Shown here: one piece after another, positions 1 through 64,000 of the stretch
Numbering within the stretch: the stretch's first letter is position 1
How the letters are laid out: every line of letters starts with the position of its first letter
Source of the DNA: Neoconidiobolus thromboides FSU 785
Lineage: Eukaryota; Fungi; Entomophthoromycota
Assembly (NCBI GenBank): GCA_025603075.1
Contig: MU626357.1
Location: forward strand, 15,905 to 79,904
DNA length: 64,000 nt
Direction: 5' to 3'
The notes under the pieces: model-generated
Database searches by the model: none
What the model was told of the DNA's origin: nothing
What the model saw: the letters and a program-made list of their open reading frames with translations, nothing else
Translations under genes and position numbers: made by a program

Positions 1-789
1 TGAATGACTTCCCAAACGCTAAATCTCCAATTACATCCTATAACATATATTATAATGCCTAGGTAATTTGACAAGTAACTTACAAAAGCAAAGTAATGAA
101 AATAAAGTCCAAAGTCTAACTTTTGGTCCTGAGTTACAAATTCATTAATTTTACTCACAAAATTATCTAGGTTTTTTTTGACCAAATATTCTACACTTCC
201 TATTACTTTATCTGAGAAACAAGGGGCAATGATTTTTTTCTATATATTTTTAATAGTTCTTTTAGCTATTCAATAAAATTACTCTTTGACGATGAAAATC
301 TTTATTTCTAGAAACGTTAATAAATATTATTATTATTAAGTTATTTAATACCTTGTACTAAAAGTAGTCTCTCCTACTACTGAAAGGATCTCATAGATGT
401 TACTCTTTTGGTAACCATAAGTTGCATATAACTCTTTTGCTGCTGATTCAGAAGAAAACGAAACTTGGTTCCAGCCTAAGTTAGATTAAGTCACTATATC
501 TACTATATTTTTAAATACTTACTTAATCTTACGACGTTTCCATATTTATTATGCATATCAAGACAGTATTCAGGATAAGTACCACCTAGCAAATAAGCAT
601 CGTGTATAATAGGGAATATCAAGTTTATTAGCGGACCAGGTACTTTTTTCAATGGACTAACGTATATATTATATAACATCTTTAAAGATTAAATCAATCA
701 AAAAAACTAATTCAGCCAACTACCTTATAAACGTAATAAACGAAAAGCAATGTAAATATATACCATAGTATTAGAGTAAAAGTAAACAT
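1..789 (-). CDS. Cytochrome P450, 5' part, multi-exon, runs off the window start
   Basis: Hand-spliced from ATG at 789: MFTFTLILWYIFTLLFVYYVYK|MLYNIYVSPLKKVPGP...MHNKYGNVVRL|SWNQVSFSSESAAKELY...TFSTR|NKDFHRQR|KKIIAPCFS...DVIGDLAFGKSF. This gives an N-terminal anchor, a PGP hinge and typical fungal P450 N-half motifs. GT-AG introns at 680-723, 308-351, 240-282 and others. The heme motif lies outside the window. Confidence 0.9.
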
Positions 790-2488
790 TTTTAAATCAG
801 TAATTGATCTTCTTTACTCGTTTTATACTTGATTTTAAGTCATATTATGATACTTGCTTAAAATTGCCTTTGTTTGGGGCTAAATTTATTTATGATTATT
901 CCTTATGGTTACAGTGATGATTATAGAATTAATACTTAAGGGCTTACATAATCAAAAATATCATAATAAAAATATCATATCAGATTTGAATGTATCAAAT
1001 ACGTATATCCTAATGTACAATCTATTATCTCATATCAATACTTTATACAATCAAATATATATTGTACTGTTATTTACAATAAACTAAACTTTAAGCTATT
1101 TTGTATTAGTTAGAAGTCTAACCTTTTTAGAAAATGTCCCAATTTACTATAATGTTCATGAACCTTAAAATTCAAACTGCGCACTAAATTTTCAGTTTTT
1201 GCCATATACCTATTAATGTTATGGTTTATTTTCATTTCTTAACAAACACTATCTTACGCACATATTCCTTTTTAGGGATATTGTGGTTTGATTCATATAA
1301 TATTATATATAGTTTTGACAGAAACTTTTCTGTAAATAGTATCTTAATTATTATATTTTTAGATAAAGATGGCTACTGTAAACCCTTTAAATCTTAAACT
1401 AAATTGGTTATCTTATTTTTATTTTAGTGGATTTTATTTTTATATAATATATTGAATATAACAACTAACAATTTGAACTAACTTTACTTCCTTTTATTTG
1501 CTTCTTTAAAAGTATAGTTTAGTATAACAAGCTTTTAAAAATAGGATTGATTGAAATAAAGCCAAAAGCTGCAAAATTTTAAACCGAAACGCACTACCTT
1601 AAAGCCAAATCCAAATAAACTTTCATAATTCTTTATTATGCTTAAAGTTATGCTTAAAAAAACAAAAATACTCTCAAAAATAGCAACTTTACAGATGCTA
1701 TTATTTGAAATTAATAACGTATTTGGTATCTACCGGTTTGTAAGTTGGCTTTAATTAAATATCAAAATAATGATGTTTGGGTTTATATTAGGTCGTCCTC
1801 TATGTTTTAAGTACCTTCGTTTAAGTCTATTATTCATTTTTTACTTGAATCTAAAAATATAAGATTACATATAATTCTTTTAAGTTCAGGTAAAAAAAAT
1901 TTGCAACACCTTAAATGAAGGTGCCTAAAACATAGAGAACAACCTAATATAGACCTGAACATCATTAATTCTTATAATAATGCAATGTGTAGTTATTTTA
2001 AAAATTATTAAGATTGAAAACATCAAAAATTGATAATATACTATATACTCTGTTAAACTATTTAATATTTCATTATTTGATTAAATTTGTCCTAAAACCT
2101 TGAAAAAAAGCCTTGTTAAATAATAAATACTAGCTAAAAACTTGGTTTATTGAATATCAAACTACTTTTTAAAACATAATGTAAAAAATAAAGTATACAG
2201 CTTCCAATAGCAAAGTTTAATAATAGAATAAAATCATTAATTATTTTATTTTCTATATCGCATTACAGATTCAGAAACCTGTCTGGATTTTTCTTCTAAT
2301 AATATATGTAAATTAAATGTCCTATCTAAAGCTAAAAAATTACCATGTTATTAATTATAGCTTTTTAATAAATACACTTTAATTTTTATTTAATCCATTC
2401 CCCTAGTTAAGTACTATATTTACAGTAGATTGTTGATATACGTATAATTTATTGAGATGTTCTAAATAAATAAATGAAATATAAAAAT

Positions 2489-3321
2489 TCATATGTTAAG
2501 CTTGATTTCTCGCTCTTTTAATATTTTAAGTTTAATATCAAGTTGTTTGAAATATTCCTCAAGTTGATGAACTTCATTCAGTTTGATTCTAATAGCTTCG
2601 TTATGCTTTTTTGTTAAATCCAAATTATTTTTAACTATATAATCGATTTTGTCTGCTTTATCACTATTTTCTATATCATCTTTCAAATGATAAATAATCC
2701 TATCATCCAACTTCTTTAGAACGTTTAAGTCCTTAATCCTGTTTTGAGTTGTCTTCACCTCATTTTTAATTATGATAATTTGACTTTCCATATTTTTAAT
2801 CAAAGCTAGTTTTTTATCTTTATCCATTTCTAATTCTACATTTTTTGATTTTATTTCTGCTTCTCTATGCCTTCTACGCACCCTACAATTATGGGATGCT
2901 TCTCTATTTTTACGCTTCCTTTCCTCTTCCTTTTTTTTGGCGTCTACCTTCGATTCACTATTCCGTGAAGTAGGTACGTTTGTAAAGGTGTTTTTAAAAT
3001 ATTCTCTTAATGGGTTACTTTCTATATCCTTTAATAAATTAATACAAAGTCACTTTAAATGTGTCTTATAATAATGACTACCTTGATTGTGTTGCTAAAT
3101 ATTGATCTAGGGTATGCTTTTTCTTTATTAACTCCAACTAAAGATATATTGTTTTCTTGCGTTACTTCATTATTATTTGCGCTCTCTATCTGAAGTTCCT
3201 TTTGGTTTGACTTTTTTCGACTAAATTCTTTCCTTTTTTCATCCAATTTATCTTTGTTGACTTCTTGATTTGAGTTTAGAAGCGATTTTATTGTATATCT
3301 TTGTGGTATTCTATCATTCAT
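2489..3321 (-). CDS. bZIP transcription factor (copy 1), 2 exons
   Basis: A phase-0 intron at 3029-3081 joins the two listed ORFs. Basic region RKRKNREASHNCRVRRRHREAEIKSKNVELE is followed by coiled coil. Confidence 0.8.
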
Positions 3322-5228
3322 TTTAATATCTGTAATTTAAAAACAAACTAAAAATTTTATATTGATTGTTTTATATAGAATAGTAAACGCCTCTTTATTT
3401 AGTAACAATTATAGTGGCGAGTTCAGAGCTTTGGTATTAACTTAAACAACTAAAAAGCCATAAATATGATGTAAAATATTCGACTCAGACTAAAGTTAAG
3501 TTTTCAGTGTTAGACTGATTAATAAAGCGTGAAAATGATTTATAAACAAGAAAATATCAAAATTTGGCTTGGTAGCAGAACTATATTATTGTAAGGTGTT
3601 TCCGGAATGCACCTTATTTATAAAAAAACAAAAGTTACCCATTATCAATAATAACAATCTATTTTGTTACTTTTACTTTACGTATAGAAGTTATTTAATA
3701 TATTATTAGGAGATATCTTAATTATAAGTCACTTCCTTTATTTATGCATAGAATATGATGTCATTTTAATTTGATTCTAGGACTTGGAAAGGAAATCGTA
3801 AAATAAATTTTATCTATCATCTGCTATATAAAAGCTATAGTAAACCACTTGAAAAGCTGTTTAGAACCGCGACAAATACTATAATTACTCTGTTTTTATC
3901 TTATTCTATTATGATGGTTATGTAAAACAAATTTTATTGCAATGAATAGAAAAAATATTCTGAAATTCCTGAACTACAGTTCACAATAACAGCGGTGTTT
4001 AAATACTAATTAATTATTAAAAAAGGGAATAGCACTTATAAAGATATAAAGTAATACGATAGGCTGATACAATCTGTATGTTAAAATTCTTTCACAAAGA
4101 CTTAAGCTGAGTTGGCTAAATAAATGGTGCTACTTTATTTTAATATATTCTTGTATAAAGTTTTTTCATATTTTCTATAGAAAAAATATATTAAATAATA
4201 CAGTATGCAAAGCATGAAATTGACTTTATTTCTAAATTAAGATCGTGCCTTACTATATTTACTATCCAAATTGTATTTGTTGCAATATTCGATGACATTT
4301 TACTAAAATAAAACATATGTCCGATAGGATAAATATATAGGCACTTCCATAGCGTGCAGGTTTTATAAGGCTTTTTTTTGTTTTTTTCAACTATAAATGC
4401 GCTTTGAGACTAAAATGGATATTTTTTCCAATTATAACCCACATATCATAAAACGGATGTTATTTATTTGAGTAATTTACATTATTTTCATTGTTCTCTC
4501 TGACTTTGATTGAATGATATAAGATGCTTTATTCAAGGGTTAAAAATTAATAGTTAAAATAGTATTTATATTGCTTTTAAAAATTAATTATAAATAAACT
4601 TATTGTCTTAAATTAATAATTATTGACTAAAAGCAAAAGATTTATACAGCAATTAGTAGAAAGTTTCAAAGCCTTAGAAAGCATACAAAAAATTCCCATG
4701 CTAAAAATGTTAAATTCTAACCCATAGACTATAAGATTTGGTCAAAATTTTAAAATGTATTGATTTAACTCAAATGAATTAACGATCTTAATTTAAACTT
4801 TTAGTCTATACAAAAAATTAATATAGTAAATTATTAACCTTTATTTATTAATATTGCATCTTAGTTTAAGATTTAAATTAAAACCCTCTATATAATACTA
4901 AGCGCTTTTAGGACACAAACTATATTAATAAAAAATAATCAAAAAAATGGGCAATATAAATTTGTGGATAAATTACTTTTTGAAATGAAGGCAAAAATAT
5001 TTTCTTAAAATTAATTAGTTTTTAAATTTTGCAATCCAAATCGAATTTATTTTTAATACTTTATATAATGTGAAACTATTTAAAATTTTTTTTATCTTAA
5101 ATAACCACTTTAGTCAAATTAAGTTGAAAAAGGCGGATTAACCGATAAAAACGAAAAACATAGAATATTATAAATACTGATAGAATATTCAAGGTGCATT
5201 TTATTACCTATTATTTTTCTTGAAATAT

Positions 5229-5325
5229 TGGGATGTTTTTTGGTTTCATTATTTTTTCCATTTTTAAGCACTATTTCAGTGGAAATTTTTTTTAGTAAAA
5301 TTCTTAAACACAAGAATACATCCTC
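5229..5325 (-). mobile_element. ~96-bp MITE copy 1
   Basis: Matches the family consensus; ATAT flanks both sides if one terminal mismatch is allowed. Confidence 0.85.
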
Positions 5326-5369
5326 ATATATTTTTTTGTCACTTAGCCTGTAAAACTAAGTTAACTATT

Positions 5370-5376
5370 AGCCAAT
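5370..5376 (+). promoter_or_regulatory. CCAAT box (AGCCAAT) upstream of SCO1
   Basis: About 96 bp before the ATG at 5472; the same heptamer recurs upstream of other genes here. Confidence 0.4.
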
Positions 5377-5471
5377 CAAAAGCCCTATTTATTAAGCATT
5401 CGATGTTTTTATTTTTAAAATTAAATATTGTTTTCAGTTATCAATAGTATTATCTTACAATTTTAGAGGTT

Positions 5472-6370
5472 ATGAATTTAATAAGAAAAGGCTTCAGTGC
5501 GATAAAAAACATAAAACCAACACGTTCATTTAAAGTGAATTATGCAACTCTTCCAAATGATCAAGGACAAAAGGTTAAAAATTCAATTGGAGTAAGAATT
5601 CATTAAATTTAAAGTTGAAAATATAATTTGAAAAGCCAGTTAGTTTAACGTCTTTAGGTCTGTTTTTGGCTACTGGTGCTGGGTTGTATTATTACTTAGG
5701 TCAAGAAAAGCAAAAAGTTGAAATTGAAAGAGGCCAAAGAATAAAGAGGGAAAATGAAAAAAGTTTTGGCAAACCTAAACTTGGTGGAAACTTTGAATTA
5801 ACGGATCATTTTGGGAATAAATTTAATCAAGATAACCTTTTGAATAAATATTCAATTATTTACTTTGGATTCACCCACTGTCCTGACATTTGCCCAGATG
5901 AGTTGGATAAAATGTCCGAAATCGTTGAAGCAGTTGGTATTATTATTTAATATTTATTTTATTTATTTATTATTTTTGTTTACTAGAGAATGATTCTTCA
6001 TTAAAAAACAAGCTTACTCCAATATTTATTACCTGTGATCCATTGAGAGATAGTCCAGAAGTTATCAAAGAATATTTAAACGGTAAATCATTGTATTTTA
6101 TATTCAAACTCAATTTACATATTAGATTTCCATCCTAAATTTATTGGGCTTACTGGAACAATTGATGATATTGCCAAGACGTGTAAGGCATATCGAGTAT
6201 ATTATTCTAAGCCTCCAAAAGTAAACCCTGGTGAGGATTACTTAGTAGATCATTCAATCTTTTTTTATTTGATGGATCCAAATGGACAATTCGTAGATTG
6301 TTATGGTAAAGATAAAACTGCTGAACAAGCTTTCTATTCTATTAAAGGATATTTGAGTGAAAATCTATAA
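5472..6370 (+). CDS. SCO1: Mitochondrial copper chaperone SCO1/SenC, multi-exon
   Basis: Presequence-like N-terminus, TM segment PVSLTSLGLFLATGAG, FGFTHCPDICPDEL (CxxxC), later exons with FITCDPLRD and DYLVDHSIFFYLMDP. Confidence 0.95.
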
Positions 6371-6472
6371 TATAGATCATTAAAATTAAATATATATGAA
6401 CATGCTTTTAAAGTTATAAGTTGATCAATTTTTAAGCCTAAAGAATAGTATTATAGCTGAAAGGAAAGAAAT

Positions 6473-6565
6473 AGGGTGTTCTTTGATTTCATTATTTTTT
6501 CCATCTTTTAAGCACTATCTGGGTGGGAAAACTGTTAGTAAAATTCTTAAACACAATACATCCTC
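6473..6565 (-). mobile_element. MITE copy 2
   Basis: Consensus match; AAAT on both flanks with one terminal mismatch. Confidence 0.85.
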
Positions 6566-7412
6566 AAATATTTTATAATTTTTAAATCATAATAGTTTAA
6601 AATTTCACTTGTAAACATTATGTTTTCTAACCTTGATTTATTTGTCTTATAAAACATATTCTAAAACAATTATATACTTTACTACTTTAGATTATCATAG
6701 TTTTTTAAAGTTGATTGTTATATTAATAGCTCATAATAAATCCAAATTCAAGCTACACCTATTAAGTTATGTTTAATATTTCGGCATTTTTAACTTTAAA
6801 AGTTAAATAGTGGCAGGGTAGGATATTATATCATTTTGTTTGAGCAAAGTAAGTATAATTCATATTTAATTTATCCTTAAGATAATAACAAATAACATTG
6901 AGCTTTATTGTGATTGAGTCTGTCATATTGAATCCTTTTCATGCCCCTTAAAGCTTGAAATTTATTAAATATGTTAAATCATGTTAACTCAAAATGTTGA
7001 ATTATCAATGAAAAGGAAGAAAATTGACAAGTATTAGATTTGTTAAATTAATCATTTAACTAAATATTATTTATAATCTAATTTAGTTAAAACTAAAAAT
7101 CACTATAAAATAATCTATAAGAAATCAATTGAAGGAGTAAAAGGGATAAATGAATGTAAATTAAATAAATAAAAGTTTATTATTATAAACATAGTTAGCT
7201 CCTAAAATTAATGATTGGGTGCTTTGAATATAACCAAAAAATGTTAAGAAAATTAAACCAATATTTAAAAACCCGGTTTAAACTACCCCCTCACCCCATA
7301 ATTACTAACCTTATTTAGCAGCTTTAAATTTAAAAGGAGACAGTAAAGCAATAATATTAAAATGATATTGATCATAAAAATACATTCGTTTTTTTCAATT
7401 CTATTTATCACC

Positions 7413-8918
7413 ATGGCTTTAGATAATATAAATGATAATATAGTGATCACTATCATGTTCTTTTGGAACTTATTTATAGTAGGTTCGTCAGTATTATTTG
7501 TACATTTACGAAGCAATTTGACCATAAAATTTCGAAATGTTGGACTAACATTATATGGGGTTGTAGCTACATTACTCCTTACAAATATTTACTTTATGAC
7601 AATGCTAAGGCCTTCTACTGTGCCTTGTCATTTCGTTTTATGGGCTATTTCTTTATGCGCTCCTTCTTGGTTCTTATCTCTTTTTGGAAAGTTTTTTTTA
7701 TTAGCCTTTAGTTACCAGCATGCAAAATCAAAATTAAAGGCAAATACAGCTCTAACCTTTTTGGATAGCAACCATGCCAGCAGTATAAACCACGACAACA
7801 ATAAAAAGAATAGCAACCTTTTCAATTTATTTAGAAAAGATAAGCATGAATCATCCAGAGATGCCGAATTGGGTCGTAATTGGTATCATCAGAATAGAAA
7901 TCGGTGGACAACTCAGTCAGTATGTGTATGTATTATTATTATGCTTGGTTTTCATGCCGTGGTAGCTGCATTGACTCAATGGCTAGACCCAAAGTATCAT
8001 GTATTAGCAACACCACAATTAAATTGCATTCAAGGTAATGGTATGATTCCATTATTTATTACTGCTATCTTATATTTCGGTGTTGGAGGTCCACTCTTAG
8101 TTATTCTACTATGGCCAGCTAAAGATGCTTACTGGCTTAAGTTTGAGTTAGTAGCTTTAGTATTGACTACTTCTCCAATCATTACTTTATTTTTACTATT
8201 CACTTACGTTGGATTTCTTGGAGAAAAATTTTATCCAGTTATATTTTTACTACCATTTCATTTATTGACTCATTGCTCATCTATAGTAATTCCTATATTA
8301 GATGTGTATCGTAATCATTTAAAGAAAACACCTAATAACTTTGCTAAATTTCATCTTATGTTGAAAGATCCAGATCAATTTACTGATTTTAAAGAATTCA
8401 CTGTCAGTGATTTTACAATTGAAAACCCCTTATTTTATGAAGCATATATTAATTTTTTAAATGAGTATGATCCTAATTTATTATTAAACAATCCACTACA
8501 CCAAATTGATTCAAATCTCACAAAGAAATCAATTTTACCTAAGCTAATACCAAACAAATGGAATCCATTACAAAGTACAGCTCATTTAAATGAGTCCCAC
8601 AGTGTAAATAACAATAATATTTTAATGGAAGAGATTTCACGTGATGCCGAAAGCACTGTAATAATCGTTGATAAGAACCTAGCTTTAGCACCTTTAAATG
8701 CAAAAGAGACAAGGGAGCTATTGAATATCTATGAAAAATTTATTGCCCCTGGCTCTGATTATCAGTTGAATTTAAATGGAACAACTGTAAGACAAATAAA
8801 GATGAGAATTAATAATCAAGAGTATGATCCATTGATGTACATGCCAGCTTTGAATGAAGTGCTCGATTCAATGTATCGTAATACCTACGTTCGTTTTATA
8901 AAATTTCAGCAATTTTAA
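7413..8918 (+). CDS. 7TM-RGS protein (GprK/AtRGS1-type architecture), paralog A, intronless
   Basis: Seven hydrophobic segments followed by an RGS domain (FKEFTVSDFTIENPLFY...IYEKFIAPGSDYQLNL...MYRNTYVRF). Start placed at 7413 by homology with paralog B. Confidence 0.9.
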   Translation: MALDNINDNIVITIMFFWNLFIVGSSVLFVHLRSNLTIKFRNVGLTLYGVVATLLLTNIYFMTMLRPSTVPCHFVLWAISLCAPSWFLSLFGKFFLLAFSYQHAKSKLKANTALTFLDSNHASSINHDNNKKNSNLFNLFRKDKHESSRDAELGRNWYHQNRNRWTTQSVCVCIIIMLGFHAVVAALTQWLDPKYHVLATPQLNCIQGNGMIPLFITAILYFGVGGPLLVILLWPAKDAYWLKFELVALVLTTSPIITLFLLFTYVGFLGEKFYPVIFLLPFHLLTHCSSIVIPILDVYRNHLKKTPNNFAKFHLMLKDPDQFTDFKEFTVSDFTIENPLFYEAYINFLNEYDPNLLLNNPLHQIDSNLTKKSILPKLIPNKWNPLQSTAHLNESHSVNNNNILMEEISRDAESTVIIVDKNLALAPLNAKETRELLNIYEKFIAPGSDYQLNLNGTTVRQIKMRINNQEYDPLMYMPALNEVLDSMYRNTYVRFIKFQQF

Positions 8919-9979
8919 CTGCTTCATGTCTATATTTTTTATAAGGTTGATTTATCCTTATTTCATATTTTTAATTCAATAAACTTAGATTTAAATAGTA
9001 ATGAAATTTATTTAAGTGTTAATTTTAAATTATACCTGTACCTTATAATTGATAATTGTTTTTTTTATTGAATATTAAAAACTATATTTCAGCTTTTATA
9101 GCTAACAAAACTAAGTATGAAAATTTATAAATATTTTTGAACATGGAGTAATAAAGCTTTTAAGCGTATTATTAGGAGTAGAAATTTTTAAACGCAAGTT
9201 TAATAAGAATGGGAAAAGACGAGAAGAGTAAATGAAGTTATGATAATGATGTAAAGTATCATAATTTCTTTTTTCAAGTTCAGGTTTTAGAAGGTTATAA
9301 TTAAAACCGAGTAAAAATATTAAATGTTGAAGCAAAAATCACCGTTCCTTCTGTACAAAATAGAATTTCAAATATTAAGTTAAAAATGAAAAATAATAAA
9401 GAAAGATATTCCCAAATATTATTTCAAAAAGAAATCAATGTTTAACATATTGAATCTGAGTATTCTTAGATACAAATCATTTCAAAAATAAACAAGTTAT
9501 GAAAACTGAAAATCAACTTTTTCATCTGGAATCATATAAAGAACAATATTGCTGAAAAAATGTCTAAAAAATATCATTTAAGGATAGTGTATTAGTTTTG
9601 AATAAATAAAAGCTATAACTTCTTTTAAATGTATAATTATTTAAAGTTTGCTTTATAATTTGTTTATTAGCTTTTTCTTTTATTTAATAGGGCTCAGACT
9701 GAATAAAATTATGAAGTATATACAATCATTGGGTAATTGTTACAACATACGAATAAAAGCAACCCATAGTTCGAGTTTATTTTTATTTATAACTTTAGAT
9801 AAAACATACTCCCAAATTAGGTAATATGGCAATTGAAGATTATTTAAAACTCAGGGTTTCCAAGAATAATTTGTACAATAATTTACAAAACGATTAAGTG
9901 GTGGATAAAAGAAAAATAATCGAATTTTTATCTTTTTTACTTTTTATTTTACCTTAATCTATTTTAAAAAAAACCTAAA

Positions 9980-11296
9980 ATGTTGAAATTTAACACTACC
10001 CTAGCCCAGAATATATTAGTCGGGTTTATATGTTTCTGTTGTCCAGGGATGTTCAATGCGTTGAATGGTATCGGAGGAGGAGGTTTGGAAGATCCAACTG
10101 TTGCCTCAAACGCTTTAGTTGCACTCTACACAACATTTTCTTTAGTAGGAGCTTTCGCTGGTGGTGCTATTAACAATATTTTAGGGACCAAGCTTACTAT
10201 GTTAATAGGCTGCTTAACCTTTGCACTATACTCTGGTTCGTTATTAGCTTATAATAGTATTGAAAATCACGCCATAGGTTCGCCCCTTGTTATTGCAGCA
10301 GGTGCCATTTTAGGAATTGGTGCCGCTATGCTGTGGTCAGCACAAGGCGCATTAATGATGGCGTATCCTTTAGAAAGCGAAAAGGGGAAATTCATTTCGG
10401 TTTTTTGGGTTATATTTAATATTGGAGGTGTATTAGGCGGCCTGATTTCATTTGGCATCAATTTTAATAATAGTTCAGCTGGAGTAACCTCTGGTACTTA
10501 CATTGCTTTTATGTCATTAATGATAGTTGGAGCATTAATTGCGTTATTGTTATTACCACCTAATAAAGTTGTTCGTTCTGATGGCTCTCCAATCGAGGTT
10601 CCAAAGTATCCATCGCCTATTGAAGAAATTAAAGGAGTTGCAAAGGTATTTTTTGATCTTAAGATGATATTGTTGATTCCACTATTTCTCTCTTCTAATT
10701 GGTATTACACTTATGAATTTAACACATATAATGGGTTATTATTTAATATACGTACTCGTTCACTTAATAATGCTTTATATTGGGGCACTCAAATGATTTC
10801 TGCTACTATATGGGGTAAGCTGTTAGATAATCCAAAAATGACGCGTAAGCAAAGAGGTTTCTTAGCTTTGTCTTTATTAGGGTTAATTGTTTCTGCCATT
10901 TGGGGTGGAGGTTTGGCTGTGCAACTTAATTTTTCAGTAGAGAACCCACCTAAGCCAATTGATTTTAGTGATAGTGGCTATGTTGGATTAGTATTTTTGT
11001 ATATTTTTTATGGATTAGCTGATTCATTAGTGCAAACCACTTCCTATTGGGTAATGGGGGCACTATCTAATGACTCTGCAGTTTTATCCCGCTATGCTGG
11101 TTTCTATAAAGGCATACAATCTGCTGGAGCAGCAATTGCCTGGCGATTGAATGCTATCCAAACTCCTTATCTTGTTGAATTGATTATCAATTGGACTTTA
11201 ATAGTAGCTGGATGTATAGCTGCACTTATAGTTGCTACTAAGATTAAAGAGTCTTCAAAGGTTGAACAAGAAGATAAAGTAGTTTATCAAAGTTAA
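9980..11296 (+). CDS. UNC93-like MFS membrane protein
   Basis: Multi-pass hydrophobic protein with motifs CFCCPGMFNALNGIGGGG, GAAMLWSAQG and RYAGFYKGIQSAGAAIAW. Confidence 0.9.
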   Translation: MLKFNTTLAQNILVGFICFCCPGMFNALNGIGGGGLEDPTVASNALVALYTTFSLVGAFAGGAINNILGTKLTMLIGCLTFALYSGSLLAYNSIENHAIGSPLVIAAGAILGIGAAMLWSAQGALMMAYPLESEKGKFISVFWVIFNIGGVLGGLISFGINFNNSSAGVTSGTYIAFMSLMIVGALIALLLLPPNKVVRSDGSPIEVPKYPSPIEEIKGVAKVFFDLKMILLIPLFLSSNWYYTYEFNTYNGLLFNIRTRSLNNALYWGTQMISATIWGKLLDNPKMTRKQRGFLALSLLGLIVSAIWGGGLAVQLNFSVENPPKPIDFSDSGYVGLVFLYIFYGLADSLVQTTSYWVMGALSNDSAVLSRYAGFYKGIQSAGAAIAWRLNAIQTPYLVELIINWTLIVAGCIAALIVATKIKESSKVEQEDKVVYQS

Positions 11297-11575
11297 TTAT
11301 TAACCCAAATGAATAAAGATAAATATTTAAATAAATTAACCGAAAAATATCTATTTTCAAGATCTTATTACTTAATAAAAGTTGGTTTTTATTCATTCAA
11401 ATTAATATAAATTAAATGCATCTTTTATTTGTTTGTAGCCTATTTCTATCATCTAAAACCGTTTTCTAAAATAAAAAGATTATGTTTAAAAGGTGTTAGT
11501 TTTAAATATCTCATCACAACCAATAGACTTATTTTAGATGAGAAAACAAAATCAAACAATTTACTATAATTATAT

Positions 11576-11671
11576 GATGATGTCTCTTTTTGTTAAAAAA
11601 AATTTACTAATATATTTTCCTCTTAAGAGCACTTAAAAAATAGAAATAGTGATGAAACCCAAAAACACCCT
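11576..11671 (+). mobile_element. MITE copy 3 (degenerate)
   Basis: Diverged but full-length; ATAT flanks. Confidence 0.7.
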
Positions 11672-11911
11672 ATATAGAGATTACAGATAAATAGACATTA
11701 TCTAAAAAGCTTGATTTGAGGTTCATTGCTAGTTTTATATAAGATTATTTCAAAAGTAATATTCTTTTTTGGCAAAAAAAGCCAGTTGTTAACTGCTACA
11801 TCAAATATCTTTTACCTTATAAAAATTTATACTAAAAAACTTATCTTCAGTAGTTATATACAATTACCACTTTAGATCTGTCAAAAAAGGAAACCTCTTA
11901 TGTAACCATAC

Positions 11912-12007
11912 GGGGATGTATTTTTGTTTAAGGATTTTACTAACAAATTTTCTGCTCAAATAGCGCTTAAAAGATGGAAAAAGTAATGAAGCCAAAAAAA
12001 CACTCTC
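11912..12007 (+). mobile_element. MITE copy 4
   Basis: Close to consensus (GGGGATGTATTTTTG...CAAAAAAACACTCTC); the flanks do not match as a TSD. Confidence 0.9.
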
Positions 12008-12359
12008 AGGTTATAATCAAAATTTAGGCTTTAATATCATAATGAGTATTATTTTTGAAACTTCATTGTTTTAATAAAATGCTATGGAGTAGTTTCAATG
12101 GTTTTATATTGGAAATTGTAATAATAGTGATTGATTAAAAGTACTATTAAAAAAAATACTATTTTTTATGATAATACTAGGTGAAGTTACTTTCGCTTTA
12201 TCTTTTAGGGTTCCTTGATGTATGTTAAAGATACCAAAACCAAGGAAAGTAAAAGTAGTAATACCAACTTCAATGTTAAAATCATTAGTAAACATAATAA
12301 ACTACTTTATTAATTTAAAGTTAAGTTATTGAATAGCGTACGTATAGCTTTCAAGATTT

Positions 12360-12454
12360 GAGAATATTTTTTGTTTCATTACTTTTTCCATTTCTTAAGC
12401 GTTATTTTGAGTGGAAAGATTGTTAGTAAAATTCTTAAACAAAAATACATCCCC
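12360..12454 (-). mobile_element. MITE copy 5
   Basis: GAG...CCCC termini with an exact ATTT/ATTT TSD. Confidence 0.9.
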
Positions 12455-13003
12455 ATTTAAAGTTTTTCTGTTGTTGTTTTAATTATTTAGTGATATGAAC
12501 TTAATATAAATAATTTGATATCTTTCAAAACCTTTTAAAAGTAACAAGTTTTATATTTGACTCTATATTATTTTAAGATTTAATCATAATCCCTTTATAA
12601 AATTATCCTCACGCACTTAAATCATTTAAATATAAATCTCATTACTTTGCCCCTTAATATATTAACCTAATAAAAATTAAACCAATGCTCAAAATATAAA
12701 TGTAGGCTAATATATAGTATGGTATATATAAAAATATAATGTCAATAGTCTTTTGATAACAACTAGATCTAAAAACATGCATAAATTAAATAGTCATATA
12801 TATTAATATAGCATTTATCTAATAGAAAAGAAATTAAATTTTTGGTAATAAACCCTTGCTCCTTAAAAATAATTAACTTAAAAAGGATATTATACCAACT
12901 ATATAAACTCCTTTCTGATATAGGCCTTTCCTTAGAAAACTAAAAGTATTAAAAATTAAAATTTGATTTCTTATTATTTATTTTTAATTATTTATTTATA
13001 AAA

Positions 13004-14509
13004 ATGGCTTTAGGCAGCATTGATGATAATGTAATAATCGGGGTTATGTTCGTATGGAACTTATTCATTTTAAGTACATCTGGATTATTCTACTACCTAC
13101 GCTCAAATTTAACCGTTAAGTTTCGTAATGTGCCATTGACTTTATTAGGGGTCATTAGTACTCTATTACTTAGTAATACTTATTTTATAACAATCTTAAA
13201 GCCCAACACAGTACCATGCTATTTTGTTCTATGGGCTTTATCTTTAGGCGCACCAACCTGGTTTTTAACCTTTTTTGGCAAATATTTTTTATTGGCTTTT
13301 AGTTATCAACATGCCAAATCCAAATTGAAAGCCAATAGCGATCTCACCTTTTTAGAAGATAGTCCCGCTGTCGCGGATAAAAACGAGCTGGGCTTAAATA
13401 CTAACTTGGATTCAACATACCCTTCAACTGTGGGCTTCTTTACCAATTTAAAAAATAACCGGGATGTCGAATTGGGCCGTAATTGGTATCATCAAAATAG
13501 GAATCGTTGGACAACTCAATCGGTATGTGTATGTATTATTGTTATGCTTGGTTTTCATGCTGTGGTAGCTGCATTGACTCAATGGTTGGATCCAAATTAT
13601 CATAAATTAGCAGTTCCTCAGTTAAATTGTATTCAAGGTAATGGTATGATTCCATTGTTTGCTACCGCTATTTTATATTTTGGTGTTGGTGGGCCATTTT
13701 TAGTTATTATGTTGTGGCCAGCTAAAGATGCTTACTGGCTTAAGTTTGAGTTAGTAGCTTTAGTATTAACTACTTCTCCAATCATTACTTTATTTTTATT
13801 ATTTACTTATGTACAAGCCCTTGGAGATAGATTCTACCCTGTAGCATTCTTATTCCCATTTCATTTATTAACTCATTGTTCGTCTATATTAATTCCTGTT
13901 ATAGATGTGTACCGAATGCATTTAAAGAAAACACCTAATAACTTTGCTAAATTTCATCTTATGTTGAAAGATCCAGATCAATTTACTGATTTTAAAGAAT
14001 TCACTGTCAGTGATTTTACAATTGAAAACCCCTTATTTTATGAAGCATATATTAATTTTTTAAATGAATATGACCCTAATTTATTAAACGATAAAGTCGA
14101 TCATCAATCTGATACCAAGAAACACACGCGTTCTTTAATCCCAAAGATGATAAAGTCTAAATGGAATCCTTTAAGTTCTAGTAGCAACCTTGGTGCCGAT
14201 ACAGACAAAGATGTACCAATGGAAAGGTTGAGTAACAATGTAGTACAGGTATTGAGAAGTAATCAAAACGCTACTCTACGCCCCATGACAGGTAATGAGA
14301 CAAGAAAACTTATCCAGCTTTATGATAGATTTATTGCACCTGGATCCGATTACCAATTGAATTTGAATGGTACTACCGTAAGGCAGATTAAAATGAAAAT
14401 CAATGGTCAGGAATATGACCCATTGATGTTGATGCCCGCCTTAAATGAAGTACTCGATTCGATGTACCGTAATACCTATGTGCGTTTTATCAAATTCCAA
14501 CAGTTTTAA
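13004..14509 (+). CDS. 7TM-RGS protein, paralog B, intronless
   Basis: Same architecture as 7413-8918, with long identical peptide blocks. Confidence 0.9.
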   Translation: MALGSIDDNVIIGVMFVWNLFILSTSGLFYYLRSNLTVKFRNVPLTLLGVISTLLLSNTYFITILKPNTVPCYFVLWALSLGAPTWFLTFFGKYFLLAFSYQHAKSKLKANSDLTFLEDSPAVADKNELGLNTNLDSTYPSTVGFFTNLKNNRDVELGRNWYHQNRNRWTTQSVCVCIIVMLGFHAVVAALTQWLDPNYHKLAVPQLNCIQGNGMIPLFATAILYFGVGGPFLVIMLWPAKDAYWLKFELVALVLTTSPIITLFLLFTYVQALGDRFYPVAFLFPFHLLTHCSSILIPVIDVYRMHLKKTPNNFAKFHLMLKDPDQFTDFKEFTVSDFTIENPLFYEAYINFLNEYDPNLLNDKVDHQSDTKKHTRSLIPKMIKSKWNPLSSSSNLGADTDKDVPMERLSNNVVQVLRSNQNATLRPMTGNETRKLIQLYDRFIAPGSDYQLNLNGTTVRQIKMKINGQEYDPLMLMPALNEVLDSMYRNTYVRFIKFQQF

Positions 14510-15286
14510 TTTTTCTATTCCTTTTACTAAGAACTATATGTTCGAATAAATGTTTATTTTGTTAATAAAAATTTTGACCTTTGTTATGTTTATGGTTTAC
14601 ATGGACAAATTTATAACTATGTTATAATAAAAAGTATTTGGTACTGCAGCCTTGATTATTAATATCTTCATAAGTTTTGAAATAATTTGAATTCACAATA
14701 TATAAATATGCAAGAGCTCATTGTTAATCAAATTGATAATGCTTATACAAGGAGAACGTAGATTAATTTAATGCTTTAGTTATGAGTTAAAAAAATTAAA
14801 CATTCAGTTTATAAAATCATTCTATCAAAAACATCCTATTTTTTAAATTAGTTATTTCTAGATGCTTTTATTATAAAACTGTGAATTTATTCAGATTCAA
14901 TATTCAGATTCATTCTGCTCAGCTTTATAAAATTTATTTTTATGCCCGATTTCATATTACTTTCATATATTACAACTATTAATAATATGTTGCTCATACT
15001 TTTTTGATCACTTCCAAACTTCTAATTTCATCAAGTATTTTATAGCCAATGAAGCTAATTTAGTAGCTACACTCATAACCTTGCCAAAAAGTGCATTCTT
15101 TTAATCCAATAAAAAATCTAATCGTTAAACCCTTTAAAGAGGAATTAAAATGGTACGATTTCATAGTAAGTTAAAGATGCAGAGATTTAATTTGCTAAAA
15201 AATCCAGTGTTATGATTCGCTCATAAATCGAACTAATAAAAAAAAGTATAAAAAGGTTTTATCAAAACATAGATTGAGAAAGAAAG

Positions 15287-16301
15287 ATGATAGCCGAAAT
15301 GCAAGCATTTGTTCAACAAACAGTCGAAAGTTGTTTAGAAAAACCAACGTTTATTATTCCTGATGGTTATCTTCCTAATGCGTTTGAAAATGCATGGATG
15401 GAAATGTTCAATTATGGAAACCCTTGGTTAGTGATTACCGTGTTTTCTCTGTGCTTACATGAGATTTTTTATTTTGGTAGATATATTCCCTATATGATAT
15501 ATGACCAGATCCCTTCTTTACAGAAATATAAGCTTCAAGAGGTAAAACTATTTGTTATCTATATATTACAAAATTAAGCCGTATTTAGGATAAAGTAGTA
15601 ACCTCTGAGGAGAGGTGGCACTGTACAAGGCAAGTGCTATTTGTACATTTCTTTTATGCTGGCGCTTATATCGTTTTCTTTTACCCTGTTGCTAAAACTC
15701 TTGGCCTAGACTTTTTTAAAATCCCATTCCCAGACTGGTAAATTAATATTATATTTTATAAAGTTAATATTTACTTATTAAAAACAGGAAAGAGCTTTTT
15801 GTTCATTTAGCTGTCTGTTTCATTGTTGAAGATTCTTGGCATTACTGGTTACATCGCGCCATGCATTATGGTCCTTTCTATAAATACATCCATAAAGTTC
15901 ATCATGAGTACTCCGCCCCCTTTGGTATTGCTGCCGAATATGCTCACCCCATTGAAGTAGCACTATTAGGTTTAGGTTCCTTTTTAGGGCCCATGTTAAT
16001 TTTGGGTGTAAGCGGAAATATGCACGCAATTACAGCAGAAGCCTTTGTAGCTTTACGCATCTGTCAAGCTGTAGAAGCTCACTCAGGTTATGATTTACCC
16101 TGGTCCTTACATAATATTATCCCATTTTGGGCTGGTGCTGAACATCATGATTTTCATCATCAAGCTTTTGTTGATTGCTATGCATCATCCTTCCGTTGGA
16201 ACGATTCCATCTTTGGGACCGATAGTAAATATCACTCTGCTAGAGAGCGTATGAGACAAAAGAAATTAAAGATGAGTCAGAATAAGGATAAGACTCAGTA
16301 A
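15287..16301 (+). CDS. ERG25: C-4 methylsterol oxidase, 3 exons
   Basis: His boxes HRAMH, HKVHHEY and HHDFHH, plus APFGIAAEYAHPIE. Confidence 0.93.
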
Positions 16302-16682
16302 ATTTAGTAATTAATTCAAAATAGTATATTATAAATAAATGTTTTTAAATTCATTACTGGTTTTTTGGATTGTTATAATACAACTTCGATATTCTAAACA
16401 ATTTATAACATACGGTTAATTATTATTAGCAAATTTGTTGATTAATCGAATAAAGCAAACATCAAGAAAATGTTTTTAAAAATACTTTTATGATTTTTAT
16501 AAATAGTATATATATATTTTTTGTCTTTTAAGTAGTATATAATTTGTTTTTAAAGTATTTTAAATAGTTTACAATTGTTCCTACTCTAGTTCTTTGATAA
16601 AAGATAAGAATTTACGTTTTATGATTGGCTAACTGAAACCCATAAACCCTTTCAAAAAAATTATATCTTTTCACTCACAATA

Positions 16683-17716
16683 ATGTCCAGTTTAAGAAAC
16701 AGTGTACAACGACGCAATCATGCCGAAAGAAGTCAACCAGCCCGACGACAACATTTGGGTATCTTAGAAAAGCATAAGGATTATAAGCTCCGTGCTACAG
16801 ATTATCATAAGAAACAAGATACTTTAAAGAAATTGAGAGAAAAAGCAAGATTCCGTAATGAGGACGAATTTTATTTTAAAATGATAAACACAAAGACGAA
16901 GGTGAGTAAATTGAACTTAATCTTATATTGAAAAAATTTAAGGATCAAAATTTAGGGTGGTGTTCACATCAAAGAAAGGAGTGGTGTGCTTGGTGCAGAT
17001 ATTATGAAATTGTTGAGAACCCAAGATTCTAATTATATTCAACAAATGATTAACATTGAGCAGAAAGTAAATTGATTAAAAGTTGTGAATTAAGTTATTA
17101 AACATCACTTTAGCAAATAGAAAAATTAAAAGATGGACTATCGTTTATTGATGAAGGACAAGAAGAAGAAGAAGAAGAAGAAGAAGAAGAAGAAGGGTTT
17201 AAGGCTAAAAAGAAAGTCAAACACACTATATTTGTTGATGAGGATGAAAACAGTACTGTTTAAATAACATTTTAATACCAAATGCTCATATATTTATAGT
17301 TGAAAGCTTTGATGTAGCAGACCATTTCGATACCTTACCTTCTTTAGTGGAACAAAAGCACTTGCGTTTACGCAAAAGTACATTAAAGAACAAACCATTA
17401 GATCCTGATTTTATGAAAAAGGTAGTTATATAGCTATTAAGTTGATAATCTTATTTAGAATTAGGAATTACTTGAACAAAGGAATGAACAAAAGAAAGGA
17501 GAATACGCCCATCTCAAAGAAAGAATGGAACGTTTAGATCAGTTGAAATTGGCTTTAAGAGAAAGTGAGATTCAAAAATCATTATTGGTAGTTCATATGT
17601 TTCTCAAGTCAACATTAATCTAATTTAATTTTTAGGGCAAAGGTAAAAAAGAAAAGATTGGAAAAGATAGCCGAGGTTTGACTATTTGGAAGTTTCAGCA
17701 AGTTAGAAAGAAATAA
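16683..17716 (+). CDS. UTP11: U3 snoRNA-associated protein 11, multi-exon
   Basis: [19 protein letters not shown]...[11 protein letters not shown]...[10 protein letters not shown]; ends WKFQQVRKK*. Confidence 0.95.
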
Positions 17717-17769
17717 GCTAGCAAATTAATAAAATCTATAGAACATAAATAAAGAGTATAATATTTAAT

Positions 17770-20121
17770 TTATTTAATAATTATTATGAATAAAATGAAG
17801 AATAATAAAATTGAGTTATAACTAGTTTTAAGGAAACAAGAAATATTTTGAATATCCTTGATGATAAACAATTTTCCTACTCTTTTGTTATTATTATCTT
17901 TAGCATGAATAGAATTTAAAATCAAATGTGTGGAATTATTCATTGTCATAAATTGTATGTTATAGCCATATCGATCCCTTTCCTCTCCTTTGGCTAAACA
18001 TTTCAATTGATTTTTGATTTGATCATAATGATAAATTTGCCCAGATTCCCATTGAGCTAATGGGTGATTAATTATAAGATGTTGGTTATGAGATATCATC
18101 TTCATTCCTAATAATGAACCTGGATCTTTAGTATCTAAAAAAGCAGGAGTATTATCATCTATTTCAATAATACTTTGATCATCGAGTAATGAATTTAACT
18201 CGTATTGATATATATGGCTTGTTAACCAATCTAAATCCACTTTCTTTTTTACAGTTGCAGTAATAAATATGGAATTCTGATGGAGTTTAAAATGCTGCCC
18301 TATATTTTGTACTGCGCCTTTGGCACTTATTTTGATAAATCGATTGTCAATAAAACCCTGACTATTTAATTTAATAACTTCAATTGCTCCTTTATTATTA
18401 TATTTTGACATACCTACTAACAAGTAACTGTTTTGATTATAATTAATAAACTCAATATGGCTTCCGAAAGATACAAAGCTATTTAAATTATTTGGGAAAA
18501 TACAATAATCTGGTTGTTCTGGTATACCTTTATCTTTTGTAAGATAAACACAAACGTTTCCAATAAGCTCATATTGATCATTTGAATAGTTGGGTGAGCT
18601 TACTATCAAATCCAATTTATTATCATTATTTATATCCTGAAGGTATACTTTTTCTGCAAAATTGGTATAACTACTTTGATTATAAAGTAACTTAGGAACA
18701 GTAAACGTTCGTCTTAGAGTATATGTAATACCATCAAACAAGTGAAATCTACCTTGATATAAATTAAATTTATCAGCAGAATAATTAGGTTCGGTTATAA
18801 TTAAATCTTTTATATTTGTTGAGTTAGTAGTAATAAACTGAATATCATTTCCAAATCTACCACTACTCATAAAGTTCAATGAAGGTGATTGTATTTCATT
18901 TAATAAGTTGAAATCTAAATCATAGATATAAACTGAGCCAAACTTGTTATAGGTGTGATACTTGTTAGGCACACTTACAGCTATTAATTTAGCTTTCTCA
19001 TCTACGGCTATGGAATAACCAAACATAGCATCAGGTTCTTTACCATAAACTGAATTTGTGTCTAGCTTTTGATTACAATTCAAATCAATATCAGTTCTAT
19101 TAAGTGATATTGATGTGGGCGGTGTTCTGTCTTTGATGTTCGTAATTTCATCCAAAATTTGTTGAGGAGAAATGGAGCTTTGAGAAGATAAGGTATTTAT
19201 AAAATCATCCTGATTTGGTACTGGATTGGTTAAATCGATTGATTGATATTTCGGAAATTGAACATTACAAAAGCCTTTTTTTGTTGGTTCTTTATCATTT
19301 GCTTGTTCAATCCATTCTATTAAATCTTTCCAGCAATACGTAACATTATCAATCAGTGAATTCAACCCTCCTTTAAAGTATGTTTCATATTGATCAACTA
19401 AAAATGGGGATTGATTTGTTTCTAATCTACCTAAAATCCTTTTGCCTTGTAGCTTGATAGCTTGAGTAGCCGAATACCCAAAATTCATACATGTTTTTAA
19501 TTGTGATAAACTCAAATTATTATAATTCATTGATTTATAGATATTGATTAAATCCTCATATGGAACATCCCAAACTAAAGAAAGATGATCCAAATTTTGC
19601 ATCCTTGCTAATACAAACTCTGCTCCAATATCTGCAATCGTATGAGCTTTACCATAATTATTATTCCAATCACTCTTTGATAATGTATCAATAAATCCCA
19701 AATTACGTTGGTCTAACGAATGCCATGCTATATCTGCAGTACCATGTGAAACCATACCGAATAGAAAAGTTAATAAATTATAAAATTTATTTGTCTTATC
19801 ATCTTCTGTTGCTTTATACCCATTAACCAAAAAGTTGTTGAGTTGTTGAGTGTATTGTTGTTTGATATAATTTAAAGTAACTAAGTAAAAAGTTGGCCAA
19901 TGTGCTTCTTCACTTTCGTTTGATAAGCTTAAACAATTGTAGCCAAAGTCAGGGAAATAAGAGCCACTTTCTAAACTGTTGCGGTGGAAGGATAAGAGCT
20001 TAAAGTAGCTTTCATTATCGTTTAAACGTACAATATTTCGTAAGCTTACTTCGATATGTGTTATCATACCATTACTACATACATTGTAAATATACAACAA
20101 TATGATAAATAGATACCTCAT
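17770..20121 (-). CDS. GPI-specific phospholipase D (GPLD1)-like protein with FG-GAP repeats, intronless
   Basis: Signal peptide, then NGMITHIEV, GSYFPDFGY, GMVSHGTADIAWH and AHTIADIGAE matching the GPLD1 Zn-dependent domain; FG-GAP-like repeats (FGYSIAV, GRFGNDI, DLIVSSP); hydrophobic C-terminus. Confidence 0.85.
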   Translation of the reverse strand: MRYLFIILLYIYNVCSNGMITHIEVSLRNIVRLNDNESYFKLLSFHRNSLESGSYFPDFGYNCLSLSNESEEAHWPTFYLVTLNYIKQQYTQQLNNFLVNGYKATEDDKTNKFYNLLTFLFGMVSHGTADIAWHSLDQRNLGFIDTLSKSDWNNNYGKAHTIADIGAEFVLARMQNLDHLSLVWDVPYEDLINIYKSMNYNNLSLSQLKTCMNFGYSATQAIKLQGKRILGRLETNQSPFLVDQYETYFKGGLNSLIDNVTYCWKDLIEWIEQANDKEPTKKGFCNVQFPKYQSIDLTNPVPNQDDFINTLSSQSSISPQQILDEITNIKDRTPPTSISLNRTDIDLNCNQKLDTNSVYGKEPDAMFGYSIAVDEKAKLIAVSVPNKYHTYNKFGSVYIYDLDFNLLNEIQSPSLNFMSSGRFGNDIQFITTNSTNIKDLIITEPNYSADKFNLYQGRFHLFDGITYTLRRTFTVPKLLYNQSSYTNFAEKVYLQDINNDNKLDLIVSSPNYSNDQYELIGNVCVYLTKDKGIPEQPDYCIFPNNLNSFVSFGSHIEFINYNQNSYLLVGMSKYNNKGAIEVIKLNSQGFIDNRFIKISAKGAVQNIGQHFKLHQNSIFITATVKKKVDLDWLTSHIYQYELNSLLDDQSIIEIDDNTPAFLDTKDPGSLLGMKMISHNQHLIINHPLAQWESGQIYHYDQIKNQLKCLAKGEERDRYGYNIQFMTMNNSTHLILNSIHAKDNNNKRVGKLFIIKDIQNISCFLKTSYNSILLFFILFIIIIK

Positions 20122-20689
20122 TATATTAATAAATAAACAAAAAAGTTAGTAAAAAGATGAGCTAAAAATGGTTTATAATAGTAATCATCATAGTCATGCT
20201 TTTTTTTTCTTGTTTTTAATTTACTTTGTTTGTCATTTATCATCTGTTCTTTACTTTATCCTTTATAATAAAATTGGGTAAAGGCATTATGTGGTTAAAT
20301 GATTTTGTTTTATTGGTTTAATTGATTTTTAAGGAACAAGGTGTGGAAAAATTAATCATTATAAAATGTAAAACCTTTATTTTTTATATATAATATTGTT
20401 TATAATGATGACTAAGCTACTGTTGTAAATGTATTAAAATATTTACTGATTAAGAAAGCAATAATTGCTTTTATGATTGCGCAGGTTTTGTACTTCCATT
20501 GTTTAAATAATAACATGAACCTTTTATATAATATTTATCTAATATCCTAATAAATCGAATTAATAAATTTTAATATATTAATATAATGTTATATGATCTT
20601 TTTTAATTTTTTTTAAATATTCAAAATATAGAATTCCATAAAATGTTTATACTATAAATAACTTTTTATTAAAAAATGAGAAAAGATAA

Positions 20690-22261
20690 CTATTGATCTT
20701 GTTTATGGAATAAGAACCAAAATATTATAGTAAGTACACCAAGTAAGGAAGTTTGAATACCGAATAAAATTACAAAGTTAGGGTCCACAGACCAGATGGC
20801 TAAAATTAAACCGATAAGGGCACCACCACAGTTAGTAAAAAGATAAAGTGCCATAACAACGGATTTGAGTTCAGGAGCAGCATATTTAAAAGCATACTCA
20901 AGTCCAGTAGCTGATGCAAAAATCTCTGAAATAGCAACCAAAGCATAAGCTGGAATTTGCCACCAAATACTTATATCATTCATTGGATGTTCAACACCGC
21001 TTGGGACATTAGTAAAGTCGTAGTAAGGACCAGTTTGATAAACGATATGTTGTAATACAGTAGCATAAACAAACCCAAGAGTACAAAGAATGAATCCAAT
21101 AGTAATACGTGTGATGGGACCTAATTTGAAACCGCATCTTCTTAATAATGGGAAGACAAAGCCATCGAATAATGGAATACAAGCAACAATTACAATAGGA
21201 GCTACCAAGTTAAGTTGTTCAGCACCTAACCATTCTGGATGAGCCATACTAACACCCATATTGATAAAGTTATCAAACATATTGTAATAAAGTGCCCAAT
21301 AAACAACATAGAAGGAGAATACTTTACAAGCATTTAAAGTCCCCTTTAATCCATCAACAAATTTATCATCCCATTCAATGTTGTTTTCCCTGCTTACTAT
21401 AGCAATGTCCAAGTCGGTTTCATTTCCAAAAGATGATTCAACCTTAGCATTATCTAACCAATGTTCAGCATTTGGATTTGATCCTTTATGAGCAAGAGCA
21501 TAACGAATACATCTAATAGCTTTAAATAACGGGTTACCATTGATCTCTTTTTCATTGAATTTACTCCTTCCAAGAATGAAAATAGCAATTCCAACTACAA
21601 AGATAATTCCGGGAATACCATAAGCTAAAGGATATGAGTTACCCTGTCTAGCTAAGATAGGACATACCAATTGGCCAGTGAAGGAACCAATATTGATAGC
21701 CCAATAGAAGTAACGAAACACACGTTCAACGGTTAAATCATAATCATAATAAGTATTATCATTATTTCCAGATGGAATTAAACCATGAGGAACTTGTTCA
21801 GCAGCAAATGCTGATACGTTAGCTTTGATACCACCAGTACCCCAAGAGATGAAAAGATAAAGAGCAATACAGAAACCTGGTAAAGCAAAACCAGAATCTA
21901 AAGAGGCAGGAATTGCGGATAAAGATAAGACAATGAGACCAGCTAAATACCAAACAGCAAAACATAAGATGGTTTTAAATTTGCCTAAGTAAGAATCCGC
22001 TATACTGGCACCAATGATTGTAGTGAAGTAACAGAGGAAACTGAAGGCTCTGTTCACAGCAGTAGCATTGGATTTACCAAGTTGTAATACATCGAGCACA
22101 TAAGGCACGAATAATAAAGAAGCACCATAGAATGAAAAACGTTCACATAGTTCCATCACAATGATAAACCATGCAGATTTTGGTACAGGCCCTGGTACCT
22201 TTTTAATCTCAGTGGTGTCTTCATAAAAGCTTTGTTGATGTTTTGTTTTTGGAGAACTCAT
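20690..22261 (-). CDS. PTR2: POT/PTR family peptide transporter
   Basis: ExxERFSFYG motif (MELCERFSFYG), GTGGIKANV, FYWAINIGS, GLEYAFKYAAPELKS. Confidence 0.93.
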   Translation of the reverse strand: MSSPKTKHQQSFYEDTTEIKKVPGPVPKSAWFIIVMELCERFSFYGASLLFVPYVLDVLQLGKSNATAVNRAFSFLCYFTTIIGASIADSYLGKFKTILCFAVWYLAGLIVLSLSAIPASLDSGFALPGFCIALYLFISWGTGGIKANVSAFAAEQVPHGLIPSGNNDNTYYDYDLTVERVFRYFYWAINIGSFTGQLVCPILARQGNSYPLAYGIPGIIFVVGIAIFILGRSKFNEKEINGNPLFKAIRCIRYALAHKGSNPNAEHWLDNAKVESSFGNETDLDIAIVSRENNIEWDDKFVDGLKGTLNACKVFSFYVVYWALYYNMFDNFINMGVSMAHPEWLGAEQLNLVAPIVIVACIPLFDGFVFPLLRRCGFKLGPITRITIGFILCTLGFVYATVLQHIVYQTGPYYDFTNVPSGVEHPMNDISIWWQIPAYALVAISEIFASATGLEYAFKYAAPELKSVVMALYLFTNCGGALIGLILAIWSVDPNFVILFGIQTSLLGVLTIIFWFLFHKQDQ

Positions 22262-24657
22262 AATTGTTATAAAGTTATTTTATGTCTTCGGTTAGTATTG
22301 AGTTGGCGAAGTAAATGTTTATATTTATTTATTTATATTTGGATATAAACAAATACTTTTTTTTGTTTTTTTATCTTGAAATCTAAAGTGATTTTACTTC
22401 ATATTTATACTTTCTTTAATCTCTCAATGGTCAATGAGCTAATGATAAATAATTTTTTAAATAGTAGATAATATCACCTATTGACATATTTGTATCAATT
22501 TAAATTACCACTTTTGAAAAGTTTAAAACTTAAATCATAAAATTAAATTTTAGGTCATCTGATCAATGAGATCATTTTAGCACATTAACGTTTAGTTTTA
22601 TTAAAATGAGGCCCAATTTAATCAATTATTACTCATAATTGTTCCTGTATTGAAGAATAATCTTATGTCAATAAGGGTTCAATTTATCTTAGTGAATTAA
22701 AAATAAACCAGCTGACTGATGAACCCTTATTTCTGGCTAAACTATAATTTATTTGAATTAGAAGTATTCTAAACTTATTATGCTCTGCTAATTGACACTT
22801 TAAAAGTATATAGTCATAATATATTAATAAATACTATTTTGATAAAAATATTGTGGTTGTACATGACAATATATTAGAATATCATAGCATAATAGAAAAT
22901 ATTAAAAAAATAAAGAATTAAACCACTTTCTATTAAATTAACGATAATTTAAAAGCAGTGGGAAATCAGTACAACCAAATTCCGAACTGTATTTTCATAG
23001 TTTTTTCCTAATAAAGTAATTTTCTTTAAAACTCCAAAATTGGATCGAATTTTGAATTTCGATAAATTTTTCATTTTATTTTTTAAATGAGAACAAATTT
23101 ATTTAATTATGATGTTTGAGCCTATTTATAGTAAAATAACCCGACACCAATATAAAAATGAATGTAAAATTATTATAAGTTGTTAATTTAAGTTGCAATA
23201 TATATATATAAATAAACGAAATTATCTATATATTGAAGTTATATTAAAATGTCATTATTTCAACTTTCCCTACTTGTTTTCTTAATTACTTTTGCATTTA
23301 TAAACTTAGTAATATAATCACTAATTACTGATTATTATTAGTTTATAACTTTCATTTATTATTTGAAGTGAAAGTATAGTTTACGGGATAAAGTAATTTT
23401 CCAAAATGTCTATACAAACTTTCTATTTAGTATTACGTAAGGATTATAAGTATAATATGTATAATATATATATTATATAGATTTTTTAACAGTTCTCTAG
23501 CCTTTATCTACGTGATCTAACAAAATTTGCTATGTAATAAAGTAATGTCTGCTAAATCTATTAATAGAATATTTGAAATATTTTTTAAATAATTTAGGTT
23601 TAAAAAGAAACCTAAAAGCTTGAAAGAATTACAAAAAATTAACTTAGAATCTTTTTTTTTTACCTGTATATAAAAACTGTCTCTATGATTTGACTCAAAA
23701 TTCATTACCACTTCTCTCCTTAACCTCACTGTCATCACAAGTCAGTGGGAAGCTCTCTAAAGGCTAGAATCGCATTAAACTAAATTATTCATCTCTAATT
23801 TTTAAAACAGAATAAAATCATGAACACGACATTATATCTTTTAGAAACTATTCACCGATAGTTCCGTGTCCCTCAAGTTAACTACTTGGATATTGTAAAT
23901 TTTTATTGTTGTAAATATATTACTTGGGGCCTTCGCCTTTTAAGAGAATAAAAAAAGCAGCTTATAAATAGATGCTTATACAATTGTTTTAAAAAAGATT
24001 TTTAATTTTTTAAAACTAACTACTAGTATTCTTACATAAAATATCTATTTTTTTTAAAACTGGTTTTACTATATAATTTTATCTTCTTTTTCATATATCA
24101 AATTATTATTCTGTCTAAAGTTTAACTCACCAATCCCCTATTTCCGAAGCTGTATTATTGACTTAATACTGCTTAGATTAGGTTTTCCCTAGCAAAGATA
24201 ACATGTAAAATAACTTTATCTTAAAATTTTTGATCCTTACCTTTTTATAGTAGAAAAACCTACTGCTTTTTGTGAAATCCTTCCTTCCTTTTTTTAATCT
24301 TACCTTCTCTACTTAACTCATGCTTTTATACTAATAAATTGTTTTATTTAATAAAAAACCCAAAGTTGAATATTTCTAAATTCAAAAAAAATAAAAATAA
24401 GAATAAGAAAATAATAAAAATTATACTACTTTAGTTTATTATAATTAATAAATTTTAAAACAAGTTCTATATAGCCTAATAATTAATTTATTTTTTTATA
24501 CTAAATATATATTTAAACAATTATTATTTAAATAACTTAACTTGACTTAACTTTATAAAAAATTTAAAACTATAAAACATCTCTTACATTGTTATTTAAA
24601 TATTTTTTATTGATATTTTCTTTTTTACATTTAAAGTTATTATCAAATTTATTGTAT

Positions 24658-24751
24658 GGGGATATATTTTTTTTAAGAATTTTACTAGCAATCTTTCCAC
24701 TCAACTAGTCCTTAAAAAAATGGAAAGTGATAAAATCAAAAAAACATCCTC
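24658..24751 (+). mobile_element. MITE copy 6
   Basis: GGGG...CCTC termini; flanks GTAT/ATAT. Confidence 0.85.
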
Positions 24752-24977
24752 ATATATTTAATAATTATTATAATTTAAAAATAAAACAATAAATTTTTAT
24801 TATCAAACTATAGTAATTAAATATTTGAACAAATTTTACAGTAGTCTAAATACAGCTTTAAATGTTTTTTAATGTAATAAACAATAAAATTCAAAATCAT
24901 GTTTCTTTATTCAAAAGCCCAGTTAATAAAAAAAATTTTTTTTAAGCATTTTAATAATTGGACAAAATAAATCAAAT

Positions 24978-25074
24978 GAGAGTGTTATTTTGGCTTCATT
25001 ACTTTTTCCATCTTTTAAACGCTATTGAGTGGAAAAATTGTTAGTAAAATTCTTAAATACAAAAATACGTCCCC
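24978..25074 (-). mobile_element. MITE copy 7
   Basis: GAG...CCCC termini with an exact AAAT/AAAT TSD. Confidence 0.9.
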
Positions 25075-25596
25075 AAATTGTCTTTAAAACACTCAACTCA
25101 AATAGGAAATTTTATAAGAAGGATATGAGAATGAAGAATTCAACACCATTATTTTAACATGATGGGAGTAGTCTATTCATTATTAATAATAATCCATTTA
25201 AAGAGATAACTATTAGCTATCTAAATTTCTAAATTAGCAACTACTACTTTTCATAACTTTTTAATCCCCCTCAAATTAGCTACAAAATTCTTCTTACTCT
25301 CTATTAACTTTCATTATCTTTTACTAAGTACAAAATTTCTCTTATTTTTTTCAGTCAAAAAGAACTGATCTTTACACTAGCAGTCACAAAAATGATTTAA
25401 AAAAGTGATTCAAAAAATAACATTAAAAATCCCTTTGAGGGAGATTTAATGGCGTCATATTTGTTTCAAATCACCTTATTATAAAAAAGGATTAATTTAT
25501 TAAGAGAAAGTTAAGTAATTAACAATCTCTTTTTGTTATTAAATTTCCAAAATTTCAATTGTAATAATAAAAATAAAGATAAAAATAATACAATAA

Positions 25597-26863
25597 ATGT
25601 CATTACTAACTACTATTTCTTGGTGTTTTGGTTGGGTAAGTTGAAAAGTGGGTCATTATCAATTTAGTTTAATCCTTTGAAATTTTACCAGATTTATTTC
25701 TCAGCTTGGTCCATCTCTTTTTATCCACAAGCTATTTTAAATTATAAACGTAAAAGGTAATTTGATTTAAAATCAACTCATTAACTCCTCCAATTAGTTA
25801 ACTTCATTTCAATTATTTAAAATTTAGTGTTCAAGGTTTATCTTTTGATTTTTTATATTACAATGTTTTGGGGTTTTTTTGTTATACGGTAAGTCAATAA
25901 TCTCATTATTATTATTTATTATTATCCATCATTCTAATTTTTTAATCAAACATATAAGGTTTATAATTTCACTTTTATGTTTTCTGAAATAGTAAAAAAA
26001 CAATATCAAGAACGATATGGTCCTAATGAGAACTTAGTAAAACTTAATGATCTATTTTTTTCAACTCATGCTTTAATATTATCTTCCCTCACTTTATATC
26101 AAACTTTTATTTATAAAGTAAGTTTTTTATTATAATTGTTAATCAAATATACTAATATTTGTTTCTTTTTCATTTCTTATTTAAGCGTGATGAAGAACAA
26201 AAATTATCAATATTTGGTACAAGAACATTACAGATATTATTAAGTATAATGGGAATATCTTTTTTGATTTCTTTGTTTGGTGGTATTAAATGGTTAGACA
26301 TGCTATATGTATTTTCATTTATTAAGTTGATATTATCCCTAGTAAAATATATTCCTCAGGTAAGATAAAATGAAGTTTGCTTTTTTTATCGTTTTATTTT
26401 AATTTTTAATTTTTAGGCTTATTTAAACTATAAAAGAAAATCGACTATTGGTTGGAGTATTCATAATATACTTTTAGTAAATTTTTAATAATAATAATAA
26501 TTTAATTTTAAAATATTGTATAGGATTTTACTGGTGGTTTATTTTCAATAGCTCAATTGTTAATTGACTCTTCGTTACAAAATGATTGGTCTGGTATTTT
26601 AGGGGTAAACTTATTGAATTTATTGAATTTGTTATACTAATCTACTATATTATTATTATTATTATTACTGTTATATAGAATCCTATTAAATTGTGAGTTC
26701 TTATATATATATTATTTATACATATATTAAATTATTATTATTGTTTAGCTTCTTAGGCAACTTATCCATTTTATTTGACCTATTATTTATGTATCAACAT
26801 TATATATTGTATCCTCATACCGACGAAGAAGAACTTGAAGAAGGCTATCAAGCTCTAACTTAA
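25597..26863 (+). CDS. ERS1: Cystinosin/ERS1 PQ-loop transporter, many exons
   Basis: Hand-spliced: GW|IYFSAWSISFYPQAILNYKRK|SVQGLSFDF...KYIPQ|AYLNYKRKSTIGWSIHN...DFTGGLFS...NPIK; two PQ loops. Confidence 0.9.
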
Positions 26864-26979
26864 ATTTTATAAATTAAATAAATGAAAAATAAAAATTTAA
26901 TATTATAAAAATAAAAAATATTGATATTAAAATGGATTATTTTTATATTTTTATATTTTTATATTTTTAAAAACAAATA

Positions 26980-28994
26980 TTATAAATCAATTAAATTCTC
27001 TGTATCATTCTCTTCATTTCTGCTCTTCCCTATATTCTCTTCACTATTTTCTCTAGATAACTCCCTTTGTGGTAATGGGGGTGGAGACATATCCATTTGT
27101 AAAATAGTTTCAATACAAGTAGTTAAGTCCCCATCTTTTGCTTCTAAAACAGCATTTAATACTTGTGGTTCATATGTTGGAAACATTTCAATTAACATAG
27201 CAATACCAGTATCAAACGGCAATGGTAAGGGTGAACTTACTTTTGGTGAAGTGGTACTAGGCATGATCCCTAATAATTTTTCATCTATAGTAGCTGTAGA
27301 ATTACGTCGCATCATAGTGGAACTGGGTATCATTGGTTGATTATTATTATTATTATTATTATTATTATTGTAAATATTATTTTCCTCTTCATTGGAATCT
27401 TCTTCACTTGAACTACCAAATAATTGCAATAAAAATGACTTTTTCTTTTTTAAATCTTTTTTATTAATTGTGTTATTATTATTATTATTATTTAATAAAT
27501 CTTCATTATCACTACCTGTATTTATTATTGGATTAGTAACGTCATTAATAAATTTATTCATTAAGTCTAATGGCCTTCTTATACGTTGTGTTAACGGAGA
27601 TTCTCTTCCAGATGAATTATTATTATTGTTTTGTTCTTTTATTGTTGTGTGATTAGATAATATTGGTGTTGGACTAATTGGATGATCTTGACTTAATGGA
27701 GTTATTGGTAAAGAAGTAGTTGTATCCATATCTAATTCTTTTAATGTATCTTCTAAATTTCTATTTAAATAAAAAATAAAACATTAATTATATTATTATA
27801 TTATAAATAAATTACTTATCAAATTCTTCTTTTGTAATAGATAAAGAAGTAGGTTCGATATTTTCAATAAAAGAACAAGCAGAATAAAATTGAGTAAGAT
27901 AATAACCTGGTTCGGATAATAATTTAGATGGATGTCTAAATCTTTGAATATATTGTAAATTAGAAAATAATTGTTTAGGAGCTGCTTTAAGTATCGTTAA
28001 TATTAACAAAGGTAAAAACGAATCGGCTCCTCCACTTGAACCTTTATCTTCTTTTTCCATTTTTTTTAATAATGCAAATAAATATTTACAACAATTTAAT
28101 AAACAGATCATCTTATGTCGAGGGGTTTTAAACTTGTTCACTTTTTGTAATTCTTGGCTTGCAAATAATAAATAATATTGATTATGATCTGTAACTATTA
28201 TATCTAAATGACTTTCTTTAATCCATTTAAAAAATTTATATCGTTGCTCTAAAATATGATCCCGTTCATTGTCTTCAGAGCCAATTGGACAAAAACAATG
28301 AATATGTAATCGATTCATTAAATATTGTTCAATACCTTCTTGCAAATATTCTATTAATTCTTCTCTATTATTAAACATAGATTCTTCTTCTAATTCTTCT
28401 CCTTTTTTAACTAATTCAAACCAAATTTGATTGTTAACCATTTTAACTAATATAAAATCCATAAACTCATGTATATTTTTAGTTAATTGTTTGAATGTAT
28501 ATGTTTTTCGGTCCAATTCTCTAACAAAATTTTCTAAATAACGTAAGATATCTTTTGCTTCAGGGGACCTTATTTGATCTAAAAATTTAGGATAATCAAA
28601 CTCTGCTTTACTACCACCAGAGCTATTTTGTCTTATTATCATACTTGGACTAGGTTTAACTATTGGACTAAAAGCTATTAAATATTAATATTTAATATTA
28701 CAATCTATTTTTTATTATTGATTTTTTTTTACCTTTTTCTTTTTCTTTTTCTTTTTCTTTTTCTTTTTCTTTTTCTTTTTCTTCATTATTGTCATTATCA
28801 CCATCATTATTATTATTATGATTAATATTATTATTTTCATTACCATTACCTTTGTTTATCTCTTTACTATTCTCTTCTTCTAAATTTAAATTCAATTTGG
28901 ACATATCTAACAGAAGTTGAGCATTAGGTGGAGATATTTGGTTTGGACTTTCAGGTAATTTAGTTTGAATCGCTAATTTAAATTCATCTTCCAT
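26980..28994 (-). CDS. VPS9: Rab5 GEF with VPS9 and CUE domains, 3 exons
   Basis: PRHKMICLLNCCK, GGADSFLPLL, SNLQYIQRF, GYYLTQFYSA; C-terminal CUE-like LIEMFPTYEPQVLNAVLEA; poly-N and KE repeats. Confidence 0.92.
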
Positions 28995-29119
28995 AATTCT
29001 ATTTGATTTGTTTTATATATTATATATTGTGTTATCGATTAAAGTCTTCTATATATTTTATTTAAGCCACTTATTTTTCTATTTCTTTATTGAATAGAAC
29101 ATGGGTTATTGTTTTATTT

Positions 29120-29184
29120 AGCCAATTAAATTGAGGGGATGTGAATTACTTGGCAGTGAGCTTTGTTCATGGTGATAAGCCAAT
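29120..29184 (+). promoter_or_regulatory. Two AGCCAAT boxes in the 272-bp divergent VPS9/glyoxylate reductase promoter
   Basis: AGCCAATTAAA at both 29120 and 29178. Confidence 0.45.
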
Positions 29185-29266
29185 TAAAGAGGAAATTGAT
29201 GAGTGATGTGTTCTAATGACATAAATATAAATTTATAAAAGTTGATATTAAATTTAAATATCTAAA

Positions 29267-30623
29267 ATGAAGAAATATAAGTTATTGATAACAAGAGAAT
29301 TAACATCAAAGATAAATGAAAGGATATTGGCTCTAAAGGATATGTAAATTTTCTATTTAATAAATATTTACTATTATTGATATTTTATTAATGTACTTTA
29401 GTTATGACTTAACTTGGCATAATAGTTCAGCACCATTAGATCCTAAAGAGTTTATTAAATTAAGTGAAGGTAATTTTACAACTTATCAAATTTTAATTAA
29501 ATTAAACTAATTGTGAATAATAATTAAGGTCAACATGGGATATTATGTACATTATCGGATTCTATTAATAATGAATTATTAACTAGTTGTGGACCACAAT
29601 TAAAAGTAAAATATTTTATTAATATCGATTTTCTTTTATTGATTTATAAAAAAACTAACTAATTTTAAGGTCATTTCAACTATGAGTGTAGGTTATGAGC
29701 ACTTTGATTTAAATGCAATAAAACAATTTGAATTAAAAAACAATATAAAAATAAAGCTAGGTTTTACCCCAGATGTATTAACAGATGCAGTGGCTGAAAT
29801 TAATATTGGTTTAGCTTTAACTGTTATGAGAAGATTATTTGAGGTAATAATTTAATTTAATATTTTAATTCATTTTAATAATAATATCAGGCTCAATCAG
29901 CTGCTATTAATGGAAATGTAAGTTATTATTATATTACATTATATTATGTTATTATATTATGTTATTATACTAATGATTTTATGTGAAGTGGAAGCAATGG
30001 TCTCCGAATTGGTTATTAGGTAATTAATTGTATTTAAATATAAATGTAATAATATTAAATCTTAATTTATTTTAGGTCATCAATTAAGTAATAAGACAAT
30101 TGGTTTATTAGGATTTGGTAGAATTGGAAAAGCAACTTATGAACGCTTATTACCATTTAAACCAAAACAATTACTTTATTATAAAAGAACATTATTGCAA
30201 CAGTCGTATGAAAATTTAATTTATTCTAATACTATGGAGTCTTTATTATCAGAAAGTGATATAATATTCATTAATATCGATTTGAATCCCGATACTATTC
30301 ATTTAATTGATTATTCGAAATTATCTTTAATGAAAAAAGAAGCTATATTAATTAATAGTTCTAGAGGTCAAATTATTAATCAAGATGATTTAGTTAAAGT
30401 ATTGAGAGAAAATAAATTAGGCGGTGTTGGATTAGATGTTACTACGCCTGAACCATTGTCAAAAAACCATCCTTTATTTATTGAATTCAAAAATAAAGTG
30501 ACAATCTTTCCTCATATTGGTTCAGCTACAGTTGAAACTAGAAATATGATGGGAGATTTAGCCTTAGATAATTTATTAACTGGAATAAATGATCAAGAGT
30601 TAAAGACAGAGATTAAATATTAA
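29267..30623 (+). CDS. Glyoxylate/hydroxypyruvate reductase (D-2-hydroxyacid dehydrogenase), many exons
   Basis: VISTMSVGYEH, GFTPDVLTDAVAE, IGLLGFGRIG, NSSRGQII, GLDVTTPEP, FPHIGSAT. Confidence 0.92.
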
Positions 30624-30846
30624 ATAAAATATACAATTTATACTGATTTTTATTCTTTAACATTATTAATTAACTTCAAAAAATTGTGATTTTAGTTTAA
30701 AATTTTAAACTTACTAAAACCAATAATATTCTTCTAATCTTTAATATTTAACCAATCATAATGAATTTTAATTACCTATTAATAACAAATTATTTAGAGT
30801 GACTGCTTAAAATTGTTTAGTCTATTTTTTAATAAGTAAAATTGAT

Positions 30847-31827
30847 ATGAATCCAGCAACAATTAACAACCCATTAATCCCAACCTCTTCCAATACTATT
30901 GATATCAAGCCCAGTCCCTTTTTAGTTGATTTAGGCGAAGTTTGGTCTATTTATGGAGAAGATCTATGTATTGAAATAGAACAAGCAATTGAAGATGATA
31001 AATATTATTCTAATAATAATAATAATAATAATTTTATAAAACCAAAGCAATATCAATTCCTTATTCATTTTATTAGTAAATATGATACTTTAATTAAAAT
31101 CGGCGTAAAATATGATATACAGGTAATAACAATAATAATAATACTATATATATTGATCTATTTTATTTGTTTTTAAATAGTTAGATATGTTATGTCGTAT
31201 TAATAAACTATCTATAAAAGATCAATTAATATCTAAAAAATATTTATTAATACCTATTAATGTTAATTTGAAATTAAAACAAATGGTTTATGAATATCCC
31301 AATTATTTTTATAATTTGAATAAATTACAATTAAATACAATAATTCCTTATGAATCCTGTATTCCGCCACCATTAGATAAAACTATTGAGCATTACAATA
31401 TTGACGAAACTTCATTAAGTTCAATAGAATCAAATGAAGAGAGTAAGTTTATGTTATATTATATTATACTTATTAAATTCAATACTAATTTCTTTTATTA
31501 TTAGCTTTTAATGAAACTAAACGGAATAGTTATATGAGACCAATAATTAACATAGATAATATAATAGCAACTAAACGCAAAACAATGATAAATGAAAGTA
31601 TAAATTATAAATTAAATCAACTAACTCCCTTATATGAAACTTATCAAACCATTGATAATACATTATTAGATTTATCAACTAATTGTATAATATCATCATC
31701 ATCATCATTATATAATAATAATAATAATAGTAATCAATTAAAAGAGAAACAAAATTATACAACAAATCCAGTAGAATTAATAACTTTTTCTTCAAGAAAA
31801 GTTAAATTACCTTTACCTGAAATTTGA
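30847..31827 (+). CDS. Hypothetical protein, 3 exons
   Basis: Three consecutive ORFs separated by ~50-bp GT-AG gaps (e.g. ...KYDIQ|gtaata...aatag|LDMLCRIN); poly-N; no family recognised. Confidence 0.6.
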
Positions 31828-31942
31828 TTTATAATTTATACTATTTATTTTCTTCAATCTTCTCCTTTGTGTGTATACTCCTTTTTATTATTATACAGAA
31901 ATAAAAACACAATAAATAATTAAATTTGAAAAAAATTTATTT

Positions 31943-33200
31943 TCATAATTCATCTTTATCTTCTTCATTTTCATTAGGTACTCGTAACACTTGCATCCCA
32001 GATGGATAAATAGCTGAAGCAGTGAATTCGGATAATACTAAGGCCGCTTGATAACCTCCATAAGCAGCAGAGATACCCACATCAATTAAAATGACTCTAC
32101 CTTCACATCGAGTTCTAATTTTACCATTCGATTGGACTGTATGACCCACCACCATTCTTTTAACTCCTAATTTTTTTAATGCTGATTTTAATACATTACA
32201 TATTTCAGTTTCAGTTTCTAATGCATAACCCCGATACCAAGCTGGACCATCACCACCAAATAATTCCACATTCCATAATTCATTAGGTGTTTTTTCACTT
32301 AATTCTTTTTTAGTGATTATATTTAAAGCAGTATTACCATATTCAGCAAAGGTGGGATGAATCCTAAATAAAAAATAAAAAATAAAAATAAAAATAAAAA
32401 TAAAAATAAAAATAAAAAATGATAATATATATATGCTTAAACTATACTAGAATACTATATTATTATTATTAATTCTATTAAAACCTTACCCACCATGACA
32501 AAATATAGTATCTTCAATTTTAGCTGTTAAATTTAAACCTCTTAAATACCGTCCAATCCAACCTTTTTCTGTAAACATTAATTTACGTTGAGTTAAATCA
32601 CCAAACGTTTGAATATCTTCTTCAGTAACATATCGATAATCTTCCATCAAATTCATTAATTCATGATTACCAAGTAAGGGAACTACCTAATAAAAAGAAA
32701 ATAAATAAGCTTATTTTTAGCTGAAAGATTCATTATATTGTTGATTGATATTCAAAAAAGTAGATTTATCTAAAAACTTACTAGACCACCTTCAATTTCA
32801 GCTTCTTTTCTAAGTCGTTTTAATAACTTGTATAATTTGATTGTATCTGGTCCTCGATCAACTACATCTCCCTATAAAATTAAAAAATTATTAATTTTAA
32901 ACTTTTATTGCTTTATTTCAATTAGTAATATATAATAATACTCTTCTTTTTCTCTATCATTTCTCTCCTTTTAATTTTACCTTCTCAAAAATAAAAACTT
33001 ACCGTTTGTACTAAAGTAGTAGTATTCTTTCCTTTCCATTTATTATTTTGATCAATAACATCCACCATTTTTAATACTTTAATAGCTTGACTATAATCCC
33101 CATGTAAATCACCAATAGCTATCATCCTTGGTCTTTCCCATTTACAAATAATACTATGAAGCCAAAAATTTAATGTTAATATTATTAAATTGAATCGCAT
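31943..33200 (-). CDS. Shewanella-like (SLP) PPP metallophosphatase with signal peptide and C-terminal KDEL, multi-exon
   Basis: IAIGDLHGD, QT|GDVVDRGPD, LLGNHE, FCHG|GIHP, GPAWYRG, MVVGHTVQ, IDVGIS; ends EDKDEL*. Confidence 0.9.
32367..32419 (+). repeat. (TAAAA/TAAAAA)n microsatellite inside an intron
   Basis: A run of about nine units is directly visible. Confidence 0.85.
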
Positions 33201-33610
33201 TTTATAATTTAATAAAGAAGCTTGAAAAATAATTTCATTTCAATGTTTCAATATTTCAATATTTTGATGTTTCAATTTGTTAATTTTATATATAAAATAT
33301 GTAAGGATTAAAAAATAAAAACTTAAAAATGAAAGAGTTACAAAGTTATCAAATATAAACAAAAAAGTAATAATTATTTAATAGTTTATATTATTTTGAA
33401 TAAAAAAATAAATTTAAATACAAAGAATAGAATAGTTCTTATTTTTTACATTGAATATCCAAGTCCTTAAATTTTTTCTCCAAAAAAATCAAATAAAGTC
33501 GTTTTGAATTTTTCTATCATTACTTGACTGTTTCCTTTTCTTGAAATTGATACTTAAATTTATGCCCATTTTTGGAATTGAAACTCAATAAATCTTAATA
33601 TACAGATGAT

Positions 33611-35642
33611 TTATTCCTCTGCCAATGCTCTTTCTTTACTATCAATAATTAAAGGTCCTAATTCTTTAGTCAATACTGCTTTTTTAAGGAAAGGATGTTG
33701 CAATAATTCTTTTGTGTTAGGTCTTTCAGCAGGTTCTACTTCTAAGCACCAATTTAAAAATTGTTTTAAACTATTAGATAAATTTTCTGGTTCTTCCAAT
33801 TTAGGAGTACCAATAGTAGCTATTAAATACAATGCTCTTAATGGGTTTTCCTTTAAATAAGGCGGTTCTCCCTCTATCATTTCAATAATCATTATACCTA
33901 ATGACCATATATCAACTTTAGGTCCATATTCTTTACGTGTAACTATTTCTGGGGCCATCCAATAAGGTGTACCTACCATAGTTACTCGTCGATTTTCATC
34001 TTCATTTAATTGTGCACAAAATCCGAAATCCGTAATTTTAACATCTCCATTAAATGATAATAATATATTATCACTTTTAATATCTCGATGTATAATACTA
34101 TGAGAATGTAAATGATCTAAACCTTTTAATACCTAAATAAATATTAAAATTAATATAATTGTTAATTTTTATATAATAATATAAATTTACTTCTTGACTA
34201 ATAGTAGCTATTTGACTTTCTGTAATAATAGTATTAGTAACTACTTCAGTTAAAGATCCTCCTTCCATATATTCCATAACTACCCAAAGGTCCCCTTTCC
34301 ATAGATAGCCATCAATAAAATTGACAATGTTAGGATGTTTTGCTGATTTCATTACTGAAATTTCATTAACAATTAATTCTTTCTTAGGTTGTTGTAATAT
34401 ATTGATTTGTTTTAATGCTAATGGATTATCAGGTTCTTTTGTATGATATGCAATAAATACACCGCCCGATGCTCCTTGTCCAATTTTACGATGTCCTTCA
34501 TAAACTTTATAGGGATCTTGATAGTGACAGAATAATTTTAAGCGCTCCATAACATCATGAATAGAGGATCGTCGTTGCGTTGATGGTCTTGGCATAGGTT
34601 TAGGTGGTATTTCTCCAAGCGAATCATGAGTTATATTATCTAAATGATCAATTTCATTACGTGGAGTAAGTGAAGATTCCATTGGTAAAGATTGTGAAGT
34701 AGGATCTAATAAATTAATATTAATATCAAATTAATATTATACATATATTATAATAAAATATATTACCACTATGTGCTATAGATACTTGAGAATTAGTTGA
34801 AGGAGCAAGTGTACTTGCATCTGATTTCCTTGGTTGATTTTTTTCTTCCCTTAACGAATCTCTTAATTCTTGACGAGTTAACGATAACTAAGATAAAAAA
34901 ATATTAATATTTTTTCTTTTTATTCAAACAAATTAAATAATATTCTTACTTTTCCAGTATTAAATTTCTTCTCATTATTATTATTATTATTATTACTATC
35001 TTCAAACCGATCCCATTTACCATCTTTTTGTCCTTGATTATAAAATTCCATTACATCAATAACTGCCTGTTTTATTATAGTAAAAAAAATTAAGTTAATT
35101 CATAAACCTCAATTAATAAAATAGTTCAAAATTACCTGAGGGTGAGCAGCTTGTTCTGTTTGTGTAATACCCGATGTTTTAAGTATTTGTTTCCATTCTT
35201 GAGGTAAACCCTAATAATCATGAAAATTAATATGTCTATTACCTTTTAAAAATTAAATTAAATTTACCAAAAATTCCCCAGTTTCATTATCATAACCTAC
35301 ATGAGTAATATGTCTTGTATTAAATGGTAAAGAAATTTGTTGTTTTCTTTGTGGTTGAGGTGGACTATTATTAGCATTAAATTTACCTATTTAAAAGATA
35401 AAATATTGATTAATATCTTTATTTAGCTCTTAAAAGTTAAACTAAAACATACCCGAGACCGATGAAAAAAATTGTGAAAATTTATGTGATAAAGAAGAAC
35501 GATTTCCAGCTTTACTTTCTTGTAAATTTAAATTACTAAGTTTTTTGTTTAATTTTTGCATCCCATTAGTATTTGGACTAACTTGATTGTTTTTTAAATT
35601 AGCTACACTTTTACTTTTCGTTAAACTTGAATTATTTTCCAT
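33611..35642 (-). CDS. p21-activated kinase (Ste20/Cla4 family), multi-exon
   Basis: [20 protein letters not shown]; kinase motifs [38 protein letters not shown]. Confidence 0.95.
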
Positions 35643-37257
35643 CTTTTCTTTGAATCTGAATTTGAATTTTATTTGTTATTTTATTTTTATATTTCAAATA
35701 CTTATTCTTCTACAACTATTCTTTCCAATTATAAATACCTTCGATTTCAATTGCTATATTATATCGTGCTAATCTCTCTTCCTTTTTTAATAAATATTGC
35801 TACTGCTGTTACTTCTATGCTACTTCAATTGGTAAACAAAGTATTTAAAACTAGAAACTTTTGATAATAAAAAAGAGAAAAATAAAAAGTTCTCAAAGAG
35901 GTGCAATAACCAAGAAGATTAGGGTGTATCTTTCTGTTGAGTGGTGATGGTAATGTATTTCGATTTTTATTGGTCAATTTTACTTATACTTTCAAATTAA
36001 TTGGCTAGCTTGAAATAGCCTGATTCGGTGGGTAATTAAAATTTAGAAATATGTTGTTGGCTTGATTTAGTAAAAAGGCAAGTAAATTTTTAATAAAATA
36101 ATAATAAATTGAAGTAATTTATTAACTATTTATTAAACTGTTGAAGTTCAATTTTTGTTAATTTTGTTTTCTTTCAATTAAATAAGGTTGAAATAATACA
36201 AGTTAGTTAAACCCTATATTGAAGCTTTATTTGAAAGCTAGAATGATATTAATTAAATATCGAAAAACAATTTTTGTATTTTGAGTGATTTCATGTAAAA
36301 AATTCAAGGCTTTAATCAAAGTTAAGTTAGAATTTATTGGATTTTCATGCTTTTAATTTAAATGAGATTAAACTTAGATGTTTCATATTTATTTTTAATT
36401 TTTTTTTATAAAGCAATTATTAAAATAAACATTTGCTTTTAGGATCAAAACAAGTATGAAATAAACTAAACAAATTAAAAAACTTATTGGTTGAATTTTT
36501 TTAATTAATTGCACTTGTTTCTTTATTTAAATATGTTAATATCAGTAAAACTAGTAATTTGATTGTATTTAGCAACTATTCAATATTGATCTTATTATTT
36601 CTAAATAAATATTATTATATTATGTATTATTTCAGTATTAAATGTTACAATGGTTTCATGTTATTTAGAATAAGAACTAATCAAAATCTAAGGCTCTATT
36701 TTATCCTGATTTTGAATTATTTATATAAAAGTTGTATTAAGGTCTAATTAATACAAAATCTTATCTGTAATATTAGCTAGGCTTTTAAGCTTTACAAGGT
36801 GTATTAATAAAGTACATCTAAATAATACATTCTAACTGAATCCTTTTCTATTAATGAAAATAGTTTATATTTTCAAATTTTGATGAGTTTTGTTCTTTTT
36901 ATCAACTTAAAATTTAAAAAATTTATAGATAAATCCTTAGAAGTAAAAAACGTCAATACTTTAACTATTAAGCTTATTAAATAAAAAAGCTTAAAAAAGT
37001 ACTCTGTAAATACATTCAAGTTCAATAAAAGGGAAAAAATAATAATCGATATAATATGATAATTGTTTTTTTAACATAAATTATTATGTACATTATATAA
37101 AATACTATATTGTTATCATTAATAAAACCAGAGCTAACAAAAAACCATTTGTCACATCTAATTGGCTATTCAATACATCAAAAATTAAACTCAAATAAAA
37201 TTTTATTCTTACTCTTTAATCCAAATAATAATATAATAATATAGAAACAACTTCAAT

Positions 37258-38626
37258 ATGTCTAACTTAAGACCCCTTTTTAGAAACATGCCAAGAACCA
37301 ATATATATCTATCAACAACGTCTACTTCTAAATATAAAATAAGACTTAATTCAACTAAGTTTATTCCAATCCGAAATTTAACCATAACAGCTTCTAGTTT
37401 ACATAGTACTTCATTCTCAAATTCAACAAACCCAGTTTCCACTCCAATAAACATCCAACAAGAATACATAAGTATCTCATTTTATAAATTTGTCAACTTA
37501 CCACAATTAAAGTTATCTCAATTACGAACCCAATTACTTAAAGATTTAGTTCAATTACAAGTGAGTGGAAGAATCTATATAGCTACTGAAGGTATTAATG
37601 CCCAATTTTCATGTCCTAAAAAACGACTAAAAGAAATTGAAAATTACTTTAAATCTGGTATAAAAATGGGGGATAAAAACTTATTTGGAGAAGATGTTAC
37701 TTTTAATATTTCGACTTTAAATGAAAAAGGATTTTCAAAATTACATGTTAGAGTTAAAAAACAGGTAAGTGGAAATTTCATAAAGTAGATTCAGATGGAT
37801 GAACTAATTGGGATTTCAATTTATTAGATCGTTGCTACGGATATTTCACCAGAAGAATACAATATTGAAGATCAACCTACTTATTTAGACGCTGAAAAGT
37901 GGCATAAAGAGTTGACTGAAATATCTGAAAAAAAAGATAAATTTTATCTATTTGATGTTAGAAATCGATATGAGAGGTAATTTAACTCATCTTCAATCAT
38001 TTTTAACTTTAATCCAACGAGTTAATAGTGATATTGGTCATTTTGAAGGAGCGATCCTCCATGATGTAGTTACATTTCGAGAGGGTATGGATAAGTTAAT
38101 CGAAGATACCCAAGGCTTACAAAAAAAGCCAATTTATATGTATTGCACTGGTGGTATTCGATGTTCTAAAGCAGGTTCTATATTAAAATCAAAAGGGTTT
38201 AAAGATGTTAGAATGCTAAAAGGAGGTATTACAGCTTATGGGAATTATATTAGACAATTGAAAGAAAAGATAGAGGAAGAATTAGTAAGTGATAAGGAAG
38301 ATAAAAAACAAGTGAAATCTTTGTTCCGTGGTCAAAACTTCACATTTGATAAACGAAGAGGAGAGCCCATTTCAGAAGAAATTATAAGTAAATGTCATCA
38401 ATGTGGTACTCCTACCAGTAATTATACGAATTGTATTAATATTGTTTGTAATTTATTATTTTTACAATGTGATGCTTGTAAGATTAAACATAAAGGTACT
38501 TGTGGTTGTGAAAGCTGTAAAGAACCCATACTTACTAGGGAAGATAATATTGAGAGGAAAAGTGCCGTACACCACCATACTATTAGAGTTAGACCTGAGT
38601 TGGTTATTGGGAAGATTGTACCTTAG
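37258..38626 (+). CDS. TrhO/YceA (UPF0176)-type rhodanese protein with a presequence-like N-terminus, 3 exons
   Basis: SFYKFV, GRIYIATEGINAQ, DVRNRYES|DIGHFEGA, YMYCTGGIRC, LKGGITAY, C-terminal Cys-rich domain. Confidence 0.88.
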
Positions 38627-38982
38627 TTTATAGTAGAGGAAGAATAGATATAGAATGTTTAAAATTGTAAAAGTTAATTAGTACATTTGTTTTTGTGTTT
38701 TAAAATTAGAATTAAAATAATAGAATTTAATAATATTATTATTATTTATTTTATAGTTCATTATTTTTTGCTTTTGAAAATAAAACAAAATCTCTTAATT
38801 AATCACTATAAATAAGCAATATGATTTAAACACAATTTTATGATTTAAAAAAAGTAAGGAGGAACCAAAATTTCATCCAATATCTTGCCCATATGCTATT
38901 AAGTTTTGAGACTAAAGTAGATTTACAAAATAAACTATAAATGAGGTTTTATTATAATTATTGTTTTTTTGTTGTATAAAAA

Positions 38983-40292
38983 ATGATTAGTAATATTCAA
39001 AATAACATAATAGAAGAAGGTGCCTTATTAAACTATGAGCAAGATGAAGAAGAAGTAGAGCCAATGTCTTTCAGACATAGCCCTCTTCCTTATATTACCT
39101 ACTACCTAAAAAGTCTAATAAAACGAAGTACTTTATTGTTCATCATTCTCTTACTCTTTTCTTTATTAAGCGATCAACTTATACGTAAACTCAGTTTTCC
39201 TCCCAGAATGGACAATAATTCTTATGACAAGGACCTTGGCTTATTAAAAAATATTCCTGAACTTAATCAAACAAATCATTACAAAATGGATTTTCATTTA
39301 CACACTTCATATTCAGATGGTAGTATGACTCCAGAACAAGTAGTAGATTGGGCCTTTCTGAACGGTTATAACATTATTGTAATTACAGATCATAATGAAT
39401 TACATGGGGCTTTGATAGCTGAAAAATATGCTTTAAAAAAATACAAAAATAGTTTAATTGTTATTCCTGGCGTTGAGTATACGTAAGTTATTCATTAATA
39501 TTAACTTAATTATAGTATATTTATTTCTATATTAATAGTAACTGTCGAGTGCACATGAATTTAATCAATATACGAAAACTATCTAATTTATATGGGGCTT
39601 ATCCAAGTGACGAAGAGATACAAACTATTATTAAACAAACACACAAAAATGGCGGAATAGCAATTCTAAATCATATACCATGGAGTCATCACATACAATT
39701 TGGTAAAACCAATTCTAGATTATCTCAACATCCCAGTGTAACTCAAGCAATTAAATGGGGCATTGATGGTATAGAAATTATTAATGAAAATATATACGAT
39801 CAATACACTTTGAATTTTCTTAATAAAAATGATCAACAATTATTAAAAGTAACAGGTACCGATTTACATAACCCTGGTTCTGCTTATGCTTGGTCATTAT
39901 TACCTAAGACAGTTCCATTGACTACAAAAGGCGTTATGAATTATCTCAAAAATAAAACAAATACTATAGATCATATCTTTTATCCTATAGGCACCCCAAC
40001 CATTGTGCATCCCAAATTCAATCCAAAACATGCATATGTAATCCCATTAATGATTTTAGCTAATGTATTCGGTTCTTTTTTTACACTGGATCAAGGTATG
40101 TATTCTTTTCATGGGAGTTTTTGTCATCAAGAAACATTAACAGTCCATTACTTTTCTATATTTGTATTCTACTTATTTTTATATCTTTGTTTATTAATCA
40201 TTGATGGTTTCTCTTTATTATTTAAATGGGTGATGCCAAGGAATAATAACTTCAGGTATGCTCTGTTAAGACAATACTCTAGGTCCCCTTAA
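38983..40292 (+). CDS. Membrane-anchored PHP-family phosphoesterase-like protein, 2 exons
   Basis: DFHLHTSYSDG, ITDHN, IPGVEY, ILNHIPW, GTDLH; hydrophobic segments near both ends. Confidence 0.85.
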
Positions 40293-41078
40293 GTTGAAGT
40301 TTTTTTTAATAAACTTAAGTTTCATTTTCTTGAATATAAATTATTATTATTATTACAACCTAATTTAAAATTAAAATTATTCACAGCTAGGGGAGCTGGC
40401 AATTTCAACTGCATATAATGACTTAATTATAGCCAGAAAGTGGCAGTGCTTTAATTATTGAAATGAAATAAAATCGTAAGGATATCCTTTATATTAAATT
40501 GTTCAAAAAGAAAGCTACTTTATAAGTTAAAATTTAATAATAAATTACTTGGCTGAATAATGTAAATCAACTCTTGGATTTAAAATTCGGTCATTATTAA
40601 TTTTAAATTTTAAATGAAAATAATATATATATTTTATTAAGCATTTCAAATTATATAATACTTTTAGATGTTTTAGGACCCTCTGATTTCTATTATTCTT
40701 CTATTCTATCTACTACAATAAAATGAACAATAAGCAATTGACCAGTTATGAAATCACATTGAATTAAAGATAGGAAGTTTTGTGTCAAAATGATATTAAG
40801 GTGATTCAATGAGTTGATTTTTATCTATTTTATAAAAGGCATTAAAATTTACTAAAAAATTAACTGAAAAATTAGGCGAATTTGTTTGATGAAGGCGAAA
40901 TTAAGTCATAATTAACAAAAATCATTAGCTAGCTATGTTTTAAACTGCATTAAATCAAATTTTCCTCGATGGAAAAATGGGGGGTATATAAGCTCAACAT
41001 AAGTATTAGTTTTATTTTTTATACATTCACTTAATTTAATATTTTAATTCCAACTATCACTATTAGGTTACTATAAAA

Positions 41079-41963
41079 ATGATGAAGTTACCTTTCACCC
41101 GAATCATCAACTTACTATGCTTCATTCTGATCATTATTGTTAATGCTTTAGGTTTCTTTTTACCTTTAGGTAATCGTTACTTTTATGATCAAATCGACTC
41201 AGCTTTAGCCCCTCATTACTGGTCCATCGTTATTTGGGCTTTAATTTATTTTACCATGTTTCTTTTTATCGTATATCAATTGACTCCATTTACCTATATT
41301 TATGACTATATTAACTATGGGATCTCTCCATTATTTTGGGTTCAAACTTTAGCTAATGTAGGTTGGGTATTTTCTTATGCTTATGCCCCACCAGAACTAG
41401 CTTGGATTCAATTGATCTTTATTTATTTATTATTCTTATCTCTTGCCCTTATGTATAGTTCAGTTACTAAGTATATCAAGAGAGATTTAGCAACCAGAGA
41501 AAACTCGGACCATCATTACTTTTTCAATTTCTTTTTTGGTAGATTCTGGCTTTCGGTCTATTTCGGTTGGGTTTCAGTATCAGTAATTTATTACTCTTTT
41601 GCTATTCTTGCAGATCTTAGTGAATATTCATACCGTAATGCTTCTATTGTTTTTGGCGCTCTAGGTTTGATGGCTCTTATCTTATTAGCTCTTAACCGTG
41701 ATGTAGTATATGGTTTAACTGTCGTATGGGCAGCTATTTGGATTGCTTTGAATTATAGTTATACTAACCAAGATAACGGAAGCCCACAATGGCCCGTATT
41801 CCTTAGTGCTTTAATTGTTGGTGCTATTATACTATTAGCCTGTATCATTACATTTATTATCAATTTGTTCTTTTCTTTGGGACGCTCTGTACATAGAAGA
41901 AAACATTATGCTGATTCAGCTACTACAGGTTTACGTGAACCAGTTCCAGTCCATGTAGCATAA
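41079..41963 (+). CDS. Multi-pass TspO/tryptophan-rich-sensor-like membrane protein
   Basis: About 8 TM segments; pattern LAPHYWSIVIWALIY...LANVGW...LSVYFGWVSV...DVVYGLTVVWA resembles TspO-related families. Family recalled from memory. Confidence 0.65.
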   Translation: MMKLPFTRIINLLCFILIIIVNALGFFLPLGNRYFYDQIDSALAPHYWSIVIWALIYFTMFLFIVYQLTPFTYIYDYINYGISPLFWVQTLANVGWVFSYAYAPPELAWIQLIFIYLLFLSLALMYSSVTKYIKRDLATRENSDHHYFFNFFFGRFWLSVYFGWVSVSVIYYSFAILADLSEYSYRNASIVFGALGLMALILLALNRDVVYGLTVVWAAIWIALNYSYTNQDNGSPQWPVFLSALIVGAIILLACIITFIINLFFSLGRSVHRRKHYADSATTGLREPVPVHVA

Positions 41964-42128
41964 AGTCAAGAAGACAAATTAACCATTACTTGTATAATAA
42001 TATAGCTCATTAAAAATTTAATAAATATATTTTAAATATAATTTTGTTTAATAATAGCAATAGTTTAATATATATACTAATAATGACACGAATTAAAAAG
42101 CAGCTTTATTAAAATTAATGAGTTTTAT

Positions 42129-44009
42129 TTACTCAAGAATAACTGAAGGAATAAATAATTTGGCAGAGAAAGTAAAAACAGAACCTCTTCCTTTACAAGA
42201 GCGTATGGCCATATTACCATGGAATAACTTGATATAATAACTTAACATCCAGAAGCCTAAGCCTAATTCAATGTTGTTTGATAAGTCGGTAACTAATTTA
42301 TCATCATTATCGCTTAATGTTCTAGTATCACAATCGATTTGATTAATAGCACGTATAATCTTAGATACTTGATCATTACGCATACCAATACCAAAGTCAA
42401 CCACATGGAAATAAAATACTTTTCTAGAATAAGTTTTCGGCAATGTAGGATCAGTTTCAATAGGATAAACCAAGTTCTCCACATTAGAGATAAAAGAAGG
42501 ATTGTATTGACTATCAAAAGTACAACATCTTGGATCTTTTAAGAAAGGAATGAATGCTGCTGGTGGATCTTCATTTAGGGAGATAAAAATCGAGACATCT
42601 TGATCTCTAGTACTGTATTTGATAGAGTTATTGAGTAATATAGACATGGCCTGTTTTAACCTTAGTTGGTCACCTATGATAAATTGTGGAGTATCAGGTA
42701 ATACATTGAGATGAAGTTGAATGTTTTTTGTTTTTGCATAATTAGATTGCTGTTCAAATACACCAGTTACTAGTTGATTTATGTTTAGTGTCTGGTTAAT
42801 AAGGGTTAATTGATTAGATTCAATCTTAACAGATTCATCTAAGTTTAATAAGATACCATCTAATTGATTAAAGTAATTATTTATATAATTGAATTGTATT
42901 GTTTGTTCTTCATTTAAGTTATTATGTTGGGCTATAGCTTGTAAACACTGCTTAATATACTTAAGTGGATCATTTAGTTCTTTATTTAAATGCGTAATCA
43001 ATTTCGACTTAAATTGATTATTAATATCGGCATCCTGTTTTAATTGATACAAGTTATGATTATTACGCATTTGATTTTGAATCTTCTTTAAATGATATGA
43101 TTCCAATTGAATTTGTCTTGCTTGTTGTAAAGCAATTTCTAATTGTACTAACACATCCTCAAACATCTCAAGATCTTCTTCATTCAAAATGATACTCTCT
43201 TGCTCATAAAACCCCAAGATAAAACCTTTACCACCATTTTCACTCATTTCAAAGGACATGGCTAAGCCACTCTTAAATAAAGCACCTCTTTGTTTATTGA
43301 CTAATTCTACCATATCATTACAATTCAAATGTAAAGTACAAGTAGTACAAATAATCTTTTTGACAATATCATTGTTTGGGTCCATGTTAATAGTTTTCCA
43401 ATAATGAGCTTTGATACCGGAATTTTCTTTGACCTGATTATGAGTCTGGATATACTCAGAATAACAAATGAGATCACCATTGACCTCATCAGGTAAAAAA
43501 ATTGCTAAGCCACTGAAATTCAAATTGACACTTAACTCATGGACTACTACGTCACAAATCACCTCCACGTCCAATTTTTTACGGATTTGATTGGTGATTT
43601 TACGGAACTTTCTTAACACGTCATTAGCAACTTGTAAACTTTGTTCATGTTTTATACGGAAGCCTAATTCTTCTTGAAGCAATGCAGTTTTTACAGGTAA
43701 TGAAAATACTTTTGGGATAACAAAGATAAGAACACAGGCGGTAGCAAAAGACACAATAGCACACAAAACTTTAGAAGCTAATAAAACTGGGTCCGTTCGG
43801 GTCCATGGTACCCATATAGCTACTAAATGAGTAATACCACAAGCAGTAATAAAAACTTCAAAAAATACTAAAACATATTTAAAAGGCAAAGGACGTGTCA
43901 ATGAACGTTGAAAAAACCATATTTCAATTGGAATAGCAAAATAAGATAAACAAATGATAATGTCGGATACTACAGTACCTATAACTATTGGGTCAGAAAG
44001 ATCCAACAT
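42129..44009 (-). CDS. Ethylene-receptor-like sensor: ethylene-binding TM domain, GAF and degenerate histidine-kinase domain, no receiver; intronless
   Basis: SDIIICLSYFAIP (ETR1 SDFFIAIAYFSIP) and FITACGITHL (ETR1 FIVLCGATHL); GAF start ITNQIRKKLD; N-box GDQLRLKQ...NNSIKYS; G1 DFGIG; H-box reads NKELNDPL. Confidence 0.92.
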   Translation of the reverse strand: MLDLSDPIVIGTVVSDIIICLSYFAIPIEIWFFQRSLTRPLPFKYVLVFFEVFITACGITHLVAIWVPWTRTDPVLLASKVLCAIVSFATACVLIFVIPKVFSLPVKTALLQEELGFRIKHEQSLQVANDVLRKFRKITNQIRKKLDVEVICDVVVHELSVNLNFSGLAIFLPDEVNGDLICYSEYIQTHNQVKENSGIKAHYWKTINMDPNNDIVKKIICTTCTLHLNCNDMVELVNKQRGALFKSGLAMSFEMSENGGKGFILGFYEQESIILNEEDLEMFEDVLVQLEIALQQARQIQLESYHLKKIQNQMRNNHNLYQLKQDADINNQFKSKLITHLNKELNDPLKYIKQCLQAIAQHNNLNEEQTIQFNYINNYFNQLDGILLNLDESVKIESNQLTLINQTLNINQLVTGVFEQQSNYAKTKNIQLHLNVLPDTPQFIIGDQLRLKQAMSILLNNSIKYSTRDQDVSIFISLNEDPPAAFIPFLKDPRCCTFDSQYNPSFISNVENLVYPIETDPTLPKTYSRKVFYFHVVDFGIGMRNDQVSKIIRAINQIDCDTRTLSDNDDKLVTDLSNNIELGLGFWMLSYYIKLFHGNMAIRSCKGRGSVFTFSAKLFIPSVILE

Positions 44010-45825
44010 ATTGATATATATATATTTTTTTTATAAATTAAGTTTGTTGAAATCATTTGTTTATTATTTAAAGCTTTTTATATGTCTAACTTTAGGTTTA
44101 TTTTGAGTATTTTTTATTTGTATACACCCCTTACTTTTACTCCATGTTTAATAAGGGAACCATGTTTTTAGAATGCAGGAAAAGAGGATATTATTTGTCT
44201 GGATGGCATCAAAATCGAAATTAAAATTAAAACTTGTATAAAATTTAAAAAGAACTTGTTAATTACATCTATTACAAAATTTATATTATTAAATTATAAT
44301 ATAAACAGTATAGAAATAAGTATAATATAATTTTATTTATATTATTTTACTTTGAATCTTCACGTAAAAAGCCCAATTTAATAAAGTAGTATTGGTCTTC
44401 CATTACTCCTTAAACAAAGATTAAAAGAAGTTAACTTTTTTATACATTTTATTTTCAAACATAGTAATTTTACATACTAAAAATCACAGTTACTAATAGA
44501 TTATTAAAATTTGTAACAACAATACTGATCGAACAGTCTAAGTCTAGTATCTATAAATTATATTAATCTTTAGTTAATCGGAGTTGTAATACATTGAGCT
44601 TATTAACTTGAATTCTATATTTTTTTAAAACATTTTATATAAAATGTAAGTTTAGTTAAAAAGATAAGTAAGATAGATTAATAACAAATTTAATAAACAA
44701 GTTATGTTGTGTTGATTGAGATACTATTGTTTTTAATAAATAGAAGGGAAATTAAAGAAGATCTAGATATTTATAAGATTTAATTAGCATTTATTCAAAA
44801 TTGAAGAATTAAAAAATTAATACTAGCATAATAAAGCATAAAAATATAATAAAAATCATTTTTAGTCACCACTTATTTTAATTCAAATATTATTTTTATT
44901 AATGCATGTATCTAACTTTTAAAACAACAATAATATGGTGACTATAAAATTTATGCTAATTAATATAAATACTTTATTAACATATTAATTATGTTTTATA
45001 AGAGATTAATCCCTTGATCCTTAAACTCATTATTATTATTGTATAAAATCAAATAAATTATAACAAATTAAGCTAAGGAAGTACATTCCTTATAAAAAGG
45101 AGAGAATAAGGTAACTTGATAATTACTGTAGTCAATTAAGCTAGTAATATTTCATAAGAAGGGATAAGCAAGATAGGAAATACATCAAGTTTATCAATAG
45201 AGTTAGATGTTTGATATTAATAGATTGTGATTGTGCATATATAGTTAGTATTATAAAACTCAGTTCAAAAATAATTATTTTTTCAATAAAAGAAACTAAC
45301 GAGGTTATCTTTAAAGATTAAGAGTAAAAAGGAAATAAACACTAAGCTTGGTTTGTTTTTAAAGGGTGGGTAGTAATTTAATACGATTAAAAGCTTAGAA
45401 TAGTTTATTTGCGATCCTTTTTTATTTTAAAAAAATGTAAAAATACTAAATTGAATAAAATCAGGAGCAGTCAAAAAAGTCATAGTAATAATAATAAAGT
45501 ATCATGAAGAATAAAAATAATTTAAAGCTGTTTATTATTTAAAAATAGATAATTAATAATACAAATGTACTTCATAATAATAAAATGTAATCAAAAGTAT
45601 ATTAATCTTTTTAGAAATAATATAAAACGTTGCATTTACTCACAAATTCCTTACAGTTGCAATTTTGTCTTAGTGTTCTCATGAAAGCCACCTGTTTAAC
45701 TACTAATCAATTTTTAAATTGAAGTCACTTTCTTCTTACCCATCTTACTTTAACTCATTTCATTTCATTCTAGAATCGGCTGTAGTTAAGATGGCTTTGC
45801 TTTTTTTAAATTTTCTGTCAACGTT

Positions 45826-45923
45826 GGGAGATGTATTTTTGTATTTAAGAATTTTACTGACAATTTTTCTACATAAATAGCGCTTAAAAAATGGAAAAAT
45901 AATGAAACTAAAAAAACAGTCCC
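45826..45923 (+). mobile_element. MITE copy 8
   Basis: Consensus match; flanks CGTT/ATTT are imperfect. Confidence 0.88.
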
Positions 45924-46868
45924 ATTTTTATATTAGTTCATGAATATATATATTACCTTATCAAAAATTTGCTATAAAAGAAAATTAACAGAAAGTTAGA
46001 AAATAAAAACATCTAACTACAACCAACTCTCTATAATGCTTTCTTAACAACAAGCATTTGAGTTTTGGCTTTTTTATAATATTTAAAAAAAACAAGTCAC
46101 TTTTATTAAAAATATTAAGATTGAAGAAATTCAAAATTGTTTTTTATAAATGGTCTAAAATATTGTTCAAATTTATTGTTAAAAATGAAAATGAGTAAAT
46201 TGATTAAATTTGTTAGATGGACTTCATTAACCTGAGGATTAAATTTTCCTGATTATAGTTTTTTACCGAAAAGAAACAGATTAACCTAGCATTAAGGGGC
46301 TTGAACATAACTAAGGCTAACAAGGCCTTGTTTTTGAAGAAGGGTTTCTGAGTCTGCTAAAGGGCCATGTAGTTGTTAGGCATCAACATATAGTCTTCTT
46401 AGTATTTATTATATATTCCATTAACTATTTGGTTTGTAAAACCTTTAGTAAATAGGGATGTCTTTTATTGCCTTTTCTTATTGTTCTTAAAATTAGAAAA
46501 ATTAACTAATGCATTCGTTTAAGTTTACATGTGCACGATCAGGTAGTAAATTTTATAGCTAATAATTTACTCTTTATAGTATTTTTGAGGGCTATTAATT
46601 TAATTTTTGTTCGAAATAAACAGTTAGCTATCACACATCCAAGCTTGAACAGTATACTAATTAATTAATTTCTAATTTTAAAAAATAGTAAAAAGGACAA
46701 TTGGCAAAAAATATCCCCAAATATTATTTATCATGTTAATAATTAAGAAATCATTTCTGTTTCTAGACATAATTAAAAGTTCTTAGTAAATACTTTAGAC
46801 ACATAACTTTTAATTTTTATTGTAAGAAAGATAAGTTAGGATAAATGTAGAAAAAATAGAAGATATTT

Positions 46869-46960
46869 GGGGACACCTTCTTTGGTTTCATTTATTTTTT
46901 CATTTCTTAAGCGCTATTAAGTGGAAATAATATCAATAGAATGCTTAAACAAAAGAGGGA
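46869..46960 (-). mobile_element. MITE copy 9 (degenerate)
   Basis: Retains TTGGTTTCATT...TTAAGCGCTATTAAGTGGAAA...CTTAAAC; the right end has decayed. Confidence 0.7.
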
Positions 46961-47188
46961 TACTTATGTGTATTCCTATAAAAATTCGGTGAGTTTCTTT
47001 ATTTCAAATTAAATTGAAAGTAAAACGATAATGAAATAAAAAACACCCTATAATTGTTTTTATTTAACTTTCTATTTATTTTATACATATTGTAATATGC
47101 AATCTAAATCTAAAGTCTAAAAATATTTCTAAACAATTTTTTGATATTAAATTTATCTGGATATTCTAACAGGTGTTTGATTTGTTAT

Positions 47189-47287
47189 GGGGATGTTTTT
47201 TTGGCTTCATTACTTTTTTCATCCTTTAAGTGCTATTTGAGTGGAAAAATTACTAGTAAAACTCTTAAACACAAAAATATATCCCCC
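47189..47287 (-). mobile_element. MITE copy 10
   Basis: GGGGATGTTTTTTTGG...CAAAAATATATCCCCC; TTAT on both flanks. Confidence 0.9.
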
Positions 47288-47326
47288 TTATGTTAGATGG
47301 CCAGTATATTTAATTTATTTGATAGT

Positions 47327-47357
47327 TTTATTTATTTATTTATTTATTTATTTATTT
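47327..47357 (+). repeat. (TTTA)n microsatellite
   Basis: About 7-8 units directly visible. Confidence 0.85.
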
Positions 47358-49166
47358 GCTTTATCTTATTAATGAAATATTTATCTTTAAGCAATTTATA
47401 ACGTTAAATGATAAGCAATTAGTAAAGTTGATTGCTTTATTAAATTTAATTATTTAAAATATTAATAAATATATTTGACTTGTCAATTATTTAAATGGAG
47501 AAAAAATAAAAAAAAGTTTGATATTGTAATCTAATAAATTATTATATCGTCATAATGAACATTACCATAGGGACATATATCTTTTAATAAAATCATATTA
47601 ATATTTAAATATTTTTAGAACTAGTAACATTGCTAGAATTTAGTTTCTTAATAAGTAATTGGAACTATATCAACTAATTTTTATAATAATAAAAGTGGTT
47701 AAAAGTAAATAATTTTATAACATTAAGCATGCTAATTAAAGGCTTGATATTTATTTTGTATTAGTATTATTATAAAAATAGTGGTAATAAATTGAAAGCT
47801 ATGTTAAATAAAGCTTTCAAAGATAAAATCTTAAAATACAATATCAAATTTCATACACAAAATACTGTAACCATTATTTAGCATACCATTTTATTACTAT
47901 TTTAAACTATTGAGAGTAATCTTTATCTCCGTATCTTCGAGTTCTAGAATAACAGATTCGCTAACTAACTTTTATATTGGGATATAAGGTCCACAAAAAC
48001 AATTCTGTGATTTATTATAGTCAGAATTTATATCATTATGGTTGGGTATAATTCAATTAAGGTGGTTGCTAAGGTTATTATTATTTACACAAAATATTTA
48101 AAACCTTTTATAAATTATTTCCCGAGAGATCAGTTGTAATTCAAATACGAAAATCTAACCTTATAAAATGATTCTTTATTTATAAATTGCTAATAAAGTA
48201 TAATGAAAATAGTTCTATGTTTATAGTTAACTAATTTTCAAATGCTATAAAACATTGACTTGATTATCAACCACCAGTAGTAGTGGGTGTAGGTGAGTTG
48301 TATAGTCTAGATTTTAAGAAATTTCTTCTCCCCTGATTATCCGTTTGAGGTTTATTTTCTACTTGGTTCACTTTGCAACATTTGTAAACTATCATTGGAT
48401 CCTTTAAGTTTAAGCTCATCAATAAAGATTGGGTATTATTAATTAAGCTAACAGAGTTAATGATTTGTTTAAGAGTTATTAATGTTACCAAACTTTATAT
48501 TTGTTTATACACTCGATTTATCATATTTATTATTTGATATCTCTTAATCATATAGTAAATAGTTTCTCTAATAAAATGAACTTATTGCACTCATTAAGTG
48601 GTTATATTAAAAAGGTTCAGTATTGTTAAAATGTATTAGCTTACTAATTAAATCACACTTATCTTCAATAAATGGTTCATTTTATTTACTTCCTAAAAGT
48701 AATTTTAAATAATATGATTAATATATTCATATTCTAAACATGAATAAGATAGGGTTCGTTTATTTTCATTTCCTGTTTTGTTTGATACGCTTATTTAAGA
48801 ATTTTTTTTTTCAAAATGCCATGTGCGCATTCAGTTATAAAATCATTCGTCATTAGCGTTTTTCTGAGTTTTTCTGAATTGTAAATGTTCTTGGATTTTT
48901 TAAAGCTTTGATTTCCCACCTACATCTTATAACTCTTAAGACTTTAATTTCTAATTCTGGTCATGATTCTATTCATATCCTAATATTATAATCACCGTAT
49001 TTCTTAAAAAAGGCTATTGATATTCTAAGCCAATTAATAAAATTTAATATGGAAATGCAGTTAAAAGCAGATAAGCCAAAAGTATAAATACCCAAGTTGA
49101 GTAGATTATTTTAGTCATTGATTATCATCAATTTTATATTAGTTTAAACAAGCGTTATAGTTTAAA

Positions 49167-50669
49167 ATGGAACCATTTGAGTTTACTTGGATTTTTGTAG
49201 TTGGAACTATCATTGCTTTAATTGATGCTTATGGTATCGGTGCTAATGACGTTGCTAACTCATTCGCTACCTCTGTCTCCTCTGGATCTCTTACCCTTCC
49301 ACAAGCTTGTATGATTGCCATCTTTACTGAATTTTTAGGTGCTTTTCTTCTCGGTTCCACCACTGCTGAAACCATCAAAAGCAAAATTATTGATTTAAAT
49401 CTTTTCGCTGATAAGCCAGAGCTTCTCATGTTTGCTATGTTATGCGCACTTATTGGTTCTGCCTCTTGGGTATTATTTGCTACTAGAATGGGATGGCCAG
49501 TATCAACGACTCATTCAATTGTAGGTGCTATTATTGGTGTTGGTATCTCTGGTTTTGGTTCTAAAGCCGTTAACTGGGCCTGGAAAGGCGTTGGTCAAAT
49601 TATTGCATCCTGGTTCATTTCTCCTGCACTTGCTGGTTTAATTGCTGTTGTCGTATTTTTACCAATTAAATTCTTCATTCTTGGACGTGAAGACTCTTTC
49701 AAACGTGGTCTTATTGCCATCCCAATCATTTTCACTTTAACTGCTGTTGTTGATCTTTACTACATTGTAGAAAAAGGTATCAGAACAAAAAACACCCTTA
49801 CAGATGGTGCCACTGCTGGTGTCATCATTGGTTGTTCTGTATTTGTTGGTTTATTCTGTGTTTTCTTCTTCGTTCCATGGATCAAACGTTCGATCAAGAA
49901 CAAAGAAAACCTTAAAGTATATCATATGTTCGTTATACCATTCCTTAGTGAACGTCCAAAGAGACAAGAACCTGAAGAAAAGATTTCAGGAGAATTGGAT
50001 GTTGAGGGTAATGAAATCAAACCTAATCCAAGCTTTGGAAAGAAAGTTTTAAATACTATATTACATGGTGTACGTAAAGATGTTACTAATTTAAAGAATG
50101 AAAAGCTTCATGAAATTCATGACTCAGCTGTCCGCTATGATGATGATACTGAATTCATGTTCTCTTATTTACAAGTAATCACTGCGTCTATGGCTTCATT
50201 TGCTCATGGCTCAAATGATGTTGCTAATGCTGTAGGTCCTTTCGCCACTATCTATTATATTTGGTCCGAGGCCAAAGTAGATGTCAGTGGTAAAACTAAT
50301 GTCCCATATTGGATCCTTGCCGTCGGTGGTTTAGCTATAGATATTGGTCTTGTTACATACGGTTATAATATTATGAGATCCCTTGGAAACAAAATTACAT
50401 ACCATTCACCTTCTCGTGGATTCACTATGGAATTAGCTGCTTCTATTTCTGTACTTACCGCATCTGGACTTGGATGGCCAGTATCTACTACCCATTGTAT
50501 TACTGGGTCTACTGCTGCAGTAGGTCTTACTAACGGTAATGCTAAGGCTGTTAACTGGAGAATGTTGGCATGGTGTATGTTCTCATGGATTTTGACACTT
50601 CCAGTTGCAGGATCTCTTGCAGGTTTATTGTTTGCTTTCGGTACTCGTTCCCCATCTTTACTTTCTTAA
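49167..50669 (+). CDS. PHO89: PiT/PHO4-family sodium-phosphate symporter, intronless
   Basis: Both signature motifs GANDVANSFATSV and HGSNDVANAVGP, plus PVSTTH twice. Confidence 0.95.
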   Translation: MEPFEFTWIFVVGTIIALIDAYGIGANDVANSFATSVSSGSLTLPQACMIAIFTEFLGAFLLGSTTAETIKSKIIDLNLFADKPELLMFAMLCALIGSASWVLFATRMGWPVSTTHSIVGAIIGVGISGFGSKAVNWAWKGVGQIIASWFISPALAGLIAVVVFLPIKFFILGREDSFKRGLIAIPIIFTLTAVVDLYYIVEKGIRTKNTLTDGATAGVIIGCSVFVGLFCVFFFVPWIKRSIKNKENLKVYHMFVIPFLSERPKRQEPEEKISGELDVEGNEIKPNPSFGKKVLNTILHGVRKDVTNLKNEKLHEIHDSAVRYDDDTEFMFSYLQVITASMASFAHGSNDVANAVGPFATIYYIWSEAKVDVSGKTNVPYWILAVGGLAIDIGLVTYGYNIMRSLGNKITYHSPSRGFTMELAASISVLTASGLGWPVSTTHCITGSTAAVGLTNGNAKAVNWRMLAWCMFSWILTLPVAGSLAGLLFAFGTRSPSLLS

Positions 50670-52395
50670 CCTTATATTTAATTTTATCACATTAATAAAT
50701 CTTGATAGATTTCTATATTTTACATTGTATTGTTTTTGAATACTTTTCAGGTTTCATCACTTCATAAATTTAATGAATTAATTAGGTCTTGATTTTGTAT
50801 CACCAATAATAAAATATTAAATCAATACGGTTCAATCATTTCAATAACATCTTTAACCACAAACACACAATGTCACAACATCTCTCCTTATTCTTGGTTT
50901 AGTTATGGTAAGTTTGAATTTAGTGTGATTGTATTTTATAGAAATTCAGCGTGTGCAATATTATGATTGCATTTTAACTATAGTGAAATTATAATAGTTG
51001 TAGTTGATAATAATAAAAGCTATTTTTTAAAAACCTTAAAAGGATAAAAACTTATAAATGTTTTGTGTGAAAATAACATGCCAAAATTTCAATATGTAAG
51101 GGCGATGGTATATGAACTAACCTATTTTTTATACTTATACGTTGCCATAAAGGTTAATTAGCGCTGATTGTATAATTCTGACTAGATTCTACTTCAAACT
51201 TTAATCATTTCAATGCTGTTTATGAATATTAATTTTAATAGAATTAGAATGCTTTATAAAATAATTTATAAATAAGTAGAATTTAAAACAATACATTGAA
51301 AATATTAAAATATTCCTTCTTATCGTTTTCTAATATGACTTTACAACATTAACTTCAAACATGCTTTGGTAGTAATTGGAATAAAATAATATGATTTATA
51401 ACTAAAATTTTTATTCAACAACCTTGTGTATTGATAAAGTATAACCATGAAACCTTAATTTAGACAAGTTATGTGATTAATAATTAAATATATAAAATGT
51501 TATACTTAGAAATTTTCTAAAGCAAAAAATAATCAGTTTGATATTGAATATTTGAATTCATCCTTTGATATATCATGAATAATAAAGTGATCTTTTTTTC
51601 TAATCTTGTATAAAAAAATAAACACTATTTAAAAAATTAATCATTCTCTTATAAGTAGAAAATAATTATTCATAAAATCAACGCGTAAATTTTTTTATCA
51701 CAAATCACAAACCATAAAAAATCTCTTTGAGGAATAAGTGTGATATTTTTATTGATTTGAAATTTTCTCCGTTTAAAAATCGAAAATTATGCTAACGGCA
51801 TTTCTACTAGAAAAGTAATATAAATCTTTTCATTTCCTTAGCAGCACTATAGTAATTCTTTGACTAGTTTTACCTTTTTGACCTTTTTAAACATTTTAGT
51901 AAGACTTCTATATATATGTTTTTTTTGATATTATACAGTTTTATCCACGTTGATTTTCTTAATAGTACAACTCCCAAATTATGTATAAACTTATGCTTAA
52001 CTTACAAAGTACAAGGAGTCGTACTTTTAAAAAAATCGGATAGGAGTTGAAACATATTTAACTAATATATGTTCTTGAGTGTGTTACCGCTAAATGCTAA
52101 GTATATAAATATAGGAAAGTAATAGTTTTAATATCATTATCAAATATGAAGTTAATAAATTAAATGACCAAGTTGTTAATAAATTAAATATAAAGTGGCT
52201 GCAATAAAAGACATGGTTAATGATAACTTCATGATAATCACAGTTTAGTAAGTGGAAACAAGGCTGGTATTGGAATAAAGTATAACTTAAAAAGGATTAA
52301 AGTTTTGTTTGTGTTTTGTGTGTGTTTTTCAAAAAATTGCGGTTCATTATCTGTATTGAAAGGCTTTGTTCAAATGTGGCAACTTAATTATATAT

Positions 52396-52493
52396 GGGGA
52401 TGTATTTTTGTATTTAAGAATTTTTCTAACAATTTTTCCACTCAAACAGCGCTTAAACGATGGAAAAAGTAATGAAGCCAAAAAAACATTCCT
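52396..52493 (+). mobile_element. MITE copy 11
   Basis: Near consensus; ATAT flanks with one terminal mismatch. Confidence 0.9.
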
Positions 52494-53409
52494 ATATATT
52501 ATTTTATTGCGTTTTAGCTATAATCGTATTTAAATTTATTCAACTGCTAGCATTAAACATAAAGTTTTGACATGCATATCCATTATGTTAATTGATATTA
52601 ATTTTTATCACTAAAATGGCTATTACTAATGAAAAAGTCCTTATTAAACGACCCCAATAAGGTTAACTGTTATTAGTTTGATCTCTTTTTTAAATTTACT
52701 AACTGATAAAAGCTAACAGTTGTTTAAAATTATTTGAAAAAATGCTCAAAATTGTTACAAAAGTATAGTTATAAAAACGAAAAAATGTCCTAAGTAGATT
52801 GCAAAGTTAAAACAATAATTTTAAATGTCTTTTCAAGAATACTTTTACATAAAGCATTCTATCGTGAAAATAAAAGTAATAATAACTTGTTTTTTTTCCA
52901 AAAAAAGGTGTATTCTATCATAATCTCAGTTTTAATTCGAATAAAGTGAAATATACATTATATTTTATAACAAATATTAATAATAGAATCTTTTGTATTA
53001 AATACTTTGAGTTGCAAACTAGCTTGCATTACAATTATTTAAAATTTCATTAAATCAATTAGCTATATATTATTATGCAAAAGCGATTTGGCATAAACGT
53101 TAAAATGCTTATAATTAGTTCTAGAATTATATTTTGTAAATGATAAATATAATTAAATAATGGTTTTATAGAAATCTTTATTTAATGTTGTTAAAAAAAT
53201 TATTTAAATTAGTTATATTAAGGAAATAGAATTATAAAATTATTCAAGTAAAAATATTAGTTTGAAAATAGTAGCTTATTATTTACATTATGTGAAAAGC
53301 TAAATTTTTTCATAAAATATTAATATTAAAAATATTTACATATATAGTTTAAGATTTGAACTATATAAATTTACAAAAAATCGCTTATCAAAAGCCATCG
53401 AATATTTGT

Positions 53410-54409
53410 CTAAAGACTATAGCGAGATTGGGTATTAGGTTGGGTATTAGATGAATATTGATCTCGAGGTTGATTATAACTCTGCTCAGGAGCTTGAAAA
53501 GGTTGCAACTTGTATTGAGGTTCTTGAGCATTTGGATGTAAATTGGTATAGATTGGATCAAATTTATCTCTACGCTCTTCTAGCCGCTTTTCCAACTCTT
53601 TAATTCGCTCCTCATAATCTTTTACTGTGGTATTAAGATATGTATAAGATTCATAAAGATTTTTATATCTATCCTCTGCTTCAAACCTTCTCTGATAAGA
53701 TTCGCGAACTCTTTCTACTTCATTATGACTGGCTTTGTTAAGATTTAATCTTACCAACTCTTCCCTTAAATGGTTTAGTTCATCTCTATCCTGTTGTCTA
53801 GACCGCTCTAGGCTATCTGCATGTGATTTAAGCCCTGAATTAGATTCTTTCAATGAATTAAGTTCATTTCCCATATTGTTAATAGTTTGTGTAAGATCAA
53901 GTAGTTGTCTCTCAAGGAATTGGTTCCTTTGTTGCATTTCAATTTCTCGGTTTCTTCTTCTAGTACGTGACTTTGCTGAAGCAGTTGCATTTCGGCGTCT
54001 TCTTTCTAATACTTTAGGGTCCATATTCGGATCACTAGTGACCATATTCTCCCCTGGGTTTGGCGACGATAAGCTAGTAGGACCGCTTTTCTGATACCCT
54101 TGAGGTTGTTTCTAATATAAAGAAGCTTTTAATGATAGAAATAATTTATTATAAAGTTTTACTTACGGGAGCATTATATTGTTGAGAATAAATAGGGCGA
54201 CGGGTAATATCTAAATATCCGGGATAAGCGGGGTATTGATGTTGAAAAAGATTCCTATCTTGAGTTAAAGCTGATATACTAGGAATTGCGGCTTGTCCAA
54301 AGCTACCTTGCGAAGTATGTTCCTGTCCAGATGAAGAAGAGTTTCCATATTGCTCTGGTAATATTGGGGGAAGTCTGATCCTTTCTGGATTCCGTCTATC
54401 ATCATCCAT
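53410..54409 (-). CDS. bZIP transcription factor (copy 2), 2 exons
   Basis: Phase-0 intron at 54112-54166; ERRRRNATASAKSRTRRRNREIEMQQRNQFLE plus zipper; N-terminal LPPI and IPSI motifs. Confidence 0.88.
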
Positions 54410-54498
54410 AACTAACTGAGTAATATTTTGATGTCCCTTTTTAAAATAAGTTAAATTATTTAGATGATAAGTATGCTATAAATTAAGCGAAGTGATGG

Positions 54499-54509
54499 AA
54501 TGACGTGAT
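54499..54509. promoter_or_regulatory. CRE/G-box-like AATGACGTGAT (proximal)
   Basis: About 90 bp upstream of the bZIP2 ATG; an identical 11-mer occurs at 55328-55338. Confidence 0.4.
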
Positions 54510-55327
54510 AAGGTAAATTTTGAAAATGAGATAATAATTAAAGGAGTGTTCATTCAATAACTAATTTTTTTGTTTTTGTTAGGGATGAAATAGTTGGATC
54601 ACCATCTTTTAATTGGTGGTTATGTCAGTTGCACAATGTGCTTGGGTTGAAACATCACTTTTTTTACTCAATCAACAGACTAAGTTAAAGCAAAAAGCAT
54701 AGAGAAGTACCATATTTGGAAATTCCTTTACTTTTTATCAATAGGTGATTATTGATAAATTGCTTTAAATTGAAATTTATGTGTATTGTGATTGTGATGT
54801 TAGTTTAGTATTTCATTGTTTGATTTTAATTAAAAGCAAAATGCGGTGATATAACATGAGGAAATACCTTGTATTATGTCAATTTCTTCTAAACTATAAG
54901 TATATCCTCTTAATATGTAATGTAATGATTTACAATGAGATTTAAATAACAAGCTTCTATTATATGATTTTTTATTAGTAATGGTGTACCTAGATTTAAT
55001 CCATCCATAAACAAGTTACTTAAAATTATAAAATTATTTAATACTTTCCCATATGAATGACATCTAACGACATCATATGGTTTTATCCTTTTTTAAAATT
55101 ATTTAATTTATTAAAAATTAAATAAAATTCGTATTATTTTACTTATAGTATACTTTGAAAGTTAAAAAAAACAATTATTATACGAATAACAAGTGAGTTT
55201 TTTATTTAGATATCTTACATAACTAACTTTGGTTATTTAAAATATGTTAAATAATTTAAGTAAACCGGAAATTAATCTAGTTAACCCTTATAATGATTTG
55301 AAAAAATTCAACCCACTTTATTTAATT

Positions 55328-55338
55328 AATGACGTGAT
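55328..55338. promoter_or_regulatory. CRE/G-box-like AATGACGTGAT (distal)
   Basis: Identical to 54499-54509. Confidence 0.35.
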
Positions 55339-55810
55339 TCGATCATTTCACTCCTTATTATTTTGTTTAAAAACCCAACTTTAGCGTTTTTTTATTTTTA
55401 TAAAAAGATCAAAAATGAACAATAAATCACAATGTATTACATTTTTAATCTATTTTTATATTCAATTAGACTACTTGTAACATTCTTTATAAATAATATG
55501 GTCATCACCTTTATTTGTGGTCTTCATTAATAATTTTTTCACTTAATAGTGCTTAAAAATCGACAAATAAAACTAATTGCAGCCTATTTTATACAATTCG
55601 TAAATGGTCATCACTTTAAAGTAATTTTTGGTTATCGTATAATTAAATATGATAAGATATTTAGATTTAGGGATGTCTATTTTAGAAATGTTTGAAGGAA
55701 TAAAGCTTCTAAATGTTTTACTGCTGAGTCCTAGTTTTTTAAATGAAGGTCTGGATGATGAAGGAAGGCGCTTTTAAGCAGAAAAAGAAGGTCCTAAGGT
55801 AAGTGGATTT

Positions 55811-55895
55811 GAGTAAGTCTTTTTTGGTTTCATTTATTTGTCAATTTTTTAAGCGTTATTGAGTCGAAAAATCAGTAAAATTCTAAATAAAATCA
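55811..55895 (-). mobile_element. MITE copy 12 (degenerate)
   Basis: GAG start after ATTT; retains TTTGGTTTCATT...TTAAGCGTTATTGAGT...AGTAAAATTCT; end decayed. Confidence 0.7.
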
Positions 55896-56059
55896 ACTAT
55901 ATTCTCTTTGTTTATATTTATTAATTGCTTTTTATACAAGGGGATAAAGGAATAGTATTCAAATACTAAAGTGTAAGGCATTTGTATTTACTTATAAAGA
56001 TTGAATTCAAAATTTGTTGTGGTATAGTTTTATAATCTTTTTATTTATAATTTTGATAT

Positions 56060-56155
56060 GGGAATATATTTTCTGTTTATGAATTTTACTAACAATTATT
56101 CTACTCAAATAGCACTTGAAAAATAGAGAAAGTGATGAAATCAAAAAAAACACTC
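56060..56155 (+). mobile_element. MITE copy 13
   Basis: Full length; flanks ATAT/AGAT. Confidence 0.85.
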
Positions 56156-56415
56156 AGATGTGTTATTTACTAAACTGTAATGGTAGTCTTTCAAACAAGG
56201 TGAATCCTATAATTATTTTATCATACATATTGAAATTCAATTAATCAATATTGTTCTCTATTTTGCAATTATTTTATTTTCTACGCAAATTATTAGTGGT
56301 AGTTCTCTTATAATAAAAAATCAAAGTTCATAACACAAAGTTTAAATAAATTACCAAATTAATGATAATAACTTTATTTACATTAATAAACATCCAAAAA
56401 AAATACTTTTATAAC

Positions 56416-57780
56416 TTATTTACGTATCATATTACCGTGATCGAAGGTAAGATCATGATCAAACGTAGTATCTAAACTATTGAATTTAAATAAATGGTTT
56501 TGAGACAATGACGGGTTTCTAACAATAGCTAATGCATCAGGATTAGTAGAGCCCATAGGATAGGTATTAACAAAAAGAGGCTCAGTAATAATACTGATTT
56601 TTCCCATCTTTACTTTACTAAGTTGCTTTTGTTTATGTTTTTTATAGTAATAATAAGTAATTAAACCTATTATGACTAATAATATAACTCCACCTATAGA
56701 AAATCCTAAAATCCAAGGTAAAGAGTTACTTTCTCCTTTAGGTTGGTATGTATTGACTAATTTAAGCTGGTTTACATGAATTAATTGAGTGCTATTTGTA
56801 AAATTAGATGAATAACCTAATGAATAAATTAAATAATCATTGTATTTAACTAAACATGGTTTATAGCTAGGTTTGAAATTTTCTAATTCCAATCTATACC
56901 ATTTATATTCCTCTATATTTAGTAAATAACTATCGTCTACTTCTGTAAAGTTACTTCTTCCTGTTGAAAATGCGCCTCCTAACATGATATAATGAGTCTG
57001 ATTTAGATTAACAATTTGATGTCCAACTCTTCCTTTTGGTATATCTCCACTTAATTTGACTTCGTTTAATTGACGTTGGTTGAAATTATAGACATAGGCA
57101 GTATCCATAGGTACTTTTTCATTATTTGGGTAAAATTGACCACCAACAGAAATGATATTATCGTTATTGACAAATGATGCAAAGTCAATAATAGGAGGAA
57201 AAGATTTCAATGTGTCGATATTCCATGTATTCAAATTAGTATTCCATCGAGTAATCAACTTGTTAGCTGAGTTATTTCTCGTTGGGGAATCAATAAACCC
57301 TCCTAATAGAATAGCTTCATTTGCATTGATTTGAACTAAATTTGATAAATACTCAGTAAATTTTAAGTTAGACTGTATATCTTTAGAATTATAATAATTG
57401 GATATAATATCTGCCTGACTATTCTTTTCATCGGTTAACCATTGATTTAAAGAGATATCAAATGTTTTAACGGACTCTATTCCAGGAGTATATAATCCAC
57501 CACGTACATAAATTAAGCTATCTTTGGTAAACAAATTTGGATATACAATTGAAGGCGCTAATTGATCAATATTTTTGAACTTCCACGGTACTGAGTTTAT
57601 ACTAAATTGACTATTTAAATTTAAATTATAAACAATTCGATTAAACCCTGAATCTGGCCATTTTTTAACTCCGCCTAAATAGTATAAGTTGTTATCAACT
57701 ATTTCACAGTTACCTCCATACATGGGCACCAGTATCTGTTGACAGTAATAACTTATTATAAATAAATAAAATAAAATCAT
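56416..57780 (-). CDS. Kelch beta-propeller type-I membrane protein, intronless
   Basis: First ATG at 57780 (the ORF-track start is a GTG); signal peptide; kelch GG repeats (LYYLGG, IYVRGG, ILLGG, ISVGG, IMLGG; PKGRVGHQ); TM LPWILGFSIGGVILLVIIGLITYYYY followed by KKHK. Confidence 0.88.
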   Translation of the reverse strand: MILFYLFIISYYCQQILVPMYGGNCEIVDNNLYYLGGVKKWPDSGFNRIVYNLNLNSQFSINSVPWKFKNIDQLAPSIVYPNLFTKDSLIYVRGGLYTPGIESVKTFDISLNQWLTDEKNSQADIISNYYNSKDIQSNLKFTEYLSNLVQINANEAILLGGFIDSPTRNNSANKLITRWNTNLNTWNIDTLKSFPPIIDFASFVNNDNIISVGGQFYPNNEKVPMDTAYVYNFNQRQLNEVKLSGDIPKGRVGHQIVNLNQTHYIMLGGAFSTGRSNFTEVDDSYLLNIEEYKWYRLELENFKPSYKPCLVKYNDYLIYSLGYSSNFTNSTQLIHVNQLKLVNTYQPKGESNSLPWILGFSIGGVILLVIIGLITYYYYKKHKQKQLSKVKMGKISIITEPLFVNTYPMGSTNPDALAIVRNPSLSQNHLFKFNSLDTTFDHDLTFDHGNMIRK

Positions 57781-58993
57781 TTTAAAAAAAATAAAATCAT
57801 TAAAGGGAATCACTTATAGTTTATAAGGAAAATAGACCTTTTTCTATTTGTATTTATGGGCTTGTTTTTATTCAATCTCATAACTTATTTTTATGGAATA
57901 AATTATAATTAAAGCTTATTGATTTGATTGCTTAAATTTTAGCTAAAAGAACTAGCTAATAAGAATCAGTGCTACTTTGGCTCTGTCTTGCAAAGGGTAA
58001 GTTTACATCAAAAATTCAATGATATTCTATTCTTAACTACGTTGCATAAAATTTAAATCTAAAAAAAGATACACGATCATATTATGCAATTTTTTCAATA
58101 AATAAGCTTACTGTTTTATTTATAATTAAAGTTTGTATTGATAATTTAGCTATTTAAAAATAATTTTTATATAGTTTATCATGGCTTATATTTTTATATG
58201 TATTGAATTTAATATAAGTCTAAAATTAACTGCATAATTAAATAAGTAAATGATTATAACGAAATCAAAGATTCTTTTATTGTTTACGTTTGTCCTCTAC
58301 TCTATTTTTTAATAAATATTTTCTAATGATTTTGTCACATTTAAAATATATAAAGCAAATTTTAAAACTAAATGGAAATTTTAAGTAAAATTCATTTTCA
58401 TTAAAAATTAGCATTCTTGTTCTAGTCTTTACAGATAACTTAATTAAGTAAAAATTGAATTAAGGATCAATTTTTATTTCATACTATAGAATCATTTTAA
58501 TATAACTTTCAAATTCGTAATATTATTTATCCCTTCTGTTTTATCATTTATCTAAACTTTACCATTATGCTATTTATAAATCAAAATTAGATGATAATAA
58601 CGAAAACGGGAAATTATGGGCTTCATCTCCTTTCTACTAATCCTTCTTCTAAATTTTATCGTTTTAATAAACCACTTTAGAGCCCTGTTCTCTCAGGAAT
58701 ATAATAATAATTTTAACGTTACCTGTATAATAATAATATTCTATCCTATTATTTCTATATGATAGCTATACTTTTATCTTTTATCTATTAAAGAGTTATT
58801 GATGTTTACTTATATAATGTTAATTTGTTAATGTATTAACAAATATCGATAGTTGTCAATATTGTAATTGGTAATTCATAAACTTACAGAACACCAAATT
58901 ATTGAAATGAGCACAACTTTTTGTACTTATCCTTTTGACATTTTTATTTTTTAAATGGTAAATTTGAGAAACTTCTAAAAGAATAAAACTTCA

Positions 58994-59360
58994 TTAACTT
59001 TCTGTTGTACTTGGTAATTTTAGTAAAATTTCATCTTTTACCTCAAATAAACCCTGATTTGTATATCATGTTATTTCAGCTAACTAGGAATTCAATACAT
59101 TCTTTTATTTGTAAAAGTACTAAAAGTATGCCAAACTCAATTTTACTTGGGATAGCTTGCGGTGAAAGTTTAGCTATACTTAACGAAGCACCACAACAAA
59201 TAAGCAGCAATATTGCTATTGTGGTTGATATAATTATTACGCGAAAAAAGTAAAAAAGTTTTGGCTTTTTTGAATTATGGTTTCTTAAAGAATAATTCTT
59301 GTTTAGATCTTTATTGCTATAATGATACATGATATTGAAAACAGCTCTAAATACTAACAT
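58994..59360 (-). CDS. Possible small membrane protein, 2 exons
   Basis: 94-codon ORF with a TM-like stretch. A candidate GT-AG intron (gtactttt...aaatcag) gives ...EFGILL|GLFEVKDEILLKLPSTTES*. No family recognised. Confidence 0.4.
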
Positions 59361-59958
59361 ACAGCTGTTACAACTCTTTTGAAATCTAGAAAATTCTTTA
59401 TTTAAGAGAAATAGTTATGTTAAGATTCGTCTAAATTAAGGATCAAGTTATAAAAAAATCGGCTATATAAATAAATTGACTATAAAAATTACCACCAAAA
59501 AGTCCCAAAAGAGCTGTGGCAACTGTAAAAAATAAATCATATTTTACAGCTTTAATTAATAGTCTAACTTAATTGGTTGAGACTAATTCGGAAATAAGCT
59601 TAGCGTCAGATTTAACTCAACACTGTCGGAATATATGAACCCCATTAGAGCGGGCCAATAAACATAATCCAATTTAATAATATAGAAAAGCTGAGATTAG
59701 ATACTACCAATTTTAGCACATTATCAAACCTGGGCTATTAATAAAGACATCATCCCTTAATTAAAAAGTAAATTGAACTTCGGAATTTCAACCGGGTTAA
59801 AATTCAAACATAAAGTGTTCTTAGTATCTTTTTATCTTTTTAACTTAAATCAATTAATCTTTTAATCAAAATTTTAACCAAAGCTAAATAGTTGTATAAC
59901 ATTAAAAGTAACAGAAACTAACAGACTACTGTCGTCTTTATTTATGTATCATTTTTAA

Positions 59959-60916
59959 ATGGGGTCTAATAATAGCAATAAAAAAAGTGAAAAATTACCC
60001 CCAATATTTAGTCCAACTAGTACTACCTCTTATTCCAAAGTTCCAACCACGTCTATCTCTTTACCATCAATTAACTCTTTGATTCCTTCATCTAATAATT
60101 TAGAAAGATCAATTTATTTACAAGATAGTAATCCCACTTTCAATATCAATGGTTTAATTTCAAGAGATAATACCCACTTTCAACAGCCTTCTGCTCAATC
60201 AGTAATTTGTTTTATTCTGTTTTATTAAATACTAATTGAACTATTAGGCAAGATCAAACTCACTCATACCACTTGATGATTCGCATTGGAGAAACAATGC
60301 TCCTTTAATAAAGAAATTGGTCGACTATACACCTCGAACAAGGAGAAAAACAGCGCCTGTGGAAGCCCATCTGAACCTAAGCCCAGATTCAATTGAGAAG
60401 CGAAGAAAGAATGCGGAAGCATCATCTAAGTCACGAGTAAGAAGAAGGATTCGAGAAGTACAACTATTTGAAAGGAATCACGAGCTTGAAACTACAGCTG
60501 ATAAATTACGCGAAGAGAATAGTACGTTACACGAAAACGTAGCTAATTTGATTGAAGAAAACTCTAGGTTAAAATTGGAATTAATTAAATGTCAAAACAG
60601 TAACAACAAAAACAATAATAATAATAATAGTAACAATAATAACAATAGGGATGTCAATAATAGTATCAATCTGATGAGTACCAATTCAATTGCTAGTAGC
60701 TTGTTGTTAGCCAAAAACGCAAATATTACTAGGCTACCACCACATGAATTGAACACCAAAGAAAGCCAAATCCAATATATCTCTATTTTACAAGAACGAT
60801 GTAGTAAACTTGAAGAAGAGTTAAAGCAAACGAATTTTAATAACCAACGATTAAAGGATCACCTAAACAGTATAAGTTCTTGGGTTGAGGACTTGGGTAG
60901 AAAATCAGAAAAATAA
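59959..60916 (+). CDS. bZIP transcription factor (copy 3), 2 exons
   Basis: Phase-0 intron after ...AQS (about 60203-60248); EKRRKNAEASSKSRVRRRIREVQLFERNHELE; N-terminal LPPI and LPSINSL. Confidence 0.88.
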
Positions 60917-62198
60917 GACGAAATATAGAATTAATTAGTATCAAGAATTCTACCACATATTGGTTTTTTTAACTTTTTTAGTTCCATTTATAGCTTTTTA
61001 ATTATTTCTATTAAATTATTTCATTTAGCTCTATTTTGATATTTCTGCTTGATTTTTTTTTGTTTTATTACTTATATTTAATCCCATTCATTAGGTTATT
61101 CATAACATTTATTATTGTTATAAAGGCAATGTTGAGTTATGGTATTATATATTTTACATACACAATAGAAGTAATTTACATAAAATATCAAAACATAAAA
61201 TAAGGTATAAGAAATTATTATTAGAAGCTAAGCTATTACTTATTATTATAGGACCTGAGTTATTTTTCGAGAAAACCTTATTTAGGTGAATATAATAAAT
61301 TGTTTCACTTTGTAATATTAAATATGACGATTGAAGTGGGAAAAAATACAAGCTTTAAACTTGATGAACATTTAACTTTACCAGAATCTTAGAAGTAATT
61401 ATACTATATATATAATACATTGCATATAAAAAACTAGTTTAATAGCAATTGGGCTATTAACGGCTAAATTATAATGATTTTTTAGAAAAGTATACGATCA
61501 AAGTAATGTTTATTTAACACATTGTTATCAGGAAACGTATTGATACTTCTCTTTAAGCAACAGTTGGTATGAATTTTTGTCATACAAAAGGTTTAAACCA
61601 ATCAATATAACCTTTTGAAAGAGTATAAAGTCAAGTTTATTAATTGTTTTTTTTGTATGAATAAAGCTAAGTTGCTGAACATGAAAAAGATCGCTTGATA
61701 ATAATGTGTTAAAAAGTAAAAACAATCAAAGGTCATGAGGGTAAAGAACCATAAAAGGATGAATTAAACATAAGCCAATGTATTATCGGAAATAAAAGTA
61801 GATAGCCCAGAGAACCTTTTAGTAAGAAACTTATTTCTTTTAGATTCCTTTGCTTTAAAAATGAGAGGAAAAATATGTTAGCTAAAGCTGCTTTCTGTTC
61901 AGAAATAAAAATTTAAATTAAAAAAAAATACATTATGATCAAAATCAACCTTACAATATTGATAATAAATAGTTCAACTAACTCTTATTTGATTTAAGCT
62001 TAGATGAACAAACAACAAGTATTGTTCAACTTTATAATAATTATTCTATAAATCTTTTGTAAATAAAGTTAAAATTCACAGTTATAAACCTGAAATAACC
62101 CCAGATTATTGACTTTGTAGCAATTTGGAAGATAATCAAAGTTTATTTTCAATCTTATTTTTATTTTGTTTAAAATATATAATTTGATTAATATATAT

Positions 62199-62290
62199 AA
62201 AAGTATTTTTTTCATTACTTTTTCAATTTTTTAAATGCCATTTGAGCGGAAAGATTGTAGTAAAATTCTTAAACAGAAGAATACATTCCC
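62199..62290 (-). mobile_element. MITE copy 14
   Basis: Consensus match with a decayed left end; ATAT flanks. Confidence 0.8.
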
Positions 62291-62627
62291 ATATATTTAA
62301 ATAGAATTATAATATAAATAATAGGACTTATTAAATATATAATTTCAAAAAAATAATAATTTTAGTTTATATTGTTATAGTATACAATATATAATTCGGT
62401 GTTTAAAACCTGGTTGCTTTATATCAATTATAAAAAATTAAAAGTTATGAAAAAATATCATAATAATTTATTAAAAAATATTTAAAATATAAAGTTATAT
62501 AATAATAATAATAATATAATTAAAAAATGAATATTTGTAGTAAAACATCATTCAACATAGCTAAAAAATAAAAGTATTCTATAACAAAAAGTTAAGAGTA
62601 TAAGTGAAGTTTAAAATTTAACTATAT

Positions 62628-62723
62628 GTGTATGTATTTTTTTGTTTAAGGATTTATTAACAATTTTTCCACTTGAACAGCGCTTAAAAATGGAAAAAGT
62701 GATGAAATCAAAAAAGATTCCCA
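62628..62723 (+). mobile_element. MITE copy 15 (left arm of inverted dimer)
   Basis: GTGTATGTA variant terminus; ATAT flanks. Confidence 0.85.
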
Positions 62724-62727
62724 ATAT

Positions 62728-62825
62728 AGTAATGTTTTTTTTGGTTTTATCACTTTTTCCATTTTTTAAATGCTACATGAATGGAAAGATTATTGTAAAA
62801 TCCTTAAACAAAAAAATACATACAC
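62728..62825 (-). mobile_element. MITE copy 16 (right arm of inverted dimer)
   Basis: Separated from copy 15 by ATAT only; ends TACATACAC. Confidence 0.85.
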
Positions 62826-63302
62826 ATACAATAAAGTATAAAAATGTATAAACTGATTTCAGAATCTTATTAGAAGTTAGTTTAAACTTTAATCTTTAAT
62901 ACATAATTAGTTAAATTTAAGAAGCTTAAAGTTAAATCTTTTTATTTAGTTTAGGAAATTTATTTCAATTATTCATTTTTTTTTAAACACTTAACTTTTT
63001 TACTTGTATGTTTTACATTATCAAATGCTTAATAATTATATAGTGTATAAATATATAATTGTTTGACTTTATTTTTCATTGAGATAAAATAAAAATAAAA
63101 CGGAAGCTTTTATAGTTGTGAAATCTGGTATTTAATGGTTGGAATTAAAAGTAGCCCTTTCTTGATCGACTATACTATAAGTCGAAAGGTCTTAGTTTAT
63201 GTGACTAATGTAGACTTGAATTATGAAGAATAGCACATGATATGCTACGGACTATATAAGACAAATATAATAGATAATACTAATGTAAAATCTACATAAA
63301 AT

Positions 63303-63401
63303 GCAGGTGTTTTTTTTTATTTCATTACTTTTTCTATCTTTTAAGCACTATTTGAGTAGAAAAATTGTTAGTAAAATTCTTAAACACAAAAATACATCCC
63401 C
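63303..63401 (-). mobile_element. MITE copy 17
   Basis: Near consensus; AAAT/AAAT TSD. Confidence 0.9.
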
Positions 63402-63625
63402 AAATACTGATATAAAGATTTAGTGGCTTTGTGAAAGTATAAGGTATCAAAACGAGGAGATAATCCCCTTCGGAATCACATGACAAAAACTTTCATAGCA
63501 AATCAAAATGAGAGTTTAGTATTGATAGTGGTTGAGTTCGAGAACACAATAACTTAAGTGATTGCTATATTATAATCAATCATCGAGCTGACAAAGCGAT
63601 ATTCCACAATTATTATCTAGTATCT

Positions 63626-63722
63626 GGGGATGTATTTTTGTGTTTAAAAATTTTACTAACAATTTTTCCGCTTAAATAGCGCTTAAAAATGGAAAAAATA
63701 ATGAAGTCAAAAAAACACTCCC
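63626..63722 (+). mobile_element. MITE copy 18
   Basis: GGGGATGTATTTTTG...CAAAAAAACACTCCC with an exact ATCT/ATCT TSD. Confidence 0.92.
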
Positions 63723-64000
63723 ATCTGATAAATCAAAAAATCTAATATAATTCCAATTAAAGCTATAAAAGTCTATAAAAGACAGAAAAACAAAAGATCA
63801 ACCCCAGCTTATCTCATAAAGATAACAGAAAATTAAAAAGTTTGATATTTGCTAAGCAAACAAGTAGTTTATTAGATGATAAAAATCAATTGTTAAATGT
63901 TATGAAATATCGCTTTGTCAGTCCCATGGTTAATTATAACATAACAATCGCCTAAGCTGTTGTGTTCTCGAGTTCAGAGGAAATCAATCCCATGTTCTTA

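Follow-up and report, generated by a model that had tools for sequence, protein, structure and literature searches.

Neoconidiobolus thromboides FSU 785 encodes a protein that, judged by its sequence, is homologous to ethylene receptors and has kept the signature of the ligand site intact. Its kinase-shaped module appears to be a pseudokinase as regards phosphorelay, with the acceptor histidine changed to lysine and the receiver absent. We consider it probable that the protein is an ortholog of the fungal ethylene-receptor family, a pseudokinase which binds ethylene and signals by protein contacts and not by phosphotransfer.

The gene and the ethylene-binding domain

The gene is found at positions 42129-44009 of the window, which is the whole 64-kb stretch of DNA that was analysed. 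It lies on the reverse strand, as do all the parts of the protein described below. The ORF listing gives an intronless gene of 626 amino acids with its stop codon at 42129-42131, and the annotation of scaffold MU626357.1 (GCA_025603075.1) likewise treats ORF 42129-44009 as one single-exon gene. The DNA of the window has a G+C content of about 26%, and the frame of 626 codons is uninterrupted.

The stop codon is located five residues past the last strand of the ATPase-like (CA) domain. An AT-rich spacer (41964-42128) follows, as seen from the ORF coordinates and the sequence, and reaches to a convergent ORF on the forward strand (41079-41963); the gap between the two ORFs is exactly 165 bp. The preliminary description of this DNA had the ORF ending right after the ATP-binding domain with 165 bp to its neighbour, and the coordinates agree exactly. 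The spacer is too short for a receiver exon to fit there. A tblastn search of the whole 64-kb window with the receivers of four hybrid ethylene receptors detected no receiver domain (best E 2.6), in agreement with the earlier statement that the protein has none.

A sequencing run from the same organism, for which the label RNA is a guess, contains 1.00 of the sampled words of the receptor ORF and only 0.67 of the words of the region 41000-45000, spacers included. This pattern is that expected of transcripts, the gene is therefore probably transcribed. The full coverage of the ORF in this run, subject to the same guessed label, argues against an intron inside it. We also weighed an in-frame intron within the insert of the CA domain (residues 481-530) and rejected it, because the first part of the insert (DPxC..F) is common to the orthologs and to plant ETR1, and all of the sampled ORF words are also present in the same run.

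Residues 1-105 (43695-44009) form three transmembrane helices that make up the ethylene- and copper-binding domain of the ETR1_N type, as recognised from Pfam, the structural model and conservation. The ETR1_N family (PF25487) matches residues 12-103 with an E-value of 1.2e-23. The helices of this domain span residues 7-36, 44-66 and 73 onward in the model, with pLDDT values above 90. Residues D16, Y23, I26, P27, I54, C57 and H61 align with D25, Y32, I35, P36, I62, C65 and H69 of ETR1, and K80 aligns with ETR1 K91. The ligand-site columns, that of K80 included, are conserved in 77-82 of the 82 aligned ETR1_N proteins. The ETR1 numbering was taken from the alignment row of plant ETR1 (P0140), the N-terminus of which we take to be numbered like that of Arabidopsis ETR1. 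The seven ETR1 residues are reportedly required for binding of ethylene and copper, a result ascribed to Wang et al. in 2006. Three transmembrane helices carrying the ETR1 ligand residues had been claimed from the sequence; the ETR1_N match and the presence of all seven residues uphold this. The protein may thus be expected still to bind ethylene. Its N-terminus (MLDLSDPIV) is without the N-terminal cysteine pair of the plant receptors, and the protein starts six residues ahead of the first of the three helices, without an extra N-terminal hydrophobic segment.

The structure of the protein was modelled with AlphaFold2 from an alignment of 82 ETR1_N proteins (mean pLDDT 87.9). The model consists of the three membrane helices, a long juxtamembrane helix, an alpha/beta domain (residues 148-276), a helical hairpin (residues 277-361 and 367-397) and an alpha/beta sandwich that continues to residue 621. 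In a Foldseek search of models of reviewed UniProt proteins, residues 1-622 superpose on plant ethylene receptors with E-values of about 1e-32. The top matches belong to subfamily I, namely OsERS2 (Q0DKM0, E 4.8e-33, TM 0.72), AtERS1 and AtETR1, and subfamily-II receptors come lower in the ranking with E-values of about 1e-25.

The juxtamembrane helix (residues 106-147; 43569-43694) is conserved to about the same degree as the membrane domain. It is 53-62% identical to the orthologs described below, and many of its columns are invariant even in comparison with Basidiobolus. The next domain (residues 148-276; 43182-43568) was described earlier as a GAF domain. The model shows helices and strands over this region, followed by a long helix from residue 277, and the region falls inside the full-length superposition on plant receptors. 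The description as a GAF-like alpha/beta domain can therefore be kept, although the Pfam scan of the window protein gave no GAF match at E<=1, so that the assignment rests on structure.

The kinase-like module

Residues 277-397 (42819-43181) form a connecting helix and a helical hairpin resembling a DHp domain, in which there is no phospho-acceptor histidine. A Pfam scan of the window protein gave no HisKA match at E<=1. In a phmmer search against solved structures, residues 319-480 align with the kinase cores of GacS, HK853 and RetS and with the catalytic domain of ETR1. These alignments place Lys343 opposite the phosphorylated histidine (ithlnKelndpl against lanmsHEIRTPL). The codon of Lys343 is AAA (42981-42983, read as ttt on the forward strand), confirming the earlier claim of a lysine at the position of the phospho-histidine. 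The H-box column holds histidine in 71 of the 82 aligned relatives. Apart from entomophthoralean and Basidiobolus proteins, the rows with another residue are five streptophyte proteins, two of which bear the source name 'ethylene receptor 2'.

The remainder of the protein (residues 398-626; 42132-42818) is an ATPase-like domain with an insert of the ETR type and a lid of low confidence, as identified by HATPase_c and Foldseek. The Pfam HATPase_c family matches with 29.5 bits against a cut-off of 26.4, the match being split in two pieces. Foldseek comparison with the PDB shows that the C-terminal half resembles the kinase cores of GacS, HK853 and RetS, as well as the catalytic domain of ETR1 (4pl9, TM 0.85 by target).

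The motifs of this domain are preserved unevenly. Asn461 of the N box (42627-42629) and the G1 motif D538-F-G-I-G542 (42384-42398) are kept, so the N and G1 boxes persist as had been stated. The F and G2 boxes had both been called degenerate. This is correct for the F box, in which isoleucine stands in place of both phenylalanines (I/I in place of F/F), but the G2 box (ELGLG) is only mildly changed, it has lost the first glycine and keeps two of the three. The ATP lid is a low-confidence insertion in the model.

With neither an acceptor histidine nor a receiver, the window protein would be unable to run a canonical His-Asp relay itself, and in this respect the earlier proposal of a phosphorelay-independent receptor is supported.

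Orthologs, descent and selection

Three full-length orthologs came out of an exhaustive phmmer search. These are KAJ9061474 of Entomophthora muscae (576 amino acids), a protein of Massospora cicadina (585 amino acids) and KXN68996 of Conidiobolus coronatus (621 amino acids). The window protein is 40% identical to each of the two Entomophthoraceae proteins and stands nearer to them than to that of C. coronatus, with which it shares 34% identity along its full length. The residue at the H-box position is lysine in the window protein and in C. coronatus, and glutamine in Massospora and Entomophthora. All four full-length entomophthoralean proteins end 5-10 residues past the CA domain. In Massospora and C. 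coronatus the gene is one open frame, and no receiver is present in the 2.5-6 kb of flanking sequence examined at these two loci. The preliminary description had raised the question of whether the loss of the histidine and of the receiver recurs in orthologs, and both are found in every full-length ortholog aligned. As far as sequence can tell, the kinase-dead, receiver-less form is a trait of the clade and not a one-off.

The homologs in Basidiobolus are shorter (351-369 amino acids) and comprise the sensor and GAF domain only. The Basidiobolus locus contains two convergent sensor-GAF genes, and no kinase remnant was seen in the locus examined. The next-best phmmer matches after the orthologs and Basidiobolus are from Rozella, Paraphysoderma, Sorochytrium, Allomyces and Catenaria.

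A maximum-likelihood tree was built from 25 rows and 707 columns, using a quick search with SH-aLRT support. The four entomophthoralean proteins group together (support 95), with Basidiobolus as their sister (100), and all of these lie inside a fungal and holozoan clade. The streptophyte clade (99), which includes the subfamily-II rows, is separate from the entomophthoralean proteins. Within the entomophthoralean clade C. coronatus branches first, then the window protein, then Massospora with Entomophthora. This order agrees with the species tree in the accessible part of a recent preprint (bioRxiv 10.1101/2023.12.22.573025), and so fits vertical descent.

Plant subfamily-II receptors carry a fourth N-terminal hydrophobic helix. 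The preliminary description labelled the window protein 'ERS2-like', with ERS2 taken as a subfamily-II receptor. The label holds as an analogy only, since the window protein has three helices and not four and matches subfamily I better (E 1e-32 against 1e-25). As a statement of descent it does not stand: in the tree the window protein groups with the hybrid receptors of fungi, a long way from plant subfamily II. Because the fungal clade is nested among hybrid receptors that bear the histidine, and apart from subfamily II, the losses are independent and the likeness is one of convergence.

The kinase-like module could still be an enzyme, with a CA domain that binds ATP and phosphorylates itself on serine or threonine, or phosphorylates a partner, as has been reported for some plant subfamily-II receptors. 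The window copy retains Asn461, DFGIG and all but one of the three G2 glycines, its CA fold superposes on the catalytic domain of ETR1, and in C. coronatus purifying selection acts on the kinase-like half. However, the G1 motif is kept in the window protein only and is lost in all three orthologs, and the N-box lysine is lost in Massospora and Entomophthora, which argues that catalysis is not the conserved function. The loss of G1 in three orthologs also means that nucleotide binding is not a requirement throughout the clade. The insertion in the ATP lid, of low confidence in the model, is a further point against catalysis. We therefore regard an enzymatic role as unlikely. Only the window copy might retain some Ser/Thr kinase activity or bind nucleotide.

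Alternatively, the protein might not be an ethylene sensor, it might be a copper-handling or cation-channel module, compare rice OsERS1 and OsERS2, or it might sense another small ligand. The channel activity of OsERS1/2 is independent of the ethylene-site residue Cys65 (PMC13261662). Also in favour of this reading, the receptor gene is carried by E. muscae and Massospora, which are obligate pathogens of insects. Against it, Cys4 and Cys6 are needed for the Ca-channel activity of OsERS1/2 (PMC13261662). The pair is absent from the window protein (MLDLSDPIV), and the Ca-channel reading is down-weighted on that ground. The strict conservation of all seven binding residues is explained best by ligand binding. 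We consider a role other than ethylene sensing improbable, somewhat more so than an enzyme.

The entomophthoralean ethylene receptors have so far been taken for products of decay, left over from a past in association with plants. On such a reading the window protein would be a functionless, decaying remnant of a hybrid ethylene receptor, the 'gene erosion' of Hérivaux et al. 2017 as given in the accessible part of that paper (PMC5285503). The histidine, the receiver and several ATP-binding motifs are indeed gone. Identity between genera is 50-70% in the membrane domain, 53-62% in the juxtamembrane helix and 38-43% in the GAF domain, and it falls to just 20-30% in the DHp and CA domains, a half of the protein that is wholly lost in Basidiobolus. 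On the other hand, the frame of 626 codons persists at about 26% G+C, the gene is full-length across four genera with intact intronless orthologs, the model is confident throughout and the word coverage is transcript-like.

Selection gives further evidence against decay. A scan of metagenome contigs found no close relatives of the window gene for a direct estimate of dN/dS, and the cluster of the window protein at 90% identity has a single member. The ratio was therefore taken from the C. coronatus ortholog, which is 34% identical to the window protein. Two C. coronatus lineages were compared, one represented by the genome of NRRL 28638 and the other by a metagenome contig and a Logan contig that are identical; the flanking DNA of the two lineages is only 85-91% identical. 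Between the two lineages dS is 0.28 and dN 0.011, which gives an omega of 0.04. By region, omega is 0.07-0.09 in the membrane domain, 0.02 in the GAF domain, 0.018 in the DHp-like domain and 0.027 in the CA-like domain. In the C. coronatus ortholog at least, constraint on the kinase-like half is thus no looser than elsewhere in the protein. A dN/dS near 1 had been named earlier as a sign of decay, and the value of 0.04 is far from it. Since this low ratio includes the dead kinase part (0.02-0.03 in the kinase-like half), it argues against erosion, and we consider that reading largely refuted and very improbable.

Judging by the gradient of identity and by the sensor-GAF proteins of Basidiobolus, the function that cannot be dispensed with lies in the sensor-GAF half. 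If nothing but the sensor-GAF half mattered, there would be no explanation for the very low omega of the kinase-like half, so the kinase-like half must have a constrained role of its own. We read it as a structural or interaction module that has been kept, the details of which drift between lineages.

It is scarcely credible that His340 (THLNK), which lies at i-3 of Lys343, one helical turn earlier on the same helix of a copy with its N and G1 motifs, takes the phosphate instead and passes it to a separate receiver or HPt protein, since the three orthologs have T, S and T in its column and the other tabulated relatives never histidine, no histidine column within residues 295-420 is common to all four orthologs and HisKA goes undetected by Pfam at E<=1; His340 was accordingly ruled out as an alternative acceptor on grounds of conservation.

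Signalling and known receptors

For an ethylene receptor that signals by protein contacts, we propose the following mechanism. The three-helix domain would bind ethylene and copper and sense the ligand in the membrane. The signal would be passed on through protein contacts without phosphotransfer, and the kinase-like module would act in dimerisation or as a scaffold. Most likely the GAF domain, the DHp-like dimerisation surface or both would bind and modulate a true hybrid histidine kinase present in the same cell. Nucleotide binding may persist in the kinase-like module of this species, where the N and G1 boxes are kept.

The best mechanistic model for the window protein is rice OsERS2, a receptor that binds and inhibits the histidine kinase MHZ1/OsHK1 through its GAF domain (PMC6981129). 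An output of this kind, mediated by the GAF domain, has already been proposed for Ancylistes proteins in the accessible part of the preprint cited above (bioRxiv 10.1101/2023.12.22.573025). Entomophthoromycotina are also reported there to have hybrid kinases of Group III and of a lineage-specific PAS type. By analogy, the entomophthoralean receptors might be conserved pseudo-histidine-kinase ethylene sensors that clamp a Group III or PAS hybrid kinase through their GAF and DHp domains, an independently evolved counterpart of the OsERS2-MHZ1 pair. We put this more specific scheme forward as a tentative possibility and would not expect it to hold in full.

Truncated ethylene receptors of Conidiobolus and Basidiobolus are described in the accessible part of Hérivaux et al. 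2017 (PMC5285503). According to the available text of the preprint (10.1101/2023.12.22.573025), the receptors of Entomophthoromycotina keep the ligand residues and one GAF domain, are without a receiver and have incomplete kinase regions. The novelty implied in the preliminary description is therefore not borne out, the truncated receptors being in the former source and the architecture and GAF-mediated output in the latter. The finding is real but already known in kind, and it is no new kind of system. CcHHK3 (KXN68996.1) and Basidiobolus Bm|388937| belong to the same family and have the same architecture of ETR1_N with the ligand residues intact, one GAF domain, an incomplete kinase and no receiver. 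The tree is consistent with orthology to these proteins; the window protein is from another species and alone among the four entomophthoralean proteins keeps the G1 motif DxGxG.

What is new here is, first, the replacement of the histidine (by K or Q) throughout the clade, of which we found no mention in the accessible text of Hérivaux et al. 2017 (PMC5285503). The evidence of purifying selection, which speaks against erosion, is also new, as we found no selection analysis in the available parts of PMC5285503 or 10.1101/2023.12.22.573025. A third point is the retention of the gene in the obligate insect pathogens E. muscae and Massospora. Loss is expected in strict insect parasites in the accessible part of Hérivaux et al. 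2017 (PMC5285503), and E. muscae is said not to carry the receptor gene in that of the preprint (10.1101/2023.12.22.573025). To these is added the G1 ATP motif, kept by this species alone among the four. Sharing across the order, retention in insect pathogens and purifying selection point against the decay reading.

The subfamily-I receptors AtERS1, OsERS1 and OsERS2 are the best full-length structural matches of the window protein, with which they share three transmembrane helices, the GAF, DHp and CA domains and the lack of a receiver. They differ in the N-terminal cysteine pair, which is absent from the window protein, and form a separate lineage in the tree. Plant subfamily-I proteins keep the H-box histidine and signal mainly through CTR1 and EIN2. 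Neither CTR1 nor EIN2 is known from fungi. We found no demonstrated function for the ethylene-receptor homologs of early-diverging fungi in the accessible parts of the literature. The gene offers a compact, intronless test case for an ethylene-binding domain that would signal without phosphorelay and without CTR1 or EIN2.

The subfamily-II receptors AtERS2, ETR2 and EIN4 resemble the window protein in having a degenerate kinase module and in signalling without a His-Asp relay, and ERS2 also has no receiver. The histidine is replaced in many members (by R, D, Q or C in the plant alignment rows). The window protein differs from them in that the losses are independent, the fourth N-terminal hydrophobic segment is missing and the structural match is weaker (E about 1e-25).

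The kinase core of RetS from Pseudomonas aeruginosa is among the top matches to solved structures (TM about 0.7 by target). RetS acts through heteromers with the true kinase GacS and not through a phosphorelay of its own, an output of the kind proposed for the window protein. RetS is bacterial and has an unrelated sensor domain, and the likeness of fold is generic to histidine kinases and is no evidence of a shared mechanism.

The closest sequences outside the entomophthoralean proteins are the hybrid homologs of Rozella (RaHHK2), Paraphysoderma, Allomyces and Catenaria, with E-values of 1e-41 to 1e-51, which have the same sensor and GAF domains. Unlike the window protein, those of Rozella and Paraphysoderma, the ones scanned and aligned, contain a HisKA domain with its histidine, all of the ATP-binding motifs and a receiver at the C-terminus.

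Receptor orthologs in obligate insect pathogens

Two obligate insect pathogens, Entomophthora muscae and Massospora cicadina, have intact full-length orthologs of the window receptor. In E. muscae these are KAJ9061474.1 and KAJ9082166.1, and in M. cicadina the ortholog lies at positions 6596-8347 of its locus (L002), where the NCBI name, 'mitochondrial 2-enoyl thioester reductase', is wrong. Loss of the receptor in strict insect parasites was expected by Hérivaux et al. 2017 (PMC5285503), and E. muscae is said to have no such ortholog in a 2023 preprint (bioRxiv 10.1101/2023.12.22.573025).

Juxtamembrane helix and putative stand-alone sensors

The juxtamembrane helix of the receptor (residues 106-147; window 43569-43694, minus strand) is conserved about as well as the ligand-binding helices, many of its residues being invariant from the window fungus to Basidiobolus (EELG..HE.SL..AND.L.KFRK.T..R..LD). 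This helix may be a signal-transmitting or partner-binding element.

Basidiobolus meristosporus contains two paralogous sensor-plus-GAF genes on MCFE01000683.1 (locus L003, 6001-7056, plus strand, 351 aa; 7782-8931, minus strand, 363 aa), these are convergent with 726 bp between them, and no kinase remnant was found near either gene. A third paralog (P0123) is on a separate scaffold. The paralogs appear to form a small family, its members being stand-alone proteins of the ethylene-binding/GAF type.

Convergent neighbour and RNA-seq runs

The convergent neighbour of the receptor gene (window 41079-41963, plus strand) encodes a multi-pass membrane protein of 294 aa, for which a Pfam scan gave no family with an E-value better than 0.015 and no TspO family at E<=1.

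Two RNA-seq runs labelled 'fish gut metagenome' (X6 and X11) contain 6-14% of the sequence words from window 41000-45000, which suggests that the window fungus or a close relative was present in those samples.
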